From sequence record NC_048047.1: a stretch of 64,000 nucleotides of DNA, one strand, 5' to 3'. This document shows positions 1 to 64,000 of this stretch, in pieces; position 1 is the stretch's first letter; each line of letters begins with the position of its first letter. The position numbers and the translations under genes were made by a program. A model generated the notes under the pieces. The model had not been told where the DNA came from, did not search any database, and was given only the letters and a program-made list of their open reading frames with translations.

Positions 1-2
1 TG

Positions 3-1880
3 GCCGTCGCGCAGCTTCAATCCACCGCCAAGCTGGAGGTCACGACAGACGCGAACCTGAGCGTCTTTCTGGCCAACCCGCCGGCTGGCGACAACGAACT
101 GCGCTGCAACACCTTCGACATGTGGTTGGAGGTCGAGGAGGACATCAATGTCCGCCACGCCCAGCCACTGGTCTTCGGCACCGCGCCCGAGCCTGAAGGG
201 CAGACGGCCGGCGTCCTGGACGCCTGCGATGTGGAGACCTTCTGTGGTCCCTGCGGCGAAGGCGGCTCGGGCAACGGCGGTGGGGGCGAGTTCGACGGTA
301 CCGGCTTTGACATCATCCTTGGCCCCGTCGCCCAGCAAGGCGATGGCTCCTGGGACGGCGCAGCGCCTCTCAACGATTCTACCCCGGTCTCCGAAGCGAT
401 CGACCGGCTGAACGAAATCCTGGGCCGGCTGGTGCCGAGCGCCCCTCCTGAGTTCCCTAACGGGAGCTTGTCGGTGGCCAACGGCTCGGGTTCTTCGCCG
501 CGACTGGCGTCGGGCGTGCCGGACAATTCCGGCGACACGCCCTACGCGGCCGGCGCGAGCGTGACGCGGATCACCGCCTCGGGCGTGACCAGCTTCACGT
601 TCAACGACGTGGGTCCAGGCAACAGCGGCGCCCTCCAGGTCCTGGTCAACGGCGCGATCGCCGCCACCCGGACGCTGACCGGCGCGGACGAAGGCAACTA
701 CGCCGGCTTGGTCATCGCCGATCAGAAGGACTACCCGCCTTCGACGCCGGGCTTCTACAAGTCGCTCGACGCCACGGCCTCCAACGTCGCCGCGCCCGTC
801 GGCGTCAACAAGTTCCAGATGAAGCACACCGGCGCTGGCCAGACCAACGTCGTCTACTTCGTCCGAGACGCCTTTACCGCCTCGCCTGCGGTCAGTGCTC
901 CGTCCCTGGCGCTTCAGAGCCTGGGCACGCTGGCCTACTCCTCGGGCGTGCCGCACTTCGGGACCGGCGGCCAGCTACTGGTCGGAGCCTCGACCAACAA
1001 CTTCGCGGGTGAGACCTACTACGGTGGGTCTGACCCGTTCAGCGTTTCGGGCTCGGGCGGCATCATGTCCACTCAGAGCTTCGGCTACGCGGCCCTGGGC
1101 CTGACGACGCCGTTCGCGCGCAACACCACCGCGACCGCCGCCCTCACGCCCCAGGTCGTCAGCATCAACGGCTCGGTCCACGGCTCTGGGCAGGTCTCGG
1201 GCACGGCGCGCAACGTCAACGGTTCGGGCTCGGCGCTGCTGTCGACGACCACGATCCTGGTCAAGAACGGCGGGGCCGGCGGACGCATCGACGAGAACGC
1301 CGTCACCGTCTCGGGCCTGGGGTCGAGCCCCAACGGCAATATGGCCGTCCGGGTCAAGCTCGGCGCGGGTGACACGCCCGGCGGCGCCTATCAGGCCTGG
1401 GTCTCGGCCGACCCACTCGACACCTGGGAAGCCGCCGTCGTCGCCGGCGTCCTGGCCCACAACCAGACGGACTATACGGCGGGGGTCCTGCCGCAAGGTC
1501 CAGACTACTCGATCGGGCGCAGTGGCGCCCAGTACGTCACCTTCCTGTTCCAGCGCGCGCCGCTGTCGCAGTTCAAGATCGCCGTCACAGGTGCCTATGC
1601 CGGCTGCTGGACCAAGCTGCCCGGCGTGTCCGACGCCACCCCCAACGCCCCGAACGGCTGGTGGAATGGCTTCAAGGCCTATGACGGCGCCGGCGTCCCC
1701 GGCGAAGCAGGCGACCCCGACGCCGGCTGCGCCACGGGCGCGGTCATGACCGGAGGGTCGGGGACCTTCACCATGACCTTCGGCACCCAGTCCTCCACCA
1801 ACGCGACCGGCAACACGATCCTGGTCCGCTTCAAGCTCAACCCAGGGCAGTCGATCACCGCCCTCTCGTTCACCGCCTAA
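3..1880 (+). CDS. Virion-type structural protein, 5' end outside window; paralogue of the C-terminal part of 1890..4070
   Basis: The frame of ORF 120..1880 is open back to the window edge, with strong GC3 codon bias. It shares long blocks (e.g. GPDYSIGRSGAQY, AGCWTKLPGVS, WWNGFKAYDGAGVPGEAGDP) with the next gene. Confidence 0.8.
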   Translation, partial: AVAQLQSTAKLEVTTDANLSVFLANPPAGDNELRCNTFDMWLEVEEDINVRHAQPLVFGTAPEPEGQTAGVLDACDVETFCGPCGEGGSGNGGGGEFDGTGFDIILGPVAQQGDGSWDGAAPLNDSTPVSEAIDRLNEILGRLVPSAPPEFPNGSLSVANGSGSSPRLASGVPDNSGDTPYAAGASVTRITASGVTSFTFNDVGPGNSGALQVLVNGAIAATRTLTGADEGNYAGLVIADQKDYPPSTPGFYKSLDATASNVAAPVGVNKFQMKHTGAGQTNVVYFVRDAFTASPAVSAPSLALQSLGTLAYSSGVPHFGTGGQLLVGASTNNFAGETYYGGSDPFSVSGSGGIMSTQSFGYAALGLTTPFARNTTATAALTPQVVSINGSVHGSGQVSGTARNVNGSGSALLSTTTILVKNGGAGGRIDENAVTVSGLGSSPNGNMAVRVKLGAGDTPGGAYQAWVSADPLDTWEAAVVAGVLAHNQTDYTAGVLPQGPDYSIGRSGAQYVTFLFQRAPLSQFKIAVTGAYAGCWTKLPGVSDATPNAPNGWWNGFKAYDGAGVPGEAGDPDAGCATGAVMTGGSGTFTMTFGTQSSTNATGNTILVRFKLNPGQSITALSFTA

Positions 1881-1889
1881 GGACAGCCA

Positions 1890-4070
1890 GTGGCCATCAG
1901 TGACAGCGAAAAGGTCGACTTCCTCTGGAAGAAGATCATCTACGGCGCCACCAAGACGGCGAGCCCGGCCAACAAGGCTGGCTCGAACGAAGCCATCCCC
2001 TCGCCGGTGGTGGCCTTCTCCGACTACGTCTGGACGCAGTCGAACTTGATCCCGCTGAGCCCGCCCACCGACAGCACGCCGATCGTGGAGGTCTGGACGG
2101 GTCCTGAGCGGATCAAGATGACCAACGACCCGACGTCGCCGGTCAACCAGTCCTGGCTGGCCACTATTCTGCCCCCGGACCTGACCAGCCGCATCGGTGA
2201 CTTCGTGCCGCCGGCCTTTGGCACCGGCTATGCTGTCAAGGTCTTCATCGGCGACCCTTCGACGGGACCCGCCGCGCGTATCTTCCCCGAGACGACCAAC
2301 GAAGAGTGGGTGTTCGACTACTCGGCCGGCGTCCTCAACTTCCCCAACGCGATTCCCGCGTCCAAGACCGCCACGATCGGGACGGGCACGGTGACCGTGG
2401 GCGCCAACGGCATCTACGTCGAAGGCTTCCAGTACATCGGCAAGACCGGCGGCGGGGCCGGCGAACTCGTCATCGAGAGTGGCTATGACCTGCCCCTGGG
2501 CGAGACGGCGACGGCCGGCGACGGCTCCTGGACCGACGGCGCCATCCCGCTGAGCGACGACACCAAGGTCTCCGAGGCCATCGACCAGTTGAACGAGGTC
2601 CTGGGCCTGCTGGTCCCAGCCCAGCCGCCGGCCTTCCCCAACGCGGCGCTGAGCGTCTCCAACGGCACGGGCAACACCCCGCGTCTGGCCACGGGCGTGA
2701 CCGACAACTCGGGCACCTCGACGATCACCGCCGGCTCGGCCGTCACCCGCATCACCGCCTCGGGCGTCTCGTCCAACACCTATAACGACGTCGGTCCCGG
2801 CAAGGGCGGCAACTTGGCGCTCCAGGTCAATGGCGCGATCGTGGGTCAGCGCGCCCTGGTGGGTACGGGCGACAACGGGACCTACAATGGCCTCGTCATC
2901 GCCGACCAGAAGGATTTCCCAGTCGCCACGCCCGGCTTCTGGAAGTCGATCGACATCTCGGTCAACCTCGCGACCGCTGTCGATGGCGTCAACAGCTTCC
3001 AGCTTCAGCACAGCGGCGCGGGCTCCACCGCCGTCGTCTACTTCGTCAAGGACAACCTGACCGCCGCGCCGGCGCTCTCGACGACCTCGGTCATTGAGCA
3101 GTCGGCCGGGTCGGTCGCCTATTCCTCCTCGGTGCCCCACTACAACACCGGCGCGGCCCTGACCGTCGCCGCCTCGATGAGCAATCTGGCGGGCGAGACC
3201 TACTACGGCGGGACCGACCCGCTGACCATCACCGGCACCAACAGCATCATCGCCGCCCAGACCTTCGACTACACTACCCTGGGCGTGACCACGCCGATCG
3301 CGCGTCAGACCACTACGCCTGTGGCTCTGACCCCGGTCACCGTCCAGATCAACGGCTCCAACGTCCACGCCTCGGGCACCATCCAGGGCTCGGGCAAGAA
3401 CGCGGCGGGTCAGTCGACGGCGGGCAACATGGCCGCCACCATCATCAACGTCAAGCGCGGCAGCGCCGGCGCGCGCATTGACGAGATGAGCATCCCGGTC
3501 TCGGGCCTGGGCTCGCTACCTAACGCCAACAACGCCGTGCGCGTCTCGGCCGGCGCGGGCGACACGCCCACCGGTTCGACCACCGCCTGGAACCCCGCCA
3601 ACGCCCTGGCCAGCCATGAGGCGGCTGTCGTGGGCGGCGCGCTCAAGCACGACCAGACCAACTACTCGATCAATGTGCTGCCGATCGGCCCTGACCTGTC
3701 GGTTGGCCGCAGCGGCGCCCAGTACGCCACCTTCAGCTTCAACCGCTCCGCGCGCTCGGGCTTCAAGATCGTCATCAACGGCGCCTATGCCGGCTGCTGG
3801 GTCAAGCTGCCGGGCGTGTCGACCGCACAACCCAACGCGCCGGGCGGCTGGTGGAACGCCTTCCAGGCCTATGACGGCGCCGGCATCCCCGGCGAAGCTG
3901 GCGACCCCAACGCAGGCTGCGCCACCGGCGCGGTCATGAACGGCGGCGCGGGCACCTTTGCGATCACCTTCGGGACCGAGTCGTCGACCAACGCCACGGG
4001 CAACGAAATCCTCGTCCGCCTCAAGCTGAACCCAGGCCAAACGGTCACGGCGCTCAGCTTCACCAACTAA
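1890..4070 (+). CDS. Virion-type structural protein (726 aa): N module like 4086..4778, C module like 3..1880
   Basis: ORF with GGA-type RBS, Thr/Gly/Ser/Ala-rich beta-type composition and internal paralogy. Confidence 0.85.
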   Translation: MAISDSEKVDFLWKKIIYGATKTASPANKAGSNEAIPSPVVAFSDYVWTQSNLIPLSPPTDSTPIVEVWTGPERIKMTNDPTSPVNQSWLATILPPDLTSRIGDFVPPAFGTGYAVKVFIGDPSTGPAARIFPETTNEEWVFDYSAGVLNFPNAIPASKTATIGTGTVTVGANGIYVEGFQYIGKTGGGAGELVIESGYDLPLGETATAGDGSWTDGAIPLSDDTKVSEAIDQLNEVLGLLVPAQPPAFPNAALSVSNGTGNTPRLATGVTDNSGTSTITAGSAVTRITASGVSSNTYNDVGPGKGGNLALQVNGAIVGQRALVGTGDNGTYNGLVIADQKDFPVATPGFWKSIDISVNLATAVDGVNSFQLQHSGAGSTAVVYFVKDNLTAAPALSTTSVIEQSAGSVAYSSSVPHYNTGAALTVAASMSNLAGETYYGGTDPLTITGTNSIIAAQTFDYTTLGVTTPIARQTTTPVALTPVTVQINGSNVHASGTIQGSGKNAAGQSTAGNMAATIINVKRGSAGARIDEMSIPVSGLGSLPNANNAVRVSAGAGDTPTGSTTAWNPANALASHEAAVVGGALKHDQTNYSINVLPIGPDLSVGRSGAQYATFSFNRSARSGFKIVINGAYAGCWVKLPGVSTAQPNAPGGWWNAFQAYDGAGIPGEAGDPNAGCATGAVMNGGAGTFAITFGTESSTNATGNEILVRLKLNPGQTVTALSFTN

Positions 4071-4085
4071 GAGAGGCCAGCGCCC

Positions 4086-4778
4086 ATGGCCATCTCGCTC
4101 GACCAGAAGGTCGACTTCCTCTGGAAGCGCTTGATCTACTCGGTCACCAAGACCGGGACGGCCGATGACAAGGCCGGCTCCAACGAGAGCATCGCGTCTC
4201 CGATCACGATCACGGTCTCCGACATCTGGAACGATGTCGACCTGATCACCGCAGCGCCCCCGGTCGCCGACACGACCGCGATCAAGGTCCTCACCGGCGC
4301 AAGCCGCCTCCGGGGCACCAGCGATCCCACGGCGCAGCCCAACTTCACCTGGATCGCCACCGCAACCTTTGGTGACGTCTCCTCCAGGCAGAAGGACTTC
4401 GTGCCGGCCAGCTTCGGCTCCGGCTACGCGGTCAAGGTCTACATCGGCGATCCGTCGACGGGACCCGCTGCCCGCATCTTCCCCGATACCACGGGTGAAG
4501 AGTGGGTCTTCGACTACGCCGCTGGCGTACTGAACTTCGCCGGAACAGTTCCGGCCAATAAAACCGCCACGATCGGAAGTGGAACGGTCTCGGTTGCCAG
4601 TAATGGCATCTACTTCGAGGCCTACCAGTACATCGGTGGAAAGGGCGGCAAGGCAGGCGTCAATCCCGAAGACCTCGGGACGATGGCCTACCAAGACTCC
4701 GACGACGTCAATATCACCGGTGGCACGATTTCCGATGCCACTTTCATCAACGTCACCATTGATGGTGGCACCTTCTAA
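4086..4778 (+). CDS. Virion-type structural protein (230 aa), paralogue of the N-terminus of 1890..4070
   Basis: MAISLDQKVDFLWK vs MAISDSEKVDFLWK; shared GYAVKV.IGDPSTGPAARIFP.T..EEWVFDY block. Confidence 0.85.
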   Translation: MAISLDQKVDFLWKRLIYSVTKTGTADDKAGSNESIASPITITVSDIWNDVDLITAAPPVADTTAIKVLTGASRLRGTSDPTAQPNFTWIATATFGDVSSRQKDFVPASFGSGYAVKVYIGDPSTGPAARIFPDTTGEEWVFDYAAGVLNFAGTVPANKTATIGSGTVSVASNGIYFEAYQYIGGKGGKAGVNPEDLGTMAYQDSDDVNITGGTISDATFINVTIDGGTF

Positions 4779-4793
4779 AGAGGAACTGCCGTA

Positions 4794-5210
4794 ATGGCTT
4801 CGCTCGTCTACAACTCGATGCTGGACGATCTCGTCAAGGGCGCGATCAACTTCAACAGCGACACCTTCAAGGTCATGCTGGTGACTTCGGCTTACACGCC
4901 GAACAAGGACACCCACACCCGCAAGAACCAAGTCACCAACGAAGTGACCGGCACCGGCTACACCGCCGGCGGGCAGGCTTCGGCTGTGACCATCACCTCC
5001 GACACCACCAACGACCGCGAAGACCTGTCCTTCGCCACCGTGACCTGGACGTCGGCGACGATCACCGCGCGCGCCGCCGTGATCTACAAGGACACCGGCA
5101 CGGCCTCGACGAGCCCGCTCGTCGCCTATGTCGACTTTGGTTCGGACGTCTCGTCCACGAACGCCAACTTCGCCGTGTCGTTCTCCAGCCCGCTGCGCTT
5201 CCAGAACTAA
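4794..5210 (+). CDS. Conserved phage structural hypothetical protein (138 aa)
   Basis: GAGGA RBS. The DTFKVMLVTSAYTP...EVTGTGYTAGG...TWTSATITARAAVIYK pattern is recognised from phage virion modules. Confidence 0.8.
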   Translation: MASLVYNSMLDDLVKGAINFNSDTFKVMLVTSAYTPNKDTHTRKNQVTNEVTGTGYTAGGQASAVTITSDTTNDREDLSFATVTWTSATITARAAVIYKDTGTASTSPLVAYVDFGSDVSSTNANFAVSFSSPLRFQN

Positions 5211-5275
5211 GCGCGACCTGATGGCGGCGCCTATGGGCGTCGCCACGGTCTCTTCCGCTCCTCCAGGACCCCTCC

Positions 5276-8200
5276 TTGGCCAACCTTGATCTCAACACGC
5301 CCGTCTCCGCCACCTACACAGGTGCGTCGGCGTCGTACGTCGCGACGTCGGATGGTCAGGTCACGCTCCACATGTGGGGCGGCGCGGGCGCGGGCGGTTA
5401 CTATTCGGCCGGCAATGGTGTCGCCAATCGCTATGGCGGCTCGGGCGGCTACGCCACCGTCCGCTTCATGGTCAAGGTCGGCGACGTCGTCGACGTCGAA
5501 GTCGGGCAAGGCGGGCAGGTCGCGGCAGGTTCGGCCACCACGGCGGCGAATGGCGGCGCTGGTGGCTGGCCTGATGGGGGTTACGGCGGCAAGTCGTCGT
5601 CCGTCAGCCCATCCTCGATCGGCTTTGGCGGCGGCGGCGGGTCGACCCGTGTCTACCTCAATAGTGAACTGGTCGCGGTGGCGGGCGGTGGTGGTGGCGC
5701 CACGGGTTTCTATTCCGGCGGCAACGGCGGCCACGTCAACGGCATGCAGTCGACCGACGCCTCTTCGGGCGCGGGCGGCACTCAATTTGCCGGGGGCGTC
5801 GCAGGCTCGGGCACCCTGGCCATCCAGAGCGGCTCCTATTTCAAGGGTGGCGCAGGCGGTGCATCGTCCTCGACGGCGCATGCGTTTGCTGGCGGCGGCG
5901 GTGGTGGCGGCTACTATGGTGGCGCCTCCAACGGCGGCGGCTCGGGCGCGCACGGCTCTGGTGGCGGCGGCTCGGGCTGGCTCAACCAGGACACCATCTA
6001 TACGGGCCGCCTGCGCTCTGGCCCGCAGGACAATGCTGGCACGCCGTACGATGTGCCGGGGATTCGACCCGCCGGTGTCGCGCAAGGCGGCACCAACGTT
6101 TTGGCGGCCGGGAACTGGGCCTCGATCACGCCCGGCGGCAATGGCTTTGTCTATCTGGCGCTGACCGATCCTTCCGACGGTGCTCCTGACCTTCCGACCG
6201 GCTCCACTCAGGTCGACTATAGCGGCGCCCGGCAGGTCTACAAGGTCGCCAACATCTGCTCGGTCGACTTCGAACTGTGGGGCGGCGGCGGCGGCGGCGG
6301 CTTCTATACCTCGGGTGGCAACGCCGCGCGCTGGGGCGGCGCGGCCGGCTACACCAAGCTTACGCGCGTCTTCTATCCTGGCGACCTTATCGAAATCGAG
6401 GTTGCCCAGGGTGGTCAATCGCCGTCTGGGGTTAGCCAGACGGGCGGCGCGGGCGGCTGGCCCAACGGCGGCGACGGCGGGCGGCCAACGGCAGGCACGC
6501 CAAACTTCGGCGGCGGCGGCGGCTCCACCAACATCTATGTCAACGGTCGCTTGCTGGCTGTCGCCGCTGGCGGCGGCGGCTCCACGGGCTTTTACTACGG
6601 CGGCAACGGTGGAGGCCGCTATGGTCTCCAGTCGACCGACGCCACCGCCGCCAACGGCACGGCGGGCACCTGGGGCGGGATCAACACCACCTCCAGCGCC
6701 AACCGTGGCTACTACATGTTCGGAGGCCACGGGTCTCCGTTGGAATCTTCGACGATCGCCACGGCCTTGGCAGGGGCAGGCGGCGGCGGCGGCTATTTTG
6801 GCGGCGGCGGCGCCAAGGGCGGCTCGGGCACGCACGGCTCGGGAGGCGGCGGCTGCGGCTATGTCTCCGGCGACAACACCTACAATCGCGACATGCAGCT
6901 TGGTGTGGCGGGCACGGGCCAGCCCTACACCGGCTCCAACAAGCCCGCTGGCGTCGGCGTAGGCGGCACGGGCGGCTCCTCGGCGGGCACGTCCTCGGCC
7001 GGCGGCAATGGCTGCTGCCTGATGACCATGTCGGTGATCACGCCCGCCACCTTGCCGACCACCAAGACCGCCACCGTCTTCACCGGCGCGGCCGAGCACT
7101 TCATCGCGGGTTCTGGCGGCGTCCTGGCTGTCAAGCTGTGGGGCGCGGGCGCGGCGGGCGGCGTGCGCGCCTCGGGCACCCTGCAACGCGGCGGTGGTGG
7201 CGGCTTCCTGCAAATCGACTTCATCAAGATCAAGACCGGCGATCTGGTCACCTTCGTCACCGGCGAGGGTGGTAAGGGCATGCCTGGAGGCACCCTGGGC
7301 GGTCGAGGCGGCTGGCCCAATGGTGAAGGCGGCAACGCCGCCGACGCCACGGGCGGTAGCGGTGGTGGTGGCGGGTCCTCGCACGTCTATGTGAACGGCG
7401 TGCTTGTCGGCGTGTCCGGCGGCGGCGGCGGCGGCTCGATCTCGTTCTCGGGCGCGACCGCTGGCCTTACGTCCTATCCGCCCAGCAGCGACAACTTCAA
7501 CGTCAACGGCTCCAGTCTGACGATCGGCGGCTGGTCGCCCCAGCGCGGCGCCGAGGGCAACAACCGTGGCGTCTTCATGCTGGGTGGCATGGGGCAGATC
7601 GACGGCAACCTCACGATCGACACGCCCAACAACCTCTGCGGCGGTGGCGGCGGCGGCGGATATTACGGCGGTCCAGGCGCGGTTCCCCTGAACTCGCGAT
7701 ACCAAGGCGGCGGTCCTGGCACGACCTATATCGCGCCGGGTTACAAGGGCACGGCGATTCAAGGCGCCGCAGCAGGCTCCAACATCTCCGACGCCGATTG
7801 GGGCAACAGCGCCAGCGTCGGCGGCCAAGGGGCGAACGCCAGTGGCAACTCCGTCTTGAATGGCGGCCACGGGCGGATCGTCTATGAGTTCACCGCCGCC
7901 CCCAATCTGGACGAAAGCATTGTCACCGCCGTGCCGGTGCAGAGCAACGTCCAGCACTATGTCGCGGCCAACGACGGCAACCTCGTGCTCAACGCCTGGG
8001 GGGCGGGCGGCGGCGGCTCGATGATCACCAATGGTGGTGGCGGTGAACGCGGCGGCGGCGGCGGCTACGCCGCAGGCACCATCGCCGTCAAGAAGGGCCA
8101 GATCATCAGCTTCTACAACGGTAGAGGCGGTGGCGGGGCCAACTACACCAGCGGCGCATCGGGCTCGTTCGTCGGCTCGGGCGGCGCGGGCGGCTGGCCA

Positions 8201-11200
8201 GACGGTGGCGTGGGCGGCTTCAACTCCGCCATGATCGCCGGCGGCGGCGGCGGCTCCTCGCGGGTCTATGTCGACAACGTCCTGATGATGGTCGCAGGCG
8301 CCGGCGGCGGCCTGGGCGATGGCACGACCACGCGCACGCCCGGCGGCGGCGGCGGTACGACCGGGGGCACTTCTGACGCGCCCTCTGGCCAAAACAACGG
8401 CGGCTTCCAGTATCGAGGGGGCTTTGCCACCGGGACTGCGGCCAAGATCATCGACGCGACCTCGTCGGGTAGCTGGTTCCGAGGCGGTTCGGGTTTCCCG
8501 GCGGGCGGCGCGGCCAACGTCTCCAATGCGGGGGCTGGCGGTGGAGGTGGCGGCGGCCTCTACGGCGGTGCGGGTTCGGGTAACGCCAGCGTCTTCATCG
8601 GCGGTGGCGGTGGCTCGGGCTTCATTGCCGACGGCTGGGGCGTCATCGATGCCGATCGCTACGCCGCCTATACCGGTGCTCAGTGGAGCTTCGAAACCGG
8701 CACGATGGCCGATGACGGCCGCTCGGTCGATACGATCCTGCTCGACACCGCGCCGACCACGACTTCCAGCGGACCTCGTTACGGCACGGCCTGTGGCAAC
8801 TTCCCTGGCACTGGGCACCTTACCGCGCCCTTGCCGCGTATTATTGGCACGCAGGACTTCACGATCGAGGGATGGTTCAGTCCGACCTCGATCGCGACGG
8901 GTGTGTTGTTCACGATCGGCGACCAGAGCATCAACGGCCTGTCGCTGCACTACTATCCCGAAACGACGACGCTTGGCCTGCGTTACAACAACAACGGCAC
9001 GGGCGCCAACGATCTCAAGTACACCGATTCGGCGCGTCAAGCGGCCGTTTGGGCGCACTATGCCGTGGTCCGCGATGTCAATGGCACGCGCGTTTACAAG
9101 AATGGCGTTCTAGTCTCCAATATTGGCGGCGCGCCCGTCGCCATGACGGCCACGACCGTCACGATCGGCAACTACAACGCTGTCGCGGGCGCGTCCACGC
9201 GCTTCAACGGCAAGGTTGACGAATTCCGCGTCACCATCGGCGTCGCGCGTTATCGTCAGAACTTCAAGCCGGTCCCGCTCCGCAACACCTTCTCGCAAAT
9301 CCCGACCCTGACGACCCTCACCCAGGGCACGAACGGCGTCACGGGCCAGCCGGCGGGCACGGCGGTCTCCGGCTATATCTCCGGCCGTGGCGTGGGCGCG
9401 CAGACGCGCCAGTCGGTCGGCAACGGCAATACGGGCGGCGACGGGCAGATCAACTACTTCGTGGCCACCTCGACGGTGGCCGCGTCGGGACCGATTGGCA
9501 CCGTCCTCGTCAACGGCTTTGATGCCGTCGCGGGCGCCTCCTACGACTTGCCGCCCGCGCCCGGCGTGGTGGTTGAGTCTTTCGCCTCGGTGCGCACCAG
9601 CTACATGGCGGTCACGCCAGGGCAGACGCGCGTTCGGGTCGAGATGTGGGGCGCGGGCGGCGGGGGCTGCTCTGGCAACAGCAGTCTGACGACCAACGGC
9701 GGCGGCGGCGGCGGTTACACCGTCTATGAAGTTGACCTCAATCAGTACGACCGCATCACGGTCCAGACGCCCTCGGGCGGCGGCGGCGCGGTCGACGCCA
9801 ACGGCACCGGTCCTGGGGGTTTTGGCGGTTACCCTAACGGTGGCAAGGGCTACCGGCCAGCGACGACAACCTTCAACGGCGGCGGCGGCGGCTCGGCGCA
9901 GCTTTGGGTGCAAGGCGCGCTCGCGGCCGTCGCGGGTGGGGGTGGTGGCGGTTCCTACGGGAGCGTGGCGTCCGATTATCGCGGTGGCGCGGGGGGTGGC
10001 GCCACGGGTGAGAACGGCTTCAATGACCTGAACGGCGGCGGCTCGCAGTCGACGGGTGGTTACGGCTCTGGCAATGGTCAGGCCGGCAGCTATCTGCAAG
10101 GTGGCCAAGGCGGCGTCAGCGAAGGCATCGCGGGTAACGGGTCTGGGGGCGGCGGCGGCTATTACGGCGGCGGTGGCGGCGGCCCTGGCTTTGGCGGGAG
10201 CGGCGCGGGCGCGGGCTCCGGCTTTGTAAATCTGACCATTCCGGGCTACCGCACCGGCTCGACGGTTGGCGGTTCGGGCAACCTGCCGGGCAACACGACC
10301 TCGCCTAACTACGTGGCGGGCATCGGCGTAGGCTCGAACGGCAAGGGCGGAGCGCGCCTGCACGGCGGCAACGGCCGGATCGTCATCTCGGTCATCACCC
10401 CGACGCCGGCTGCGGTTTCGGGTGACATCGGCACGGTCAATGTCATTGCACCGCCGACTGTCGGCTATATCACCGGCACGCCGCGCGGCAATATCGGCAC
10501 GATCCAGGTTGTGCCGCCGGTCGGCCAGTACGGCTTCCCGGCGAACATCAACGCGCCGCTGCCGACGGTCACGATCAATCCGATCGAGTCCAACCCGACG
10601 ACCAGCGCCCTGGTCATCGTCCCGATCAACGATAGCACCTCGATCACGATCACCGGCGTTGAGCCGGCGCCGTTCCACGTCGATGGTGAGGGCACGGGCG
10701 AGACGCCGCCGATCCTGGTGGTTTCGCCAGAACCGACGGTGCTCATTCCCGGCGGGGCCGCCGGTTCGTTGGTGGACATCACCATCGAACCGCCCTTGGC
10801 GGTCGTCAACGTCATCGAGCCGGTCTATGCCTTCGGTGACATTGGCACGATCACCATCGAGCCTCTACTGGGCGAGACCGACGTCAACAATGACGTCTTC
10901 CCGTCGGGCAACATCGGCACGATTCTGGCGATCGCGCCAGAAGGCGTCGCCGAGCCCGGCCCGCCCAATGTCATCGGCGACCTGAAGACGATCGCGGTCG
11001 TCGCGCCTGAAGGCGCGGCGCGCGCCGGCGCGTCCATCACTGGCGACTTTGTCGACGTTCTGGTCATTGCGCCCGAAGCGGGCGTGGATGGCAATGCGCT
11101 GGGCGACCTCGACTTCATGTCGGTTCAGGTCGTGCCGCCCCTGGTCTCGGTCAGCGTCTTCCAGGACGGCGAGACCAACATCTACGCCGATCCGGGCATC

Positions 11201-13522
11201 ATCTTCGTGTCGCCGGCGCGCGGCACGCTGCTGGTCATCAGCGACGACAACTACTTCCATGCCCTGCCCGACCCCATCGTCATCACGACGACGGCGCCGG
11301 CGGGCGCGGCCGTGGGCAATATCCGCGTCGACAATGCCCTACCGACCGTCACGGTGACGCCGCCTGAGGCTTCGATCTCGATCCCCGCGATCATCGAAGC
11401 CTACACCGGCGACTTCATCATCCTGGCGATCCCGCCGTTCCCGATCACCGAGCTTGCGGCCAACATCGCCATCGCGATGCCGCCGCAGATCGTCATCAAC
11501 GGCAATGACGCCGAGGCGTCCAACGACATCACCATCCCGCTGGTCGGCTATGACATTGTCGTCACGCCGCCGACCGCGACGCCCACGGGTGTGCATGCGG
11601 GCGACATTGGCACCATCGCGATCACGCCGCCCGAGGGCGGGCCTCAGATCGACGCCAATCCTTTGGCGAACCTGACCACGGTCAAGGTCGAGCCGCCGCG
11701 CTTCTACTACATCCCGCCGATTACCGTCATCCCGCCTGAAGGTCAGGCGCTGGACGCGATCTCGGTTGACCTGAACCTGCCGCTGCCCCCGGCCATCGTC
11801 CTGACGCCGTCGGATGCTGGTTTCCAAGTCGGCGTCAACATCTCCCTGCCGCTGCCGACGATCTTCGTCTCGCCGATCACGGCCATGGTGGTGATCGCCG
11901 CAGACGCCATCGGCGCGCTGCGCACGATCACGGTGGTCAACACGGTTGGCGTCGCACGCGTGCCGGCCAATATCAACCAAGCGATCGGGACGATCACGGT
12001 CCAGGCGCCAGAAGCCTATGCCGGCGTTCCTGGTGCGGCCAGCGGCGATCTGGTGGAGATCAACGTCGATCCGCCCTCGACGACGGTGACGGGCGCTGTC
12101 CTGGTCTCGCGCCCGCTGCTGACCATCAACATGGTCGCGCCCTTGGGCACGGGACGCGTTTCTGCGGCGACCAGCGGCGACATCGGCACGATCACCGTGG
12201 TCACGCCGACCGGCACGGGCACGACTGATCTGGTCAACGCCTATGGCGACATCGGCACAATCACGATCACGCCGCCCACGGGCTCGGCCATCGGTCATGC
12301 CCGAGGCCTGGGCCAGATCGGCACGATCCTCATCACCGCGCCGGCGCCGTCGGTTGTCGTCCCAGGCCAGCCCAGCGGTGAAATCGGCACGATCGTTGTC
12401 AGCGCGCCCGAGCCCCAGGCCGGCGTCGCGGTCGACCTCGCCGCCGACCTCGTCACGGTCACGGTCAATCCGCCTGAAGCGTCCGCCCTGATCATCCCGC
12501 CGGTCGAGACCTCGGGCGATATCGGCACGATCACGATCACCAACGCGCCGACCGCCTCGATCGTCCATGGCCACAATCTCGTCTTCCCGCTGCGGACGAT
12601 CAACGTCCTGCCGCCCGAGGCTCAAGCGTCGGGCGCTGTCGATCTGATCACCGAGCAGGAACTGACGGTGATTCTTGCACCGCCCGTTCCGTTGCTGTAT
12701 CAGGAAGCTCAGGTCATCGTTGGTTTCCCAACGATCTTCCTCTACGCCCCTGAAGCGACGGCCCTGGAGATCGCCGAGTTCGTCTCGGTCCTGGTTACGC
12801 CGCCGGATGGTTATGCCGAGGTCCCGGTTGCGCCGGGTGAGGCGCGTATCCGCTACCGCCGTTCGCAGATCAAGGGCACGGCGCCGGCCTCCCTGGAGCC
12901 TCGCGAAATCGCCCTCAACGAGTTTGATGGCGTGCTCTATACCCGTGATGGTTCGGGCAATGTCAAGCCGACGCCGCTCGGCAGCATCGTCGACCAGGGT
13001 GTGCCGCCTGATGGTGGGGATGAAGGTCAGGCGCTCAATGGCGCGCTGTCCTGGAGCGAGGTGACGCCGGTCTATACCGGTCCGATCCGCAACGCCCCGC
13101 CGGCCGGCGCCACCGTGCCCCTGGCTGACGGCGTGATCGGCTCCAACACCTTCACCCCGACGGTGGGCTTTACCTACACCCGTCCGTTCTTCGTGGCCAA
13201 GGCCATGGAGATTGCACACCTCGCCGTCGAGGTGATCGCCGCTGGTGCCGCCACGGCGACCTGCGAGATCATCAACTGGAGCCTGACGGGCACGCCGGGC
13301 GCGGCCATCGTGTCTGGCTCGGTCTCGGCGGCGACCACGGGCCTCAAGGCTGTGCCCAGCACGGCCGTGACCCTGGCTCCCGGCTGGTATGCGGCGACCT
13401 TCTCGGTCGCGGGCGCGGCCGGCACCAGCTACCGCGCCGCCATCACCCCCGCCACGGTGGGGCCGGACATGACGACGACCCAATCGACCCCGGCCTATGT
13501 CCTGGCTGCCCTGGAGACCTAA
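5276..13522 (+). CDS. Giant virion fibre-like protein (2748 aa): Gly-rich repeat domains, a LamG/ConA-like domain and a long Ile/Thr/Pro repeat stalk
   Basis: TTG start. Repeated WG.GGGGG / GGWP.GG / AVAGGGGG units; QDFTIEGWF...WAHYAVVRD...FNGKVDEFRVTIGVARY at approx. 8680-9270; many GDIGTI.V.PP repeats at approx. 10420-12830. Confidence 0.85.
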   Translation: MANLDLNTPVSATYTGASASYVATSDGQVTLHMWGGAGAGGYYSAGNGVANRYGGSGGYATVRFMVKVGDVVDVEVGQGGQVAAGSATTAANGGAGGWPDGGYGGKSSSVSPSSIGFGGGGGSTRVYLNSELVAVAGGGGGATGFYSGGNGGHVNGMQSTDASSGAGGTQFAGGVAGSGTLAIQSGSYFKGGAGGASSSTAHAFAGGGGGGGYYGGASNGGGSGAHGSGGGGSGWLNQDTIYTGRLRSGPQDNAGTPYDVPGIRPAGVAQGGTNVLAAGNWASITPGGNGFVYLALTDPSDGAPDLPTGSTQVDYSGARQVYKVANICSVDFELWGGGGGGGFYTSGGNAARWGGAAGYTKLTRVFYPGDLIEIEVAQGGQSPSGVSQTGGAGGWPNGGDGGRPTAGTPNFGGGGGSTNIYVNGRLLAVAAGGGGSTGFYYGGNGGGRYGLQSTDATAANGTAGTWGGINTTSSANRGYYMFGGHGSPLESSTIATALAGAGGGGGYFGGGGAKGGSGTHGSGGGGCGYVSGDNTYNRDMQLGVAGTGQPYTGSNKPAGVGVGGTGGSSAGTSSAGGNGCCLMTMSVITPATLPTTKTATVFTGAAEHFIAGSGGVLAVKLWGAGAAGGVRASGTLQRGGGGGFLQIDFIKIKTGDLVTFVTGEGGKGMPGGTLGGRGGWPNGEGGNAADATGGSGGGGGSSHVYVNGVLVGVSGGGGGGSISFSGATAGLTSYPPSSDNFNVNGSSLTIGGWSPQRGAEGNNRGVFMLGGMGQIDGNLTIDTPNNLCGGGGGGGYYGGPGAVPLNSRYQGGGPGTTYIAPGYKGTAIQGAAAGSNISDADWGNSASVGGQGANASGNSVLNGGHGRIVYEFTAAPNLDESIVTAVPVQSNVQHYVAANDGNLVLNAWGAGGGGSMITNGGGGERGGGGGYAAGTIAVKKGQIISFYNGRGGGGANYTSGASGSFVGSGGAGGWPDGGVGGFNSAMIAGGGGGSSRVYVDNVLMMVAGAGGGLGDGTTTRTPGGGGGTTGGTSDAPSGQNNGGFQYRGGFATGTAAKIIDATSSGSWFRGGSGFPAGGAANVSNAGAGGGGGGGLYGGAGSGNASVFIGGGGGSGFIADGWGVIDADRYAAYTGAQWSFETGTMADDGRSVDTILLDTAPTTTSSGPRYGTACGNFPGTGHLTAPLPRIIGTQDFTIEGWFSPTSIATGVLFTIGDQSINGLSLHYYPETTTLGLRYNNNGTGANDLKYTDSARQAAVWAHYAVVRDVNGTRVYKNGVLVSNIGGAPVAMTATTVTIGNYNAVAGASTRFNGKVDEFRVTIGVARYRQNFKPVPLRNTFSQIPTLTTLTQGTNGVTGQPAGTAVSGYISGRGVGAQTRQSVGNGNTGGDGQINYFVATSTVAASGPIGTVLVNGFDAVAGASYDLPPAPGVVVESFASVRTSYMAVTPGQTRVRVEMWGAGGGGCSGNSSLTTNGGGGGGYTVYEVDLNQYDRITVQTPSGGGGAVDANGTGPGGFGGYPNGGKGYRPATTTFNGGGGGSAQLWVQGALAAVAGGGGGGSYGSVASDYRGGAGGGATGENGFNDLNGGGSQSTGGYGSGNGQAGSYLQGGQGGVSEGIAGNGSGGGGGYYGGGGGGPGFGGSGAGAGSGFVNLTIPGYRTGSTVGGSGNLPGNTTSPNYVAGIGVGSNGKGGARLHGGNGRIVISVITPTPAAVSGDIGTVNVIAPPTVGYITGTPRGNIGTIQVVPPVGQYGFPANINAPLPTVTINPIESNPTTSALVIVPINDSTSITITGVEPAPFHVDGEGTGETPPILVVSPEPTVLIPGGAAGSLVDITIEPPLAVVNVIEPVYAFGDIGTITIEPLLGETDVNNDVFPSGNIGTILAIAPEGVAEPGPPNVIGDLKTIAVVAPEGAARAGASITGDFVDVLVIAPEAGVDGNALGDLDFMSVQVVPPLVSVSVFQDGETNIYADPGIIFVSPARGTLLVISDDNYFHALPDPIVITTTAPAGAAVGNIRVDNALPTVTVTPPEASISIPAIIEAYTGDFIILAIPPFPITELAANIAIAMPPQIVINGNDAEASNDITIPLVGYDIVVTPPTATPTGVHAGDIGTIAITPPEGGPQIDANPLANLTTVKVEPPRFYYIPPITVIPPEGQALDAISVDLNLPLPPAIVLTPSDAGFQVGVNISLPLPTIFVSPITAMVVIAADAIGALRTITVVNTVGVARVPANINQAIGTITVQAPEAYAGVPGAASGDLVEINVDPPSTTVTGAVLVSRPLLTINMVAPLGTGRVSAATSGDIGTITVVTPTGTGTTDLVNAYGDIGTITITPPTGSAIGHARGLGQIGTILITAPAPSVVVPGQPSGEIGTIVVSAPEPQAGVAVDLAADLVTVTVNPPEASALIIPPVETSGDIGTITITNAPTASIVHGHNLVFPLRTINVLPPEAQASGAVDLITEQELTVILAPPVPLLYQEAQVIVGFPTIFLYAPEATALEIAEFVSVLVTPPDGYAEVPVAPGEARIRYRRSQIKGTAPASLEPREIALNEFDGVLYTRDGSGNVKPTPLGSIVDQGVPPDGGDEGQALNGALSWSEVTPVYTGPIRNAPPAGATVPLADGVIGSNTFTPTVGFTYTRPFFVAKAMEIAHLAVEVIAAGAATATCEIINWSLTGTPGAAIVSGSVSAATTGLKAVPSTAVTLAPGWYAATFSVAGAAGTSYRAAITPATVGPDMTTTQSTPAYVLAALET

Positions 13523-14196
13523 TGACCGTCGTCACCTTCCCGTCGAGCGCTGTGATCTACCCCGAGGCTATCAAGCTTCGGGGTGGCTCGTTTCCGCCCG
13601 GCGCCCTGGCGCCGGGGGAGTTCTTCATCGACGAGGTCAACCGACTTCTCTACATGGAGACGTCGGCTGGCATCCTGGGCGTCCCGCTCGATGTCCTGGC
13701 CATCCCGCCGCTGATCGACCGCACCGCCAATGACAGTCTCGTCCTGGTGCGCACCGCCACCGGCGCGGCCTGGGACGAACTCGAAGCCGGCGGCGGCGGC
13801 ACGGTCTACGACAGCGGCGCCTATCGCGTGCCGGGCCTGACACCCACGGCCGTGGGTAGCCTCGTCCTGCCGGGCGGCTCTGGCGGGCAGGCCGTCTTCG
13901 AGATGCCGCAACCCGGCGTCCTGACGGCGATCGCCGCGCGCGCCAAGGCCGGAACGGGCTCGATCACCTTCACCCTGAAGAAGTGGGACGGCGCCCTGGG
14001 CGACACCTTGGTGACTCAGGGGCTGTCCTTCGCCACTGTCGAAGCCAAGGTCGCCAACTTCGCCGTACCGCTCGATGCGGGCTACTACGCCTGGACCTGG
14101 ACCTCGGCCGCCAACCTCACCCTGGAGACCGTTGAGGGCTTCCTGTCCTGGTCCTCCAGCCCCGAGGTCCATCCCGTTTTCATGCAGATCAGCTAA
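13522..14196 (+). CDS. Putative virion protein (224 aa)
   Basis: TAATG coupling with the upstream gene; the N-terminal motif resembles the C-terminal module of the 2748-aa protein. Confidence 0.8.
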   Translation: MTVVTFPSSAVIYPEAIKLRGGSFPPGALAPGEFFIDEVNRLLYMETSAGILGVPLDVLAIPPLIDRTANDSLVLVRTATGAAWDELEAGGGGTVYDSGAYRVPGLTPTAVGSLVLPGGSGGQAVFEMPQPGVLTAIAARAKAGTGSITFTLKKWDGALGDTLVTQGLSFATVEAKVANFAVPLDAGYYAWTWTSAANLTLETVEGFLSWSSSPEVHPVFMQIS

Positions 14197-14978
14197 TGGC
14201 GATCCAGAACCTCCGCTCCGAGATTTCCGACAGCTTGCCCAACCTGCTGCCGGGCATGATCGCGATCAACATCCCTGACGACATGCTCTGGGTCCGCAAG
14301 GAGGGCCGGCGCACGCGCGTCAAGCTCGCCGATGTACGTGATCGCGCGCCACCCGCCAATGGGCTCCCCGGCGCGCCCCTGGTGCGCGAGGGCGGCAAGG
14401 CCGTCTGGGATGACGCCCAGGCCCCGTCCAGTGTCGTCAATGGCGTCATCCGCGTGGACCTGCCACCCGCATCCGGCGTCTTCGCCATCCCTGGCGCGCA
14501 GATCACCGGCTTTGGCGCCGATCGCTTCCTGGGCATCAACGCCGTGGAGGTCGCCCCCTTCTATGTGCGCTCCGACAGCGTCACGATCACCCAGCTTTCG
14601 GTCGGCATCAAGTCCGCGTCCCCTGGAGCGATCCGCATCGGCATCTGTGATGCGCTGGGCATCATCATCACCGATCAGTTGATCTCAGCGCCCGTCCAGG
14701 GCGCCAACGTGGTCACCCTGGGCGCACCGCGCCTGCTGCCACGCGGCACCTATCGCACGATCCTGTGGGCCAGCGCCGCAACGACTTTTGGATCGGCCAA
14801 CGCCAGCGCACCGGAGCAGGGCTGGGGCTTGACCAATTCGAGCCTCCTCTTCACCCGCGCCTATCAGGGGCTCAAGGACATGAGCGCGGGCATCGGCAGT
14901 CTACCAACGCTTTCGGCCCGCAATACCAACGAGCCAGGGCAGGACAAGCTGGTCATGCTGCGCTGGACGACACCGTGA
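14196..14978 (+). CDS. Putative virion protein (260 aa)
   Basis: TAATG coupling; the same N-terminal motif, with a C-terminal beta-sandwich-like region similar to its neighbours. Confidence 0.8.
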   Translation: MAIQNLRSEISDSLPNLLPGMIAINIPDDMLWVRKEGRRTRVKLADVRDRAPPANGLPGAPLVREGGKAVWDDAQAPSSVVNGVIRVDLPPASGVFAIPGAQITGFGADRFLGINAVEVAPFYVRSDSVTITQLSVGIKSASPGAIRIGICDALGIIITDQLISAPVQGANVVTLGAPRLLPRGTYRTILWASAATTFGSANASAPEQGWGLTNSSLLFTRAYQGLKDMSAGIGSLPTLSARNTNEPGQDKLVMLRWTTP

Positions 14979-14985
14979 CAAGAAA

Positions 14986-15010
14986 AGGGCGGCCCACTAC
15001 AGGCCGCCCT
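14986..15010 (-). terminator. Intrinsic terminator hairpin between convergent genes
   Basis: AGGGCGGCC-cactaca-GGCCGCCCT; on the minus strand it is followed by TTTTCTTG. Confidence 0.7.
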
Positions 15011-15048
15011 CCCCTGGGATTTTGTTTGGGACAGACGTCGGCGCCGGA

Positions 15049-15405
15049 TCAGGTCTTGCCGGAGGTCGAGCGCTCATGCAGCCAGGACATGGTGTCCTGA
15101 CCCGAGAACCGGCCGCCCTGCTCCTTCAGGTCGCCCAACTGGTCGACCGGCACGCCCAGCGACTGGGCGACGGCGTCGCGGCTGTCGAAGGAGACGTCCA
15201 GGGCGTCCTGCTTGCCGAACGTGGAGGACGACAGTCCCCGCTGGAAGGCCTGGACGATCTCCGGCGTCGATTGGATCGTCTGGGTCTTGCCGTCCACCTC
15301 GATGGTGATGCGGGCGTCGCGGGCGCTCGGGCTGTTCAGCGCCTGGAGGGCGCCGTAGGCCTGGACGTATTGCGACTTGTCGTCCGACAGATTGAGATCA
15401 CGCAT
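15049..15405 (-). CDS. Hypothetical protein (118 aa)
   Basis: ATG with GAGGAG RBS on the minus strand, its own promoter and terminator, and good codon bias. Confidence 0.8.
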   Translation of the reverse strand: MRDLNLSDDKSQYVQAYGALQALNSPSARDARITIEVDGKTQTIQSTPEIVQAFQRGLSSSTFGKQDALDVSFDSRDAVAQSLGVPVDQLGDLKEQGGRFSGQDTMSWLHERSTSGKT

Positions 15406-15463
15406 AGAACTCTCCTCAGAAGGGGTTTGCGGGGCGGTGACGCCGGATGAGCGCCTGAAGTGG

Positions 15464-15492
15464 ACGCTATGCTGGGGTTATGGGGCCGTCAA
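15464..15492 (-). promoter_or_regulatory. Sigma70-type promoter for 15049..15405
   Basis: Minus strand TTGACG-17 nt-TAGCGT. Confidence 0.6.
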
Positions 15493-15530
15493 CGGGGTCT
15501 GAAAGAAAAATGACGTGTGTCATCAGGCGT

Positions 15531-15577
15531 GTCACCGTGACGTAATTCTTGACATGGTTAACGGCAGGCCCTATCGT
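15531..15577 (+). promoter_or_regulatory. Sigma70-type promoter with an upstream GTCACCGTGAC palindrome
   Basis: GTCACCGTGAC at 15531-15541; TTGACA at 15549, 17-nt spacer, TATCGT at 15572. Confidence 0.65.
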
Positions 15578-15602
15578 GCGCCCCTGACTGAGGAGTGCTG
15601 CA

Positions 15603-15911
15603 TTGACTGTCCGAATCTATGCCCCCGACGGTGAGCCGTTCGACGTTCCCGAGCACCGGGCCGGCGAACTGGTGCTGAACAAGGGCTTCAGCCGGCTGCC
15701 GCACGATCCCAACGCCGTTCCGCTCGTCCAGGAGACGCCGGGCTATCGCGAGACGATGGCCAAGGCCCAAGCTGAGTGGGACAATCTCCAGGCTGAACGT
15801 GACTACATCTCCGGCCAGGAAATCGACTTCGCCAACCTGCTGGCGGGCGAGGAGCCTCAGGAAGAGACCAAGCCGCGTCGCCGGCGCCGTCGCGCCCAGG
15901 CGGACGCGTGA
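15603..15911 (+). CDS. Hypothetical protein (102 aa)
   Basis: TTG start with GAGGAG RBS; GTGA overlap with the next gene. Confidence 0.75.
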   Translation: MTVRIYAPDGEPFDVPEHRAGELVLNKGFSRLPHDPNAVPLVQETPGYRETMAKAQAEWDNLQAERDYISGQEIDFANLLAGEEPQEETKPRRRRRRAQADA

Positions 15912-16414
15912 AGGTCGTAAACCTATACGGCGGACCGGGCGCGGGCAAGTCGACCACGCGGGCGGGCCTCTTCTATAAGATGAAGATGGCCCAACTGGTG
16001 GTCGAAGAGACGCCCGAATACGCCAAGGACCTGACCTACGAGAAGAACTGGACGGCGCTCACCAACCAGTGGCTGGTGATCGGCGAACAGAACCATCGGC
16101 TCAATCGCCTGCGCGGGCAGGTGGACTATGCCGTCACCGACAGTCCCCTTCCCCTGGGTCTGATGTTCGCCACCCCCGCGTTCCAGACCGAGTGGTTCAC
16201 CGACGCCGTCTGGGGTCTCTACGACACCTACGACAACGTCAACATCTTCATCGAGCGCGCCAAGCCCTACCAGAAGTTTGGCCGCAACCAGTCGGAAGAC
16301 GAGGCCCGCCTTATCGACCGCAAACTTCGTCACCTGATGCGCGATCGCATCGACCTCTATGTCCCTGGCGACGAGAACGCGTCCGATCGCATCATGGGTT
16401 TCTTGGGGCTTTAG
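15908..16414 (+). CDS. P-loop NTPase/kinase (NadR/AAA_28-like)
   Basis: VNLYGGPGAGKSTT Walker A motif, EYAKDL, and DYAVTDSPL. Confidence 0.8.
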   Translation: MKVVNLYGGPGAGKSTTRAGLFYKMKMAQLVVEETPEYAKDLTYEKNWTALTNQWLVIGEQNHRLNRLRGQVDYAVTDSPLPLGLMFATPAFQTEWFTDAVWGLYDTYDNVNIFIERAKPYQKFGRNQSEDEARLIDRKLRHLMRDRIDLYVPGDENASDRIMGFLGL

Positions 16415-16426
16415 GCCCTGACCGGC

Positions 16427-16501
16427 GCGGCTATAGCTCAGTGGTAGAGCGCCTGCTTGCCAAGCAGGAGGTCGAGGGTTCGAATCCCTCTAGCCGCTCC
16501 A
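16427..16501 (+). tRNA. tRNA-Gly(GCC)
   Basis: Full cloverleaf; anticodon arm cctgc-tt GCC aa-gcagg; CCA end. Confidence 0.95.
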
Positions 16502-16523
16502 TTCCCCCTTCCCGTGCAGACGG

Positions 16524-16599
16524 GCTGCCGTAGCTCTAGCGGTAGAGCGCACCCTTGGTAAGGGTGAGGTCGTGGGTTCGAATCCCACCGGTAGCACCA
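16524..16599 (+). tRNA. tRNA-Thr(GGT)
   Basis: caccc-tt GGT aa-gggtg; TTCGAAT T-loop; CCA end. Confidence 0.95.
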
Positions 16600-16622
16600 C
16601 TCCTAAGTCTAAGGCTAAGATT

Positions 16623-16877
16623 ATGAAAACCCACGAGTTCTGCTACTGGCTGCAAGGCCTCTTCGAGATCGCCGATCCCAAGACCTTGGATGAAAATCAG
16701 GTGAGGATCATTCGAGCCCATCTCGACATGGTGTTCCTCCACGACATCGATAAGCGCTATCCGGCCGAGCAGCAAAAGGCCCTGAACGCCATCCACAATG
16801 GCCTGAAGGTCGCGGGCAAGCCGCCCGTCTCCACGTCGGTCGTCCAAGATGACGACACCACGCTCTTTCGCTGCTAG
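16623..16877 (+). CDS. Conserved phage hypothetical protein (84 aa)
   Basis: MKTHEFCYWLQGLFE pattern; start placed at the ATG after the tRNA rather than at 16572. Confidence 0.75.
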   Translation: MKTHEFCYWLQGLFEIADPKTLDENQVRIIRAHLDMVFLHDIDKRYPAEQQKALNAIHNGLKVAGKPPVSTSVVQDDDTTLFRC

Positions 16878-16886
16878 GCGCTGAAC

Positions 16887-17186
16887 ATGCGCACCCGCCC
16901 AGGCGACCACTGGCACACGCGAGCCTACCGCTCGCAGCACGCCCCGATCGGCTACCTGTTCTTCCAGGACAATCCCCGCATCCACCAACAGCGCAGCACG
17001 GTCAATGCCTCGCCGCTCTGGGGTATCCGCAGCGGCACGGCCAAACACGGCGTCGGGCCTGGATCGCGCCTGTTCCGCGAGCGCGTCAAATGGCGCCGTC
17101 ACATGACCGGCTATCGCTTCAAGCACATGCTCCGCCAGCGCCGCAATCCCTACGTCTACTACGCCGGCCGCTACGCCAATGATTGA
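16887..17186 (+). CDS. Hypothetical basic protein (99 aa)
   Basis: ORF in an operon-like chain; ATGA overlap with the next gene. Confidence 0.6.
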   Translation: MRTRPGDHWHTRAYRSQHAPIGYLFFQDNPRIHQQRSTVNASPLWGIRSGTAKHGVGPGSRLFRERVKWRRHMTGYRFKHMLRQRRNPYVYYAGRYAND

Positions 17187-17451
17187 CGATGAGGACGAGT
17201 TTCTCTGCGACGTCTGGGGCGATTGTGAGCCCTACGATACGCAGGCCCACCTGACGATCGGCGACTGTCAACACTGTGGCGGCGTGCGCTATCACGTCAA
17301 CAGGCGCTGGATGACCTGGACGCCGGCGATCCAGGACTATCTCGATCACCACGACATCACCGGCTACAGCCAGGGCATGATCCTGGACGACCACCTGCCC
17401 GATAGGTTCGTTCCATGCAAGACGCCAATTTCGGCTACCACGTCCGCCTGA
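17179..17451 (+). CDS. Hypothetical protein with Cys pairs (90 aa)
   Basis: CDVWGDC and CQHC suggest metal binding; overlaps both neighbours. Confidence 0.55.
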   Translation: MIDDEDEFLCDVWGDCEPYDTQAHLTIGDCQHCGGVRYHVNRRWMTWTPAIQDYLDHHDITGYSQGMILDDHLPDRFVPCKTPISATTSA

Positions 17452-17675
17452 TCCCCAAGGGGGTTCTGGGCGAAGTCTCCAAGATCAAGGAGGAGTTCGC
17501 CGAGTTCGAGGACGCCATGGAGCAGGGCAGCCTGATCATGGCGCTCGTGGAGCTTTCCGACATGCAAGGCGCCATCAAGGCATGGCTGGCCAAGCACGCG
17601 CCGGGCGTCTCGCTCGACGATCTCAACACCATGAGCCTCATCACCGAAAGGGCCTTCCGCAATGGACGCCGGTAG
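17415..17675 (+). CDS. Small all-alpha MazG-like/NTP-pyrophosphatase-like phage protein
   Basis: GYH..IPKG.LGE.SKI.EE..E..DA......MALVELSD pattern, with the acidic EExxE...ExxD arrangement. Confidence 0.65.
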   Translation: MQDANFGYHVRLIPKGVLGEVSKIKEEFAEFEDAMEQGSLIMALVELSDMQGAIKAWLAKHAPGVSLDDLNTMSLITERAFRNGRR

Positions 17676-18240
17676 CTGGAAGCGCCTGCATCAGGCCGTC
17701 GAGTTCTATGTCGATCGCGGCTACACCTATGTCGACGCGCCCTGGGCCGTCGGCCGCCGAGTCATGGACATGACCTGTCCGCGCCCTGATCTGGCCAGTC
17801 CCCTGGAGGACAAGTTCTTGGTTGGCTCGGCCGAGCAATCGTTCCTGGAACTGGAGATCGACACCCTGGGCACGGGGCGTTTTGTGGCGCTCACGCCTTG
17901 CTTTCGTGTCGCCGACGCCGGCCGCTCGGTGAACCATTCGCCCTATTTCATGAAGGTGGAGCTTTACTCGAATTCCGCCCTGCGCCGCGAACGCGTCCTG
18001 CGTCGCATGATCGAAGACGCCAAGGCTTGCTTCACCATGCTGGGCGCCACCAACCTCGAACTCCACAACATTCAGGACGAGACCGCCAAGTTCGCCCAGG
18101 ACATCGTCTGGCGCGGACTGGAACTGGGCTCCTACGGCATCCGCAAGCGTCAACACCCCGTCTTGGAGGAGGAGCACATCTGGATTTACGGCACCGGTCT
18201 TGCCGAGCCCAGATTTTCCCAGGCGCTCCGCCGGTACTGA
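17662..18240 (+). CDS. Minimal class II aminoacyl-tRNA synthetase-like catalytic-core protein (192 aa)
   Basis: Motif-1-like YVDAPW, motif-2-like LTPCFR, LVGSAEQSF, ELGSYGIR and motif-3-like YGTGLAEPR; no anticodon-binding domain. Confidence 0.7.
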   Translation: MDAGSWKRLHQAVEFYVDRGYTYVDAPWAVGRRVMDMTCPRPDLASPLEDKFLVGSAEQSFLELEIDTLGTGRFVALTPCFRVADAGRSVNHSPYFMKVELYSNSALRRERVLRRMIEDAKACFTMLGATNLELHNIQDETAKFAQDIVWRGLELGSYGIRKRQHPVLEEEHIWIYGTGLAEPRFSQALRRY

Positions 18241-18286
18241 TTTCGTGTCACCGTTCAGCCATTCCTGATGTGAGATACGCCACCTC

Positions 18287-18352
18287 ATGACCTTCTCGAC
18301 CTTCCTTTTCCGAGAGATCGGCTCCGCGAGCCGAGATACCACCGCCTCCTAG
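18287..18352 (+). CDS. Putative 21-aa leader peptide MTFSTFLFREIGSASRDTTAS upstream of tRNA-Glu/Asp
   Basis: Same GCCACCTC-ATG start context as the leader at 26798; overlaps alternative hairpins. Confidence 0.4.
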   Translation: MTFSTFLFREIGSASRDTTAS

Positions 18353-18380
18353 GCTGCTGGTACGACGGCTCGCGTGATGT

Positions 18381-18457
18381 GGGCCTGTCTTCTAAATGGA
18401 CTAGGAATCTCGGCTTTCAATCGAGCAATGCGGGTTCGAGCCCCGTCAGGCCTACCA
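18381..18457 (+). tRNA. tRNA-Glu(TTC)
   Basis: gggcctg/caggcct acceptor stem; ctcgg-ct TTC aa-tcgag; CCA end. Confidence 0.9.
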
Positions 18458-18483
18458 ACAATTCACGATCGAAAGCCACCCTG

Positions 18484-18559
18484 GGCTCTAGGGTGTGAGG
18501 GTTAGCAACGTCGGCTTGTCAGGCCGGAGGAAGGGGTTCGAGTCCCCTTAGAGTCGCCA
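18484..18559 (+). tRNA. tRNA-Asp(GTC), atypical D-arm
   Basis: Acceptor stem, anticodon arm (tcggc-tt GTC ag-gccgg) and T-arm are good; G at positions 8-9 and a poorly paired D-stem. Confidence 0.8.
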
Positions 18560-18592
18560 TTTCGCCCGAACGGGCACAACCAATCGAAAGCA

Positions 18593-18760
18593 CCGGGCAA
18601 GAGCGCTTAGCGGCCTCCAAGCGCCTGGGTTACGCTGGAAACGCAGGGGTCGCCGGGTCGTGCGCAACGACAGCCCTGGTCAGTGACCGATGGTGGATAA
18701 GACATTGGTCCCAACCTGCTGTAGGTGGTTGGCGGCGCCGGGTCCGAGAACCCGGACGTA
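18593..18760 (+). ncRNA. Candidate structured small RNA (tRNA-sized multi-hairpin plus three further hairpins)
   Basis: GCGCTT/AAGCGC, GTCG/CGAC, GACCGATG/CATTGGTC, CCAACC/GGTTGG and CCGGGT/ACCCGG stems; no ORF. Confidence 0.4.
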
Positions 18761-18779
18761 ATCCCCTAGGAGCCTGATC

Positions 18780-18932
18780 ATGGCCGACCACGAGCACACC
18801 TCGCCCGAGATCGCGTCCCTGGCCGCCCGCGCCCTGCGCGACCCGGCCAGTTTGACCGAGGACGAGATCAAGAGCCTCGCGGCGTCCGCCCTGACCCAGG
18901 CGCCCGACAGACCACAGGCCGACGAGGCCTGA
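18780..18932 (+). CDS. Small phage hypothetical protein (50 aa, MADHEHTSPEIASLAARALRDP...AASALTQAPD)
   Basis: AGGAG RBS and good codon bias; not in the supplied ORF track because it is under 60 aa. Confidence 0.7.
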   Translation: MADHEHTSPEIASLAARALRDPASLTEDEIKSLAASALTQAPDRPQADEA

Positions 18933-19153
18933 ACCTCATACCCGCTGTGGCGCTAGTAGGATGCGCCAGTGGCCATGCCATCGAGGCTCACCGCATGGGG
19001 GGCCGGCGGAAGTAGCTCAGGTCCGCCTTGAGTGAAAACCCACATCACGTCGACCGGCCCCACTGCCTTGCATGCGCCGCTGACGCCCTTTGGAACCCTC
19101 GGTCAGGCCAGTCCTCACCGGGGGGTTTTCCTTTTATGTACGAAAAAATTCGC

Positions 19154-19200
19154 GTCACCGTGCATTTTTTCTTGACTTCTATTTCGGCCTGTGTCATAGG
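19154..19200 (+). promoter_or_regulatory. Promoter of tRNA array 2
   Basis: GTCACCGTG...TTCTTGACT (-35 at 19172), 17-nt spacer, CATAGG. Confidence 0.55.
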
Positions 19201-19306
19201 CCTAAATACGGCTTCACGAAGCTGCCGGAACGCAAGTTCCACCCGACGCTTCGGCGTCGGAAAATCTCAACCGCCCGATCGGGCAATCTCCGCCGGAACA
19301 AGGTCC

Positions 19307-19426
19307 ATGACCCGCATCCATACCACGCTGCCGACCGCCAAGCCCGCCTCCACCGGCGCGCTGACGCTCGCCTCGTGGCCGGCGTCGAGCAAGCCGCTAT
19401 TGCGGCACTCAGCGGTTCTCGCCTAA
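19307..19426 (+). CDS. 39-aa leader peptide MTRIHTTLPTAKPASTGALTLASWPASSKPLLRHSAVLA of tRNA array 2
   Basis: ATG at 19307, TAA at 19424; 33 of 39 residues are amino acids carried by the 12 downstream tRNAs. Confidence 0.7.
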   Translation: MTRIHTTLPTAKPASTGALTLASWPASSKPLLRHSAVLA

Positions 19427-19545
19427 CAGGCGACCGCTCCGGGTGCCGCTCCTAAGCCGCACCCGATCTCCCCACGACACCTCCCAACTGTCCAGGCGAA
19501 CCGGGTGCTCCTGATCTCTCAGGAGATCGCTCCTATTTGGTTCAT

Positions 19546-19621
19546 CTTGGCGTAGCGCAGTGGTAGCGCACTCGGTTTGGGACCGAGGGGTCGTGGGTTC
19601 GAATCCTCACCGCCGAGACCA
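19546..19621 (+). tRNA. tRNA-Pro(TGG)
   Basis: ctcgg-tt TGG ga-ccgag; CCA end. Confidence 0.95.
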
Positions 19622-19694
19622 TTTCACCCTCCGCCGGCATTGGCCGGGCGATCCGCGTGCGCCTGGGCGCCGGCGGGGGCGTGTTCTTTGTTGT

Positions 19695-19771
19695 GCCGGT
19701 GTAGCTCAGCCCGGTAGAGCGTCTGCCTCGTAAGCAGGGGGTCCCTGGTTCAAATCCAGGTGTCGGCACCA
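19695..19771 (+). tRNA. tRNA-Thr(CGT)
   Basis: tctgc-ct CGT aa-gcagg; CCA end. Confidence 0.9.
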
Positions 19772-19825
19772 CAAAGAACACGATCGCAAGATCATAGAGA
19801 AGGAACAGACAAGACACAGACTTTC

Positions 19826-19912
19826 GGGCGAGTAGCCGAGTGGTTAAAGGCACCTGACTCTTAATCAGGCGTGAGAAATCCTACGTGGGTTCGAATCCCA
19901 CCTCGCCCTCCA
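19826..19912 (+). tRNA. tRNA-Lys(CTT) with an unusual long variable arm
   Basis: cctga-ct CTT aa-tcagg; 15-nt variable region; T discriminator; CCA end. Confidence 0.85.
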
Positions 19913-19993
19913 TTGATACCCATATTCCCGAGCGGGAAGATGCTGGCCAGGACAGGGGTCCTGGGATGAGAATCTTCCCGCACGGGATCATGG

Positions 19994-20080
19994 GCGGGTG
20001 TGGCGTAGTTGGTAGCCGCGCGAGTTTCAGGTACTCGTGGTCGAAAGGCCGTGGAGGTTCGAATCCTCTCACCCGCACCA
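19994..20080 (+). tRNA. tRNA-Leu(CAG)
   Basis: cgagt-tt CAG gt-actcg; long variable arm; CCA end. Confidence 0.95.
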
Positions 20081-20091
20081 ATCTGACCTGG

Positions 20092-20178
20092 GCCGAGGTG
20101 GCGGAATGGTAGACGCGCCGGCTTCAAGTCCCGTGTGCTCGCAAGAGCGTCCGAGTTCGACTCTCGGCCTCGGCACCA
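20092..20178 (+). tRNA. tRNA-Leu(CAA), weak anticodon stem
   Basis: Leu-type body; ccggc-tt CAA gt-cccgt has only 3 central Watson-Crick pairs. Confidence 0.8.
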
Positions 20179-20220
20179 AGACAGATTGGCGATGGAAAGC
20201 GAAGGTCATGCAAGGACAGG

Positions 20221-20308
20221 GCGGAAGTGGCGTAACGGTAGCCGCGCCAGATTGAGTATCTGGTGATCTGAAAGGGTCGTGGAGGTTCGATTCCTCTCTT
20301 CCGCACCA
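20221..20308 (+). tRNA. tRNA-Leu(GAG)
   Basis: ccaga-tt GAG ta-tctgg; CCA end. Confidence 0.95.
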
Positions 20309-20348
20309 AGTTAAACGAGAAGGAGTATTGAAGAAGTATTTGGTTTGT

Positions 20349-20420
20349 GCTGGAATGGCCTAGCGGTTAAGGCGCTGCATTGTGGATGCAGACACAATGG
20401 TTCGAATCCATTTTCCAGTG
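20349..20420 (+). tRNA. tRNA-His(GTG), no encoded CCA
   Basis: ctgca-tt GTG ga-tgcag; separated from tRNA-Ala by a single C. Confidence 0.85.
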
Positions 20421-20421
20421 C

Positions 20422-20496
20422 GGGGACGTAGCTCAGGGGTAGAGCGCCTGCTTTGCAAGCAGGATGTCGTGGGTTCGAATCCCACCGTCTCCACCA
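20422..20496 (+). tRNA. tRNA-Ala(TGC)
   Basis: G3:U70 pair; cctgc-tt TGC aa-gcagg; CCA end. Confidence 0.95.
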
Positions 20497-20561
20497 GACC
20501 AGGGGACCCAGGTCGCGGCGCCGGATCGGCGACCACCTGGGTCCGTGACAACGAGACGACT

Positions 20562-20655
20562 GGAGGGCTGGCAGAGTCTGGCTGAACGCACCCGATTCGA
20601 AATCGGGCAGGGGCTGAAAGGTCCCTCGGGGGTTCAAATCCCTCGCCCTCCGCCA
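20562..20655 (+). tRNA. tRNA-Ser(CGA)
   Basis: cccga-tt CGA aa-tcggg; long variable arm; GCCA end. Confidence 0.95.
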
Positions 20656-20673
20656 ACACGAGCCGGCATCTAT

Positions 20674-20765
20674 GGAAGGATGGCTGAGTCCGGCTGAAAG
20701 CACCCACCTGGAACGTGGGTAGGCCTTCGCGGGCCTCGGGGGTTCAAATCCCTCTCCTTCCGCCA
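20674..20765 (+). tRNA. tRNA-Ser(GGA)
   Basis: cccac-ct GGA ac-gtggg; long variable arm; GCCA end. Confidence 0.95.
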
Positions 20766-20799
20766 ATACCGAGCCGGCGCGGATCGCCGGCCGAAGCAA

Positions 20800-20889
20800 G
20801 GTGGGTTGACCGAGTGGTAAGGTGCGCGGTTGCTAACCGCAGGTCAGCCTGGAAGGGCTGCGGGGGTTCGATCCCCTCACCCACCGCCA
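20800..20889 (+). tRNA. tRNA-Ser(GCT)
   Basis: gcgg-tt GCT aa-ccgc; long variable arm; GCCA end. Confidence 0.95.
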
Positions 20890-20903
20890 CGCTTCGACGA
20901 TGC

Positions 20904-20980
20904 AGGGGTATAGCTCAACTGGCTAGAGCGGCGGTCTCCAAAACCGCAGGTTGGGGGTTCGAGTCCCTCTGCCCCTGCCA
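20904..20980 (+). tRNA. tRNA-Trp(CCA)
   Basis: gcggt-ct CCA aa-accgc; GCCA end. Confidence 0.95.
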
Positions 20981-21024
20981 ACACCGTTTCATCGATCCAA
21001 GGACCAAAGGAAAGGAGGACACCG

Positions 21025-21255
21025 ATGAGAAACCCCACCATGACCCAATGCCGTATGACGCGAGGCGAGACCGGTGTCCTGATCTCGTGGATTCCGACCG
21101 AGTTCGCCCAGGTCGGCCGCAAGATCGACCTGAAGGAAAAGGACTTCTGGTCGCGTGGCTGGATCGTCGACAAGGTCTGGACCACGATGGACGCCAAGGC
21201 GGTCGCCGAGCGCGGTCATGACTACCGCATCCACCGTCGGGCCACTGACGTCTAA
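21025..21255 (+). CDS. Hypothetical protein (76 aa)
   Basis: AGGAGG RBS and good codon bias. Confidence 0.8.
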   Translation: MRNPTMTQCRMTRGETGVLISWIPTEFAQVGRKIDLKEKDFWSRGWIVDKVWTTMDAKAVAERGHDYRIHRRATDV

Positions 21256-21289
21256 GAGGTTGGCCCTGCCATGTGTAGGCGCCGCAGCG

Positions 21290-21317
21290 GGGCCGCCCAG
21301 GATCACCTGGGCGGCCC
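21290..21317. terminator. 12-bp hairpin between convergent genes
   Basis: GGGCCGCCCAGG-atca-CCTGGGCGGCCC followed by TTGTCGTTTCT. Confidence 0.65.
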
Positions 21318-21326
21318 TTGTCGTTT

Positions 21327-21839
21327 CTAGGCGTGGATCGGCTCGTTGTCGATCACCACGCCCGGAGACGTAGCGATGACGAGCCAATAGCTGCCCGTCC
21401 AGCGAAGTACGGCGACGGCCGGAACGGGCACGTTGGTGCCCAGGGCCTGATACTTGATGACGGATTCATCCAGCGAGATGACGTCTTGGATACCGTCGGC
21501 ATTGGCGTCGACGATCGTCAGCGCGGGGAAGATGAGGCACGGCTTGCCAAGGCCCGCGTCCGCCGAGACGAATGTCGGAGGTTGAATTTGACCAATGGGC
21601 AACGTCGTCACGATGATCGGGAACGAGAGGTTACTGGGATCGGCGTTAGGGTGCCGCTGAATTTGCAGTTCCTGGCCGATACGGTTGCCAGGGTTCAGGG
21701 CCGCGTAGTTCAGATTGAAGTCTGCGTAGCCGGGTTTGGAAAGGCCACTGTGCATCACGACCACCGTTTCCTCACCCGTGGGGTTCAGGATGTCTCCGTC
21801 AAATTGGAGGGTAGCGTTGACCTTCACATTGCGCTGCAT
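21327..21839 (-). CDS. Hypothetical protein (170 aa)
   Basis: AGGAG RBS on the minus strand; codon usage less GC3-biased than the core genes. Confidence 0.75.
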   Translation of the reverse strand: MQRNVKVNATLQFDGDILNPTGEETVVVMHSGLSKPGYADFNLNYAALNPGNRIGQELQIQRHPNADPSNLSFPIIVTTLPIGQIQPPTFVSADAGLGKPCLIFPALTIVDANADGIQDVISLDESVIKYQALGTNVPVPAVAVLRWTGSYWLVIATSPGVVIDNEPIHA

Positions 21840-21952
21840 CGTTTTCTCCTAGCCGGCCCAGCGCCGGCAGCCCCTCCTACCCGAACTGTGTGACAAGTCT
21901 ATCTAAGATCGAGATTTATCCACAACAGCTTTAGCGCGAGTATAGGCACACT

Positions 21953-21980
21953 AAAAAGGGCTCCCGGAGGAGCCCTTTTG
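21953..21980 (-). terminator. Intrinsic terminator ending the large non-coding transcript
   Basis: Minus strand AAAAGGGCTCC-tcc-GGGAGCCCTTTTT. Confidence 0.8.
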
Positions 21981-22818
21981 GGTTTCGAAAGGTTGAGACA
22001 CTAGGCCTTTCACGACGAGACCTCAGGGATTATCCTTATTCAGGTTCCCCTGGGAGTCCAGGAGCCTTTCGGCTTCTCTGTCCCGCCAACGACGGTCATT
22101 TAGGGTCCACCACAGACCGTCCTGTTAAACAACTCAGCCTCTCCGCTCCCATCAAAGGCTGGCCGGCCCTCAAAGGAAGTTTCCTGACACTCACCTCAAG
22201 ACCTTGCGGGGTCCTGCGATGCCCCTGCTAAGCCGAAGCCCAGGGGACGTAGTCGTCTATCGTTCAACAGCGGACCGACTTTCGCTTGTGCTTCGTCAGC
22301 CAATGATGATCGGGGTTGGTTTAAGCCCCGTGCTACCTTCCCTAGTGAAGACGTGCAGTACCTTGGGCTTCGTGGCTTTTGGCCACAAAATACCCTACGC
22401 CTCCGTGTTCCTCAGATCGGAACGGTCCTGGCCGAAAACCCCTCCAGGTGCTTTTCACACCCGACGTGGCTTCCAGATGGACTGGGTCTCGCCCTAAGCC
22501 GGTATCTCTCCGACCTCGAACTGTCGTAGTAGGCTGTCGCCCAGCTACCCCCTACACCTAAATCCTCGCCGACAAGGCCGCCTTGATGTGTCCTCCCGGC
22601 GGATATCACCCCGCACCAGAGCGCCGTTGGGCGCCTTTCGAGACAGAACACGGCCCCTTCGACTATCCTCCACCCCCAGTTTTTACCTGGGTATGAAAGA
22701 CGGGCTGGTTAGGCCCGGTCTTCGATGCCTGCTTGAGTGAGCCCGGTTTCCCAGGTGACGAAGGATAGGGCCTCCGCCTCGTTGCCGAGTTGCCCCGGCC
22801 GCGTCGCTCTCAAGCGAT
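21953..22818 (-). ncRNA. Candidate large (approx. 865 nt) highly structured non-coding RNA, GOLLD-like in size and context
   Basis: Has its own promoter and terminator, no credible ORF, and many tetraloop-capped hairpins; lies beside tRNA arrays. Confidence 0.65.
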
Positions 22819-22824
22819 GACTGG

Positions 22825-22853
22825 GTTGTAGACGGATGATTTTCCGGGGTCAA
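22825..22853 (-). promoter_or_regulatory. Sigma70-type promoter for the large ncRNA
   Basis: Minus strand TTGACC-17 nt-TACAAC. Confidence 0.75.
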
Positions 22854-23291
22854 CAGCCAAATCGAACTTTTTTCGAAAAAGTTTCGATCGGCGTCCCCGT
22901 GACGCGTTTCTTGACCCGCCTTCTTCCTTAGGGCAGAAGGGGTTCCGAGGGCGCCACGCGTAGTGGAAGAATCCGTGCTCCCGCCCAAGGCGAGGCCGTG
23001 CAGCGACACAGTCCTCCACATCAGGCCGACCCTAAGCCGCAGCGCGTCGACTACCCGCATGCCTCGGGCAATAGGCAAATCCCGGTCCGGCGGACATCCC
23101 TCGAAGCTGGAGGAGATAACCGGAGGTTACCGTCCCCGTGGGACGGATGGAATGAAGGGACTTTGTCGATCCCTGGTAGGCCGTCCAGATAGTAGCGCTG
23201 CTGCCTGGGTCCGGGACCGCTCAATCGGCGAAACGCGAAAAGAGCCCGGCTGGTTTCGCGGCTGGCCGGGCTCACTACCCTGGAAATCCCC

Positions 23292-23615
23292 ATGATCGAC
23301 AACACCTTCGTCCTCATCGACGGGCCGCTCTACCTGACGCTGGAAGCGGCTCTGGAGGCGCCCGGTGCGATCTACACCCACGTCAAGAAGGGCGGCATCT
23401 ATCGCCGCATGGGCGAAGCCAAGTACGCGGGCGATGCGGCGGCCGAGACGCTGGAAGGCGTCATGATGGCGGTCTACGAGCATCTCTACCCTCACGAGCA
23501 CTCCTTCTTTGTACGCCCTCAAAGTGAGTTCGTCGAGATTGTGCGGACCAAGCATGGCGAGCACCGCCGTTTCGTCTTCCACACCAACGACATACTCACC
23601 GTCCTCGACACCTGA
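23292..23615 (+). CDS. DUF1653-like hypothetical protein (107 aa)
   Basis: YTHVKKGGIY...AVYEHL...FFVRPQSEF pattern. Confidence 0.7.
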   Translation: MIDNTFVLIDGPLYLTLEAALEAPGAIYTHVKKGGIYRRMGEAKYAGDAAAETLEGVMMAVYEHLYPHEHSFFVRPQSEFVEIVRTKHGEHRRFVFHTNDILTVLDT

Positions 23616-23716
23616 CATGCGTCAAAGCCTTGTCATGCAAGGCGTCACGGTGTCGTCGATCTTGACTTGACACTCGATCTCCGGTAGAAGGCAGACCTGC
23701 TTTCAAGGAAATTGAG

Positions 23717-26077
23717 ATGGCCAAGCCGCTGATCGCGGCGACGAAGCGTCAACGCTTGTCGCCTGCGCATGTACCCCTGATTCCGACGGACATCCTTCTC
23801 GATCGCACCTCGATCCCGGCGGGCAGCCCGGCAGGCACCGTGATCGGCGTTTTGTCGGCCCTGCCCGAGGTGGGCGAGGTCGACTTCGTGCTGCTTGACG
23901 ATGCGGGCGGCAAGTTCGCGATCGCCGGCTCCAATCTGGTCGTGGGACCCACGCCATCCTCTGGCGACACGCTGCCCATCACGGTGCGCGCCATCGCCCG
24001 TTTCTCCAAGCTCTGGTTCGACAAGGTCTTTGGCATCGAGGTGCAGACCGTCGTCGCGCCGATCACGGTCACGCCGACCAATCCCACTATCCTCGAAAAC
24101 AGCGTCGCCGGCACCCAGGTCGCCGCGATTTCCTCGCCGGGCTCGACCCTGGCGCTGACGGACAGCGCCGGCAACCATTTTGCGCTGAACGGCAGCAACC
24201 TCCAGGCCGGCAGCGTTCCGACCGACTACGAGACGGCCACCAGCCACGACGTCGTCATTTCCGCGACCGCCAACGGCGACACCATCTCCAAGACGGTGAC
24301 CGTCCAGGTCATCAACGTCGTCGAGATCACCAACATCACCCTTTCGGCCAGCACCATCGCCGAGAACTCGGCGGCGGGGACCGTCGTGGGCGCTCTGGCC
24401 TCTGTCCCTGCCGGCGCGGCGCTGACCCTGATCAACAACGCCGGCAACCGCTTTGCCATCGACGGCAGCAACCGTCTGGTCGCAGGCAGCGTCGCCACCG
24501 ATTACGAGACCAACACCACCCATGACGTGACGGTGCGCGCCACCAAGGGTCCCGACGTCTACGACAAGACCTTCACGATCACCGTCACCAACGTCAACGA
24601 ATTGACCGACATCACCCTGTCGGCCAACACCATCGTCGAGAACTCGGCGGCCGGCACGGTCGTGGGCAATCTCGCAAGCGTGATCGCCGGCGCCTCGTTC
24701 ACCGTGACGAGCCAAACGCCGTCGGGGACCTACTTCACCGTCAACGGCTCCAACCAACTGGTCGCGGGGGCCACGGCGACCAACTATGAGGCCAACACCT
24801 CCCACTCCGTCACTGTCCAGGCGACGCGTGGGACCGACACCTTCTCCAAGGCCTTCACGATCAACGTCACCAACGTGACCGAGATCACTGACTTCACCTT
24901 GTCGGCCAACACCATCACCGAGGGCGCGGCCCAGACCACCCAGGTGGGCCTCTTCACTTCGACGCCCACGGGCGCGACCTACGCCTTGGCGCCGGGCAAC
25001 ACCGCCGGCACCCTATTCCAGGTTTCGGGCACGGCCCTCCAGGCTGGCGCGACCGCGACCAACTACGAGAACGCCACCAGCCACATCGTGAAGATTCGCG
25101 CCACCCGAGGCGGCGAAACCCTCGACAAGGACTTCACGATCAACGTCACCAACGTGGTCGAACTGAGCGACTTCACGCTGTCGGGCACGTCGATCGACGA
25201 GAACTCCGGCCAAGGCACGGGCGTGGGCACGCTGTCGTCGACCCCCACCGGCGCGACCTACAGCTTCGTGGCTCCCAACAGCAGCGCCGGCAGCCGCTTC
25301 CAGATCAGCGGCAATGCGCTCCAGGCCGGGCCGGTGTCGACCGACTACGAGTCCGCCACCAGCCACGCCATCACCATCCGCGCTTCTCGCGGCGGCGAGA
25401 CGATGGACAAGAACTTCACCATCAACGTCAACGACATCAACGAAGCGCCGCCGCCACCGGACCTGGATAGCTTCACGCTGACCGGCCGCACGATCGCCGA
25501 AAACTCGGGTGCGGGCACGGGTGTAGGCACCTTCTCGTCCAGCCCCTCGGGCGCCAGCTACACCCTGACCAACTCGGCTGGCGGGCGCTTTGCCATCTCT
25601 GGCACGTCCCTGGTCGCCGGCTCCACGCCGACCGACTACGAGACCGCGACTAGCCACACGATTTCCGTGAACGCGACGCGCGGCGCCACCACGCTCAGCG
25701 ACAGCTTCACGATCAACGTGACGGACGTCTCCGAAGGCGGTAGTCCAACCCTGAGCCCGGTGGCCGGTAGCTCCAACGCATCGGGCTTTGGTCTAGGCGC
25801 GGGCAATCAGGCCGTGACCTCTGGCGTGCAGGTCACGATTAACGGCAGCAACAACCCGTACTCGTTCGACTGGGAACTGGTCAGCGGTGATTCGCAAATC
25901 TTCAACGCCACGACCTCCTCGGGCACTACGAACCGAGCAGGCGACGTCGGTTACTGGTACATGGCCATGGGCGACCGCCCAGCCGACCGCAACGCGGTTT
26001 GGCGATGCAAGGTCACCGACTCGTTGGGCAACTACGGGTACACCAACAACGTCAGCGTCCACTGCCAGCAGACTTAA
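23717..26077 (+). CDS. Cadherin-like repeat protein (786 aa)
   Basis: About 6-7 approx. 97-aa repeats with ENS, TDYE/TNYE and NVNE/DINE cadherin Ca-binding-type motifs. Confidence 0.85.
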   Translation: MAKPLIAATKRQRLSPAHVPLIPTDILLDRTSIPAGSPAGTVIGVLSALPEVGEVDFVLLDDAGGKFAIAGSNLVVGPTPSSGDTLPITVRAIARFSKLWFDKVFGIEVQTVVAPITVTPTNPTILENSVAGTQVAAISSPGSTLALTDSAGNHFALNGSNLQAGSVPTDYETATSHDVVISATANGDTISKTVTVQVINVVEITNITLSASTIAENSAAGTVVGALASVPAGAALTLINNAGNRFAIDGSNRLVAGSVATDYETNTTHDVTVRATKGPDVYDKTFTITVTNVNELTDITLSANTIVENSAAGTVVGNLASVIAGASFTVTSQTPSGTYFTVNGSNQLVAGATATNYEANTSHSVTVQATRGTDTFSKAFTINVTNVTEITDFTLSANTITEGAAQTTQVGLFTSTPTGATYALAPGNTAGTLFQVSGTALQAGATATNYENATSHIVKIRATRGGETLDKDFTINVTNVVELSDFTLSGTSIDENSGQGTGVGTLSSTPTGATYSFVAPNSSAGSRFQISGNALQAGPVSTDYESATSHAITIRASRGGETMDKNFTINVNDINEAPPPPDLDSFTLTGRTIAENSGAGTGVGTFSSSPSGASYTLTNSAGGRFAISGTSLVAGSTPTDYETATSHTISVNATRGATTLSDSFTINVTDVSEGGSPTLSPVAGSSNASGFGLGAGNQAVTSGVQVTINGSNNPYSFDWELVSGDSQIFNATTSSGTTNRAGDVGYWYMAMGDRPADRNAVWRCKVTDSLGNYGYTNNVSVHCQQT

Positions 26078-26079
26078 GC

Positions 26080-26106
26080 AAAAAGCCCGGCTTCGGCCGG
26101 GCTTTT
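26080..26106 (+). terminator. Intrinsic terminator
   Basis: AAAAGCCCGGC-TTCG-GCCGGGCTTTT. Confidence 0.85.
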
Positions 26107-26182
26107 CATTTGACGGCGTCACCGCGCCGCGTATGGTGGCCTCACGGCGGAGAGATCGCGCCGTTCAGAAGGAGAAACCAAC

Positions 26183-26713
26183 ATGACCATGATCGTCAAG
26201 ATCATGACGGGCCATGACCTGCCCGACGATTCCCCCTACAAGAGCTTCACCCTGGTGTCGGACGTCAAGAGCCTGACGTTCCATACCCAGACCGACGGCG
26301 AAGGTCGACGCCATTCCTACATGCGCGCCTATATCGCTGATCCGGTGAAGACCGCCGAGGTCCAGGGCTTCAGCGAACACGAGGTCCTCTACGACATTCC
26401 GGCCCAGGCCAATGTCTACGTTATGAACGGCAACGGCAAGACCATCTCGTCCTGGACCCCGCCGCCTGCCGACAGCCAGGGCAAGGTCGACAACGTCACG
26501 CCCCTCCAATTCGTCGACGTCGGCAAAGAGACCATTTATGGTCGCCAAGAGCGCTACTGCGTCCTTCGCGCGGCCGACTTCTTGCCGAAGAAAGCGGCTG
26601 AGTTGGCGGGCTTTGAGCCCGTCGACGAGATCATCAAAGCGCTGGAATCCGATCCCCTGCTGGCGGATCAAATCAGGCAGTTGAAGGCCAAGGCCAAGCC
26701 GTCGTTCGAGTAG
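26183..26713 (+). CDS. Hypothetical protein (176 aa)
   Basis: AAGGAG RBS and good codon bias. Confidence 0.8.
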   Translation: MTMIVKIMTGHDLPDDSPYKSFTLVSDVKSLTFHTQTDGEGRRHSYMRAYIADPVKTAEVQGFSEHEVLYDIPAQANVYVMNGNGKTISSWTPPPADSQGKVDNVTPLQFVDVGKETIYGRQERYCVLRAADFLPKKAAELAGFEPVDEIIKALESDPLLADQIRQLKAKAKPSFE

Positions 26714-26721
26714 GCCCAGAG

Positions 26722-26790
26722 GGCCTGTCAAGAAAAATCACTGTCACCCCGACACGTTTCTTGACAGGCCCATATGGCCTGATGTATAAG
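26722..26790 (+). promoter_or_regulatory. Promoter of tRNA array 3 with a 14-bp inverted repeat over the -35 box
   Basis: GGCCTGTCAAGAAA (26722-35) and TTTCTTGACAGGCC (26757-70); TTGACA-18 nt-TATAAG. Confidence 0.7.
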
Positions 26791-26797
26791 CCACCTC

Positions 26798-26896
26798 ATG
26801 AGCAAGATGTATCGTCAATTTGTGCGCCAGATTCAGTCGGTCCGAGTTAATCGGACGGGCCTTTCGCGCATGGTTGACGGTGGGACCTTCATCTAG
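26798..26896 (+). CDS. 32-aa leader peptide MSKMYRQFVRQIQSVRVNRTGLSRMVDGGTFI of tRNA array 3 (probably leaderless mRNA)
   Basis: ATG lies 7 nt after the -10 box; at codons 5-19, 14 of 15 residues are amino acids of the 8 downstream tRNAs. Confidence 0.75.
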   Translation: MSKMYRQFVRQIQSVRVNRTGLSRMVDGGTFI

Positions 26897-26926
26897 GGTT
26901 CCAACCCCGCTCAAACCCATCCTGCG

Positions 26927-26963
26927 AAGGCCCGTCCGATCTCTCGGACGGGCCTTTTCTTTT
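26927..26963 (+). terminator. Attenuator terminator (3:4) upstream of tRNA array 3
   Basis: AAGGCCCGTCCGA-tctc-TCGGACGGGCCTT-TTCTTTT; the 3' arm is duplicated exactly at 26851-26863. Confidence 0.85.
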
Positions 26964-27010
26964 GTCTTCAAGCCAAGGAGTTTCGCCATGCAAGGCGATG
27001 CCTATCGCTC

Positions 27011-27096
27011 GGGCCGGCTGGGCACGAGCGAGCCCAAGGACCTGTAAAGTCCCCGTGTAAAAGCTGTGGTGGTGCAAATTCCACTCCGGCCCACCA
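27011..27096 (+). tRNA. tRNA-Tyr(GTA), atypical
   Basis: gggccgg/ccggccc acceptor stem; ggac-ct GTA aa-gtcc; non-canonical D- and T-loops; ACCA end. Confidence 0.75.
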
Positions 27097-27128
27097 AATT
27101 CCCGCAGAGTCCGAGTAATCGGCCCTGC

Positions 27129-27200
27129 GCTTCAGTAGCTCAGCGGTAGAGCGCCTCGGTGACATCGAGGAGGTCGTAGGTTCAAGCCCTACCTGAAGCA
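27129..27200 (+). tRNA. tRNA-Val(GAC), no encoded CCA
   Basis: cctcg-gt GAC at-cgagg; separated from tRNA-Ile by a single C. Confidence 0.9.
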
Positions 27201-27201
27201 C

Positions 27202-27277
27202 GCTAGGTTAGCTCAGTTGGTAGAGCACTCGATCGATAATCGAGATGTCACAGGTTCGAGCCCTGTACCTAGCACCA
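27202..27277 (+). tRNA. tRNA-Ile(GAT), C at position 33
   Basis: ctcga-tc GAT aa-tcgag; CCA end. Confidence 0.9.
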
Positions 27278-27284
27278 GACACTT

Positions 27285-27359
27285 TATACGGTTTAGCGTA
27301 TATTCGAGAAATATACGGTTTAGCGTATAATCCATTAGACAAATACGGAATTCCGTATA
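27285..27359. repeat. Three palindromic TATACG-N6-CGTATA boxes
   Basis: 27285-27302 and 27312-27329 are identical 18-mers; 27342-27359 is AATACG-GAATTC-CGTATA. Confidence 0.85.
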
Positions 27360-27393
27360 TTCGATGAGGTGAAGAACGAGAGGAACAAGATAC

Positions 27394-27468
27394 GGGCCGG
27401 TAGCTCAGTGGTAGAGCGCTGCTGTCACATAGCAGATGTCGAGTGTTCGAGACACTCCCGGCCCACCA
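27394..27468 (+). tRNA. tRNA-Val(CAC)
   Basis: ctgct-gt CAC at-agcag; CCA end. Confidence 0.9.
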
Positions 27469-27473
27469 GTTGT

Positions 27474-27547
27474 TGGGGCATGGTGTAATGGTAGCACATT
27501 GGAGTTTGGTTCCAGGAGTCCAGGTTCGAGTCCTGGTGCCCCAGCCA
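27474..27547 (+). tRNA. tRNA-Gln(TTG)
   Basis: ttgga-gt TTG gt-tccag; GCCA end. Confidence 0.9.
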
Positions 27548-27605
27548 ACTAATGAAGACAACGAGGACTGATGTGACCAGTCCAGTGGAGAAGAGACAGG
27601 TTTGT

Positions 27606-27680
27606 TCCCGAGTAGCTCAGTGGTAGAGCGGCTCGCTGTTAACGAGAAGGTCGCAGGTTCGATCCCTGCCTCGGGAGCCA
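27606..27680 (+). tRNA. tRNA-Asn(GTT)
   Basis: ctcg-ct GTT aa-cgag; GCCA end. Confidence 0.95.
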
Positions 27681-27694
27681 ATACTTTTCCCCAC

Positions 27695-27773
27695 GCCCGG
27701 TTAGCTCAGCGGAATTAAGAGCAACGCCCTACGAAGGCGGAGGTCGGGGGTTCGAATCCCTCACCGGGTGCCA
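27695..27773 (+). tRNA. tRNA-Arg(ACG)
   Basis: cgcc-ct ACG aa-ggcg; GCCA end. Confidence 0.95.
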
Positions 27774-27799
27774 TTTTTACTGATGCAGGTCAAACCTGC

Positions 27800-27876
27800 G
27801 GGGGAGTAGCTCAGCCCGGTAGAGCACGGGATTGAAAATCTCGGTGTCGGCGGTTCAAATCCGCCCTCCCCCACCA
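27800..27876 (+). tRNA. tRNA-Phe(GAA)
   Basis: cggga-tt GAA aa-tctcg; ACCA end. Confidence 0.95.
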
Positions 27877-27897
27877 GTTTCTCGGTGACCGCGAGGC

Positions 27898-27931
27898 GGC
27901 CGTCAGGATGTTCGATCCTGGCGGCCTTTTT
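27898..27931 (+). terminator. Terminator closing tRNA array 3
   Basis: GGCCGTCAGGAT-gttcg-ATCCTGGCGGCC-TTTTT. Confidence 0.8.
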
Positions 27932-28077
27932 CATGGATCAAGGGTCACGGAGTCGGGTTCTCGACTTACGCGGAAGTTCTGGATTAAGTAAAACGTCAGG
28001 ATGTATTTTGCAACGCAGCGCCGTGACGCGAATCTTGACACAGAGCACATCCTACCCTACCCTGCAACAAATTTTCA

Positions 28078-28272
28078 ATGGCTCAAGTCGGGGACGCGAG
28101 CATGGCCCATGCCACAGACCGTCCTCCTGAAGCGGCTTCGGAGGAAACCGAACAAACGCCGCGCAGGATGCACGCCATGAAGACGCTCATCGAGCATCTG
28201 CGTCAAGCCCAGATCGAGGCTGAAGCAGAGCACAACGCCCACACCGCGACGCCTCTGTCGAAGGAGGCCTAA
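28078..28272 (+). CDS. Hypothetical protein (64 aa; true start may be a later ATG)
   Basis: Downstream of a TTGACA promoter (28035); its end carries the AGGAGG RBS of the next gene. Confidence 0.5.
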   Translation: MAQVGDASMAHATDRPPEAASEETEQTPRRMHAMKTLIEHLRQAQIEAEAEHNAHTATPLSKEA

Positions 28273-28275
28273 GTC

Positions 28276-28617
28276 ATGTCCTCGGCCAACACCACCGCCC
28301 AGTCGCGCGAGCGTCACCTGCAAATCCAACTCTTCGAGTCGATCAACGACAAGCTCGACAAGGTCGACGTGCGCTTCGACAAGGTCGAGGATCGTTTCGA
28401 CAAGCTGTCGGACTCGATCACCGATGTCTCGACTCGCCTGACCCGCATCGAAGCCTCGGACGTCGCCTCGCGCGTCCAAAAGCTCGAAGACACCATCCAC
28501 CAGACCGACACCCGCATCACCAAGCTGGAGACGATCCTGCTGCCGGTCACGGGCCTGGGCTCGGCCCTCGCCGGCGCCCTGGTGACCTGGGCCTTCAACC
28601 TTTTGCCTCACACCTAA
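28276..28617 (+). CDS. Coiled-coil protein with a C-terminal transmembrane helix (XhlA/holin-like architecture)
   Basis: DKLDKVDVRFDKVEDRFDKL heptads and a hydrophobic ILLPVTGLGSALAGALVTWAF tail. Confidence 0.75.
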   Translation: MSSANTTAQSRERHLQIQLFESINDKLDKVDVRFDKVEDRFDKLSDSITDVSTRLTRIEASDVASRVQKLEDTIHQTDTRITKLETILLPVTGLGSALAGALVTWAFNLLPHT

Positions 28618-28764
28618 GGTTTAGCTTAAGCATAAGCTAGACCATAAAGTGCGACAACCTACCTCAGGTTAAAATTTCCTAAACACGCCTCCGCGCCTCT
28701 TGTTCCCGAAAAAACTCCCTGTACGGTCATCGTCAACAGCGACCCAGGGCGTAGAGGAGAGAAC

Positions 28765-28986
28765 ATGCTGGCCGCCGCAACCGCTTACAGCCAACAGGAG
28801 AGCAATCACCTGGAGGCCGTAGAAGAGGCCCACGAGGGCCTGATCCTGTCGACCACCACCCTTACCGAACTGTGCTCGGAGCCCCTGTCTGACATGGGCA
28901 TCGCGCGGATGTCGAAGCTGATCGCCCAGGTTAACCAGGACGTGATGCTGACCATCGAAGCTTGGAAGGCCAGTAAAACCGTGTAG
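28765..28986 (+). CDS. Hypothetical protein (73 aa)
   Basis: GAGGAG RBS. Confidence 0.7.
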   Translation: MLAAATAYSQQESNHLEAVEEAHEGLILSTTTLTELCSEPLSDMGIARMSKLIAQVNQDVMLTIEAWKASKTV

Positions 28987-29019
28987 CCCCTCGGTCCGAG
29001 GGGCCTGAAGGGAGTCCCT

Positions 29020-29898
29020 TTGACTGACCTGCTTCCCGAAGACATGTTCGAGGCTCGTCCTCTGAACAAGGCCGCTGTTCGAGCCCAACGTCGCGCCGCC
29101 GCCAAGAATCAACCTGCTTCGGACCGCCGTCAACGTGCTGGGGACCAACCCGGCGCCAAGCCCCTAGAAGCCAAGACGGCGAAGCAAGCCGAGTACATCG
29201 CCCATCTCCAGGCCGGCAAGTCTGTGGCTGCCACAGGCGGCGCCGGTACGGGCAAGACCTACGTCGCCGCCCGCGTTGGAGCGCGGGGCCTGATCGAGGG
29301 TCGATTCGAAAAGATCGTCCTCTGCCGCGTCGCCGTCTCCAAGCCTAAGCATGCGATGGGCTTTCTGCCCGGCAAGATCGAAGACAAGCTCAAGCCCTGG
29401 CTGGTTCCCGTGATCGACGGCCTCCGCGCCGAGGTCTCGGCCGGTACGCTCGATGAGTGGAAGGCCAAGGGCATGTTCGAAGTCGTCGCCTTCGAGCACA
29501 TGCGGGGCCGCACCTTCAGCAACGCCTTCGTCATCCTCGACGAGGCCCAGAACGCCGACTTCGGCGATCTAAAGCTGTTCCTGACCCGCACCGGCGCCAA
29601 CAGCCAGATCGTGCTGACCGGCGACATGGACCAGATCGACATCCCCAACTCGGGCCTCTCTGAGGTCATCGACATGATCCTGGACTACGATGTCCCGGTC
29701 GAGGTCGTGCAGTTCACGTCGGCCGACGTCGTGCGCTCGGCCCTGGCCAAGGCCTTCGTCCAGGCGTTCGAGCGTCATGCCGCGACCAAGAAGGCCCTGG
29801 CCGACGGACAGCGCCACGATCCACCGAATGGCGCGTTTCTTGACCGCGCCCCCGCTTTCCTCAACAATGGTGTGTCGGCGCAGAGACTCGCCGCCTAG
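29020..29898 (+). CDS. phoH: PhoH-family ATPase
   Basis: GGAGTGKT Walker A, MGFLPG, EHMRGRTF, ILDEAQN, GDMDQID and VVRS motifs. Confidence 0.95.
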   Translation: MTDLLPEDMFEARPLNKAAVRAQRRAAAKNQPASDRRQRAGDQPGAKPLEAKTAKQAEYIAHLQAGKSVAATGGAGTGKTYVAARVGARGLIEGRFEKIVLCRVAVSKPKHAMGFLPGKIEDKLKPWLVPVIDGLRAEVSAGTLDEWKAKGMFEVVAFEHMRGRTFSNAFVILDEAQNADFGDLKLFLTRTGANSQIVLTGDMDQIDIPNSGLSEVIDMILDYDVPVEVVQFTSADVVRSALAKAFVQAFERHAATKKALADGQRHDPPNGAFLDRAPAFLNNGVSAQRLAA

Positions 29899-29990
29899 CC
29901 TCATAGACTAGCCGCCGTAATGGCAGGGCTCCGGGACAGGTGCAGGAGTGCGCCCGGCTCGGAGCCCACCCACATCCCTGGAATCCCTCA

Positions 29991-30533
29991 ATGTCCTTCA
30001 CCTTCGTCGTGGAGACGGGTCAGGCCCTGCCGGACGCCAACTCCTACAGCAACATCGAGTTCGCCGACGACTACGTCGAGATGGACATCCACCGTTCGGG
30101 AGAATGGCTGGGACTTGACGAGGATGTCAAGGAGAGATTGCTGGCGCGCGCCAGCAAGATGCTCGACAGCCGCGTGAAGTGGAAGGGCAAGAAGTACGAC
30201 CGCGATAGCGGCCTGCAATGGCCCCGCATCGACGTCCTCGACGAGGACGGCTACCCGATTTCCGACGATGAGGTCCCGCAGATCGTTCGCGAGGCCACCG
30301 TCGAGTACGCCAAGTATTTCATGGATGAGGACGTGGTCGCCGGCTCGACCATCTCCAACTACCGCGAAATCCAGGTCGACGTGATCGAACTGAAGATCAA
30401 CAACGAAACCAATCCGGCTCTGGTGCCCGACGTCGTCAAGACGATGATCGAGAACTCGGGCCTGGGCACCGTTGATGACGGCACCTCCACCACCAATGGT
30501 CGGATGGGCTTCAAGAAGATTCGCCGCACCTAA
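29991..30533 (+). CDS. Head-tail adaptor (DnaT-like phage connector family)
   Basis: FVVETG...DANSY...AD.Y...L.RAS..LD....W.G......LQWPR pattern; position in the morphogenesis module. Confidence 0.75.
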   Translation: MSFTFVVETGQALPDANSYSNIEFADDYVEMDIHRSGEWLGLDEDVKERLLARASKMLDSRVKWKGKKYDRDSGLQWPRIDVLDEDGYPISDDEVPQIVREATVEYAKYFMDEDVVAGSTISNYREIQVDVIELKINNETNPALVPDVVKTMIENSGLGTVDDGTSTTNGRMGFKKIRRT

Positions 30534-30913
30534 TGGCGTCGCTCTCCAAGGTCATCCAGCGCGGCGTCGATACCGCCTTCAAGGCGATCGGTGACATCGC
30601 CAAGCCCGGCATGTGGCGTCAAATCCGCACGACGGGCACCAACGCCATCGACATCAATGGCGGCGTGCCGATCCAGCCCTACACCGACTATCCGCTCCCG
30701 CGCGTGGTCTTCGCCCGCTTCAAGCAGGAAGAGACCGACCACACCACCATCACCCTGAATGACCAGAAGGTCCTCTTCCCGCGCCAGGACCTGCCGGTCG
30801 AGCCGGCCGACAGCGACGCGGTGATCGATAGCAAGGGCCGCCTGTGGCAGGTGGTGCGGGTGATGAGCCCGCCGGCTGACGCCGTGGTGATCTGCCAAGT
30901 CCGAGCCTCCTAA
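30533..30913 (+). CDS. Head-closure/stopper-like protein
   Basis: Synteny and TAATG coupling. Confidence 0.6.
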   Translation: MASLSKVIQRGVDTAFKAIGDIAKPGMWRQIRTTGTNAIDINGGVPIQPYTDYPLPRVVFARFKQEETDHTTITLNDQKVLFPRQDLPVEPADSDAVIDSKGRLWQVVRVMSPPADAVVICQVRAS

Positions 30914-31419
30914 TGGCGCGCGGCGGCGGCCACATGTTTTCGGCGCAGGCCGGTGGCAACTGGCGCAAGGCGCTTCAGCAGTACGCCGCCGACGTCAACC
31001 GCGCCTATATCCGCTACGTCGACCGTTTCGCCGTGGCCCTAAATGAGAATCTGCTGGGCAACACCCCGGTCTGGGAAGGCACCACGATCCGAAATTGGAA
31101 CTGGTCGATCGGTGTCGCCGACCGCAGCGGCTATTCGCCGGCCGAAGGTGACCTGCCGCCCGGCCCGACCAACAAGATGCCCCTGGGCGCCGAACCGCGT
31201 CGCCCCGCCAACGAGGCGACCGAGATCGGCGACTTCGAGAATTTCCGCCGGCAATTGGCCGCCCAGACCAAGCCGGTCAACATCTACGTGACCAACACCG
31301 CCCCCAACGCCGTCTCCCTCGAATACGGCATGCTGCCCACCCCGGCCACCTCGCGTCGCAAGAAGGGCATGCTGCTGCTGTCCCTCGTGGAGACCCTGGC
31401 GGCCATGGGTGTGCGCTAG
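30913..31419 (+). CDS. Tail-completion (HK97 gp10-like) neck protein
   Basis: TPVWEG....NW.WS ... IYVTNTAPNAVSLEYG pattern; synteny. Confidence 0.7.
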   Translation: MARGGGHMFSAQAGGNWRKALQQYAADVNRAYIRYVDRFAVALNENLLGNTPVWEGTTIRNWNWSIGVADRSGYSPAEGDLPPGPTNKMPLGAEPRRPANEATEIGDFENFRRQLAAQTKPVNIYVTNTAPNAVSLEYGMLPTPATSRRKKGMLLLSLVETLAAMGVR

Positions 31420-31444
31420 GCCCGTTTCTTGCTAGGAGAGCCAG

Positions 31445-31894
31445 ATGGCTGACGAAACCTTCGCCTTCGAGGAACTGCGCAAGCGCTTTCTCACCGAAGC
31501 TATCCAGGCCGCCAACACGGCGGGCCTAGGCGACGTCTTCAAGACGCCGGGTTTTCCGTTCGTCCAGCCCCAGGCCCAGCCGTGGGTCGAGTTCTCCTAT
31601 GAGGTTGGCAAGACCTTCCCCGCCAGCCTGGGCGCCGGCGAGGACCTGGACGCACCCGACTACACCGTCGGCATCTTCCAGTTCGACGTCTATGTGCCCG
31701 AAGACAGCGGCACGGGGCCGGGCACGATCCTGGGTGAGAAGCTGCGCAAGCAGGTCAATCGCAAGGAGTGGCTGGTCGGAGATGTGGGCCACGTCAAGCT
31801 CGGGGCGTTCTCCACCCAGCCGGTGAACACCACCATGAAGGGCTGGAACTGCATCTGCGTGCGCGGAAGCTACGGCTTCTGGCATCGAGGCTAA
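31445..31894 (+). CDS. Tail terminator-like protein
   Basis: GIFQFDVYVPEDSGTG pattern; directly before the tail tube gene. Confidence 0.7.
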   Translation: MADETFAFEELRKRFLTEAIQAANTAGLGDVFKTPGFPFVQPQAQPWVEFSYEVGKTFPASLGAGEDLDAPDYTVGIFQFDVYVPEDSGTGPGTILGEKLRKQVNRKEWLVGDVGHVKLGAFSTQPVNTTMKGWNCICVRGSYGFWHRG

Positions 31895-32055
31895 GACCTC
31901 CTGATCTGACTGTCAAGCCGGCTCGTGACGCCAACCGCGTCACGATGCGGTGTTTCTTGACATTAGGAATATTTTCCTATACGGTCCGACCCAGCCTTTG
32001 ATGCGCCACCGGGGCGGTGCGCCATCCGCAACCCCACAACTTTAGGTGACGCCTG

Positions 32056-33888
32056 ATGGTCGCAATTTTCGCCGACTCCAACCGCGCTCGTATGCGCTAC
32101 ATCAAGTCCGTGGACGGCTGGGGCACGACCCCCGCCACGGGCCGCACCCGCGAGCTTCGCTACACCGGTTCGTCCGTGACCGCCTCCAAGGAGACGACGG
32201 TCTCGGAAGAAATCCGTGCCGACCGCATGGTGTCCGACATCATCGAGACGTCCGCCAAGTCGGCGGGCGAGATCAACATCGAATTCTCGGCCGGCAGCCA
32301 CGACGACTTCCTGGAGTCGTTCATGATGGGCGCCTGGACGCGTCCGATGACCTTCGACAGCGCCCAGGGCAAGTCGCTGGTGTTCGCTGACGCCGACACG
32401 ATCTACATCAAGGGCAAGGACGTCACGGACTACTTCTTCGCGGGCCGCCGTATCCGTACGAACGGCTTCGTGAACCCGGCCAACAACAACTACTGGCAGA
32501 TCGCCACGATCGTCTTCAACGCCGGCGCCAACCGCACCGAGATCGGCCTGACGACCGCCACGGCCGTCGCCGAAAACGGTACCGCCAACACCTTCATGTA
32601 TGACGCCAACGACGTCATCGTCCTGAAGAACACCAACATCCGCGCCGGCACCGGCGGCCTGCCGACCTTCGATTCGAACGGCACCAACGCCTTCGCCGCC
32701 GCGATCGCCGCTGGCCAGATCGTTCCGGGCCAGAAGGTCTTCATCGACGGCCTGGGCTTTGCCACCGGCACCGTGACCCTGACGGGTCAACCGGCGGCTG
32801 GTTCGCGCGTCCGACTGTCGGACGGCAAGAAGGCCGTGACCTTCCAGTTCGGGGGCGTCTTCGGTCAGACCGTCGAGCCCGTCGACCTGGGCACCGACTT
32901 CAACCAGACGGCCGAGAACCTCGCCCTGGCCCTGAACGAAGCCCGCGCCGTGGGCAAGATCGCCGCCTCGGCGACCTTCGCCGGTGGCGTGGTCACGATC
33001 AAGCTCCAGACCGAAACCGGCACGCTGACGGAAGTTTCCGACACCGGCAACGTCATCGCCGTGGCCAACTTCGCGGGCGGCGACGCCAGCCTGCACGGCA
33101 TCTTCACGATCCTGTCGGCCACCGACGACGTGCTGGAAGTCTCGCCGGCGCCGAGCACCAACGCCAACGCCGGCGCGCGTGCGATCACCATCAAGGGCTC
33201 GATGCTGCGCAACCCGCATCTCGTCGAGGACATCACGCCGCAGGACTACGTCCTGGAGACGGGCTTCGAAGACGTCGGCCAATACTTCATCGCCGACGGC
33301 CAGCGCGTGGGCGGCTTCAGCTACGACATCTCGTCGAACGCCATCCTGACCGGCTCGTTCACCTTCTCGGGCCGCGCCATGACCCGTTCGGACGTCACCA
33401 TCCTGGGTGACGATGGCGTCTACACCGTGCTGGGCACCACCGCCACGGAAGTCGCCAACTCGACCGTCAACGTCGGCAACGTCAACGTTAACGGCGAGGT
33501 CCTGTCGACCGCGCTCCAGTCGATCCAACTGACCGGCGACAACAACCTGCGTGACCAGAACGCGGTGTCCTACAAGTTCCCGGCCGGCATCGGCTCGGGC
33601 CGCATGGACATCACCGGTTCGGTCAACGCCTACTTCGCCGACGGCGCGCTGTGGGACAAGTTCCTGAACCACGAGACCGTGTCGCTGTCGTACTCGATCT
33701 CGGACGTGGCGGGCCACACCTACCACTTCACGATCCCGTCGTGCAAGTTCTCGTCGGACCAAGTCAACCCGGCCGGCGGCAACCAGGACGTCATGGAGGC
33801 GATGGAATTCACCGCCAAGCGTGACCCGGAAACCGAGTGCCAAATCCAGATCGACCGGTTCTCCTCGAACCTGCCGATCACCGCCTAA
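32056..33888 (+). CDS. Major tail tube protein (610 aa, with an inserted central domain)
   Basis: LRYTGSS...SEEIRADR, GEINIEFS and ITGSVNAYF...LW.KF.N tube-family motifs. Confidence 0.9.
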   Translation: MVAIFADSNRARMRYIKSVDGWGTTPATGRTRELRYTGSSVTASKETTVSEEIRADRMVSDIIETSAKSAGEINIEFSAGSHDDFLESFMMGAWTRPMTFDSAQGKSLVFADADTIYIKGKDVTDYFFAGRRIRTNGFVNPANNNYWQIATIVFNAGANRTEIGLTTATAVAENGTANTFMYDANDVIVLKNTNIRAGTGGLPTFDSNGTNAFAAAIAAGQIVPGQKVFIDGLGFATGTVTLTGQPAAGSRVRLSDGKKAVTFQFGGVFGQTVEPVDLGTDFNQTAENLALALNEARAVGKIAASATFAGGVVTIKLQTETGTLTEVSDTGNVIAVANFAGGDASLHGIFTILSATDDVLEVSPAPSTNANAGARAITIKGSMLRNPHLVEDITPQDYVLETGFEDVGQYFIADGQRVGGFSYDISSNAILTGSFTFSGRAMTRSDVTILGDDGVYTVLGTTATEVANSTVNVGNVNVNGEVLSTALQSIQLTGDNNLRDQNAVSYKFPAGIGSGRMDITGSVNAYFADGALWDKFLNHETVSLSYSISDVAGHTYHFTIPSCKFSSDQVNPAGGNQDVMEAMEFTAKRDPETECQIQIDRFSSNLPITA

Positions 33889-34216
33889 CCAGGGAGCCGG
33901 CGCAAGCCGGCCACCCAGTCTTCCTCGCCTAGGATTTATCCCAGGCCCTCGGTGCTTCGGCATCGAGCCCCATTCGCCCGAACGGGCACCCTAACCAGCG
34001 TCCCCAGTAAGGTGGGTCAACGCCCTGGTCCTCATCCAAGACCAGCCCGGCCGCCAAGGCGCCGGGGCAACCAACACCCCGACAGAGAACAGAGCTTTCG
34101 ACCCCAGCGGTCACTCCCAAAGCTCACCGGTGAGCCGGGCGGGAGAGTTCTGTCGGGGTCCTCTCCCGCCCACCCCTCCGACAACTGAAACCCCGACAAT
34201 TTAGGATTCCAAGACC

Positions 34217-34639
34217 ATGAGCACCCTGCTCGACGACCTGTTTGCCACCGACACCTCGGCCGAAGAAGACGGCGTCTGGGTGGACGTCACCCCGACCCTG
34301 AAGTTCAAGATTCGCGCCTATAGCGCCAAGGCCGTCGGCGACCTGCGCGAGAAGCTGATCAAGCCGTTCCAGTCGATGATCCGCGCCGGCGTGCCGATCC
34401 CCAACGACCAGAACGAAGACATCGCGCTGAAGGTCATCGCCGGCGCCGTCCTGGCCAACTGGAAGGGCCTGACCGCCAAGAACGAGGACGGCGATGAAGT
34501 GGAGGTTCCCTACACCTCGGCGACCGCCCTGGAGTACCTCAAGCGCCTGCCCAAGCTGGCCAACTTCATCGTCGGCATCGCCACCGACACGACCTTCTAC
34601 AAGGCCGAAGAACTGCGCGAGGACGGCGCAAAAAACTAG
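34217..34639 (+). CDS. Tail assembly chaperone (G-like, 140 aa)
   Basis: EEDGVW...IR...LANWKGL...YTS..ALEYL; lies between the tube and tape measure genes. Confidence 0.85.
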   Translation: MSTLLDDLFATDTSAEEDGVWVDVTPTLKFKIRAYSAKAVGDLREKLIKPFQSMIRAGVPIPNDQNEDIALKVIAGAVLANWKGLTAKNEDGDEVEVPYTSATALEYLKRLPKLANFIVGIATDTTFYKAEELREDGAKN

Positions 34640-35040
34640 TCGCGGCGCTAGACGCCGCCTTGACCAAGAAGGCGGACAAGGTCTCGGCGTTCCTGGATGC
34701 TCTGAGGGCCGAGGGGGTCATTGACTCCCCGGCCTCGGAGGCTCCCCAACAGATCAGCATCTACGATGACCTGATCTGGGCCTGGAACGCCTTCTGGCGT
34801 CTATCCGCCGCACGTGACATCGGGTTCGACCGGCCCAACCGCATCAAGGTCTCTGAAGTCAAGGCCTACGCCGACCTCAAGCGCCTCAATCCGTACAAGG
34901 CCTCCGATCTCCTCTTCTACGTAGACGCCCTCGACGAACGCTGGATGGAGCACGCTGAGGACGCCCGGCTCAAGGCCGAGGAGGAGCGGAAGAAGAAGCA
35001 GAAAGACATCACACCAACAAGGCCGCAGCAAAAGCGGTAA
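34217..35040 (+). CDS. Tail assembly chaperone GT-like -1 frameshift product
   Basis: Slippery A-AAA-AAC at 34630-34636 just before TAG; the -1 frame is open (LVAALDAALTKK...) through 35040. Confidence 0.8.
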
Positions 35041-35046
35041 GGGACA

Positions 35047-38000
35047 ATGCAAGCCGAGGCTCTCCAGCTTACAGTCGACTCGAAGGGCGCCGTTGCCAAC
35101 CTCGGCGCCCTTTCGCGTGCCTTGGACGGTGCTGGTCGCGCCTTCGATGGTTTCGAGCGCTCGGTCTCGGCGGACGCCAACAAGATCGACGCCGCCCTCC
35201 AGAAGTCGATGCGCTCGGCCGAAAAGGCCGCCAAGGTCGCCCAGCTTCTGGGCCAGACCAAGATCAACGGCGGCTCGGCGAACGCCCTCAAGGACTTTGC
35301 CTCGGCGCTCGACAGCCTGGGCCGCGCCCGCACCTTCACCGACGCCAAGCTCAAGAGCCTTCAGGACTTCATCCGCCTGCTGCCGCAAATCCGCGCGCCG
35401 GGCGGTGTCGCTCAGCTTCAGCAGTTCATGACGGCGCTCAGCAGCGCCAAGGCGCCGTCGCAGGCGCAAATCCGCAACCTCTCGGAGTTTCTGAAGGTCT
35501 TGTCTTCGTACAAGGGCTCCTCGGCGACGCGCGGCTCCAACCAGATCACCACCTTTCTCCAGGCGCTCGCCGGCGCCCAGGCCCCCAGCGCCGCGACCAT
35601 CAAGCGCCTGGGCGACTTCCTGAACACGCTGTCGAACGCGCGTGGCATCCCCAACGCTTCCAAGATCGCCAATGATCTGATGATGGTGGCCAACGCCGCC
35701 CAGCGCGCCTCGGCTTCCTTCGCCTCCTTGCCGGCCAACATGCGTGGCTTCGCCGCCCCTGCGACGGGCGCGAGCACCGCTGCGAGCAACCTTGCGCGCA
35801 ATGCCGCCGCCGCTGGCAAGACGGTCGCGGGCGCGGGTACGCAGATCGCCGGCGCACGCTCCCACGTCAAGGGCCTGGGTGTCGACCTGGGCGGCCTGGG
35901 CGATCGCTTCAAGCTGTCCTACCAAGCCGGCACGGTTTTCTCGGCGCTGTTCTCGTCGTTCACGATCGGTCAGTTCGTTAAGGGCATCTACGACGCCGGC
36001 ATCGAGATGGCCAAGCTGCAAAAGGCCATGCTGTTCACCACCGGCTCGTTCGAAGGCGCCCAGAAGGCGACCGGCGAGTTCATGGGCATGGCTCAGGAAC
36101 TGGGCCTGTCGATCGATAAGACCGCCGAGTCGTTCGGTCGCTTCTCGATCACCGCCAAGACCGCTGGCCTGTCGGCGGATTCGTCCAAGAAGATTTTCTC
36201 TTCGGTAAGTAAGGCTCTGCAAGTCGTTGGTGCGTCCAATGAACAGACGCAGTATGCTTTCTACGGCCTGACGCAGATGATGCAAAAGGGCAAGGTTTCG
36301 TCCGAAGAATTCAACCGCCAGATCGGCGAACAACTTCCTGGTAACGCAGAAGCTGGTCGTCGTGCTTTGTCTAAGCTTGAAGGTCGTGCCATTTCTATGG
36401 GCGAATTCTTCAAGAAGATGTCGCTAGGCTCGATCATGTCGGCTGACTTCGTCCCCGCCTGGGCCGAAGAGATCAACAAGATGTTCGATCCGCTGAACGC
36501 GATCGCCCAAAAGCGCCCCGACGTGGCGCTGAACCGCCTGGGCAACGCCTTCAAGCTGTTCTCGGCGACCGCCGCCAACGCCGGCTTCATGGGCGCGGCG
36601 GGCAAGTCGTTCGACGAACTAGCCAAGAAGATGGTCGTCACCAAGAACGGCGCGCTCGAACTGACGCCGGAGTTCCAAGCCTTGGCCGACCGCATCGGCA
36701 CGAACCTGGGCAAGGCGGTCAAGACCGCCGGTGACTTCCTGAAGTTCCTGGCCGAGAACATCGACGGCGTCGTCAATGCGGCCAAGATTCTCCTCGCCAT
36801 CAAGATCGGCTCGACCCTGGTGGGCTGGGGCCGCGACGCGGCGGATGCGGCGGGGGCCTTCAAGCTGCTCGCCGAAAAGATCGGGCTGGCGACGACCGCC
36901 GCCGCCGCTCAGCAGGAAGTCAAGATCGGCACGGGCGTGGCCGCCACCACCGCCGACATCATCGCCTCGCGCGGACACGGAGCCGGTCGTGGTGCGACGG
37001 GCCGTCCGATGGGCTCGGGCATGATGCAGAGCGCGGGCTTTGCCGTCGACGTGGCTACCAGCTTTGGCAAGCGCGCGCCCAAGGCCGTGGTCAACACGGG
37101 CCGGGTGGTGCAAGGCGCCGAAGGCCTCGCGGGCGTGACCGCGCGCATGGGAGCCAATGCTGCTGCTGGCGCGGCGGGTCAAGGTCTGCTGGGCGCCGGC
37201 GCCACGCGGGGCCTTTCCGCCCTGGCTGGTCCGCTGCGCACGGTCCTGGGCCTGCTGTCCAACGCCCACCCGCTGCTGAAGGCCGTCTATGTCGCGGTTC
37301 TGGCCGCCGGCGCAGCCTGGGCGGTCTTCGGCAACCGCATGACCGAGGTCCAGGGCAAGCAGGTCAAGGTCAACGACATCCTGGGCGCCAGCTTCAAGAT
37401 TCTCGGCAACAACCTCAAGCAAGGTTGGATGGACGGGATCGGCAAGAACTTCCAGAACTTCAACAAGTGGCTCGACGAGGCCGCCAAGGGTAGTGGCAGC
37501 TTCGTCACTCAGATCGCCACCGGCCTTGTCTGGCTGGGTGAGTTTGTCGGCAAGCTGGGCCAGCAGATGGCCTACGATCTGGTCAAGCCGTTCAAGCAGG
37601 TCATGGCCGCCATCGAGGCCTGGAAGAAGACCGGCAAGGTCAGCGACGCCATCGCCGCCGCCGACAAGTACAATAAGCCCGGCGCGCAGCCGCTGGGCCA
37701 GATGCGCTCGTGGAAGGACATCCAGGCCGAGGTCGAGAAGACCGCGATCAAGACCGCCGAGGACCGCAAGAACGGTAGCGTCAACACCGCCAAGAGCCCG
37801 GCCGAACTCGCCGCCGAAGCCGCCCTGCAACGCCAGAACGCCCAGAACGCGGCTGCGGAAGCGCAAGGCCGCGCTGATCAACTGCGCGACATCCTCTCGC
37901 CGGTCAAGACCCCCACGATCGAGGAACTCCAGAAGTCCTTCGTCGATCTGGCGGCTGCCGCCAACAAGGCCACCGACAACGTCGCGGCCATGGGCTCGGG

Positions 38001-41000
38001 CGTGGCGACGGCTTCGCTGATGGGCGGCGACGCCAAGGATCAGTCCTACAATCTGATCAAGCAGTTCGAAGGCTACAAGGAAAAGGCCTATTGGGACGTC
38101 AACCACTATCGGGCCGGCTTCGGCTCCGATACCTGGACCGACACCAAGGGCGGCGTCCACAACGTCACCAAGGACACCAAGGTCGGCGGCACGGAAGCTG
38201 CGCTCGATCTGAAGCGCCGCATCGGCATCTTCCAAGGTAACGCTGCCAAGACGGCGGGACAGGCCAACTGGGACAAGCTGGCTGATTCCACCAAGGCTGC
38301 CCTGACCTCGATCACCTACAACTACGGTCACCTGCCAAGCCGACTGCTTGCCGCCGTCAAGACCGGCGACAACGGCAAGATCGCGACTGCCGTTGAGGGG
38401 CTGGCGGGCGACAACAATGGCGTCAACCGTAAGCGCCGCATGCAGGAAGCCGCGCTGATCCGCAATGGCAAGGTCCAGGCGGTTTCGGCGACCGACGTCG
38501 AGGACCTCGCCGAGAAGTACAACAACGCGCGCGGCACCTGGGAAGGTCTCGCCGCGTCGCTGAACCCTGGCGCGGCGGCCGTCTCCGACCTCAACAAGTT
38601 CATTCTGACCCTGGAGGACCTGCGCAAGAAGCAGGAGGACTTCAACAAGGTCAAGCCGGGCGCGCCGCAGATCGTCGACACGTCGGTGCTTGACGCGTTG
38701 ATCGCGCGCAAGAAGCAGGAAGTCGAGGACCTGACCAACCCGCTGGGCAAGGACAATCGCGACGCTCAAAAGGCGCTCGAAATCGATCGTCTGCGCGCCA
38801 ACGGCATGGAAGACATGGCCACGTGGCAGGAGAAGCTGAACAAGCTCCAGGAGCAAGGCTACCCCCTGGCGTCCATGAACCTGGACGCCGAGAAGGAACG
38901 CTTCCTCCAGCTTCAGAACTCCAACCGCGTCCTGGAAGCCCAGGTCTCGCTGGCTGGCAAGCTGCGCGACATCGAAGCCCAACGCATCGCCCGCACCGGT
39001 AACGGCTTCCAAGCCGCTGAGGCCAACGCCGTCGCAGGCCTGGGCATCGGCAAGGAAACGCTCGACCAGACGCGTAACCGTCTCAAGCAGCAAGGCACCT
39101 ACGATCCGCTGGTCCAGGGCATCCAGGCCCAGGAAGGCGAGCGTCGGTCGGCCGCGATGCAGAGCGCCCGCGACCAGTTCTCGGAAATGAGCGCCACGGC
39201 GGGCCTGTCGGACAAGGACAAGCGCTATCGTGAGGCTTACAAGTCCTACCTGAAGGACCTGACCGGCTCGCAGGCCGACGCCCTCTCCACCATCGAGCAG
39301 GCGGCGACCGACGCCGAGCGCAAGATGGCCAAGGGCTACACCGATCTGCTGCGCCAACTGGAAAACCCGCCGGGCTTCCAGCGCTGGGCTGCGGCGCTGC
39401 AACCGTTCGCCGATCGTCTCCAGGACATCAAGGCCAACTTCATGGACGGCCTGTCGGACGGCATCACCGCCGCCCTGACCGGCGACAAGTTCGACTGGCG
39501 CTCGATGCTGCACGGCATCTCCCAGCAACTGGTCAAGGCTCAGGTCGACTCGATGCTGGGCAGCGTCGTCACGGCGATCACCGGCAAGCCGGCCGCGCTC
39601 AAGCCCGAGCAGCAGGCCATGCTGGCGGCCCAGACCCAGACCGACGCCGCCCTGACCCAAGGGCAGGCCGCGCAACTGCAATACCAAGCCGCCCAGACGA
39701 TCGCCCAGGCAGCGGCGGGCGGTGGCATGGGTGCAACGGCGGGCGCCGCTCCCGGTGGCGCGATCGGCGTCCTGGCCAGCGCCCAACGTCAGGCCGCCAG
39801 CCAAGTCGCCGGCGCGATCGGTCAGGCCTCGGCCAACGGTCAGCAAGCCCTGGCCTCGGTCGGCACGATCCTGAATGGCGCCCTGGCGCCGACGCCGTCC
39901 TACGGCGCGGCCAACGACAACATCTCCACGACCGGCGCCATGGACGTGACCAACGCCGCCATGCAGGTGGCCCAGTCGCAGATGACCGTCTCGGCGACCT
40001 CGGTGTCTCTGAACGCAGCACAGGTCAATGGCCTGGGCGGCGCGGGTGGCGGCCTTGCGGGTAGCGTGCTCAACACGGGCCTGGGCAGCATCAGCGGCGC
40101 AACGGCTGGCGGGGTTGCCGGCGGCGGCCTGGGCGGTCTCTTCAGCGGTATTGCGCAAGGCGCGGGCAGCATCTTCAGCAGCCTGACCGGCGGCGCCAAC
40201 GCCCTGTCGAACATCACGAACAACGCCGTGTCGGTCGCCGACAACGTCCTCAAGCCCCTGATCGTCGACAGCACCGGCGGCCCCGGCTTCCAGGCGGCAG
40301 GCTCGTTCATGTCCTCGCTGGGCAAGATCACGCCGCCCGGCGGCGCGGGTGGCCTGGGTGGCTTCTTCTCCAACCTGGGTAGCGGCATGGGCGGCCTGTT
40401 GCAGGGCGCGGGCAGCATCTTCAGCATGTTCGCCGGCCCGCTGCTGGGCCAGTTGACCAAGCCCAAGAACAAGGCTCAGAAGTTCAACACCGACAAGCCG
40501 CTCAACGGCATCATCGGTGAACGACGCGCGGTGAACCTCGAAGGCCGTGCGGTCGGTCCCAAGCAGAACGTGATCGGCACGATCCTCAGCATCGCCACCG
40601 ACCTGTTCAACCCCTTCGGCGGCCTCATGGGCGCAGCCGGCGCGGCCGGAGGTGCTGCTGGCGGCGCCGGTGGTCTGGGCGGCCTGATGAGCATGTTCGG
40701 TGGTGGTGGCGGCGCAGGCGGCATGGGCGGCCTGATGAGCATGTTCGGCGGTATGGGTGGCGCTGGCGGCGGTATGGGTGGCATGGGCGGCCTCATGGGC
40801 ATGCTCGGCGGCGGAGGCGGTGGCATGGGCGGTCTCTTCGGCGGCATGGCTGGCCAAGGCGGCGGCCTGGGTGGTCTTTTCGGCGGCCTGTCGGGTTCGG
40901 CGGGCGGTGGCGGTGGCCTCTTTGGCATGCTCGGCGGCCTCTTCGGCGGCTTCGAGGAAGGCGGCATCGTCGGCGCCCCGGTGACCTCGGTCATGGGCGC

Positions 41001-41289
41001 GGTCGATTTCCGCAACGCGCCACACTATAAGGAAGGCACCGCCAACACCTCTGGCGGCATCCCCTCGATCCTGCACCCGAACGAAGCGGTCATCCCGCTG
41101 AGCCGTGGCCGCGCGGTCCCGGTCGAGATGAACGACAACGGTCGCGTCCAGCCGATCAATGTCAGTTCCAACTTCACGATCGTGACGCCGGACCCCAATG
41201 GCTTCCGCCAGTCGGCCGGCTCGATGATCCGCGAGCAGAACAAGGCGCAAAAGCGCGCCGCGCGCCGCAACTTGACCCCCGGCGGCTAA
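35047..41289 (+). CDS. Tape measure protein (2080 aa) with an internal lysozyme-like domain
   Basis: Tape-measure motif EEFNRQIGEQLPG; Ala/Gly-rich helical sequence; GH24-like LIKQFEG...GFG...SITYNYG...RR.QEA at approx. 38040-38460. Confidence 0.95.
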   Translation: MQAEALQLTVDSKGAVANLGALSRALDGAGRAFDGFERSVSADANKIDAALQKSMRSAEKAAKVAQLLGQTKINGGSANALKDFASALDSLGRARTFTDAKLKSLQDFIRLLPQIRAPGGVAQLQQFMTALSSAKAPSQAQIRNLSEFLKVLSSYKGSSATRGSNQITTFLQALAGAQAPSAATIKRLGDFLNTLSNARGIPNASKIANDLMMVANAAQRASASFASLPANMRGFAAPATGASTAASNLARNAAAAGKTVAGAGTQIAGARSHVKGLGVDLGGLGDRFKLSYQAGTVFSALFSSFTIGQFVKGIYDAGIEMAKLQKAMLFTTGSFEGAQKATGEFMGMAQELGLSIDKTAESFGRFSITAKTAGLSADSSKKIFSSVSKALQVVGASNEQTQYAFYGLTQMMQKGKVSSEEFNRQIGEQLPGNAEAGRRALSKLEGRAISMGEFFKKMSLGSIMSADFVPAWAEEINKMFDPLNAIAQKRPDVALNRLGNAFKLFSATAANAGFMGAAGKSFDELAKKMVVTKNGALELTPEFQALADRIGTNLGKAVKTAGDFLKFLAENIDGVVNAAKILLAIKIGSTLVGWGRDAADAAGAFKLLAEKIGLATTAAAAQQEVKIGTGVAATTADIIASRGHGAGRGATGRPMGSGMMQSAGFAVDVATSFGKRAPKAVVNTGRVVQGAEGLAGVTARMGANAAAGAAGQGLLGAGATRGLSALAGPLRTVLGLLSNAHPLLKAVYVAVLAAGAAWAVFGNRMTEVQGKQVKVNDILGASFKILGNNLKQGWMDGIGKNFQNFNKWLDEAAKGSGSFVTQIATGLVWLGEFVGKLGQQMAYDLVKPFKQVMAAIEAWKKTGKVSDAIAAADKYNKPGAQPLGQMRSWKDIQAEVEKTAIKTAEDRKNGSVNTAKSPAELAAEAALQRQNAQNAAAEAQGRADQLRDILSPVKTPTIEELQKSFVDLAAAANKATDNVAAMGSGVATASLMGGDAKDQSYNLIKQFEGYKEKAYWDVNHYRAGFGSDTWTDTKGGVHNVTKDTKVGGTEAALDLKRRIGIFQGNAAKTAGQANWDKLADSTKAALTSITYNYGHLPSRLLAAVKTGDNGKIATAVEGLAGDNNGVNRKRRMQEAALIRNGKVQAVSATDVEDLAEKYNNARGTWEGLAASLNPGAAAVSDLNKFILTLEDLRKKQEDFNKVKPGAPQIVDTSVLDALIARKKQEVEDLTNPLGKDNRDAQKALEIDRLRANGMEDMATWQEKLNKLQEQGYPLASMNLDAEKERFLQLQNSNRVLEAQVSLAGKLRDIEAQRIARTGNGFQAAEANAVAGLGIGKETLDQTRNRLKQQGTYDPLVQGIQAQEGERRSAAMQSARDQFSEMSATAGLSDKDKRYREAYKSYLKDLTGSQADALSTIEQAATDAERKMAKGYTDLLRQLENPPGFQRWAAALQPFADRLQDIKANFMDGLSDGITAALTGDKFDWRSMLHGISQQLVKAQVDSMLGSVVTAITGKPAALKPEQQAMLAAQTQTDAALTQGQAAQLQYQAAQTIAQAAAGGGMGATAGAAPGGAIGVLASAQRQAASQVAGAIGQASANGQQALASVGTILNGALAPTPSYGAANDNISTTGAMDVTNAAMQVAQSQMTVSATSVSLNAAQVNGLGGAGGGLAGSVLNTGLGSISGATAGGVAGGGLGGLFSGIAQGAGSIFSSLTGGANALSNITNNAVSVADNVLKPLIVDSTGGPGFQAAGSFMSSLGKITPPGGAGGLGGFFSNLGSGMGGLLQGAGSIFSMFAGPLLGQLTKPKNKAQKFNTDKPLNGIIGERRAVNLEGRAVGPKQNVIGTILSIATDLFNPFGGLMGAAGAAGGAAGGAGGLGGLMSMFGGGGGAGGMGGLMSMFGGMGGAGGGMGGMGGLMGMLGGGGGGMGGLFGGMAGQGGGLGGLFGGLSGSAGGGGGLFGMLGGLFGGFEEGGIVGAPVTSVMGAVDFRNAPHYKEGTANTSGGIPSILHPNEAVIPLSRGRAVPVEMNDNGRVQPINVSSNFTIVTPDPNGFRQSAGSMIREQNKAQKRAARRNLTPGG

Positions 41290-41411
41290 GGCCGTCGGGC
41301 GTCACGCCCACTTTCCTGTGACGCAATTCTTGACCCATGTCGCGATCCGTGACAGTGAGGTCGCCTGCGCCATTAACCATGGCGCCCAAACCCCCTGAAG
41401 CACATCCCCAC

Positions 41412-42062
41412 ATGCCTGTCTTCCATGAAGTCCTCTTTCCCGAGGACATTTCCTATACGAGCGGCGGCGGTCCCAAGTTCAAGACCACCGTCTTCATGTC
41501 CGATTCCGGCTACGAGCAGCGCAACATCGACTGGTCCAATTCGCGCGCCGAGTACGACGTCAGCCAGGGCATCAAGAACCAGGATCAGATGGATATCCTG
41601 ACGGCCTTCTTCTACGCCCGGCGCGGCAAGGCCTATGGCTTCCGGTTCAAGGACTTCAACGACTACCGGATCAAGCAGCAGGTGCTCGGCGTCGGCGACG
41701 GCGTCAAGACCAAGTTCCAACTGATCAAGACCTATGTCGATGGTCAGGCTGAATCGGGCGAAACCTACACCTACACCCGCAAGATCACCAAGCCGGTCTG
41801 GGGCACGGTGGCCGGCGTGACCGTCGGGGTCGCCGTCAAGGTCTCGCCCGACGACTACGAGGTCGATTACTCGACCGGCATCATCACCTTCTTTGATCCG
41901 CCGGGCGTGGGCGCCGTGGTCAAGGTGGGCGCGGCGCAGTTCCACGTCCCGGTGCGCTTCGACACCGACCAACTCGACGCCACTCACGAATTTTGGAACC
42001 ACCAGACCTGGGGCTCCATCCCCCTGGTCGAAGTCCGCGACTGGACGGATGTCTTCGCATGA
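41412..42062 (+). CDS. Distal tail protein, DUF2460/GTA-type
   Basis: FHEVLFP.DISY...GGP.F.T......GYEQRN..W...R..YD...FFYARRGKAYGFRFKD.NDY...FHVPVRFDTD. The start could alternatively be 41379. Confidence 0.9.
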   Translation: MPVFHEVLFPEDISYTSGGGPKFKTTVFMSDSGYEQRNIDWSNSRAEYDVSQGIKNQDQMDILTAFFYARRGKAYGFRFKDFNDYRIKQQVLGVGDGVKTKFQLIKTYVDGQAESGETYTYTRKITKPVWGTVAGVTVGVAVKVSPDDYEVDYSTGIITFFDPPGVGAVVKVGAAQFHVPVRFDTDQLDATHEFWNHQTWGSIPLVEVRDWTDVFA

Positions 42063-43708
42063 AGGACCTGACCGACGCTCTGCGCGCCCACCTTCGGGGT
42101 GGCGTCACGACGATCTGCACCTGCATCGAGATCGTGCGCAAGGACAAGCAGTCCTACCGCTTCACCGATCACGATGAGCCACTGACGGTGGCCAACGCCA
42201 TCTACGTGCCCTACGCCTCCTATGCTCGCACCTCCATCTCGACCTCGATCGAGAACGAGGTCGACGAGATGGAAATCCGGGGCATCCTGAACTCCAACTA
42301 CATCTCGCGCGACGACGTGGCCGGCGGCCTGTTCGATCACGCCGACGTGCGCATCTTCGTGGTCAACTACGAAGACCCCGACTCCGGCACCTGCGTCCTG
42401 CGCACTGGCTGGATCGGCGAAGTGACCATGAACGAGGACAACACCTACGTCGCCGAAATCCGAGGCCTGTCCCAGGTCCTGACCTACCGCATCGGCGAGG
42501 CCTACTCGCCGGAGTGCCGCGCCGATCTGGGCGACACGCGCTGCAAGCTGGCGCTCAAGCCGCCGCGTTGGCAGAAGAACTACCGGTACGCCCAGGGCAC
42601 CTCGGTTCTGGGCTTGATCAATCCTGCCTCGCTCTACCTGAACCTGAACTTCGTCAACCCGTCGTTCGATCAGGAAGGCTACGTCGAACTCACCCGCGAC
42701 GTCGAAGGCTGGACGACCTATGGCGATCCGAACGGCCGCTGGTCGATCCGCCAGGACCCGTTCTACAACACCCCCGGCAAGGAGGGCCACGCCCTCTTTG
42801 GCACCGATGACGGCAAGGACCGCGATCCGGTCAAGCACACGGTCGCCGACATCGGCATCTACCAGGACCTCGATCTGGTCGAGCAGGGCGTCGACGAATA
42901 CGACCTCGACAGCGGCGAGTGCCGCCTTTACGCCACGCTCTATAGCGCCTGCGTGAACGGCACCGAGGCCGGCACGCGCTTCCGCATCTTCGCGCTCAAC
43001 GAGTATGGCGGACAAATCTCGCCCGCTGCCCTGTACGACACGGGCCAGCGCAAGACCGCCGAGGACAAGTGGTTCCAAACCATCGTCCAGGACCTGCTGA
43101 TCCCGCCGGGCACGCGCAAGCTGCGCTTCGATCTCTTCGCCCACAAGCGCCCGCGCTACGAAGAAGGCGCCGCCTTCGACACGATCACCGCCGCCATCAA
43201 CATGCCCGGCGGCAACTACGGATCGGCCGACCAGTTCGGCGACGTGGCGTTCCTGGCGCTGAGCGATGGCGTGAGCGGCGAGACCGAGCCGGCCTGGGGC
43301 AACCTGATCAACACCACCTACACCGACGGCACCATCACCTGGAAGGCCGTCAAGTCCTGGAAGCGCACGACCTATGTCGACAGCGCCTCCAACGGTGGCC
43401 GCAACATCATTCCCACCTACGTGCCCGAGGGCAACGGCTACTATGATGGCGGCCTGATCACCTGGGAGACCGGCAAGAACGCGGGCAAGTCCCAGGAGAT
43501 CAAGTCGTGGAAGGATGGCGTTCTGACCACCTTCCAGCGGCCGTTCTACATGCCCCAGGAGGGAGATCGCATGGTCATCCATCCAGGCTGCGACAAGCGC
43601 CGGGTGACCTGCAAGGAGAAGTTCGCCAACATCCTGAACTTCCGGGGCGAACCCGACGTGCCCGGCCAGGACAGCTACTACTCCACGCCTGACGCGCCGG
43701 TGGCCTAA
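42059..43708 (+). CDS. Tail hub/baseplate protein, DUF2163/GTA-type, with a large internal insertion
   Basis: FTDHD..L, CRADLGD.RC and GCDKR..TC..KF.NILNFRGEP.VPG. Confidence 0.9.
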   Translation: MKDLTDALRAHLRGGVTTICTCIEIVRKDKQSYRFTDHDEPLTVANAIYVPYASYARTSISTSIENEVDEMEIRGILNSNYISRDDVAGGLFDHADVRIFVVNYEDPDSGTCVLRTGWIGEVTMNEDNTYVAEIRGLSQVLTYRIGEAYSPECRADLGDTRCKLALKPPRWQKNYRYAQGTSVLGLINPASLYLNLNFVNPSFDQEGYVELTRDVEGWTTYGDPNGRWSIRQDPFYNTPGKEGHALFGTDDGKDRDPVKHTVADIGIYQDLDLVEQGVDEYDLDSGECRLYATLYSACVNGTEAGTRFRIFALNEYGGQISPAALYDTGQRKTAEDKWFQTIVQDLLIPPGTRKLRFDLFAHKRPRYEEGAAFDTITAAINMPGGNYGSADQFGDVAFLALSDGVSGETEPAWGNLINTTYTDGTITWKAVKSWKRTTYVDSASNGGRNIIPTYVPEGNGYYDGGLITWETGKNAGKSQEIKSWKDGVLTTFQRPFYMPQEGDRMVIHPGCDKRRVTCKEKFANILNFRGEPDVPGQDSYYSTPDAPVA

Positions 43709-44130
43709 TGCGGCGCCAGGAGATCATCGACGAGGCGCGCCGGTACGTGACCGCCGGCGCGCGCTGGCGCCCGCGAGGCCGCTCGATCAAGGCCGTCGAC
43801 TGCATCGGCCTGATCTGCTGCGTGGGCAACCACTTTGGCGTGCCCTACGAGGACATCGACGGCTATTCGCAAAACCCCGACGGGCGCTTTGTCGAGCACA
43901 TCCGCAAGTTCATGGTCTACCGCGAGCCACAGACGGTCCTGCCCGGCTGCGCGGTGATCTTCAACGATAACCACCAAGCCTGCCACATCGGCATCATCGG
44001 CGAGCGTTACGGCCAGCGCTCGCTCATCCACGCCTCCCTCGCCCACCGTCAGGTCGTCGAGGAGGAATATGACGGCCACTGGACGAGCCGCTTCCGCTGC
44101 GCGCTCGATTTCCCCGGAGTTGAAGACTAA
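43708..44130 (+). CDS. NlpC/P60 family tail-associated peptidase
   Basis: DCIGL catalytic Cys, CHIGI and LIHA. Confidence 0.9.
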   Translation: MRRQEIIDEARRYVTAGARWRPRGRSIKAVDCIGLICCVGNHFGVPYEDIDGYSQNPDGRFVEHIRKFMVYREPQTVLPGCAVIFNDNHQACHIGIIGERYGQRSLIHASLAHRQVVEEEYDGHWTSRFRCALDFPGVED

Positions 44131-47100
44131 ATGGCGCAAGCTGCCGCGTTCGCCGCGACCCAGGCCCTGAAGATCGGGATCAGCTACCTGTTCCCGAGCG
44201 ATGGCCCGCGCCTGAAGGACCTCAAGCTCACCGCCTCGACCTATGGCGCGGCCATCCCCTGGGTGTTTGGCATGATGCGCGTGCCGGGCAACATGATCTG
44301 GGCCAAGCCCATCCGCGAGAAGAAGAAGAAGAAGTTCGCCGGCAAGGGTGGTTTCTATAACCAGTACACCTACTTCGGCACCTTCGCCATGGCGCTCTGC
44401 AAGGGGCCGGTCAAGTCGATCCTGCGCATCTGGGCCGACAACAAGATCATCTACGACGCCACCGCCGGCACCCCTCGCAAGGAAGGCACCCTGCCGTCGG
44501 GGACGCTCAAGCAGTACATCCGCACCCTGGCGCTGGAGGCGGGCGCCCAGATCACCTCGTCCAAGTACAAGATGCGCTTCTACACCGGTTCGGAGACCCA
44601 GGTCCCCGACTCGACCATGGACGCCCACCTTGGCGTGGGCAACGCGCCCGCGTTCCGGGGCACCGCCTACATCCTGTTCGACGACATCCCGCTGGCCGAC
44701 TTTGGCAACCGCATCCCGCAGATCACCGCCGAGGTCTTCATCGGGGAACTGAACGAGACGGTGATCGTCGAGAACCTCTACGAGGCCGATGGCGACACGC
44801 CCCTGGCCACGGACTATTCGGTGACCGACGCGGCGTTTGACTGGACGCGCAACTACGGCTACCTGCGCTATGGGACCTCGGTGACCCAGGTCAATCTGCG
44901 CACCTATCATGCGGTCAAGGCCTTCTCGACCAGCGAGTTCCTGTTCCCCGGCGGCGCCGAGATCGCCAAGCTGCATGCCTGCGGTCAGGACAGCTTCGTC
45001 TATGCGACCTACGGCCCGGACGGTCCCACCATGCCGCTAGCGCGGCTGGACCCGTACTCGTTGCAGATGGTCGCCAGTCACACGGTCGACAAGCCCCTGG
45101 AGGTGTCCACCGCCACCGACAGCACCGCGATCGAGCATGTGATCGCCATCTCCGAGGCCGGCGCCTACACCGTCATGAAGGCCACGGACCTGTCGGTCGA
45201 AGGCACGGGGCAGATTGGTCCAGGACCTCATGCTGGCAATTTCAAGGTGTGCGCCCGTGACCCGGACGTCACCACCAAGTCGACCTTCTATGTCTTCCAC
45301 AAGGAGGATGACGCCACCCTCAAGCTCGTGCGCATCAATGGCGCGGGCCAAAATGTCGTCGACACCCTGGTCGGGACCGGCATGGAAGTCGGCGGGGCGT
45401 TCTGGGACACCGTGATCCCCGGCGTGGTCCTGTTCTGGAAGTCCGGCGGGCAGGCCTATATCTCCAAGTGGGGCGAGGATCGCGGCGCCGAAGTCTGGCG
45501 CGCCTCCATCCCCGGCTATCCCGAGCGCTTCGACGCCCAGACGCGGATCAACGGCCAGCTTTTCTGCTGGGAGTACGGCAGCGCCCTCTTTGGCGTCGAC
45601 ACGTCCGACGGGCAGTTCAAGGACCAGATCGTCGATCCCGCGACCGGTGAGGAAAACGCCAACGTCGGCAAAGTCGACTGGAACGACTACATGGTCCGCT
45701 ACCCTGACGTCGAAGCCGCGTGGCTTTCGTCGGGAACCTCGGTGGCAGGCTCGCGCGAGGGCTTTGCCCAATGGCACTACGAGAACTACGGCAAGAACGA
45801 AGGCCGCACTCTGACCTACATTGGCCAGGGCCAGGGACAGGGTTTTCCCCTGCCAGAAGCCTTCGAGGGTGAGCACGCCGTGCTCCAGGCCTTCAGCCCC
45901 CAGCAGGGCCTCCTGGTCGCCCTGGGCGGCATCGACGGCATCGTGCGCGTCAACACCATCTCCTCGGGCGTCAGCGTCGCCACGGTCCTTGAGAGGCTGT
46001 TCCTCGAAGCGGGACTGACGTCGGCTCAGATGGACCTCAACACCCTCTATCAAATCCCGATCCGGGGTTATGGCTGGGCCAACGGCACCGACATCAAGTC
46101 GATCGTCGACGAGTTGGGGCGTCTCTATCTCTTCGACATCTCCGAGCGCCAGGGGGTGATGACCGCCATTCCGCGCTCGCCTGACAACGAGTTTGGCCCC
46201 TCCACCCAGACCATCCCGCAAAACGCCCTGGGCTCGTCGAGCCCTGACGCGGTCGATTTCTGGCAGGAGACGCGCCTTCAGGAAGTTGACCTGCCGGCCC
46301 AGGTCTCGCTGACCTACATGAACTGGGACCAGGACTATGAGACCGGCGTGGTGCGTTCCAAGCGCATCACCAACCCCACGCCGACCATGTTCTCGCGTCA
46401 GCAGGTCAATCTTGAGATGAACATGGTCATGTCGCCCACCGAGGCGAAGATCGTGGTCAACAAGATTCTCTACTCGCAGTGGGGCGAGCGCACCAAGCAC
46501 ACCTCCACCCTGCCCTGGGCGTTGCTCGACCTGGACCCCTCCGACATCGTCACGGTCGAGTTCAACGACGGCCGCTCCTACATCGAGCGCGTCCACCGCC
46601 TGGAGTTCGGCGCCGACTATCACATGGCCTTCGAGTCCTATGGCCAAGACAGCGGCGCCTACGAGAACTGGGAAGAGATCACCACCGCAGATGGCGGCGA
46701 CGGCAAGACGCCAGCCGTGCTGGACGATGCGCCGCGCACGGCCATCCCGTTCATCCTCAACACGCCGCTGCTGCGCGACGGCGACGACACCAATGGCGCG
46801 ATGTCACGCTACTATGTTGGGGTCGGCAATGGCTATCCCGGCGCATATCAAGGCGCGGGCCTGTTCAAGTCGAGCAACTTGCTGGACTACACCCAGATCG
46901 ATGGCGGCGACAACGACGTCGAATGGGCCACGGTCGTGGGCAAACTGCCGGTCCCCCATGCTGGCCCATTCTCGATGGACTGGCAGACTCGCCTTCGCTT
47001 GGTGCCGGCCGTGCCCTGGTTCGAGCTTGAATCGATCACCGACTCCGAGCTTTGGCAGGGCCTCAACCCTGTCATCATCGGTGACGAGGTCATTCAGTTC

Positions 47101-47736
47101 CGCGACGCCATCGAAAACGACGACGGCACCTGGACGATCTGGAATCTGCTGCGGGGGCGCCGGGGCACACAATACGCCTGCGACAACCACGTCAATGGCG
47201 AGCGGTTCATCTTCCTGAACGACGCCACCATCTCCCAGCAGGCCGAAGTCCTCAACGCCCGAGGCCAAGCCCGCTATTTCAAGGCCGTGGCGCAGGATCG
47301 CACGCTTCAAGAGACCACGGCCACCACCATCCTCTACGAGCCGCGCGACCTGATGCCGTACGCGCCGACCGACATCCGGCGAGAGTTCGCCACCGACAAC
47401 AGTCTCGACATCACCTGGGCGCGACGCACACGCTACGGCGGCGGTATGATCGACGGCACGGGCGAGGTGCCCCTGGGCGAGCGCTACGAGCGCTACGAGG
47501 TCTACGTGCTGCCGGCGCCTTTCTCGGGAGACCTGTCGCGTGGCGCCGAGCCGGTGGGCTATACCCGCAAGTTCGAGACCATCTACCCAAATGTCAGCTA
47601 CACGCCAGAGATGCAGACAGTCGATGGCTTCAACCGAAGCACCGACACGCTGCATCTGGTGGTCTACCAGCTTTCCGACGCTGTCGGCCGGGGCTTTCCT
47701 GGTGTTCGTTCCATCCTCCCAACCAATCCGTTCTAA
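44131..47736 (+). CDS. Central tail/host-specificity protein (GTA-like), copy 1
   Basis: GPRL.DLK..ASTYG..IP..FG..RV.GN.IW, PAFRG.AY..F.D..L.DFGNRIP and WNLLRGRRGT. Confidence 0.9.
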   Translation: MAQAAAFAATQALKIGISYLFPSDGPRLKDLKLTASTYGAAIPWVFGMMRVPGNMIWAKPIREKKKKKFAGKGGFYNQYTYFGTFAMALCKGPVKSILRIWADNKIIYDATAGTPRKEGTLPSGTLKQYIRTLALEAGAQITSSKYKMRFYTGSETQVPDSTMDAHLGVGNAPAFRGTAYILFDDIPLADFGNRIPQITAEVFIGELNETVIVENLYEADGDTPLATDYSVTDAAFDWTRNYGYLRYGTSVTQVNLRTYHAVKAFSTSEFLFPGGAEIAKLHACGQDSFVYATYGPDGPTMPLARLDPYSLQMVASHTVDKPLEVSTATDSTAIEHVIAISEAGAYTVMKATDLSVEGTGQIGPGPHAGNFKVCARDPDVTTKSTFYVFHKEDDATLKLVRINGAGQNVVDTLVGTGMEVGGAFWDTVIPGVVLFWKSGGQAYISKWGEDRGAEVWRASIPGYPERFDAQTRINGQLFCWEYGSALFGVDTSDGQFKDQIVDPATGEENANVGKVDWNDYMVRYPDVEAAWLSSGTSVAGSREGFAQWHYENYGKNEGRTLTYIGQGQGQGFPLPEAFEGEHAVLQAFSPQQGLLVALGGIDGIVRVNTISSGVSVATVLERLFLEAGLTSAQMDLNTLYQIPIRGYGWANGTDIKSIVDELGRLYLFDISERQGVMTAIPRSPDNEFGPSTQTIPQNALGSSSPDAVDFWQETRLQEVDLPAQVSLTYMNWDQDYETGVVRSKRITNPTPTMFSRQQVNLEMNMVMSPTEAKIVVNKILYSQWGERTKHTSTLPWALLDLDPSDIVTVEFNDGRSYIERVHRLEFGADYHMAFESYGQDSGAYENWEEITTADGGDGKTPAVLDDAPRTAIPFILNTPLLRDGDDTNGAMSRYYVGVGNGYPGAYQGAGLFKSSNLLDYTQIDGGDNDVEWATVVGKLPVPHAGPFSMDWQTRLRLVPAVPWFELESITDSELWQGLNPVIIGDEVIQFRDAIENDDGTWTIWNLLRGRRGTQYACDNHVNGERFIFLNDATISQQAEVLNARGQARYFKAVAQDRTLQETTATTILYEPRDLMPYAPTDIRREFATDNSLDITWARRTRYGGGMIDGTGEVPLGERYERYEVYVLPAPFSGDLSRGAEPVGYTRKFETIYPNVSYTPEMQTVDGFNRSTDTLHLVVYQLSDAVGRGFPGVRSILPTNPF

Positions 47737-50700
47737 TGGCTGATCAGCTTTTCTCCTTCGCCACCGACAACGCCGCCATGATCGGGGTCAGCTACCTGTT
47801 CCCGAGCAAGGGACCGCGTCTGAAGGACCTGAAGATGAGCGCCTCGACCTATGGGGCGGCCATCCCGATCGTCTTTGGCGTGACGCGCGTGCCGGGCAAC
47901 ATGATCTGGGGCACAAAGATCAAGGAGCACAAGCGCAAGAAGCTCTCGATCGCCGGCAAGGGCGGCTTCTACATCAAGTACACCTATACCGCCTCGGTCG
48001 CCTTCGCCTTCTGCAAGGGCACGATCTCCCAGTTTCGCCGCATCTGGGCGGACGGCAAGATCATCTATGACGTGACGGGCACGGGCAAAAAGACCAACAA
48101 CGACAAGTACAAGATTCGCTTCTACCTGGGCAGCGAGGACCAAAATCCAAACTCGACGATCGAGGCAGACTTGGGGGTAGGCAACACGCCGGCCTTTCGA
48201 GGATTGGCCTATATGGTCATTGAAGACATGCCGCTGGAGGATTTCGGGAACCACATCCCGCAGATCACCGCCGAAGTCTACAACATGGAGAAGTTCTTCG
48301 ACACGCCCCAAGTGCCGGTGACTACTTATGTTGAGGACGGCACGCCGCGTCCGCTGCACTACTACGGCAACGCGCTGACGGTCGACGTCACCCGAGGCTA
48401 CTTCTACCTGACCGACCCGGAGTTCAACTCGTCCGGCAGGACCCACCTTCGCCGCTTCAGTTTGACGACCGGCAAGGAGGACATGGCCTTTGAGCCGCAA
48501 TTCCCCAACACCGCCCAGGGCGTGGGCATCTACGACAACCAGACGCTGCTCTACCTGCATGCCGTCAAGCGCGACGGCACCCTGTTCGTGGCGAACGGCG
48601 GTCTCAACAACTATGTCGCCGCCTCCCTGATCGAGCCGCAAGGCTACAACACCGTCGCCACGCAAGGCGTGTCTGACGCGTTCGGGCGCGACAATCCATA
48701 CATGGGCCTGGAGGCCGGCTATCCGCCGACCGATGGTTCAGCGCGCACGTGCGCCTATTCGCTCAGCAGTGGCGGACGCGAGATGGCCTTGTGGTGGGGG
48801 CTGTTTGGGGACGTCACGACGTTCGACATCACCGACGTGAATCTTTTCAGGCGGGATGGGGGCACGACGTGGCCAACCCGTATCGGTTCGGTCTATCATG
48901 GCGTCGTGGTCTGTGGTTCGATCGGCCTGAAGACCAACCAGTTCTATGGCGCGATCACGTCCGAAGAGGACGCCAACGCCCAATTCATCGACCTCTACGA
49001 TATCAATCAAGGAGGTGGCGGGCGTCTCTATGGCCGGCTCCAGCGCAAGTTCGCCGGCATCGCCCTCCAGCCCTACTGGATCATGTACGACGAAAGCGAT
49101 CCAGGCATCCTGATGGCCTATACCGAGGGCGACTCCTCGGTCTGGATGGCCAAGTTCTCCCTTGAGACCATGACCTGGAAGTGGCGCAAGCCGGTGGCGT
49201 ATGACGCCATCAGCCTGGACCCGCGCCTGGGCCGGATCGTCAATGGCCAATATGCCTGGATTCAGAACACGCCCTTCGGCCCGACCGCCGTGGCCATCTA
49301 CATCATCGACACGCGCACGGGCTCCTATGTGCTGCCCAACAACACCGCCGACGCACCGCCGGAACTCTACGCGCCCGAGGACATCCAGAGCCCCTATGTC
49401 AGCGACGCGGACTACCACGGCATCCCGGTCGACAAGCCAGGACTGACCGCCACCGGATCGCAGTTCCTCAACTGGTCCAACTACAGCATCGTCTCGATCC
49501 AGACCTTCGCGGGCATCGGCGACAATCGCATCACCTTCCTGGGCGGAAAGATCGGCTATTGCAGCCTGGGCTTCATCTGCGATCGTCTCCTGCGGATGGC
49601 GGGCCTGACCTCCTCGCAGATCGACATGTCGCGCTTGATGGACACCGAGGTCCTGGGATACGGCTGGGCGCAGTCCACCGACTTGAAGTCGGTGCTCGAC
49701 CAGTTGAAGATGATCTATCTCTTCGACATCGTCGAGAGCGACGGCAAGCTGACGGGGTTCCTGCGCACCGAGGGCACCAATGAAGGCGCGCCCGTCGCCT
49801 CGATCAAGAAGGCGGCCCTGGGCTCGACCGGTCCCGATGCGGTGGACTACTGGACCGAGACGCGCCTGCAAGAGGCCGAAATCCCCCAGAAGGTCTCGCT
49901 CACCTACATGAACTACGAGCGCGACTTCCAGGAGTCGGTCGCTCAATCCAAGCGGATCAGCAGTCCGACCCGCACGATGCAGTCCGATCAGTTGGTCGCC
50001 ATCGAGGCCAATCTGGTTCTCAAGCCGGCGGAGGCCAAGGAGCGTGTCAACCACATGCTCTACGACCAGTGGAACGAGCGCACCCGTCACACCACTCATC
50101 TGCCGTGGGCCTATCTCGATCTGGACCCATCGGATTGGGTCGAGGTGCGCCTGGACGATGACCGCACCTACGCCGACCGTATCCAACGCACCGAAGTCGG
50201 CGCGGACTTTTCGATCTCTGTCGAGGCCTATGGCCGCGACGGCGGCGCCTACGCGCCGTTGGAGCAGGAAGCCGATGGTGGGACGAGCCCGTCCCAGACG
50301 ATCTACGATCCGGGCCAATCGGTCCCGTACGTCATCAACACGCCGTTGCTGCGCGACAGCGACGACAGTGGCGGCAACATGAGCGTCTTCTATTACGGGG
50401 TTGGCAACAATACCGATAAGGAATTCGACGGCGCCACTCTCTTCCGGTCGATCAACGACATCGACTATGACGAACTCGACAGCTTCGACAAGGAGGTCGA
50501 ATGGGGCGTGACCACCATCGCCCTGCCGGCGCCGCCCACCGGGGACTTCTCGCTGGACTGGAAGACGCGCCTGATCATCCAACCCTACACCAAGTCGTTC
50601 GAGCTTGAATCGATCACTGACGATGAGCTTTGGGCGGGCCAGAACGCCGCCCTGCTGGGCGATGAGGTGATCCAGTTCCGTGACGCCGTCGAAAACCCCG

Positions 50701-51335
50701 ATGGCACCTGGACGATCTGGAACCTCCTGCGAGGCCGCCGAGGCACCGAATATGCCGCCGGCGCGCACAAGAAGGGTGACCGCTTCATCGTCCTCCAGAA
50801 CGAAGGCACGCTGGAGAAGGCGGGCGAGACGATCGACGTCATCGGCCAAATCCGCTATTACCGGGCCGTCGCCAAGCGGCAGAAGCTCGAAGACGGCCTC
50901 AACCAGAAGCTCCTCTACTATCCCCGTGATCTCATGCCCTATGCCCCCAAGGACATTCGGCGCACGATCAATGGCGACGGAACCATGACCTTCTCGTGGA
51001 AGCGGCGCACCCGGATGGGCGGCGGCATGCAGGACTTCACCGGCTCTGTGCCCCTGCATGAGACCACCGAGCGCTACGAGGCCTATGTCTATGTCCGGGC
51101 CGCGCCGGTGTTCGACCCCTCGACCGGCGGTGTCGACCCCTCCTATGTCACCCGCGTCGAAACCTCTGCCGACAGCTTCGTTTGGGACTACACCAACCTG
51201 AAAGACTGGATGTCACTGCCCGTGACATTTGACGTCAATCTTGACACCGTGATGATCATGGTCTATCAAGTTTCATCCGCTGTTGGACGCGGATTCCCCG
51301 GTTGGCGTGTGATCGAGCCGTGGCGGACCTTTTAG
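47736..51335 (+). CDS. Central tail/host-specificity protein (GTA-like), copy 2
   Basis: Same N- and C-terminal motifs as copy 1, with a divergent centre. Confidence 0.9.
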   Translation: MADQLFSFATDNAAMIGVSYLFPSKGPRLKDLKMSASTYGAAIPIVFGVTRVPGNMIWGTKIKEHKRKKLSIAGKGGFYIKYTYTASVAFAFCKGTISQFRRIWADGKIIYDVTGTGKKTNNDKYKIRFYLGSEDQNPNSTIEADLGVGNTPAFRGLAYMVIEDMPLEDFGNHIPQITAEVYNMEKFFDTPQVPVTTYVEDGTPRPLHYYGNALTVDVTRGYFYLTDPEFNSSGRTHLRRFSLTTGKEDMAFEPQFPNTAQGVGIYDNQTLLYLHAVKRDGTLFVANGGLNNYVAASLIEPQGYNTVATQGVSDAFGRDNPYMGLEAGYPPTDGSARTCAYSLSSGGREMALWWGLFGDVTTFDITDVNLFRRDGGTTWPTRIGSVYHGVVVCGSIGLKTNQFYGAITSEEDANAQFIDLYDINQGGGGRLYGRLQRKFAGIALQPYWIMYDESDPGILMAYTEGDSSVWMAKFSLETMTWKWRKPVAYDAISLDPRLGRIVNGQYAWIQNTPFGPTAVAIYIIDTRTGSYVLPNNTADAPPELYAPEDIQSPYVSDADYHGIPVDKPGLTATGSQFLNWSNYSIVSIQTFAGIGDNRITFLGGKIGYCSLGFICDRLLRMAGLTSSQIDMSRLMDTEVLGYGWAQSTDLKSVLDQLKMIYLFDIVESDGKLTGFLRTEGTNEGAPVASIKKAALGSTGPDAVDYWTETRLQEAEIPQKVSLTYMNYERDFQESVAQSKRISSPTRTMQSDQLVAIEANLVLKPAEAKERVNHMLYDQWNERTRHTTHLPWAYLDLDPSDWVEVRLDDDRTYADRIQRTEVGADFSISVEAYGRDGGAYAPLEQEADGGTSPSQTIYDPGQSVPYVINTPLLRDSDDSGGNMSVFYYGVGNNTDKEFDGATLFRSINDIDYDELDSFDKEVEWGVTTIALPAPPTGDFSLDWKTRLIIQPYTKSFELESITDDELWAGQNAALLGDEVIQFRDAVENPDGTWTIWNLLRGRRGTEYAAGAHKKGDRFIVLQNEGTLEKAGETIDVIGQIRYYRAVAKRQKLEDGLNQKLLYYPRDLMPYAPKDIRRTINGDGTMTFSWKRRTRMGGGMQDFTGSVPLHETTERYEAYVYVRAAPVFDPSTGGVDPSYVTRVETSADSFVWDYTNLKDWMSLPVTFDVNLDTVMIMVYQVSSAVGRGFPGWRVIEPWRTF

Positions 51336-51383
51336 GTCCCGCCCACGGACCCACGCTGGCGCGCGCTTTTCTCCCTGGAAAAC

Positions 51384-52214
51384 ATGGCCAATTCGCCCAT
51401 CCTCAACCTGCCTCAGGTTGCGCCCAATCAGAATCAAAAAGAGACCACGATCAACACCGCCCAGGGCATCCTGGAAGCGGCGATGAACGATGGGATCAAT
51501 CTCGCGGTCGCGGCGAACCGCACCCTGACCTCGGACGAGTACACCAGGGCCTTCATGCTGACGCTGACGGGCCTGACCAGCGAGTTCACCGTCTCCACCC
51601 CCAACACCAAGCGCTTCTTCGCCGTCAACAATGCGGGCGCCTCCAACGCCACCATTAAGGTTAGCGGCTCCTCGGGCTCTATCGTCATCGTCGAGCCGGG
51701 CAAGCGCACCCTGATCTACAGCAATGGCGTCGACATGGTCGCCATTAGTTCGGGCAACAGCAATCTTGCGGGCATGGGCGACACGGCGGGCGTGGGCGAC
51801 GCCAGCGACGGACAAGCGCTGGTTTGGGACGCCACCGCCGGGCGCTGGACGCCAGCGGACATCCCGGCCGATCACGCGATCACCAGCATCGTCAAGCCGA
51901 CGAACGGCCAGACCCTCTACAAGTACGTCTTCACCCGCTCGGTCCGCTTCTACAGCAACTATTCCGGCTCGCAAGGCCACGCCGACACCACCGCAACGGC
52001 TTCGGCCGTCTTCAACGTCTACAAGAACGCCACCTTGGTGGGTCACGTCACCTTCGCCGCTGGGACGGCGACCCCGACCTTCAGCACTGATCTGGGCTCC
52101 GGCTCGGTTTCGGTGACCTACGCGCCCGGCGACCGCCTCACCGTCACCGCCCCCGCCACCGCCGACGCCACCCTGGCGCTTCTGTCCTTCACCCTCAAGG
52201 GCGTCTACCTCTAA
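51384..52214 (+). CDS. Tail fibre-associated protein with a DUF2793-like N-terminus (276 aa)
   Basis: PILNLPQVAPNQ.QKETTINTA..ILEA is shared with the next gene. Confidence 0.8.
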   Translation: MANSPILNLPQVAPNQNQKETTINTAQGILEAAMNDGINLAVAANRTLTSDEYTRAFMLTLTGLTSEFTVSTPNTKRFFAVNNAGASNATIKVSGSSGSIVIVEPGKRTLIYSNGVDMVAISSGNSNLAGMGDTAGVGDASDGQALVWDATAGRWTPADIPADHAITSIVKPTNGQTLYKYVFTRSVRFYSNYSGSQGHADTTATASAVFNVYKNATLVGHVTFAAGTATPTFSTDLGSGSVSVTYAPGDRLTVTAPATADATLALLSFTLKGVYL

Positions 52215-55200
52215 ATGGCCGAATATACGCCCATCCTCCATCTGCCTCAGGTTGCACCCAACCAGGACCAGAAGGAAACCACGATCAACACCGCCCTGGC
52301 CATCCTGGAGGCGGCGTCCAACGACACGCTTGAGGTGTCGTTGACGGCGGGTGACGTCACGCTGAACACTGACGAGTACACCAAGTATTTCCATCACCAG
52401 TTCTACGGGCACACCTCGCTCCGCACGGTTACCTTGCCTGCGACCAAGCGTTGGTTCAGTGTCGAGAACCAGGGCACGGCGACGATTACCTTTCAAATCC
52501 TGGGCTCGTCGGGTCTTTCGGCCGAATTGGCTTCAGGCAAGATCGGTCTGGTGGTTTCCGACGGCACGGACCTGCGCTTTGTCGTCCCCGACCCGACCAG
52601 TGGCTTGGGCCTGCTGACTGATCTCTCCGACGTCGACGGCGGCCAGACCGATGGCCAGCTTCTGCGTTGGTCGAACGCGTTCAGCGCCTGGAAGCCGTGG
52701 ACGTTGGACTTCTCGTTCCTGAACCTGAACGACACGCCCACCACCTATGTCGGTAACGTCGGCAAGCTGGTCGCGGTCAAGGGCGACGGCACGGGCCTGG
52801 AGTTTGTCTCCTCGGCAGCCAATGTCAATTCGTTCGTTGATCTGGACGACACGCCGGGCAGCTACAGCGGGGCGCCCAATCGTACGGTCAAGGTCAACGG
52901 TGCGGCCTCGGCGCTGGTGTTCGACTGGCCCAAGCTGACCGAAGCCTCCGATTTCGTCTCGTCCTACGCCGGCGCGGCCAACAAGTTCCTGCGCGTCAAG
53001 ACCGACATGACGGGCGTGGAACTGCATGCGCCCGTCGTGGCCGACCTGACCGATGGTCCTGGCGCCCCGACGGGCAACGCCTTGAAGTACCTGCGTGTCA
53101 AGGCCGACGGCACGGGCGTCGAATACGCCACGGGCACGGGCGGCCCGGACGACTTCCTCGAACTGCTCGACACCCCTGACAGCTATGCCGGCAAGGGCCT
53201 CTACTTCGTTCGCGTCAAGGCTGATCTGACGGGCCTGGACTTCCTGCGCGCATCCTTCACCGACCTGATCGACGTTCCCAGCAGCTACACCGGCCAGGGC
53301 GGCAAGTATGTGAAGGTCAATGGCGGCGGCACGGGTCTGAGCTTTTCGGCGCCCACGGTCCAGGAACTCGCCAACGGTCCGGGCACCCCGGCGGCTCAGA
53401 ATGGCAAGGTGGTCCGCGTCAAGCTGGACGGCACGGCGCTGGAATACGCCATCCTGCCGATCACCACGCTCTCGGGTTTTCCGTCGAGCTTCAATGGCCA
53501 GGGCGGCAAGTACCTCCAGGTCAAGGGCGACGAAACCGGTGTCCAGTTCGTCACCTCCTCCTACACCACCAATTTTCTGGCCCTGACCGATACGCCTGAC
53601 AGCTATGCGGGACAGGCAGGCAAGGCGATCGTTGTTGATCCGACGGGCTCGGGCCTGATCTTCGCCTCGCCTTCCGGCGGCGCCTCCAAGCTTGATGACC
53701 TCGACGATGTGGAGTTCCCTACGGGTACGCCGGCCGATGGCATGGTCCTGACCTTCCGGGGCGGCATGTGGTCGCCGGAAGTGTCGGCCGGTGGCTCCGA
53801 CGGCACCTTGGCGAGCTTGACCGATGTTGACCTGACCTCGCCGACCGACGGACAGACGCTGGTCTATCGCGGTGGCGACTGGGTCAACGAAGACACGGCC
53901 GGCATGGGCGTGCCTTCGTTTGGTGAGCACACCTACTGGCGCCTCCTGCTGCACACCACCGACGGCTCGACCGCGCAGTACGGCATCCAGGAAATCCAGT
54001 TCAAGCACACCAAGACTGGCCCGGACATGGCCAACGGCGGCACCGCCTCGGCCAGCAGCGATGAGTTCGGCACCGTCAGCGGCGCCTTCGACAACGTGAT
54101 CAGCGGGGCGTGGTTCTCGGCAACGGCCGCCAACGGCGAGTGGATCAAGTACCAGTTCACCACCCCTGTCGACGTCCGTTACATGACGATCCAGGGCTCG
54201 CAGTCCCAGCCCAACACCTCGCCGGCCTCGTTCTCCGTCCAGTTCAGTGATGATGATTCGGCCTGGACGACGGCCTGGGAAGTGACCGGCCAGACTGGGT
54301 GGGCTCCGGGCCAGACGCGCGAATTCCACGCTCCGGTCGACTTCAACTTCACCGATTTGGCCGACGTGCCTCAGTCCTATATCGGGCAAGGCTTGAAGGC
54401 GCTGCGTGTCAACACCGCCGGCACGGCCCTTGAGTTCTTCACCCTGCCCTTCGTCCCGACGCAGATCGGCGATCTGGCCGATGTCGAGATGGGCACGGGC
54501 ACGCCGGCCGAAGGCTCGGTCCTGACCTGGAAGGATGGCGTCTGGCAGGCCGAACCCTCCTCGGGTGGCTCGGGCGGCGGGGCAAGTTCGTTCCTGGGCC
54601 TCAACGATACGCCAAACAGCTACGAGGGCCAAGGCGGCAACGCCGTGCGGGTCAAGGTCAACGAGAGCGGCCTGGAATTCTACACCCCCACCGGCGGTGG
54701 CGGAGGCGGAAGCTATCGCGGCATTTGGGCGTCCGGTGGCGAACAGGTGATCATCGACTTCGAGGACAGCGACCTCGGAGATGAACTGACCTACGACGCG
54801 TCAGGCTACACCGTCGTGAGCCAACCCGACGGTACGGCCGGCACGACGAAGGCTCTGAAGTTCCGCCCCATCCCCGGCAGCGGCCTCTGCTACGCCGAAC
54901 TCTCCGCCGCCTTCCTGAATGTTCAGCCTGTGAAGGTCCGCTACAAGGTCTCGTCCGAGGGCGGCTTTGACTTCTTCAGGATCATCCTGGACGGCACCAC
55001 GCAGATTCTGATCGATTCGGGAGCGACCGGACTCTATGAGGAGTTCACCTATCCTCTGGTGGGCAACCACACTCTCCGTTTCCAATATAGCAAGGACGGT
55101 GGGGGAACGGCCGGTGACGACACCGTCTACATTTCCCAGATCACTTACTACACCACCCAGTCCAATCCTTACCTCTATGGCGACACGGTCTCCTACCAGG

Positions 55201-57065
55201 ATCGGATGTGGTTTTGCCGCGTGCCCAATACCACCCAGGAGCCGGGCGCGGGAGACGAATGGATCGAGTGGAAGGAAGCCCTGAGCGACCTGAGCGACGT
55301 TGACCTGACGTCGACGCCAGCGGACGGGCAGGCGCTGGTCTATGACGTCGTCTCGGGCAAGTTCAAGCCGGGTACGGTGAGTGGCGGAGGCGGGGGCGGC
55401 AGCTACAACGCCGGCATTGGTCCGCGCACCCGCGTTCGCCGCGCGGCGACTCAGTCGGTCGCTACCGCGACCTGGACGGCAGTCCAGTGGGATACCGAAT
55501 CCGAGGACGCCGTCGGCGCTTTCGCCAGCGGCGCCAGCACCCGTATCACTGTACCGGCGGGCGTCAGCGCCGCGCGCGCGACGGGCTATGTTAACTGGAA
55601 CGCCAGCGTGTCAGCCGCCCTCATCGGCGCGGCCCTGCGCCGCAACGGCGTGGAAATCGGTTCGACCGGCGGCTCCAGCATCGTGGCCTCGCGCGAGGGC
55701 CTCAACCAGTCGCCGCTCAATTTCACGACTGAGTGGTTCCCTGTCACGGCCGGCGATTATTACGAACTCTTCGTCCTGCAAAACAGTGGGGCTAACGCCA
55801 ACCTGAACGGCCCTGTCACGGCCTTTGGCGAAGGCACCTACCTCCAGTTTGAGTGGGACGACGGCACCTCGCCTGGGGACGCCGAAGCTGGTGATTTCCA
55901 CGCGCCACACCAAGGCTGGCGCATCCTGGTGACGGCCAGCCAGACCGACACCTACGCCACGATCTCGGAACTGAAATTCTACAACCGCAGTGGGACACAG
56001 ATCGCCACCACGGGCGGCAAGGTCGTCGACACCAATTCGCACGCGACCTATCCGGCGTCGCAGGCCTTCGACGGCAACACCAGCACCTATTGGTCGTCGA
56101 TCCAGCAGACCTCGACGGGGCTCTTTGGCGGGCCGGGGTACCTCTTCGCGACCGCCGTCGATGTCGGATCGATCAAGATCACTTCGACGGGCACGGACTT
56201 CAACACCACCAATTCGCCCAAGACCTTCGTCGTCCAGTACACCGATGATGGCGGCGCCTCGTGGACCACCTATGCCACCTACAGCGGACAGACCGCCTGG
56301 GGCGACAAGGAAGAACGCACCTTCGTCCTGCCGCTCGCGGGCGTCGCCCGCGTAGGCGGCGCGCGCACCTTGGACGAACTTCAAGATGTCGCGATCGTGG
56401 GCACGCCCAAGCATGGGGACATCCTGCGCTATGACGGCGCAAGCCAGACTTGGAACCGCAAGACCCCGTGGGGGTATGCTCCGCCCAAAGCGGCGGATTT
56501 TCCGACCCTCCTGGGCACGGTTTCGCTCACCCTGGCCGATGATGACGACGTCGGACTGATGGTGGACTGCGGTCAGAGCACGTTCGGGGATATCCAACGC
56601 ATCGCCGTCAAGGCCCTGCCCGGAGGCGGGGTCGACTGGACGGTGACGGCTAAGATCGTCGATCATCTGTTGCCGTACAACTACAACGGCGTCGGCCTCA
56701 TCATGCGGGAATCCTCGACGGGCAAGATTGCCATGTTCGGGGTGGAAAACACTACGAACGTCAGCACCTCGCAATCCTTGCGCAAGCTGCGCTATAGCCG
56801 GCTGCCGGGATTGTCGGGGTTCACGTCCAATCCCTATTCGGACTTCTCGCCGTCTGGGGCTCAGTGGTACCGTCTCAAGAACACCGGTGGTCTTCTGACG
56901 GCCTGGGTTTCGACCGATGGAAAGATGTGGCGCCAAATCTATCTGGAATCCAGTGGCGGTTCTTTCACCTCGGGGCCGGACCAGATTGGGATCGGCTGCT
57001 CGCTGAACGCCAGCTACTCCCTCAATCCCACCTTCTCGGTCCCGTACTGGGCTCAGAGTTTCTAA
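52215..57065 (+). CDS. Long tail fibre (1616 aa) with a repeat shaft and carbohydrate-binding-type domains
   Basis: DUF2793-like N-terminus; repeated L.D.P.SY.G...K..V...GTGLEF units; two discoidin/F5-8-like modules (YWRL...I.EI.F; approx. 53925-54330 and 55910-56330); ConA-like C-terminus. Confidence 0.9.
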   Translation: MAEYTPILHLPQVAPNQDQKETTINTALAILEAASNDTLEVSLTAGDVTLNTDEYTKYFHHQFYGHTSLRTVTLPATKRWFSVENQGTATITFQILGSSGLSAELASGKIGLVVSDGTDLRFVVPDPTSGLGLLTDLSDVDGGQTDGQLLRWSNAFSAWKPWTLDFSFLNLNDTPTTYVGNVGKLVAVKGDGTGLEFVSSAANVNSFVDLDDTPGSYSGAPNRTVKVNGAASALVFDWPKLTEASDFVSSYAGAANKFLRVKTDMTGVELHAPVVADLTDGPGAPTGNALKYLRVKADGTGVEYATGTGGPDDFLELLDTPDSYAGKGLYFVRVKADLTGLDFLRASFTDLIDVPSSYTGQGGKYVKVNGGGTGLSFSAPTVQELANGPGTPAAQNGKVVRVKLDGTALEYAILPITTLSGFPSSFNGQGGKYLQVKGDETGVQFVTSSYTTNFLALTDTPDSYAGQAGKAIVVDPTGSGLIFASPSGGASKLDDLDDVEFPTGTPADGMVLTFRGGMWSPEVSAGGSDGTLASLTDVDLTSPTDGQTLVYRGGDWVNEDTAGMGVPSFGEHTYWRLLLHTTDGSTAQYGIQEIQFKHTKTGPDMANGGTASASSDEFGTVSGAFDNVISGAWFSATAANGEWIKYQFTTPVDVRYMTIQGSQSQPNTSPASFSVQFSDDDSAWTTAWEVTGQTGWAPGQTREFHAPVDFNFTDLADVPQSYIGQGLKALRVNTAGTALEFFTLPFVPTQIGDLADVEMGTGTPAEGSVLTWKDGVWQAEPSSGGSGGGASSFLGLNDTPNSYEGQGGNAVRVKVNESGLEFYTPTGGGGGGSYRGIWASGGEQVIIDFEDSDLGDELTYDASGYTVVSQPDGTAGTTKALKFRPIPGSGLCYAELSAAFLNVQPVKVRYKVSSEGGFDFFRIILDGTTQILIDSGATGLYEEFTYPLVGNHTLRFQYSKDGGGTAGDDTVYISQITYYTTQSNPYLYGDTVSYQDRMWFCRVPNTTQEPGAGDEWIEWKEALSDLSDVDLTSTPADGQALVYDVVSGKFKPGTVSGGGGGGSYNAGIGPRTRVRRAATQSVATATWTAVQWDTESEDAVGAFASGASTRITVPAGVSAARATGYVNWNASVSAALIGAALRRNGVEIGSTGGSSIVASREGLNQSPLNFTTEWFPVTAGDYYELFVLQNSGANANLNGPVTAFGEGTYLQFEWDDGTSPGDAEAGDFHAPHQGWRILVTASQTDTYATISELKFYNRSGTQIATTGGKVVDTNSHATYPASQAFDGNTSTYWSSIQQTSTGLFGGPGYLFATAVDVGSIKITSTGTDFNTTNSPKTFVVQYTDDGGASWTTYATYSGQTAWGDKEERTFVLPLAGVARVGGARTLDELQDVAIVGTPKHGDILRYDGASQTWNRKTPWGYAPPKAADFPTLLGTVSLTLADDDDVGLMVDCGQSTFGDIQRIAVKALPGGGVDWTVTAKIVDHLLPYNYNGVGLIMRESSTGKIAMFGVENTTNVSTSQSLRKLRYSRLPGLSGFTSNPYSDFSPSGAQWYRLKNTGGLLTAWVSTDGKMWRQIYLESSGGSFTSGPDQIGIGCSLNASYSLNPTFSVPYWAQSF

Positions 57066-57084
57066 ACCTCTTCGAGTAGTAATA

Positions 57085-57732
57085 ATGCGTCATTACTGGA
57101 AGGTCCCCCGACTTTGGGTTGGGGAGACCGCTGTGCTCATTGGTGGCGGCCCGACTGTCCGCGACGTTGATCTTTCGAAGATTGAAGGCCGAGCCCGCGT
57201 CATCACCTTGAACAATTCATGGGAATTGGCGCCGTTCAACGATATCCACTTCTTCGCCGACACCCGCTGGTGGCGCTGGCATGGACAGAAGTTTCCCGCC
57301 GACTATCCGGCCAGGATTGTCACCGTGTCCAAGGGCGACCTAGGCCCTGGAGGCGAGCGCGTTTTCCGCATGCGGAAGGAACACGCCGGCGGGCTCTGCA
57401 CGGACCCGCAAGGCGTCTACGGCCGTGACAGCGGCATGATGGCCATGAACCTCGCCTTCAACCTGGGTGTCAGCCGTATCGTGCTGATCGGCTACGACAT
57501 GCGCTTCACGGCCGGCGAAGGCCATTGGCACGAAGATCATCCGATCGAGGCCAAGGAAAGCTACTACACCGACGAGTTCGCGCCGGAATATCCGCCCGTC
57601 GTCGCCCAGATCGAAGCGGCCGGCGTCGAGGTCCTTCGGATCACGCCTTCGGCCCTTGACTTCATCCCCCAGGTCACGTTGGAAGATGCGCTAAGCCGCC
57701 CACCGCGCCATCGAAACGACATCTATGTCTAG
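57085..57732 (+). CDS. Maf/DUF115-like (sialyltransferase-fold) putative glycosyltransferase
   Basis: LIGGGPT, ITLNNS, DSG..A.NLA..LG..RI.LIGYD. Confidence 0.65.
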   Translation: MRHYWKVPRLWVGETAVLIGGGPTVRDVDLSKIEGRARVITLNNSWELAPFNDIHFFADTRWWRWHGQKFPADYPARIVTVSKGDLGPGGERVFRMRKEHAGGLCTDPQGVYGRDSGMMAMNLAFNLGVSRIVLIGYDMRFTAGEGHWHEDHPIEAKESYYTDEFAPEYPPVVAQIEAAGVEVLRITPSALDFIPQVTLEDALSRPPRHRNDIYV

Positions 57733-58549
57733 GGCCTATGTCGACCTGAAGGACAATCCGCACTATCGGATGTCCAGCTTCATTAACGGCTTGGCGCGCT
57801 TGGGCTACACGGTACGGCGCGGCCTGCCGGATCATCCAGTCGAACCCGGCGATGTCGCCCTGATCTGGAACCGGCTGGGCCGTTCGGTCCAGGCCGAGAA
57901 GATGGTCAAGGCCGGCGGCGGCGCCTTGATCGTCGCCGAGAACGGCTACCACGGGCAAGACGCCGACGGCAATCAGGCCTACGCTCTGGCGCTCGACGGG
58001 CATAACGGCTCGGGACGCTGGTTCGTCGGAGACCAGAGCCGCCTGGACGCCTTGAAGATCGACTTCAAGCCCTGGCGAACCCAGCTTAGCGGGCGGTTCT
58101 TGGTCGCGGACCAGCGCGGCATCGGTTCACCGATCATGCGATCGCCCGCCATGTTCGCCGAACGCATGACCGCCCTCGTTGAAGCCCAGGGCAAGAAGGC
58201 CTATGTCCGGCCCCATCCCGGCCGAAACAAGCCCATCCGCAGCTTGATGCAGGACCTGGAGGACAAGGAGGGCCTGATCGTTTGGTCCTCCAACGCGGCC
58301 ACCGAGGCGCTGATCGCTGGTGTGCCTGTGCATTACGCGGCGCCAGCAATCGTGACACGAGGCGCGGCCAAGCGCTTGACAACTCCTTTCTTGTGGAATA
58401 GCGATGTCGATGCCCGCCCGGACGCTTTCAAGCGACTGGCCTGGGCGCAGTGGTTCCTCCACGAGATCGCCTCTGGCGAGGCCTTGAGGACCCTGCTCGA
58501 CGTCCATCAGGGGAAACTCCCCGCCGTGCAGGAAGGGTTTGGCATTTGA
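57725..58549 (+). CDS. KpsC/KpsS-like GT-B putative glycosyltransferase
   Basis: YVRPHPG...VWSSNAATEALIAGVPV...LAWAQW...EIASG. Confidence 0.7.
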   Translation: MSRAYVDLKDNPHYRMSSFINGLARLGYTVRRGLPDHPVEPGDVALIWNRLGRSVQAEKMVKAGGGALIVAENGYHGQDADGNQAYALALDGHNGSGRWFVGDQSRLDALKIDFKPWRTQLSGRFLVADQRGIGSPIMRSPAMFAERMTALVEAQGKKAYVRPHPGRNKPIRSLMQDLEDKEGLIVWSSNAATEALIAGVPVHYAAPAIVTRGAAKRLTTPFLWNSDVDARPDAFKRLAWAQWFLHEIASGEALRTLLDVHQGKLPAVQEGFGI

Positions 58550-59406
58550 GCAATCACGGGGTCTTCAAGCCGCCGTTTGTGGTGATCCAGCGCGGCAAGG
58601 AGAAATCCGAGATGCTCGCCAAGGCCGTCGTCAAAGGCTTTGGCCTGGACGTGGGCCGCATCGGCTATGAAACGCCCCTCGCCGACATCCCTGACACGTT
58701 CATGCCGGTTTATGTCGGCGTCCATCCAACGACCGTTCAGTCCTTGCGCGACTGCCATGCCGCCCGCCGCCCGTTCGTCACCGTCGATAACGGTTACTTC
58801 CGAGGCTACAAGCGCGGCGGCTACTTCCGCCTGACGACCAACGCCATGCAGTGGGCGCAGCGTAGCCACGAGGCCACCGCCGAGGATATCGCGCGCTTTC
58901 AGGCGCTGGACATGCCCGTTCAGCCGCTTCGGCTGAGCCAGGGCGAGCATATCCTGATCGCCTGCCAATCGCCGGCGTGGTACCAGATGATGGGCCTGGG
59001 CAGCGTCGAGGCCTGGGTCAATCCGCTGGTCGATCGGCTGCGCCTGATCACTGACCGGCCCATCCGCGTGCGTCAAAAGCCGCTCAAGGGCGTCAAGGAG
59101 CCTCCGATCGAGGAGGACTTGAACAAGGCCTGGGCCGTCGTGGCCTTCTCGTCCAACACTCTGATCGAGGCGTCCTTGATGGGCATCCCGATCTTCCCGA
59201 TGGCGTTCAGCGCTGCCACGCCCTTGGGTAGCGACGACCTCTCGACCATCGAGAGCGCGCCGTTCCGCAACCAGCGTACCGTCATCCGTCCCGAGGTGTT
59301 CGCCCAACTGGCCGGCGCCCAGTGGACGGTCCCTGAAATCGAATCGGGCAAGGCATGGCTGGACCTCAGCCGCCGGTACGACCCCGATTTCAAACCCCTG
59401 GCCTAA
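58546..59406 (+). CDS. Second KpsC/KpsS-like GT-B putative glycosyltransferase
   Basis: TTGA overlap start; IRVRQKP...VVAFSSNTLIEASLMGIP...LAGAQWT..EIESG. Confidence 0.7.
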   Translation: MSNHGVFKPPFVVIQRGKEKSEMLAKAVVKGFGLDVGRIGYETPLADIPDTFMPVYVGVHPTTVQSLRDCHAARRPFVTVDNGYFRGYKRGGYFRLTTNAMQWAQRSHEATAEDIARFQALDMPVQPLRLSQGEHILIACQSPAWYQMMGLGSVEAWVNPLVDRLRLITDRPIRVRQKPLKGVKEPPIEEDLNKAWAVVAFSSNTLIEASLMGIPIFPMAFSAATPLGSDDLSTIESAPFRNQRTVIRPEVFAQLAGAQWTVPEIESGKAWLDLSRRYDPDFKPLA

Positions 59407-59415
59407 GGAGCCCAC

Positions 59416-60234
59416 ATGCCCTTCCATGTCTTCGTGGGCTACGATAGCCGCGAACAAGCCGCCTATGACGTCTGCGTGAGCAGCCTGACCGAGCACAACG
59501 TCGGCGATGATCGCGACGTCGTCGTTCATAAGCTGGAGCACCGCGACCTGCGTCGGCGCGGCCTCTTCGATCGTCCTTGGCGGATCGATGAGAAGGGCCA
59601 GTATTGGGACGTCCGCGACACGCGGCCGTTCTCCACCGAATTCAGTCACAGCCGTTTCCTGGTGCCGTCAATCGCGCGGAACATGGGCATCAAGGCGCCG
59701 GTCATGTTCGTCGACTGCGACTTCCTGTTCCTGGAGCCGGTGCAGAGCCTGTTCGATCAGGTTCTGGCCACCGTGCCCAAGAAGGACGGGAGTCACCCAC
59801 TCTGGGTCGTCAAGCACCAGTTCAGCAAGGCCGATGAAGGCGTCAAGATGGACGGCATGGTCCAGCAGGCCTACTTCCGTAAGCTATGGTCCAGCCTGAT
59901 GATCTACGATTTGAGATTCTCCAATCGCTACGGTTGGTTCCCCACCCAGAGCGACGCCAATCACATGTCGGGCAGCGCGCTCCACAGCTTCGGCCACTCG
60001 ACAGCGCAGCCCCTTGACGAGGACCTGATTGGCGCCCTCGACATGGGCTGGAACTGGATTCCGGGCCACTCCGAACCCCTTGACAAGCCCCAGGCCGTCC
60101 ATTGGTCGCTCGGCGGCCCGTGGATGGAGGGCTATGAGGACGTGGCCTACGCCACCGCATGGCGCCAGTATCACCGCGCCGCCCTCCTACAGCAAACGGG
60201 CCTCTTGCCCCGCACCCAGATCAAGGCCGCCTGA
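59416..60234 (+). CDS. GT-A (GT8-like) glycosyltransferase
   Basis: VFVGYDSRE, STEFSHSRFLVP, DCD (DxD motif), RKLWSS.M and HWSLGGPW. Confidence 0.8.
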   Translation: MPFHVFVGYDSREQAAYDVCVSSLTEHNVGDDRDVVVHKLEHRDLRRRGLFDRPWRIDEKGQYWDVRDTRPFSTEFSHSRFLVPSIARNMGIKAPVMFVDCDFLFLEPVQSLFDQVLATVPKKDGSHPLWVVKHQFSKADEGVKMDGMVQQAYFRKLWSSLMIYDLRFSNRYGWFPTQSDANHMSGSALHSFGHSTAQPLDEDLIGALDMGWNWIPGHSEPLDKPQAVHWSLGGPWMEGYEDVAYATAWRQYHRAALLQQTGLLPRTQIKAA

Positions 60235-60761
60235 TGTCCGACACGATCTCCGAAGCCTACCGCTCGCTCAACGCGGCCCTGCACGGCGAAAATCCTTCCT
60301 ATGGCGCCAACGGCTGGCAATGGATCGGCCCGGTCCTGCATTTCGCCCAGGCCCACGACGCCCGCTCGATCCTAGACTACGGCTGTGGCAAGGACAGCTT
60401 CGCGCGCTGGGCGCCGCAGACCGCGCCCAACATCCGCTACGAGAGCTACGACCCGGCCATTCCCGAGCACGCCGCGCCGCCGCCGATCTGCGATTTCGTC
60501 GCGTGCCTGGACGTGCTGGAGCACATCGAGCCGGACCATCTCGACGCGGTCCTGGCCGACATCCGCGATCACATGCGTCTGGGTGGATTCTTCGTGATCT
60601 GCCTGCGCGCGGCCAAGAAGGAGCTTCCCGATGGTCGCAATGCCCATCTGATCATCGAGAGCGATGGCTGGTGGATCGACCGTCTGAAGACCATCTTCGG
60701 TGCCGTCCACAAGATCAAGGGCCTGTCCAAGGACAGCCTCGTCGTCCACGTGGAGCGCTGA
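60234..60761 (+). CDS. Class I SAM-dependent methyltransferase
   Basis: ILDYGCGK, YDP and DVLEHIEP; TGATG coupling. Confidence 0.85.
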   Translation: MSDTISEAYRSLNAALHGENPSYGANGWQWIGPVLHFAQAHDARSILDYGCGKDSFARWAPQTAPNIRYESYDPAIPEHAAPPPICDFVACLDVLEHIEPDHLDAVLADIRDHMRLGGFFVICLRAAKKELPDGRNAHLIIESDGWWIDRLKTIFGAVHKIKGLSKDSLVVHVER

Positions 60762-60764
60762 TCC

Positions 60765-61622
60765 ATGGGCATCGGCGACAAGATGATGGCGATCGGTGAC
60801 GCCTGGAAATTACACCAGGAAGACCCGCTCAAGCGCAAGGTCGCGATCGGCGATGGCCAGATCGTCGACCCGACCGACAACGACCTGCTCTGGGGCCTGG
60901 ACTTCGTGGCGCGCGCCGGTCAGACCAACAAGGACACGCCCTGGGTGATCAGTCACCCCGGTACACGTCCCTATATCGACTACCGCGCCATGCGCCGAGA
61001 ACTGATCCGCCAGGGACGCCGGCCCTTCAAGCACAAGAAGCTGGCGGCCATGCTGGGCAAGTTCATCTGGAACATGGACTATCGCCCGACGCCGGCGCCC
61101 ATCCGACTGACGACCGACGAGGAGATGATCGTCGCCCGTTGGGCCAAGGAGCCCTTCGTGGCGATCGAGCCCTATATCAAGGCCTCCGCGCCAGTCGCCA
61201 AGCAGTGGCCGATCGAGTACATGACCGAGACGGTCAAGCGCCTGCGTAAGGAGGGGATCAAGGTCGTCCAGATCAGCGCCGGCGGTCAGCCGATCATCCC
61301 CGGCGCGGTGATGGCCGCTACACGGTCCTATCGCGAGGCCCTGGCCGTCCTCAAGGCCGCCAGCCTCTATGTTGGCCCCGAAGGCGGACTCCACCACGGC
61401 TCGGCCGCCATGGGCACCAAGGCCGTCGTCATGTTCGGCGGCTACATCAGCCCGCTGACCACCGGCTATGACTTCCACGTCAATCTGACGGGCGGTGCCT
61501 ATGAACCTTGTGGTCACCGCGACGGGGTCTGTCCGCACTGCGTCGAGGCCATGGCGCAGATCACGCCCGATCTCGTGATCGACCATTCGCTGCGGCTGCT
61601 GCGCGAGACCGTGACGGCCTGA
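60765..61622 (+). CDS. GT9 (heptosyltransferase-like) glycosyltransferase
   Basis: GIGD at the N-terminus; LYVGPEGGLHHGSAAMGTKAVVMFG. Confidence 0.8.
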   Translation: MGIGDKMMAIGDAWKLHQEDPLKRKVAIGDGQIVDPTDNDLLWGLDFVARAGQTNKDTPWVISHPGTRPYIDYRAMRRELIRQGRRPFKHKKLAAMLGKFIWNMDYRPTPAPIRLTTDEEMIVARWAKEPFVAIEPYIKASAPVAKQWPIEYMTETVKRLRKEGIKVVQISAGGQPIIPGAVMAATRSYREALAVLKAASLYVGPEGGLHHGSAAMGTKAVVMFGGYISPLTTGYDFHVNLTGGAYEPCGHRDGVCPHCVEAMAQITPDLVIDHSLRLLRETVTA

Positions 61623-61627
61623 AAACA

Positions 61628-61661
61628 GAGGCTTGACGGATCGTCAAGCCTCTGTTACATG
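61628..61661 (+). promoter_or_regulatory. Lysis-cassette promoter with a palindrome over the -35 box
   Basis: GAGGCTTGAC-ggatc-GTCAAGCCTC; TTGACG-17 nt-TACATG. Confidence 0.55.
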
Positions 61662-61729
61662 CTATGATTCTTGACACGAGACGTTAACCATGACACGAAA
61701 GGGGACTTCTCCCCTTTCGTGAGCATCTC

Positions 61730-62365
61730 ATGCGCGTCTCTCCCGCAGGTCTGGCCCTGATCCAGGCCTGGGAAGGCATCGAAGACGGCGATCCGTCGAC
61801 GGTCCTTCTCGACCCCTATATCGACATGGTCGGCATCTACACCATCGGCTGGGGCCACGTGCTGCTCACGCCCGCTGGCCAGCAGATCAACATCAACGTC
61901 TTCGGCCGCGCCAAGGCCAAGACCCTGGCCACCCAGGCGATGATCCGTATGTTTGGCGTTCCAGCGATCACGCGCGAGAAGGCCGAGGAACTGCTTCGCG
62001 CCGACATCGTCTCGTTCGAGAACGCCGTGGCCGGCATGGTCGCCAAGGACACCACGCAAAACCAGTTCGACGCCATGGTCGCCTTTGCGTTCAACGTGGG
62101 CAAGACGGGCCTGTCCAAGTCGTCGCTGCTGCGGCTCCACAACGCCGGCAAGCGCGCCGTGGGCACGCTCGACGTCGCCAACCTGATCGCCACCTCCAAG
62201 GCTCAGAAGGCGCCGACCAACATCCCGCAAGGCTTCACCTCCTGGTCGTATGCGGCCAAGAAGTGGACCCGTGGCCTGTTCCGTCGCCGCTGCTCCGAAG
62301 CCCTGGTCTATGGCGGCATGCCCGGCGCCCAGGCCTTCAAGCAGGTCCAGGCCTATGCCGCCTAA
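61730..62365 (+). CDS. Endolysin, GH24 phage lysozyme
   Basis: GLALIQAWEG...YIDMVGIYTIGWGH, QFDAMV.F.FNVG and GLFRRR. Confidence 0.95.
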   Translation: MRVSPAGLALIQAWEGIEDGDPSTVLLDPYIDMVGIYTIGWGHVLLTPAGQQININVFGRAKAKTLATQAMIRMFGVPAITREKAEELLRADIVSFENAVAGMVAKDTTQNQFDAMVAFAFNVGKTGLSKSSLLRLHNAGKRAVGTLDVANLIATSKAQKAPTNIPQGFTSWSYAAKKWTRGLFRRRCSEALVYGGMPGAQAFKQVQAYAA

Positions 62366-62666
62366 CCGCCGCCTGAGCGAGAATTCGGTCAGCCGTGTTC
62401 GCCGGGCGATCTTCGCCTTCTTCCTGACGCTGCTCTGCTGGGCCAGCATCATGACTCTGGCGCGCTTCCCGGTCCCGGTCAACCAGGAGATCGTCAACAA
62501 GGCGATCGACACCCTGGGCTTCTTCGCCACCGCCATCGGTCTGGGCTACATTGGTGGCTCTGTCGTCGACTTCTCGGGAATGTTCAGCGCGATCGGCGGC
62601 AAGTTCGGCATCAGCATCCCGCAGGCCCAGCCCCAACCCCGCAACGACGAGATCGGAGGCGTCTAA
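62355..62666 (+). CDS. Putative holin (103 aa, 2 hydrophobic helices)
   Basis: Overlaps the endolysin end; AIFAFFLTLLCWASIM and FFATAIGLGYIGGSVV hydrophobic segments. Confidence 0.7.
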   Translation: MPPNRRLSENSVSRVRRAIFAFFLTLLCWASIMTLARFPVPVNQEIVNKAIDTLGFFATAIGLGYIGGSVVDFSGMFSAIGGKFGISIPQAQPQPRNDEIGGV

Positions 62667-63196
62667 TGCTTGGCTTCCTCTTTGGACACTTCGATCTCCT
62701 GGGATTCATCTTCGGGCATCCGAAGGTGATCCTAGGCGTCATCGTCCTGGCCTTGGCCGCCGGCCTGATCATCTTCAAGGGCGCGTTTCTGAAGTTCATC
62801 ACCAACGCCCGCGTGCTGTTGGTGATCGCCGTCGCCGTCGGCGTCCTGTCGGTGGCGAGCGTCAGGCGGGACATGGCCACGCTTGAAGCCAAGAACGCCC
62901 ATTTGACCGAGCAGGTCCAGGCCGTCACCGACGGCGCCAAGGCCGTCACCCATAAATCCGAGGCGCAGCGCGTGAACGCCCAAAACACCGCGCGCCTGCA
63001 CGAGGTAATTTCCCATGCAAAGCCCGACCAAGCCCTCGACGACGTCCTCGACGAGATCGCCCTTCAGCAAGGCCAGAACGTCCCTGGCGGCGCTGGCGGT
63101 GATCCTGTCGCTCAGCCTGTCGGCGTGCGCAACGACGTCCCAGCCGCCCATCAGCCCGGAAGCATTGATCCCAACGACATTGACCGTCTGCGCTGA
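62666..63196 (+). CDS. Inner-membrane spanin (Rz-like)
   Basis: N-terminal transmembrane segments followed by a coiled coil; position in the lysis cassette. Confidence 0.75.
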   Translation: MLGFLFGHFDLLGFIFGHPKVILGVIVLALAAGLIIFKGAFLKFITNARVLLVIAVAVGVLSVASVRRDMATLEAKNAHLTEQVQAVTDGAKAVTHKSEAQRVNAQNTARLHEVISHAKPDQALDDVLDEIALQQGQNVPGGAGGDPVAQPVGVRNDVPAAHQPGSIDPNDIDRLR

Positions 63197-63401
63197 CGCG
63201 CCGAAGGTCCCTGAACGGATCAGCCCCGGTGAACCGCGTTCCGACGCGGCCCAGGCCAACTACGTCGTGGGCCTCTATGACGCCTACAAGGACTGCAAGT
63301 CCACCGTTGAGGCCGTCAAGGTCCGACGCCAGTCCCTGGATCAGCGCGAGTTCGAGGCCAAGCCCTGGTACCAACGCCTGTTCAAGAAGGCGCCCAAATG
63401 A
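63015..63401 (+). CDS. Outer-membrane spanin lipoprotein (Rz1-like)
   Basis: Overlaps the i-spanin in another frame; lipobox LSLSA-C; Pro-rich. Confidence 0.8.
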   Translation: MQSPTKPSTTSSTRSPFSKARTSLAALAVILSLSLSACATTSQPPISPEALIPTTLTVCADAPKVPERISPGEPRSDAAQANYVVGLYDAYKDCKSTVEAVKVRRQSLDQREFEAKPWYQRLFKKAPK

Positions 63402-63730
63402 TCCCGCATCTCCGACAAGACCCTGACGATCTCCTGGCGCGCATCGCTGCACTGGAGGCCGAGGTCGAGAAGCTGAAGAACGCCCTGTTCCTCCGCCATC
63501 CCGACCCCGTGATCCCGCTGCCGGCCCGGCCGATCCCCTCGCCCATGGTGCCATACACGCCCCAACCGTTCGATTATCCGACGGTCGTGCCGATGACGCC
63601 CATGGTGCCGCTACAGCCGGGCTTCCCCAACTACCCGTCGTATCCGAGTCTGGACCCGACGACGCCTTACGCGCCCTGGCTCACGCCCATCACCATCTGC
63701 GCGGCCACCAGCGCCTCGGACGCGGCGTAG
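63398..63730 (+). CDS. Pro-rich hypothetical protein (110 aa)
   Basis: ATGA overlap with the o-spanin; short coiled coil followed by low-complexity Pro sequence. Confidence 0.55.
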   Translation: MIPHLRQDPDDLLARIAALEAEVEKLKNALFLRHPDPVIPLPARPIPSPMVPYTPQPFDYPTVVPMTPMVPLQPGFPNYPSYPSLDPTTPYAPWLTPITICAATSASDAA

Positions 63731-64000
63731 GCCGCGCCCCGCGCTTCGATCGCCTTCAGATAGTCCTCGCCGGTCAGGAAGACTTCGACGTTTTCCTGGT
63801 CGTCGCCCTTTTTGATGTCCTTCATGTTGGACTTCAGGACCGACGCGTGTTTGGTCAGCATATCCATCTCGCCGGAGCCGTCGCGCTTGATGACCTCCGT
63901 GCGGACGGCGCCGGCGGTCTTGCGGACGTCTTCGATCGGGCGGTCGATCAGGACGTAGGCCACCTTGACGCCCTTGGGCGCCAATTTGGCGAGCGCCACG
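63667..64000 (-). CDS. C-terminal part of a minus-strand gene starting beyond the window
   Basis: Good codon bias on the minus strand; open at the window edge. Confidence 0.7.
   Translation of the reverse strand, partial: VALAKLAPKGVKVAYVLIDRPIEDVRKTAGAVRTEVIKRDGSGEMDMLTKHASVLKSNMKDIKKGDDQENVEVFLTGEDYLKAIEARGAAYAASEALVAAQMVMGVSQGA

Follow-up and report, generated by a model that had tools for sequence, protein, structure and literature searches.

A putative glycan-building gene cassette in the late tail operon of Caulobacter phage CcrBL9, a candidate system for virion glycosylation

Introduction

Among tailed phages, glycosylation of the virion by the phage's own enzymes is, to our knowledge, established only in mycobacteriophages. 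In bacteria, cytoplasmic glycosylation of a fiber protein, flagellin, is carried out by Maf proteins, and bacterial enzymes of the KpsC and GT9 types act on lipid-linked acceptors, not on proteins. Glycosylation of the mycobacteriophage capsid and tail tube (Freeman et al. 2023, summarized in PMC12619734) provides a precedent for the locus described here, a six-gene cassette of Caulobacter phage CcrBL9. In both cases, virion proteins would be glycosylated in the cytoplasm by transferases that the phage encodes. The two systems differ, as far as the mycobacteriophage work is described in that summary, in host (that of CcrBL9 is Gram-negative), in enzyme families (KpsC-fold, DUF115, GT8-like and GT9-like in CcrBL9) and in gene position, with the CcrBL9 cassette located after the tail genes and, in small phages, the same module between genes for head and neck. 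For the mycobacteriophages, glycosylation is reported as demonstrated, whereas for CcrBL9 we infer it. No account of the cassette was found in the literature searched, and it looks like an unreported form of phage virion glycosylation.

A second class of phage glycan genes, the Gtr-type cassettes that convert the O-antigen during lysogeny, is different, since these contain membrane-embedded transferase and flippase components and are located apart from structural operons. In CcrBL9, no hydrophobic segment was found in the six proteins, and the genes lie within the late tail operon.

Results and Discussion

Gene organization

The window, which is the whole stretch of 64,000 nucleotides that was analyzed, corresponds to bases 62001–126000 of CcrBL9 (100% identity). 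Positions 57085–61622 are filled by six co-directional open reading frames on the plus strand, which are also the six coding sequences of the RefSeq record. The cassette is located where the original prediction had placed it, between a tail gene 19 nt upstream and lysis genes, with an endolysin as the downstream neighbor. The features are:

52215–57065, plus strand: last tail gene, 1616 aa (phrog_11660, 1980 bits)
57085–57732, plus strand: g1, 215 aa, putative transferase, DUF115/MptE-like (Maf-/sialyltransferase-related; phrog_4603, E 1.4e-40)
57725–58549, plus strand: g2, 274 aa, GT-B with the fold of KpsC/WbbB, retaining β-Kdo transferases (AF2 model, Foldseek)
58546–59406, plus strand: g3, 286 aa, divergent paralog of g2 (BLASTP)
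59416–60234, plus strand: g4, 272 aa, GT-A, nearest to retaining GT8/GT24 (phrog_28018, E 5.5e-76; Foldseek)
60234–60761, plus strand: g5, 175 aa, class I SAM-dependent methyltransferase (PF13489; phrog_24759, E 3.2e-29)
60765–61622, plus strand: g6, 285 aa, GT9-like, heptosyltransferase-type (PF01075, 28.9 bits)
61624–61656, plus strand: 15-bp hairpin just past the g6 stop (ΔG −28.9 kcal/mol)
61730–62365, plus strand: endolysin, the downstream boundary of the cassette (PF00959, E 1.5e-25; phrog_7)

The genes are tightly packed, every junction being an overlap or a gap of at most 9 nt. The g1 and g2 genes overlap by 8 nt (g2 ATG at 57725, g1 stop at 57730–57732), g2 and g3 by 4 nt (TTGA, g3 start at 58546), and g4 and g5 by 1 nt (ATGA, g5 start at 60234). 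The gap between g3 and g4 is 9 nt and contains AAGGAG, and that between g5 and g6 is 3 nt. No terminator-like site was found within the cassette. The hairpin that follows g6 (z −6.9; 0 of 200 shuffles equally stable) likely ends or stabilizes the tail-plus-cassette transcript, and it overlaps a promoter-like site for the lysis genes at 61641–61668. Long open reading frames on the opposite strand of this region (for example, 58507–59649, minus strand) were discarded as artifacts of high G+C content. DNA methyltransferase genes are located a few kb downstream of the cassette.

All six proteins are predicted to be soluble, with neither membrane segments nor signal peptides. The dN/dS ratios against CcrSC are 0.05–0.18 across the six genes, indicating purifying selection and thus real, constrained genes.

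The g1 protein

The start of g1 is better placed at the ATG at 57085 than at the GTG at 57133 annotated in RefSeq, because of the lengths of the homologs (212–222 aa) and the N-terminal residues that they share; the conserved N-terminus of these homologs thus upholds the start originally chosen. Like the Maf/DUF115 flagellin nonulosonic-acid transferases, members of the g1 family match PF01973: all 10 aligned members do so at E 0.01 or better (best E 4.2e-9), and precomputed matches were found for 9 of 10 g1 homologs, a set that leaves out the CcrBL9 protein. The CcrBL9 protein itself, with 19.9 bits, does not reach the Pfam cut-off of 34.6. Matches of the family to the GT42 sialyltransferase Cst-II are weak (E 0.6–1.8). 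Motifs rich in His and Asp, and other polar residues, are invariant in the family. In contrast to Maf proteins, which are far longer and have extra flagellin-binding domains, g1 is a single domain of 215 residues; its homologs are likewise single-domain (176–222 residues for the family), and the multidomain Maf architecture is absent from all of them.

The paralogs g2 and g3

Neither g2 nor g3 matches a Pfam family, and the complete CcrBL9 genome, scanned to E 10, contains no match to PF05159 (Capsule_synth). Single-sequence searches of the PDB with g1, g2, g3 and g6 gave chance-level matches only, and the g4 family profile gave none, so that folds were needed. The AF2 model of g2 (pLDDT 93) has KpsC as its best Foldseek match (8fuw, E 1.7e-7), and its VIA Z scores are 12.4 for KpsC and 11.7 for WbbB, compared to 8.7 or less for ordinary GT-B enzymes. 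A profile search also places KpsC first among PDB chains, at E 0.3. The Atlas neighbors of g2 are 81–100% viral, and the nearest clusters that bear a Pfam family carry PF05159.

g2 thus shares with KpsC/KpsS and WbbB (GT107/GT99; PDB 8fuw, 6mgc and 5fa1) both the fold and the HP motif, His164-Pro165, which is invariant in 44 sequences and aligns with the HP of KpsC. It differs from them in sequence (identity ∼15%, no PF05159 match) and in that its family, with 469 homologs, is almost wholly viral. g3 is related to g2 (27% identity, BLASTP E 2e-12); where g2 has VRPHP, g3 has VRx(K/W)P, such that the HP motif is absent. As adjacent paralogs, g2 and g3 are reminiscent of KpsC, in which two transferase modules, 2,4 (6mgb) and 2,7 (6mgd), are arranged in tandem. 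The segment of g2 that would be expected to hold the nucleophile, residues 126–136, contains invariant Gln130, Arg131 and Gly134. Asp129 is present in 12 of the 44 sequences, and no invariant Asp was seen at the presumed position of the nucleophile (Asp160 of KpsC, Asp232 of WbbB). Since both proteins are outside Capsule_synth and no such invariant Asp was seen, their chemistry may differ from that of KpsC. The acceptor of the g2 family, unlike that of KpsC and WbbB, is probably not a lipid. The two proteins are candidates for a branch of the Kdo-transferase fold that is directed at proteins or unusual in some other way.

The g4, g5 and g6 proteins

No Pfam family, Glyco_transf_8 included, matches g4 at E up to 0.01. 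Its AF2 model (pLDDT 90) is similar by Foldseek to XXYLT1, LARGE1, WbbM, GlyE, UGGT, LgtC and glycogenin (E 3e-8 to 5e-5). g4 resembles the GT8/GT24 enzymes (LgtC, glycogenin, XXYLT1, GlyE and UGGT), several of which elongate protein-bound glycans, in its GT-A fold and in an invariant DxD metal site, Asp100-x-Asp102. A total of 414 homologs of g4 were found. It differs from the GT8/GT24 enzymes in the lack of a Pfam or PDB match at the sequence level (identity 11–15%).

g5 matches PF13489 (Methyltransf_23) with 38.2 bits against a cut-off of 27, and g6 matches PF01075 above its cut-off of 22 bits. A profile of the g6 family finds both WaaF (1PSW, E 3.8e-7) and WaaC (E 1.2e-5), and the C-terminal nucleotide-sugar domain of g6 aligns with those enzymes, including the K-x-W and acid-G-G/L-x-H motifs. 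The alignment begins only at residue ∼112, such that the acceptor domain is not covered; with 285 residues compared to 326–348, g6 is ∼40–60 residues shorter and has a short N-terminal domain. Its conserved residues are Asp5, Lys146, Glu206 and three cysteines (Cys249, Cys256 and Cys259, in a C-x6-C-x2-C motif), and this three-Cys motif also sets it apart from WaaC and WaaF. The motif raised the possibility of a protein heptosyltransferase of the TibC/Aah type, an assignment that was rejected, with a weak NCBIfam match (E 0.042) and no TibC in the PDB profile search.

Evidence from Pfam, profiles and folds bears out the family originally proposed for each of the six products and supports the notion of a glycan assembly line. 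A different view, which we regard as quite improbable, is that some products, especially the small g1, are virion or assembly components without catalysis. In GenBank, "structural protein" is the label given to ORF010 of Pseudomonas phage PAJU2, which is homologous to g1 (28% identity), D3-type phages have g1 alone among their head-neck genes, g3 is without the HP motif, and g1 is under its Pfam threshold. The invariant motifs of g1, the DxD of g4 and the donor-site residues of g6 are, however, what active enzymes keep, and methyltransferases and NDP-sugar enzymes accompany the module elsewhere.

Distribution in relatives and other phages

The cassette is kept in all Bertelyvirus, CcrPW and CcrColossus genomes and is absent from the smaller phiCbK-type relatives. 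In the genomes of Karma and Rogue, the endolysin gene comes directly after the ortholog of the tail gene or is separated from it by two small genes. The cassette is an insertion relative to these smaller relatives.

The g2 family is found at no fewer than 215 loci (viral contigs) in IMG/VR and at 21 loci in 185,579 species genomes, most of them beside phage structural genes. Among 44 loci with enough flanking sequence, g2 is accompanied by g3 in 36, by g1 and by g4 in 33 each, and by g6 in 31, with the usual order g1-g2-g3-(methyltransferase)-g6-g4; unlabelled genes within the module are mostly methyltransferases, with a few NDP-sugar-modifying enzymes. In unrelated environmental phages, the module is located within blocks of head and tail genes, usually between head and neck genes. 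By tallies made with crude ORF calling, the three genes on its 5′ side mostly encode capsid, portal, prohead protease, collagen-repeat or terminase proteins, and the three on its 3′ side mostly head closure, neck, head-tail adaptor or major tail proteins. A collagen-like or CBM-tailed fiber protein is encoded directly 5′ of g1 in at least 25 of 88 loci, several with a 4-nt overlap. Conversely, g1 is found within 2.5 kb downstream in 26 of 72 loci carrying that fiber domain.

Proposed pathway and its acceptor

The original prediction placed a glycan on the fibers or capsid of the virion, with shielding or receptor mimicry as its suggested roles. The gene context agrees with this, as the module is within head/neck operons of many unrelated phages and often directly 3′ of a collagen-like fiber gene; the glycan itself is inferred and its donors are assigned from fold. 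A location within the head and tail blocks of hundreds of unrelated phages makes virion proteins the most likely carriers. From gene position and protein fold only, we consider it moderately likely that the cassette glycosylates virion proteins in the cytoplasm with host nucleotide sugars. The six genes would constitute a late-expressed cytoplasmic pathway in which g1, g2, g3, g4 and g6, together with the methyltransferase g5, may assemble a short, methylated, mixed oligosaccharide that is attached, ahead of virion assembly or while it proceeds, to at least one virion protein. By analogy, the donors would be CMP-ulosonic acids, such as CMP-Kdo or CMP-pseudaminic acid, for g1–g3, a UDP-sugar for g4 and ADP-heptose for g6. 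Three families of nucleotide-sugar synthesis, CTP_transf_3, NTP_transferase and Epimerase, were searched for in the CcrBL9 genome and none was found, and the donors would thus come from host pools. The likeliest acceptor would be either the fibrous product of the tail gene adjacent to g1 or a different virion protein exposed at the surface. Donors, acceptor and virion location of the product are all predictions.

The host envelope, the second option of the original prediction, is another conceivable target. The enzymes would then act on lipid-linked host glycoconjugates on the inner side of the membrane (inner core of LPS, a Kdo-lipid anchor or a capsule primer), and a late surface change would, for example, block superinfection or binding of progeny to debris. 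The closest solved structures of g2 (KpsC, WbbB and KrkA) and g6 (WaaC and WaaF) do use lipid-linked acceptors, Kdo-type and heptose-type transferases together recall the assembly of the LPS core, and in two MAG loci (L099 and L100) the module is flanked by cellular metabolic genes. We nevertheless find this explanation unlikely: membrane segments are absent from all six proteins, the g2 family occurs almost exclusively in viruses, and expression from a late structural operon leaves little time for replacing existing surface LPS. Moreover, unlike typical conversion genes, the module of small phages is surrounded by head and neck genes and in some cases overlaps a fiber gene.

We know of no DNA-glycosylating enzyme among the KpsC-, GT9- or DUF115-type folds. 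That the cassette glycosylates bases of the phage DNA, or makes a glycan that is free or secreted, seems highly improbable, as no nucleotide-metabolism or hydroxymethyl-pyrimidine gene is nearby and the genes are within structural operons in all phages examined, even though DNA methyltransferase genes lie downstream in CcrBL9 and DNA-modifying phage glycosyltransferases are well known, as described in PMC12619734.

Returning to virion glycosylation, we tentatively suggest a broader possibility, that the cassette represents a widespread, undescribed module, in phages mostly of apparently Gram-negative hosts, that might use host LPS-core precursors (CMP-Kdo and ADP-heptose) and other nucleotide sugars on fiber or capsid proteins, with g1 acting first, on the fiber protein encoded just upstream. 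It would include two glycosyltransferase families (g2/g3 and g4) matched by no Pfam model; both are large and nearly all viral, and the models allow predicted folds to be assigned to them. If this holds for phages that infect Proteobacteria, glycosylation of environmental virions would be common, given that at least 215 viral contigs carry the module, with bearing on phage stability, adsorption, host and immune recognition, and the interpretation of cryo-EM density. Caulobacter crescentus and its giant phages are genetically accessible and not pathogenic, and they offer a tractable test system.

The upstream tail protein

The 1616-residue tail protein is the immediate upstream neighbor of the cassette and a candidate glycan acceptor. 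It contains two lectin-like domains of the F5/8 type C family and a CBM5/12-like segment at approximately residues 982–1016. A collagen-like protein was searched for in CcrBL9 and none was found. An HMM of the C-terminal domain of the fiber proteins encoded upstream of the module in small phages has this tail protein as its top match in the CcrBL9 genome (E 3e-4), followed by matches at E 0.0098 and 0.026.

Organization of the cassette

The window corresponds to positions 62001–126000 in the genome of CcrBL9, a 322-kb Bertelyvirus. The cassette lies between the last tail gene and the endolysin gene, and its whole interval is filled by six co-directional ORFs (g1–g6).

Features of the cassette and its flanks (window coordinates)
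55158–55262: CBM5/12-like segment, residues 982–1016 of the 1616-aa tail protein (domain HMM plus weak Pfam CBM_5_12 match)
57085–61622, + strand: six-gene cassette, CcrBL9 genome 119085–123622, 100% identity
57085–57732 (g1) and 57725–58549 (g2), + strand: 8-nt overlap
58546–59406 (g3), + strand: 4-nt overlap with g2, TTGA
59416–60234 (g4), + strand: 9-nt gap after g3, containing AAGGAG
60234–60761 (g5), + strand: ATGA overlap with g4
60765–61622 (g6), + strand: 3-nt gap after g5
Within 61616–61668: hairpin 3′ of the g6 stop, 15 bp, ΔG −28.9 kcal/mol, z −6.9, poor T-tail
Overlapping this hairpin and facing the endolysin gene: promoter-like site, sigma-70-like TCGTCA-16-TATGAT with an upstream TG

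Only 19 nt separate the stop codon of the last tail gene, which encodes the 1616-aa protein, from the start of g1, and a scan of 57085–61622 found no terminator-like sites inside the cassette. The hairpin following g6 may be a processing or stabilizing element instead of a simple terminator. RefSeq has the identical six CDS and calls four of these 'hypothetical protein'. The dN/dS values relative to the related phage CcrSC are 0.05–0.18 across g1–g6, and purifying selection acts on all six genes. Amino-acid identity to CcrSC is 77% for g1, 85% for g4 and 95–96% for g2, g3, g5 and g6; g1 and g4, which diverge much faster, could be the enzymes that determine which acceptor or donor is used. Past the endolysin gene (62355–63196), a 103-aa ORF is followed by a 176-aa protein with a match to a membrane-protein PHROG (E 9e-20) and weak matches to Rz-like spanins. 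The two probably serve as holin and spanin in the lysis cassette.

Enzyme families

RefSeq starts g1 at GTG 57133 (199 aa), whereas the original prediction placed the start at ATG 57085 (215 aa). Homologs of g1 are 212–222 aa long and share the additional N-terminal residues, and the CcrSC protein aligns from residue 1. The upstream ATG is therefore the likelier start, and we prefer it to that of RefSeq. The g1 protein matches phrog_4603, labelled 'alpha-2,3-sialyltransferase' (E 1.4e-40), and its family profile weakly matches Cst-II sialyltransferases. Its score for PF01973 (MptE-like/DUF115) is under the cut-off, and all ten aligned family members match PF01973 (best E 4.2e-9).

The g2 protein (469 homologs) has no match in Pfam, PHROG or NCBIfam. 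Its structure model, built with 44 homologs as input, has a pLDDT of 93. In Foldseek, the retaining β-Kdo transferases KpsC, KrkA and WbbB rank first (E 1.7e-7), and VIA gave Z scores of 12.4 for KpsC and 11.7 for WbbB, compared to at most 8.7 for ordinary GT-B enzymes. KpsC is also the top PDB hit of the family profile, with the invariant H164-P165 aligned to the KpsC HP motif. Protein-atlas neighbours of g2 are mostly viral (viruses make up 81–100% of members having a record), and the closest clusters with a Pfam family belong to Capsule_synth. The g3 protein is paralogous to g2 (27% identity, E 2e-12); in the g3 family, VRx(K/W)P replaces the VRPHP of g2. By analogy, the adjacent paralogs are reminiscent of KpsC, which has two Kdo-transferase modules in tandem.

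The g4 protein (414 homologs) matches phrog_28018 and was assigned to no Pfam family in our Pfam search. Its model (pLDDT 90) resembles retaining GT8/GT24-type GT-A enzymes, namely XXYLT1, LARGE1, WbbM, GlyE, UGGT, LgtC and glycogenin, and D100-x-D102 is invariant in the family. Above-cut-off matches identify g5 as a Methyltransf_23 SAM methyltransferase and g6 as a GT9 member. The g6 family profile aligns to the nucleotide-sugar domain of WaaF (E 3.8e-7) and WaaC (E 1.2e-5); the N-terminal domain is short, and D5, K146, E206 and a three-Cys motif are conserved. Thus, all family calls of the original prediction stand, but those for g1, g2/g3 and g4 do so by fold or weak profile, outside the curated sequence models. 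None of the six proteins contains a membrane segment or signal peptide.

Distribution of the module

The cassette was found in all Bertelyvirus genomes, CcrPW and CcrColossus, where genes are labelled 'sialyltransferase-like', 'nucleotide-diphospho-sugar transferase' and 'family 9 glycosyl transferase'. Karma and Rogue, relatives of ∼220 kb, have the endolysin gene downstream of the orthologous tail gene, either immediately or beyond two small genes. Because Karma and Rogue lack the cassette at this site, we regard it as an insertion at the tail/lysis junction of the giant lineages.

Relatives of g2 occur at no fewer than 215 loci in IMG/VR, compared to only 21 loci in 185,579 species genomes, most of which adjoin portal, capsid, protease or terminase genes. 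When ORFs were labelled by the six family HMMs at 44 loci with enough flank (Caulobacter giants left out), g2 was accompanied by g3 (36 of 44), g1 (33), g4 (33) and g6 (31), most often in the order g1-g2-g3-(methyltransferase)-g6-(about 220 aa)-g4. Most unlabelled genes within the module encode class I or FkbM methyltransferases, and a few encode sugar C-methyltransferases, DegT aminotransferases and a dehydratase/epimerase. By tallies built on simple ORF calling, the three genes upstream are chiefly capsid (10), portal (9), prohead protease (9), collagen-repeat (8) and terminase genes, and the three downstream are chiefly head closure (14), neck (12), two head-tail adaptor families (9 each) and major tail genes.

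Six small phages (L041, L053, L070, L082, L084, L113) carry g3 in two or three tandem copies. Three T7-like or marine contigs (L007–L009) encode a 1700–2400-aa protein directly followed by a g4-like gene and a 520–775-aa DUF115 protein, which in L007 and L008 also has a weak methyltransferase match; in L009, as in CcrBL9, a gene for lysozyme lies beyond these. In two MAG contigs labelled Anaerolineae and Alphaproteobacteria (L099, L100), g1-g2-(g3)-g6-g4 lies amid cellular metabolic genes (copper amine oxidase, hydroxyacyl-CoA dehydrogenase, ABC transporter), with no phage structural genes in the flanks, and may represent either a cellular copy or the remnant of a prophage.

Proposed function and candidate acceptor

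All our functional claims draw on fold and profile evidence together with gene position. The most economical reading, to which we lean slightly, is that a virion protein is the site where soluble enzymes build a methylated hetero-oligosaccharide. Judging from gene position, they would be produced alongside the virion proteins. CcrBL9 has no gene of the CTP_transf_3, NTP_transferase or Epimerase families, so the putative donors would be host nucleotide sugars; the g2/g3 pair and the GT9-like g6 suggest, by analogy, the use of LPS-core precursors. The main alternative, modification of lipid-linked host glycans, draws on the enzymes structurally closest to g2 and g6, which act on such substrates. 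We consider it unlikely, since neither the absence of membrane components nor the module's conserved place within the head-neck gene block is readily reconciled with it.

If a virion protein is glycosylated, the fibre protein upstream of g1 is a candidate acceptor. At 25 or more of 88 loci, the gene directly upstream of g1 carries a conserved CBM5/12-like C-terminal domain, in 17 cases together with collagen-like repeats, and at several of these loci the two genes share 4 nt. Conversely, of 72 viral loci with this domain, 26 carry g1 no more than 2.5 kb downstream; in roughly half of these 26, g1 is the sole module gene detected. The best match of the domain HMM in CcrBL9 is the 1616-aa tail protein immediately upstream of the cassette (E 3e-4; next two ORFs, 0.0098 and 0.026), a candidate acceptor. 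This match is suggestive, not conclusive, since phage fibres often contain modules of this kind.

Mycobacteriophages are known to encode enzymes that glycosylate their virions, as summarized in PMC12619734, whereas the CcrBL9 case is proposed from fold, profile and gene position and involves other enzyme families and hosts. A search of the literature library accessible to us found no paper discussing the cassette or module. The genes themselves are already deposited and partly named; the different enzyme families and host range would be new.

Within the proposed pathway, g1 would be the best candidate for the step closest to the acceptor protein. Alternatively, g1 may itself be structural or virion-associated, as the GenBank label 'structural protein', given by the depositors to its homolog in Pseudomonas phage PAJU2 (ORF010, record 7780–8349), hints that DUF115-like proteins could travel with the virion. 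D3-type Pseudomonas phages carry a lone g1 homolog amid head and neck genes.
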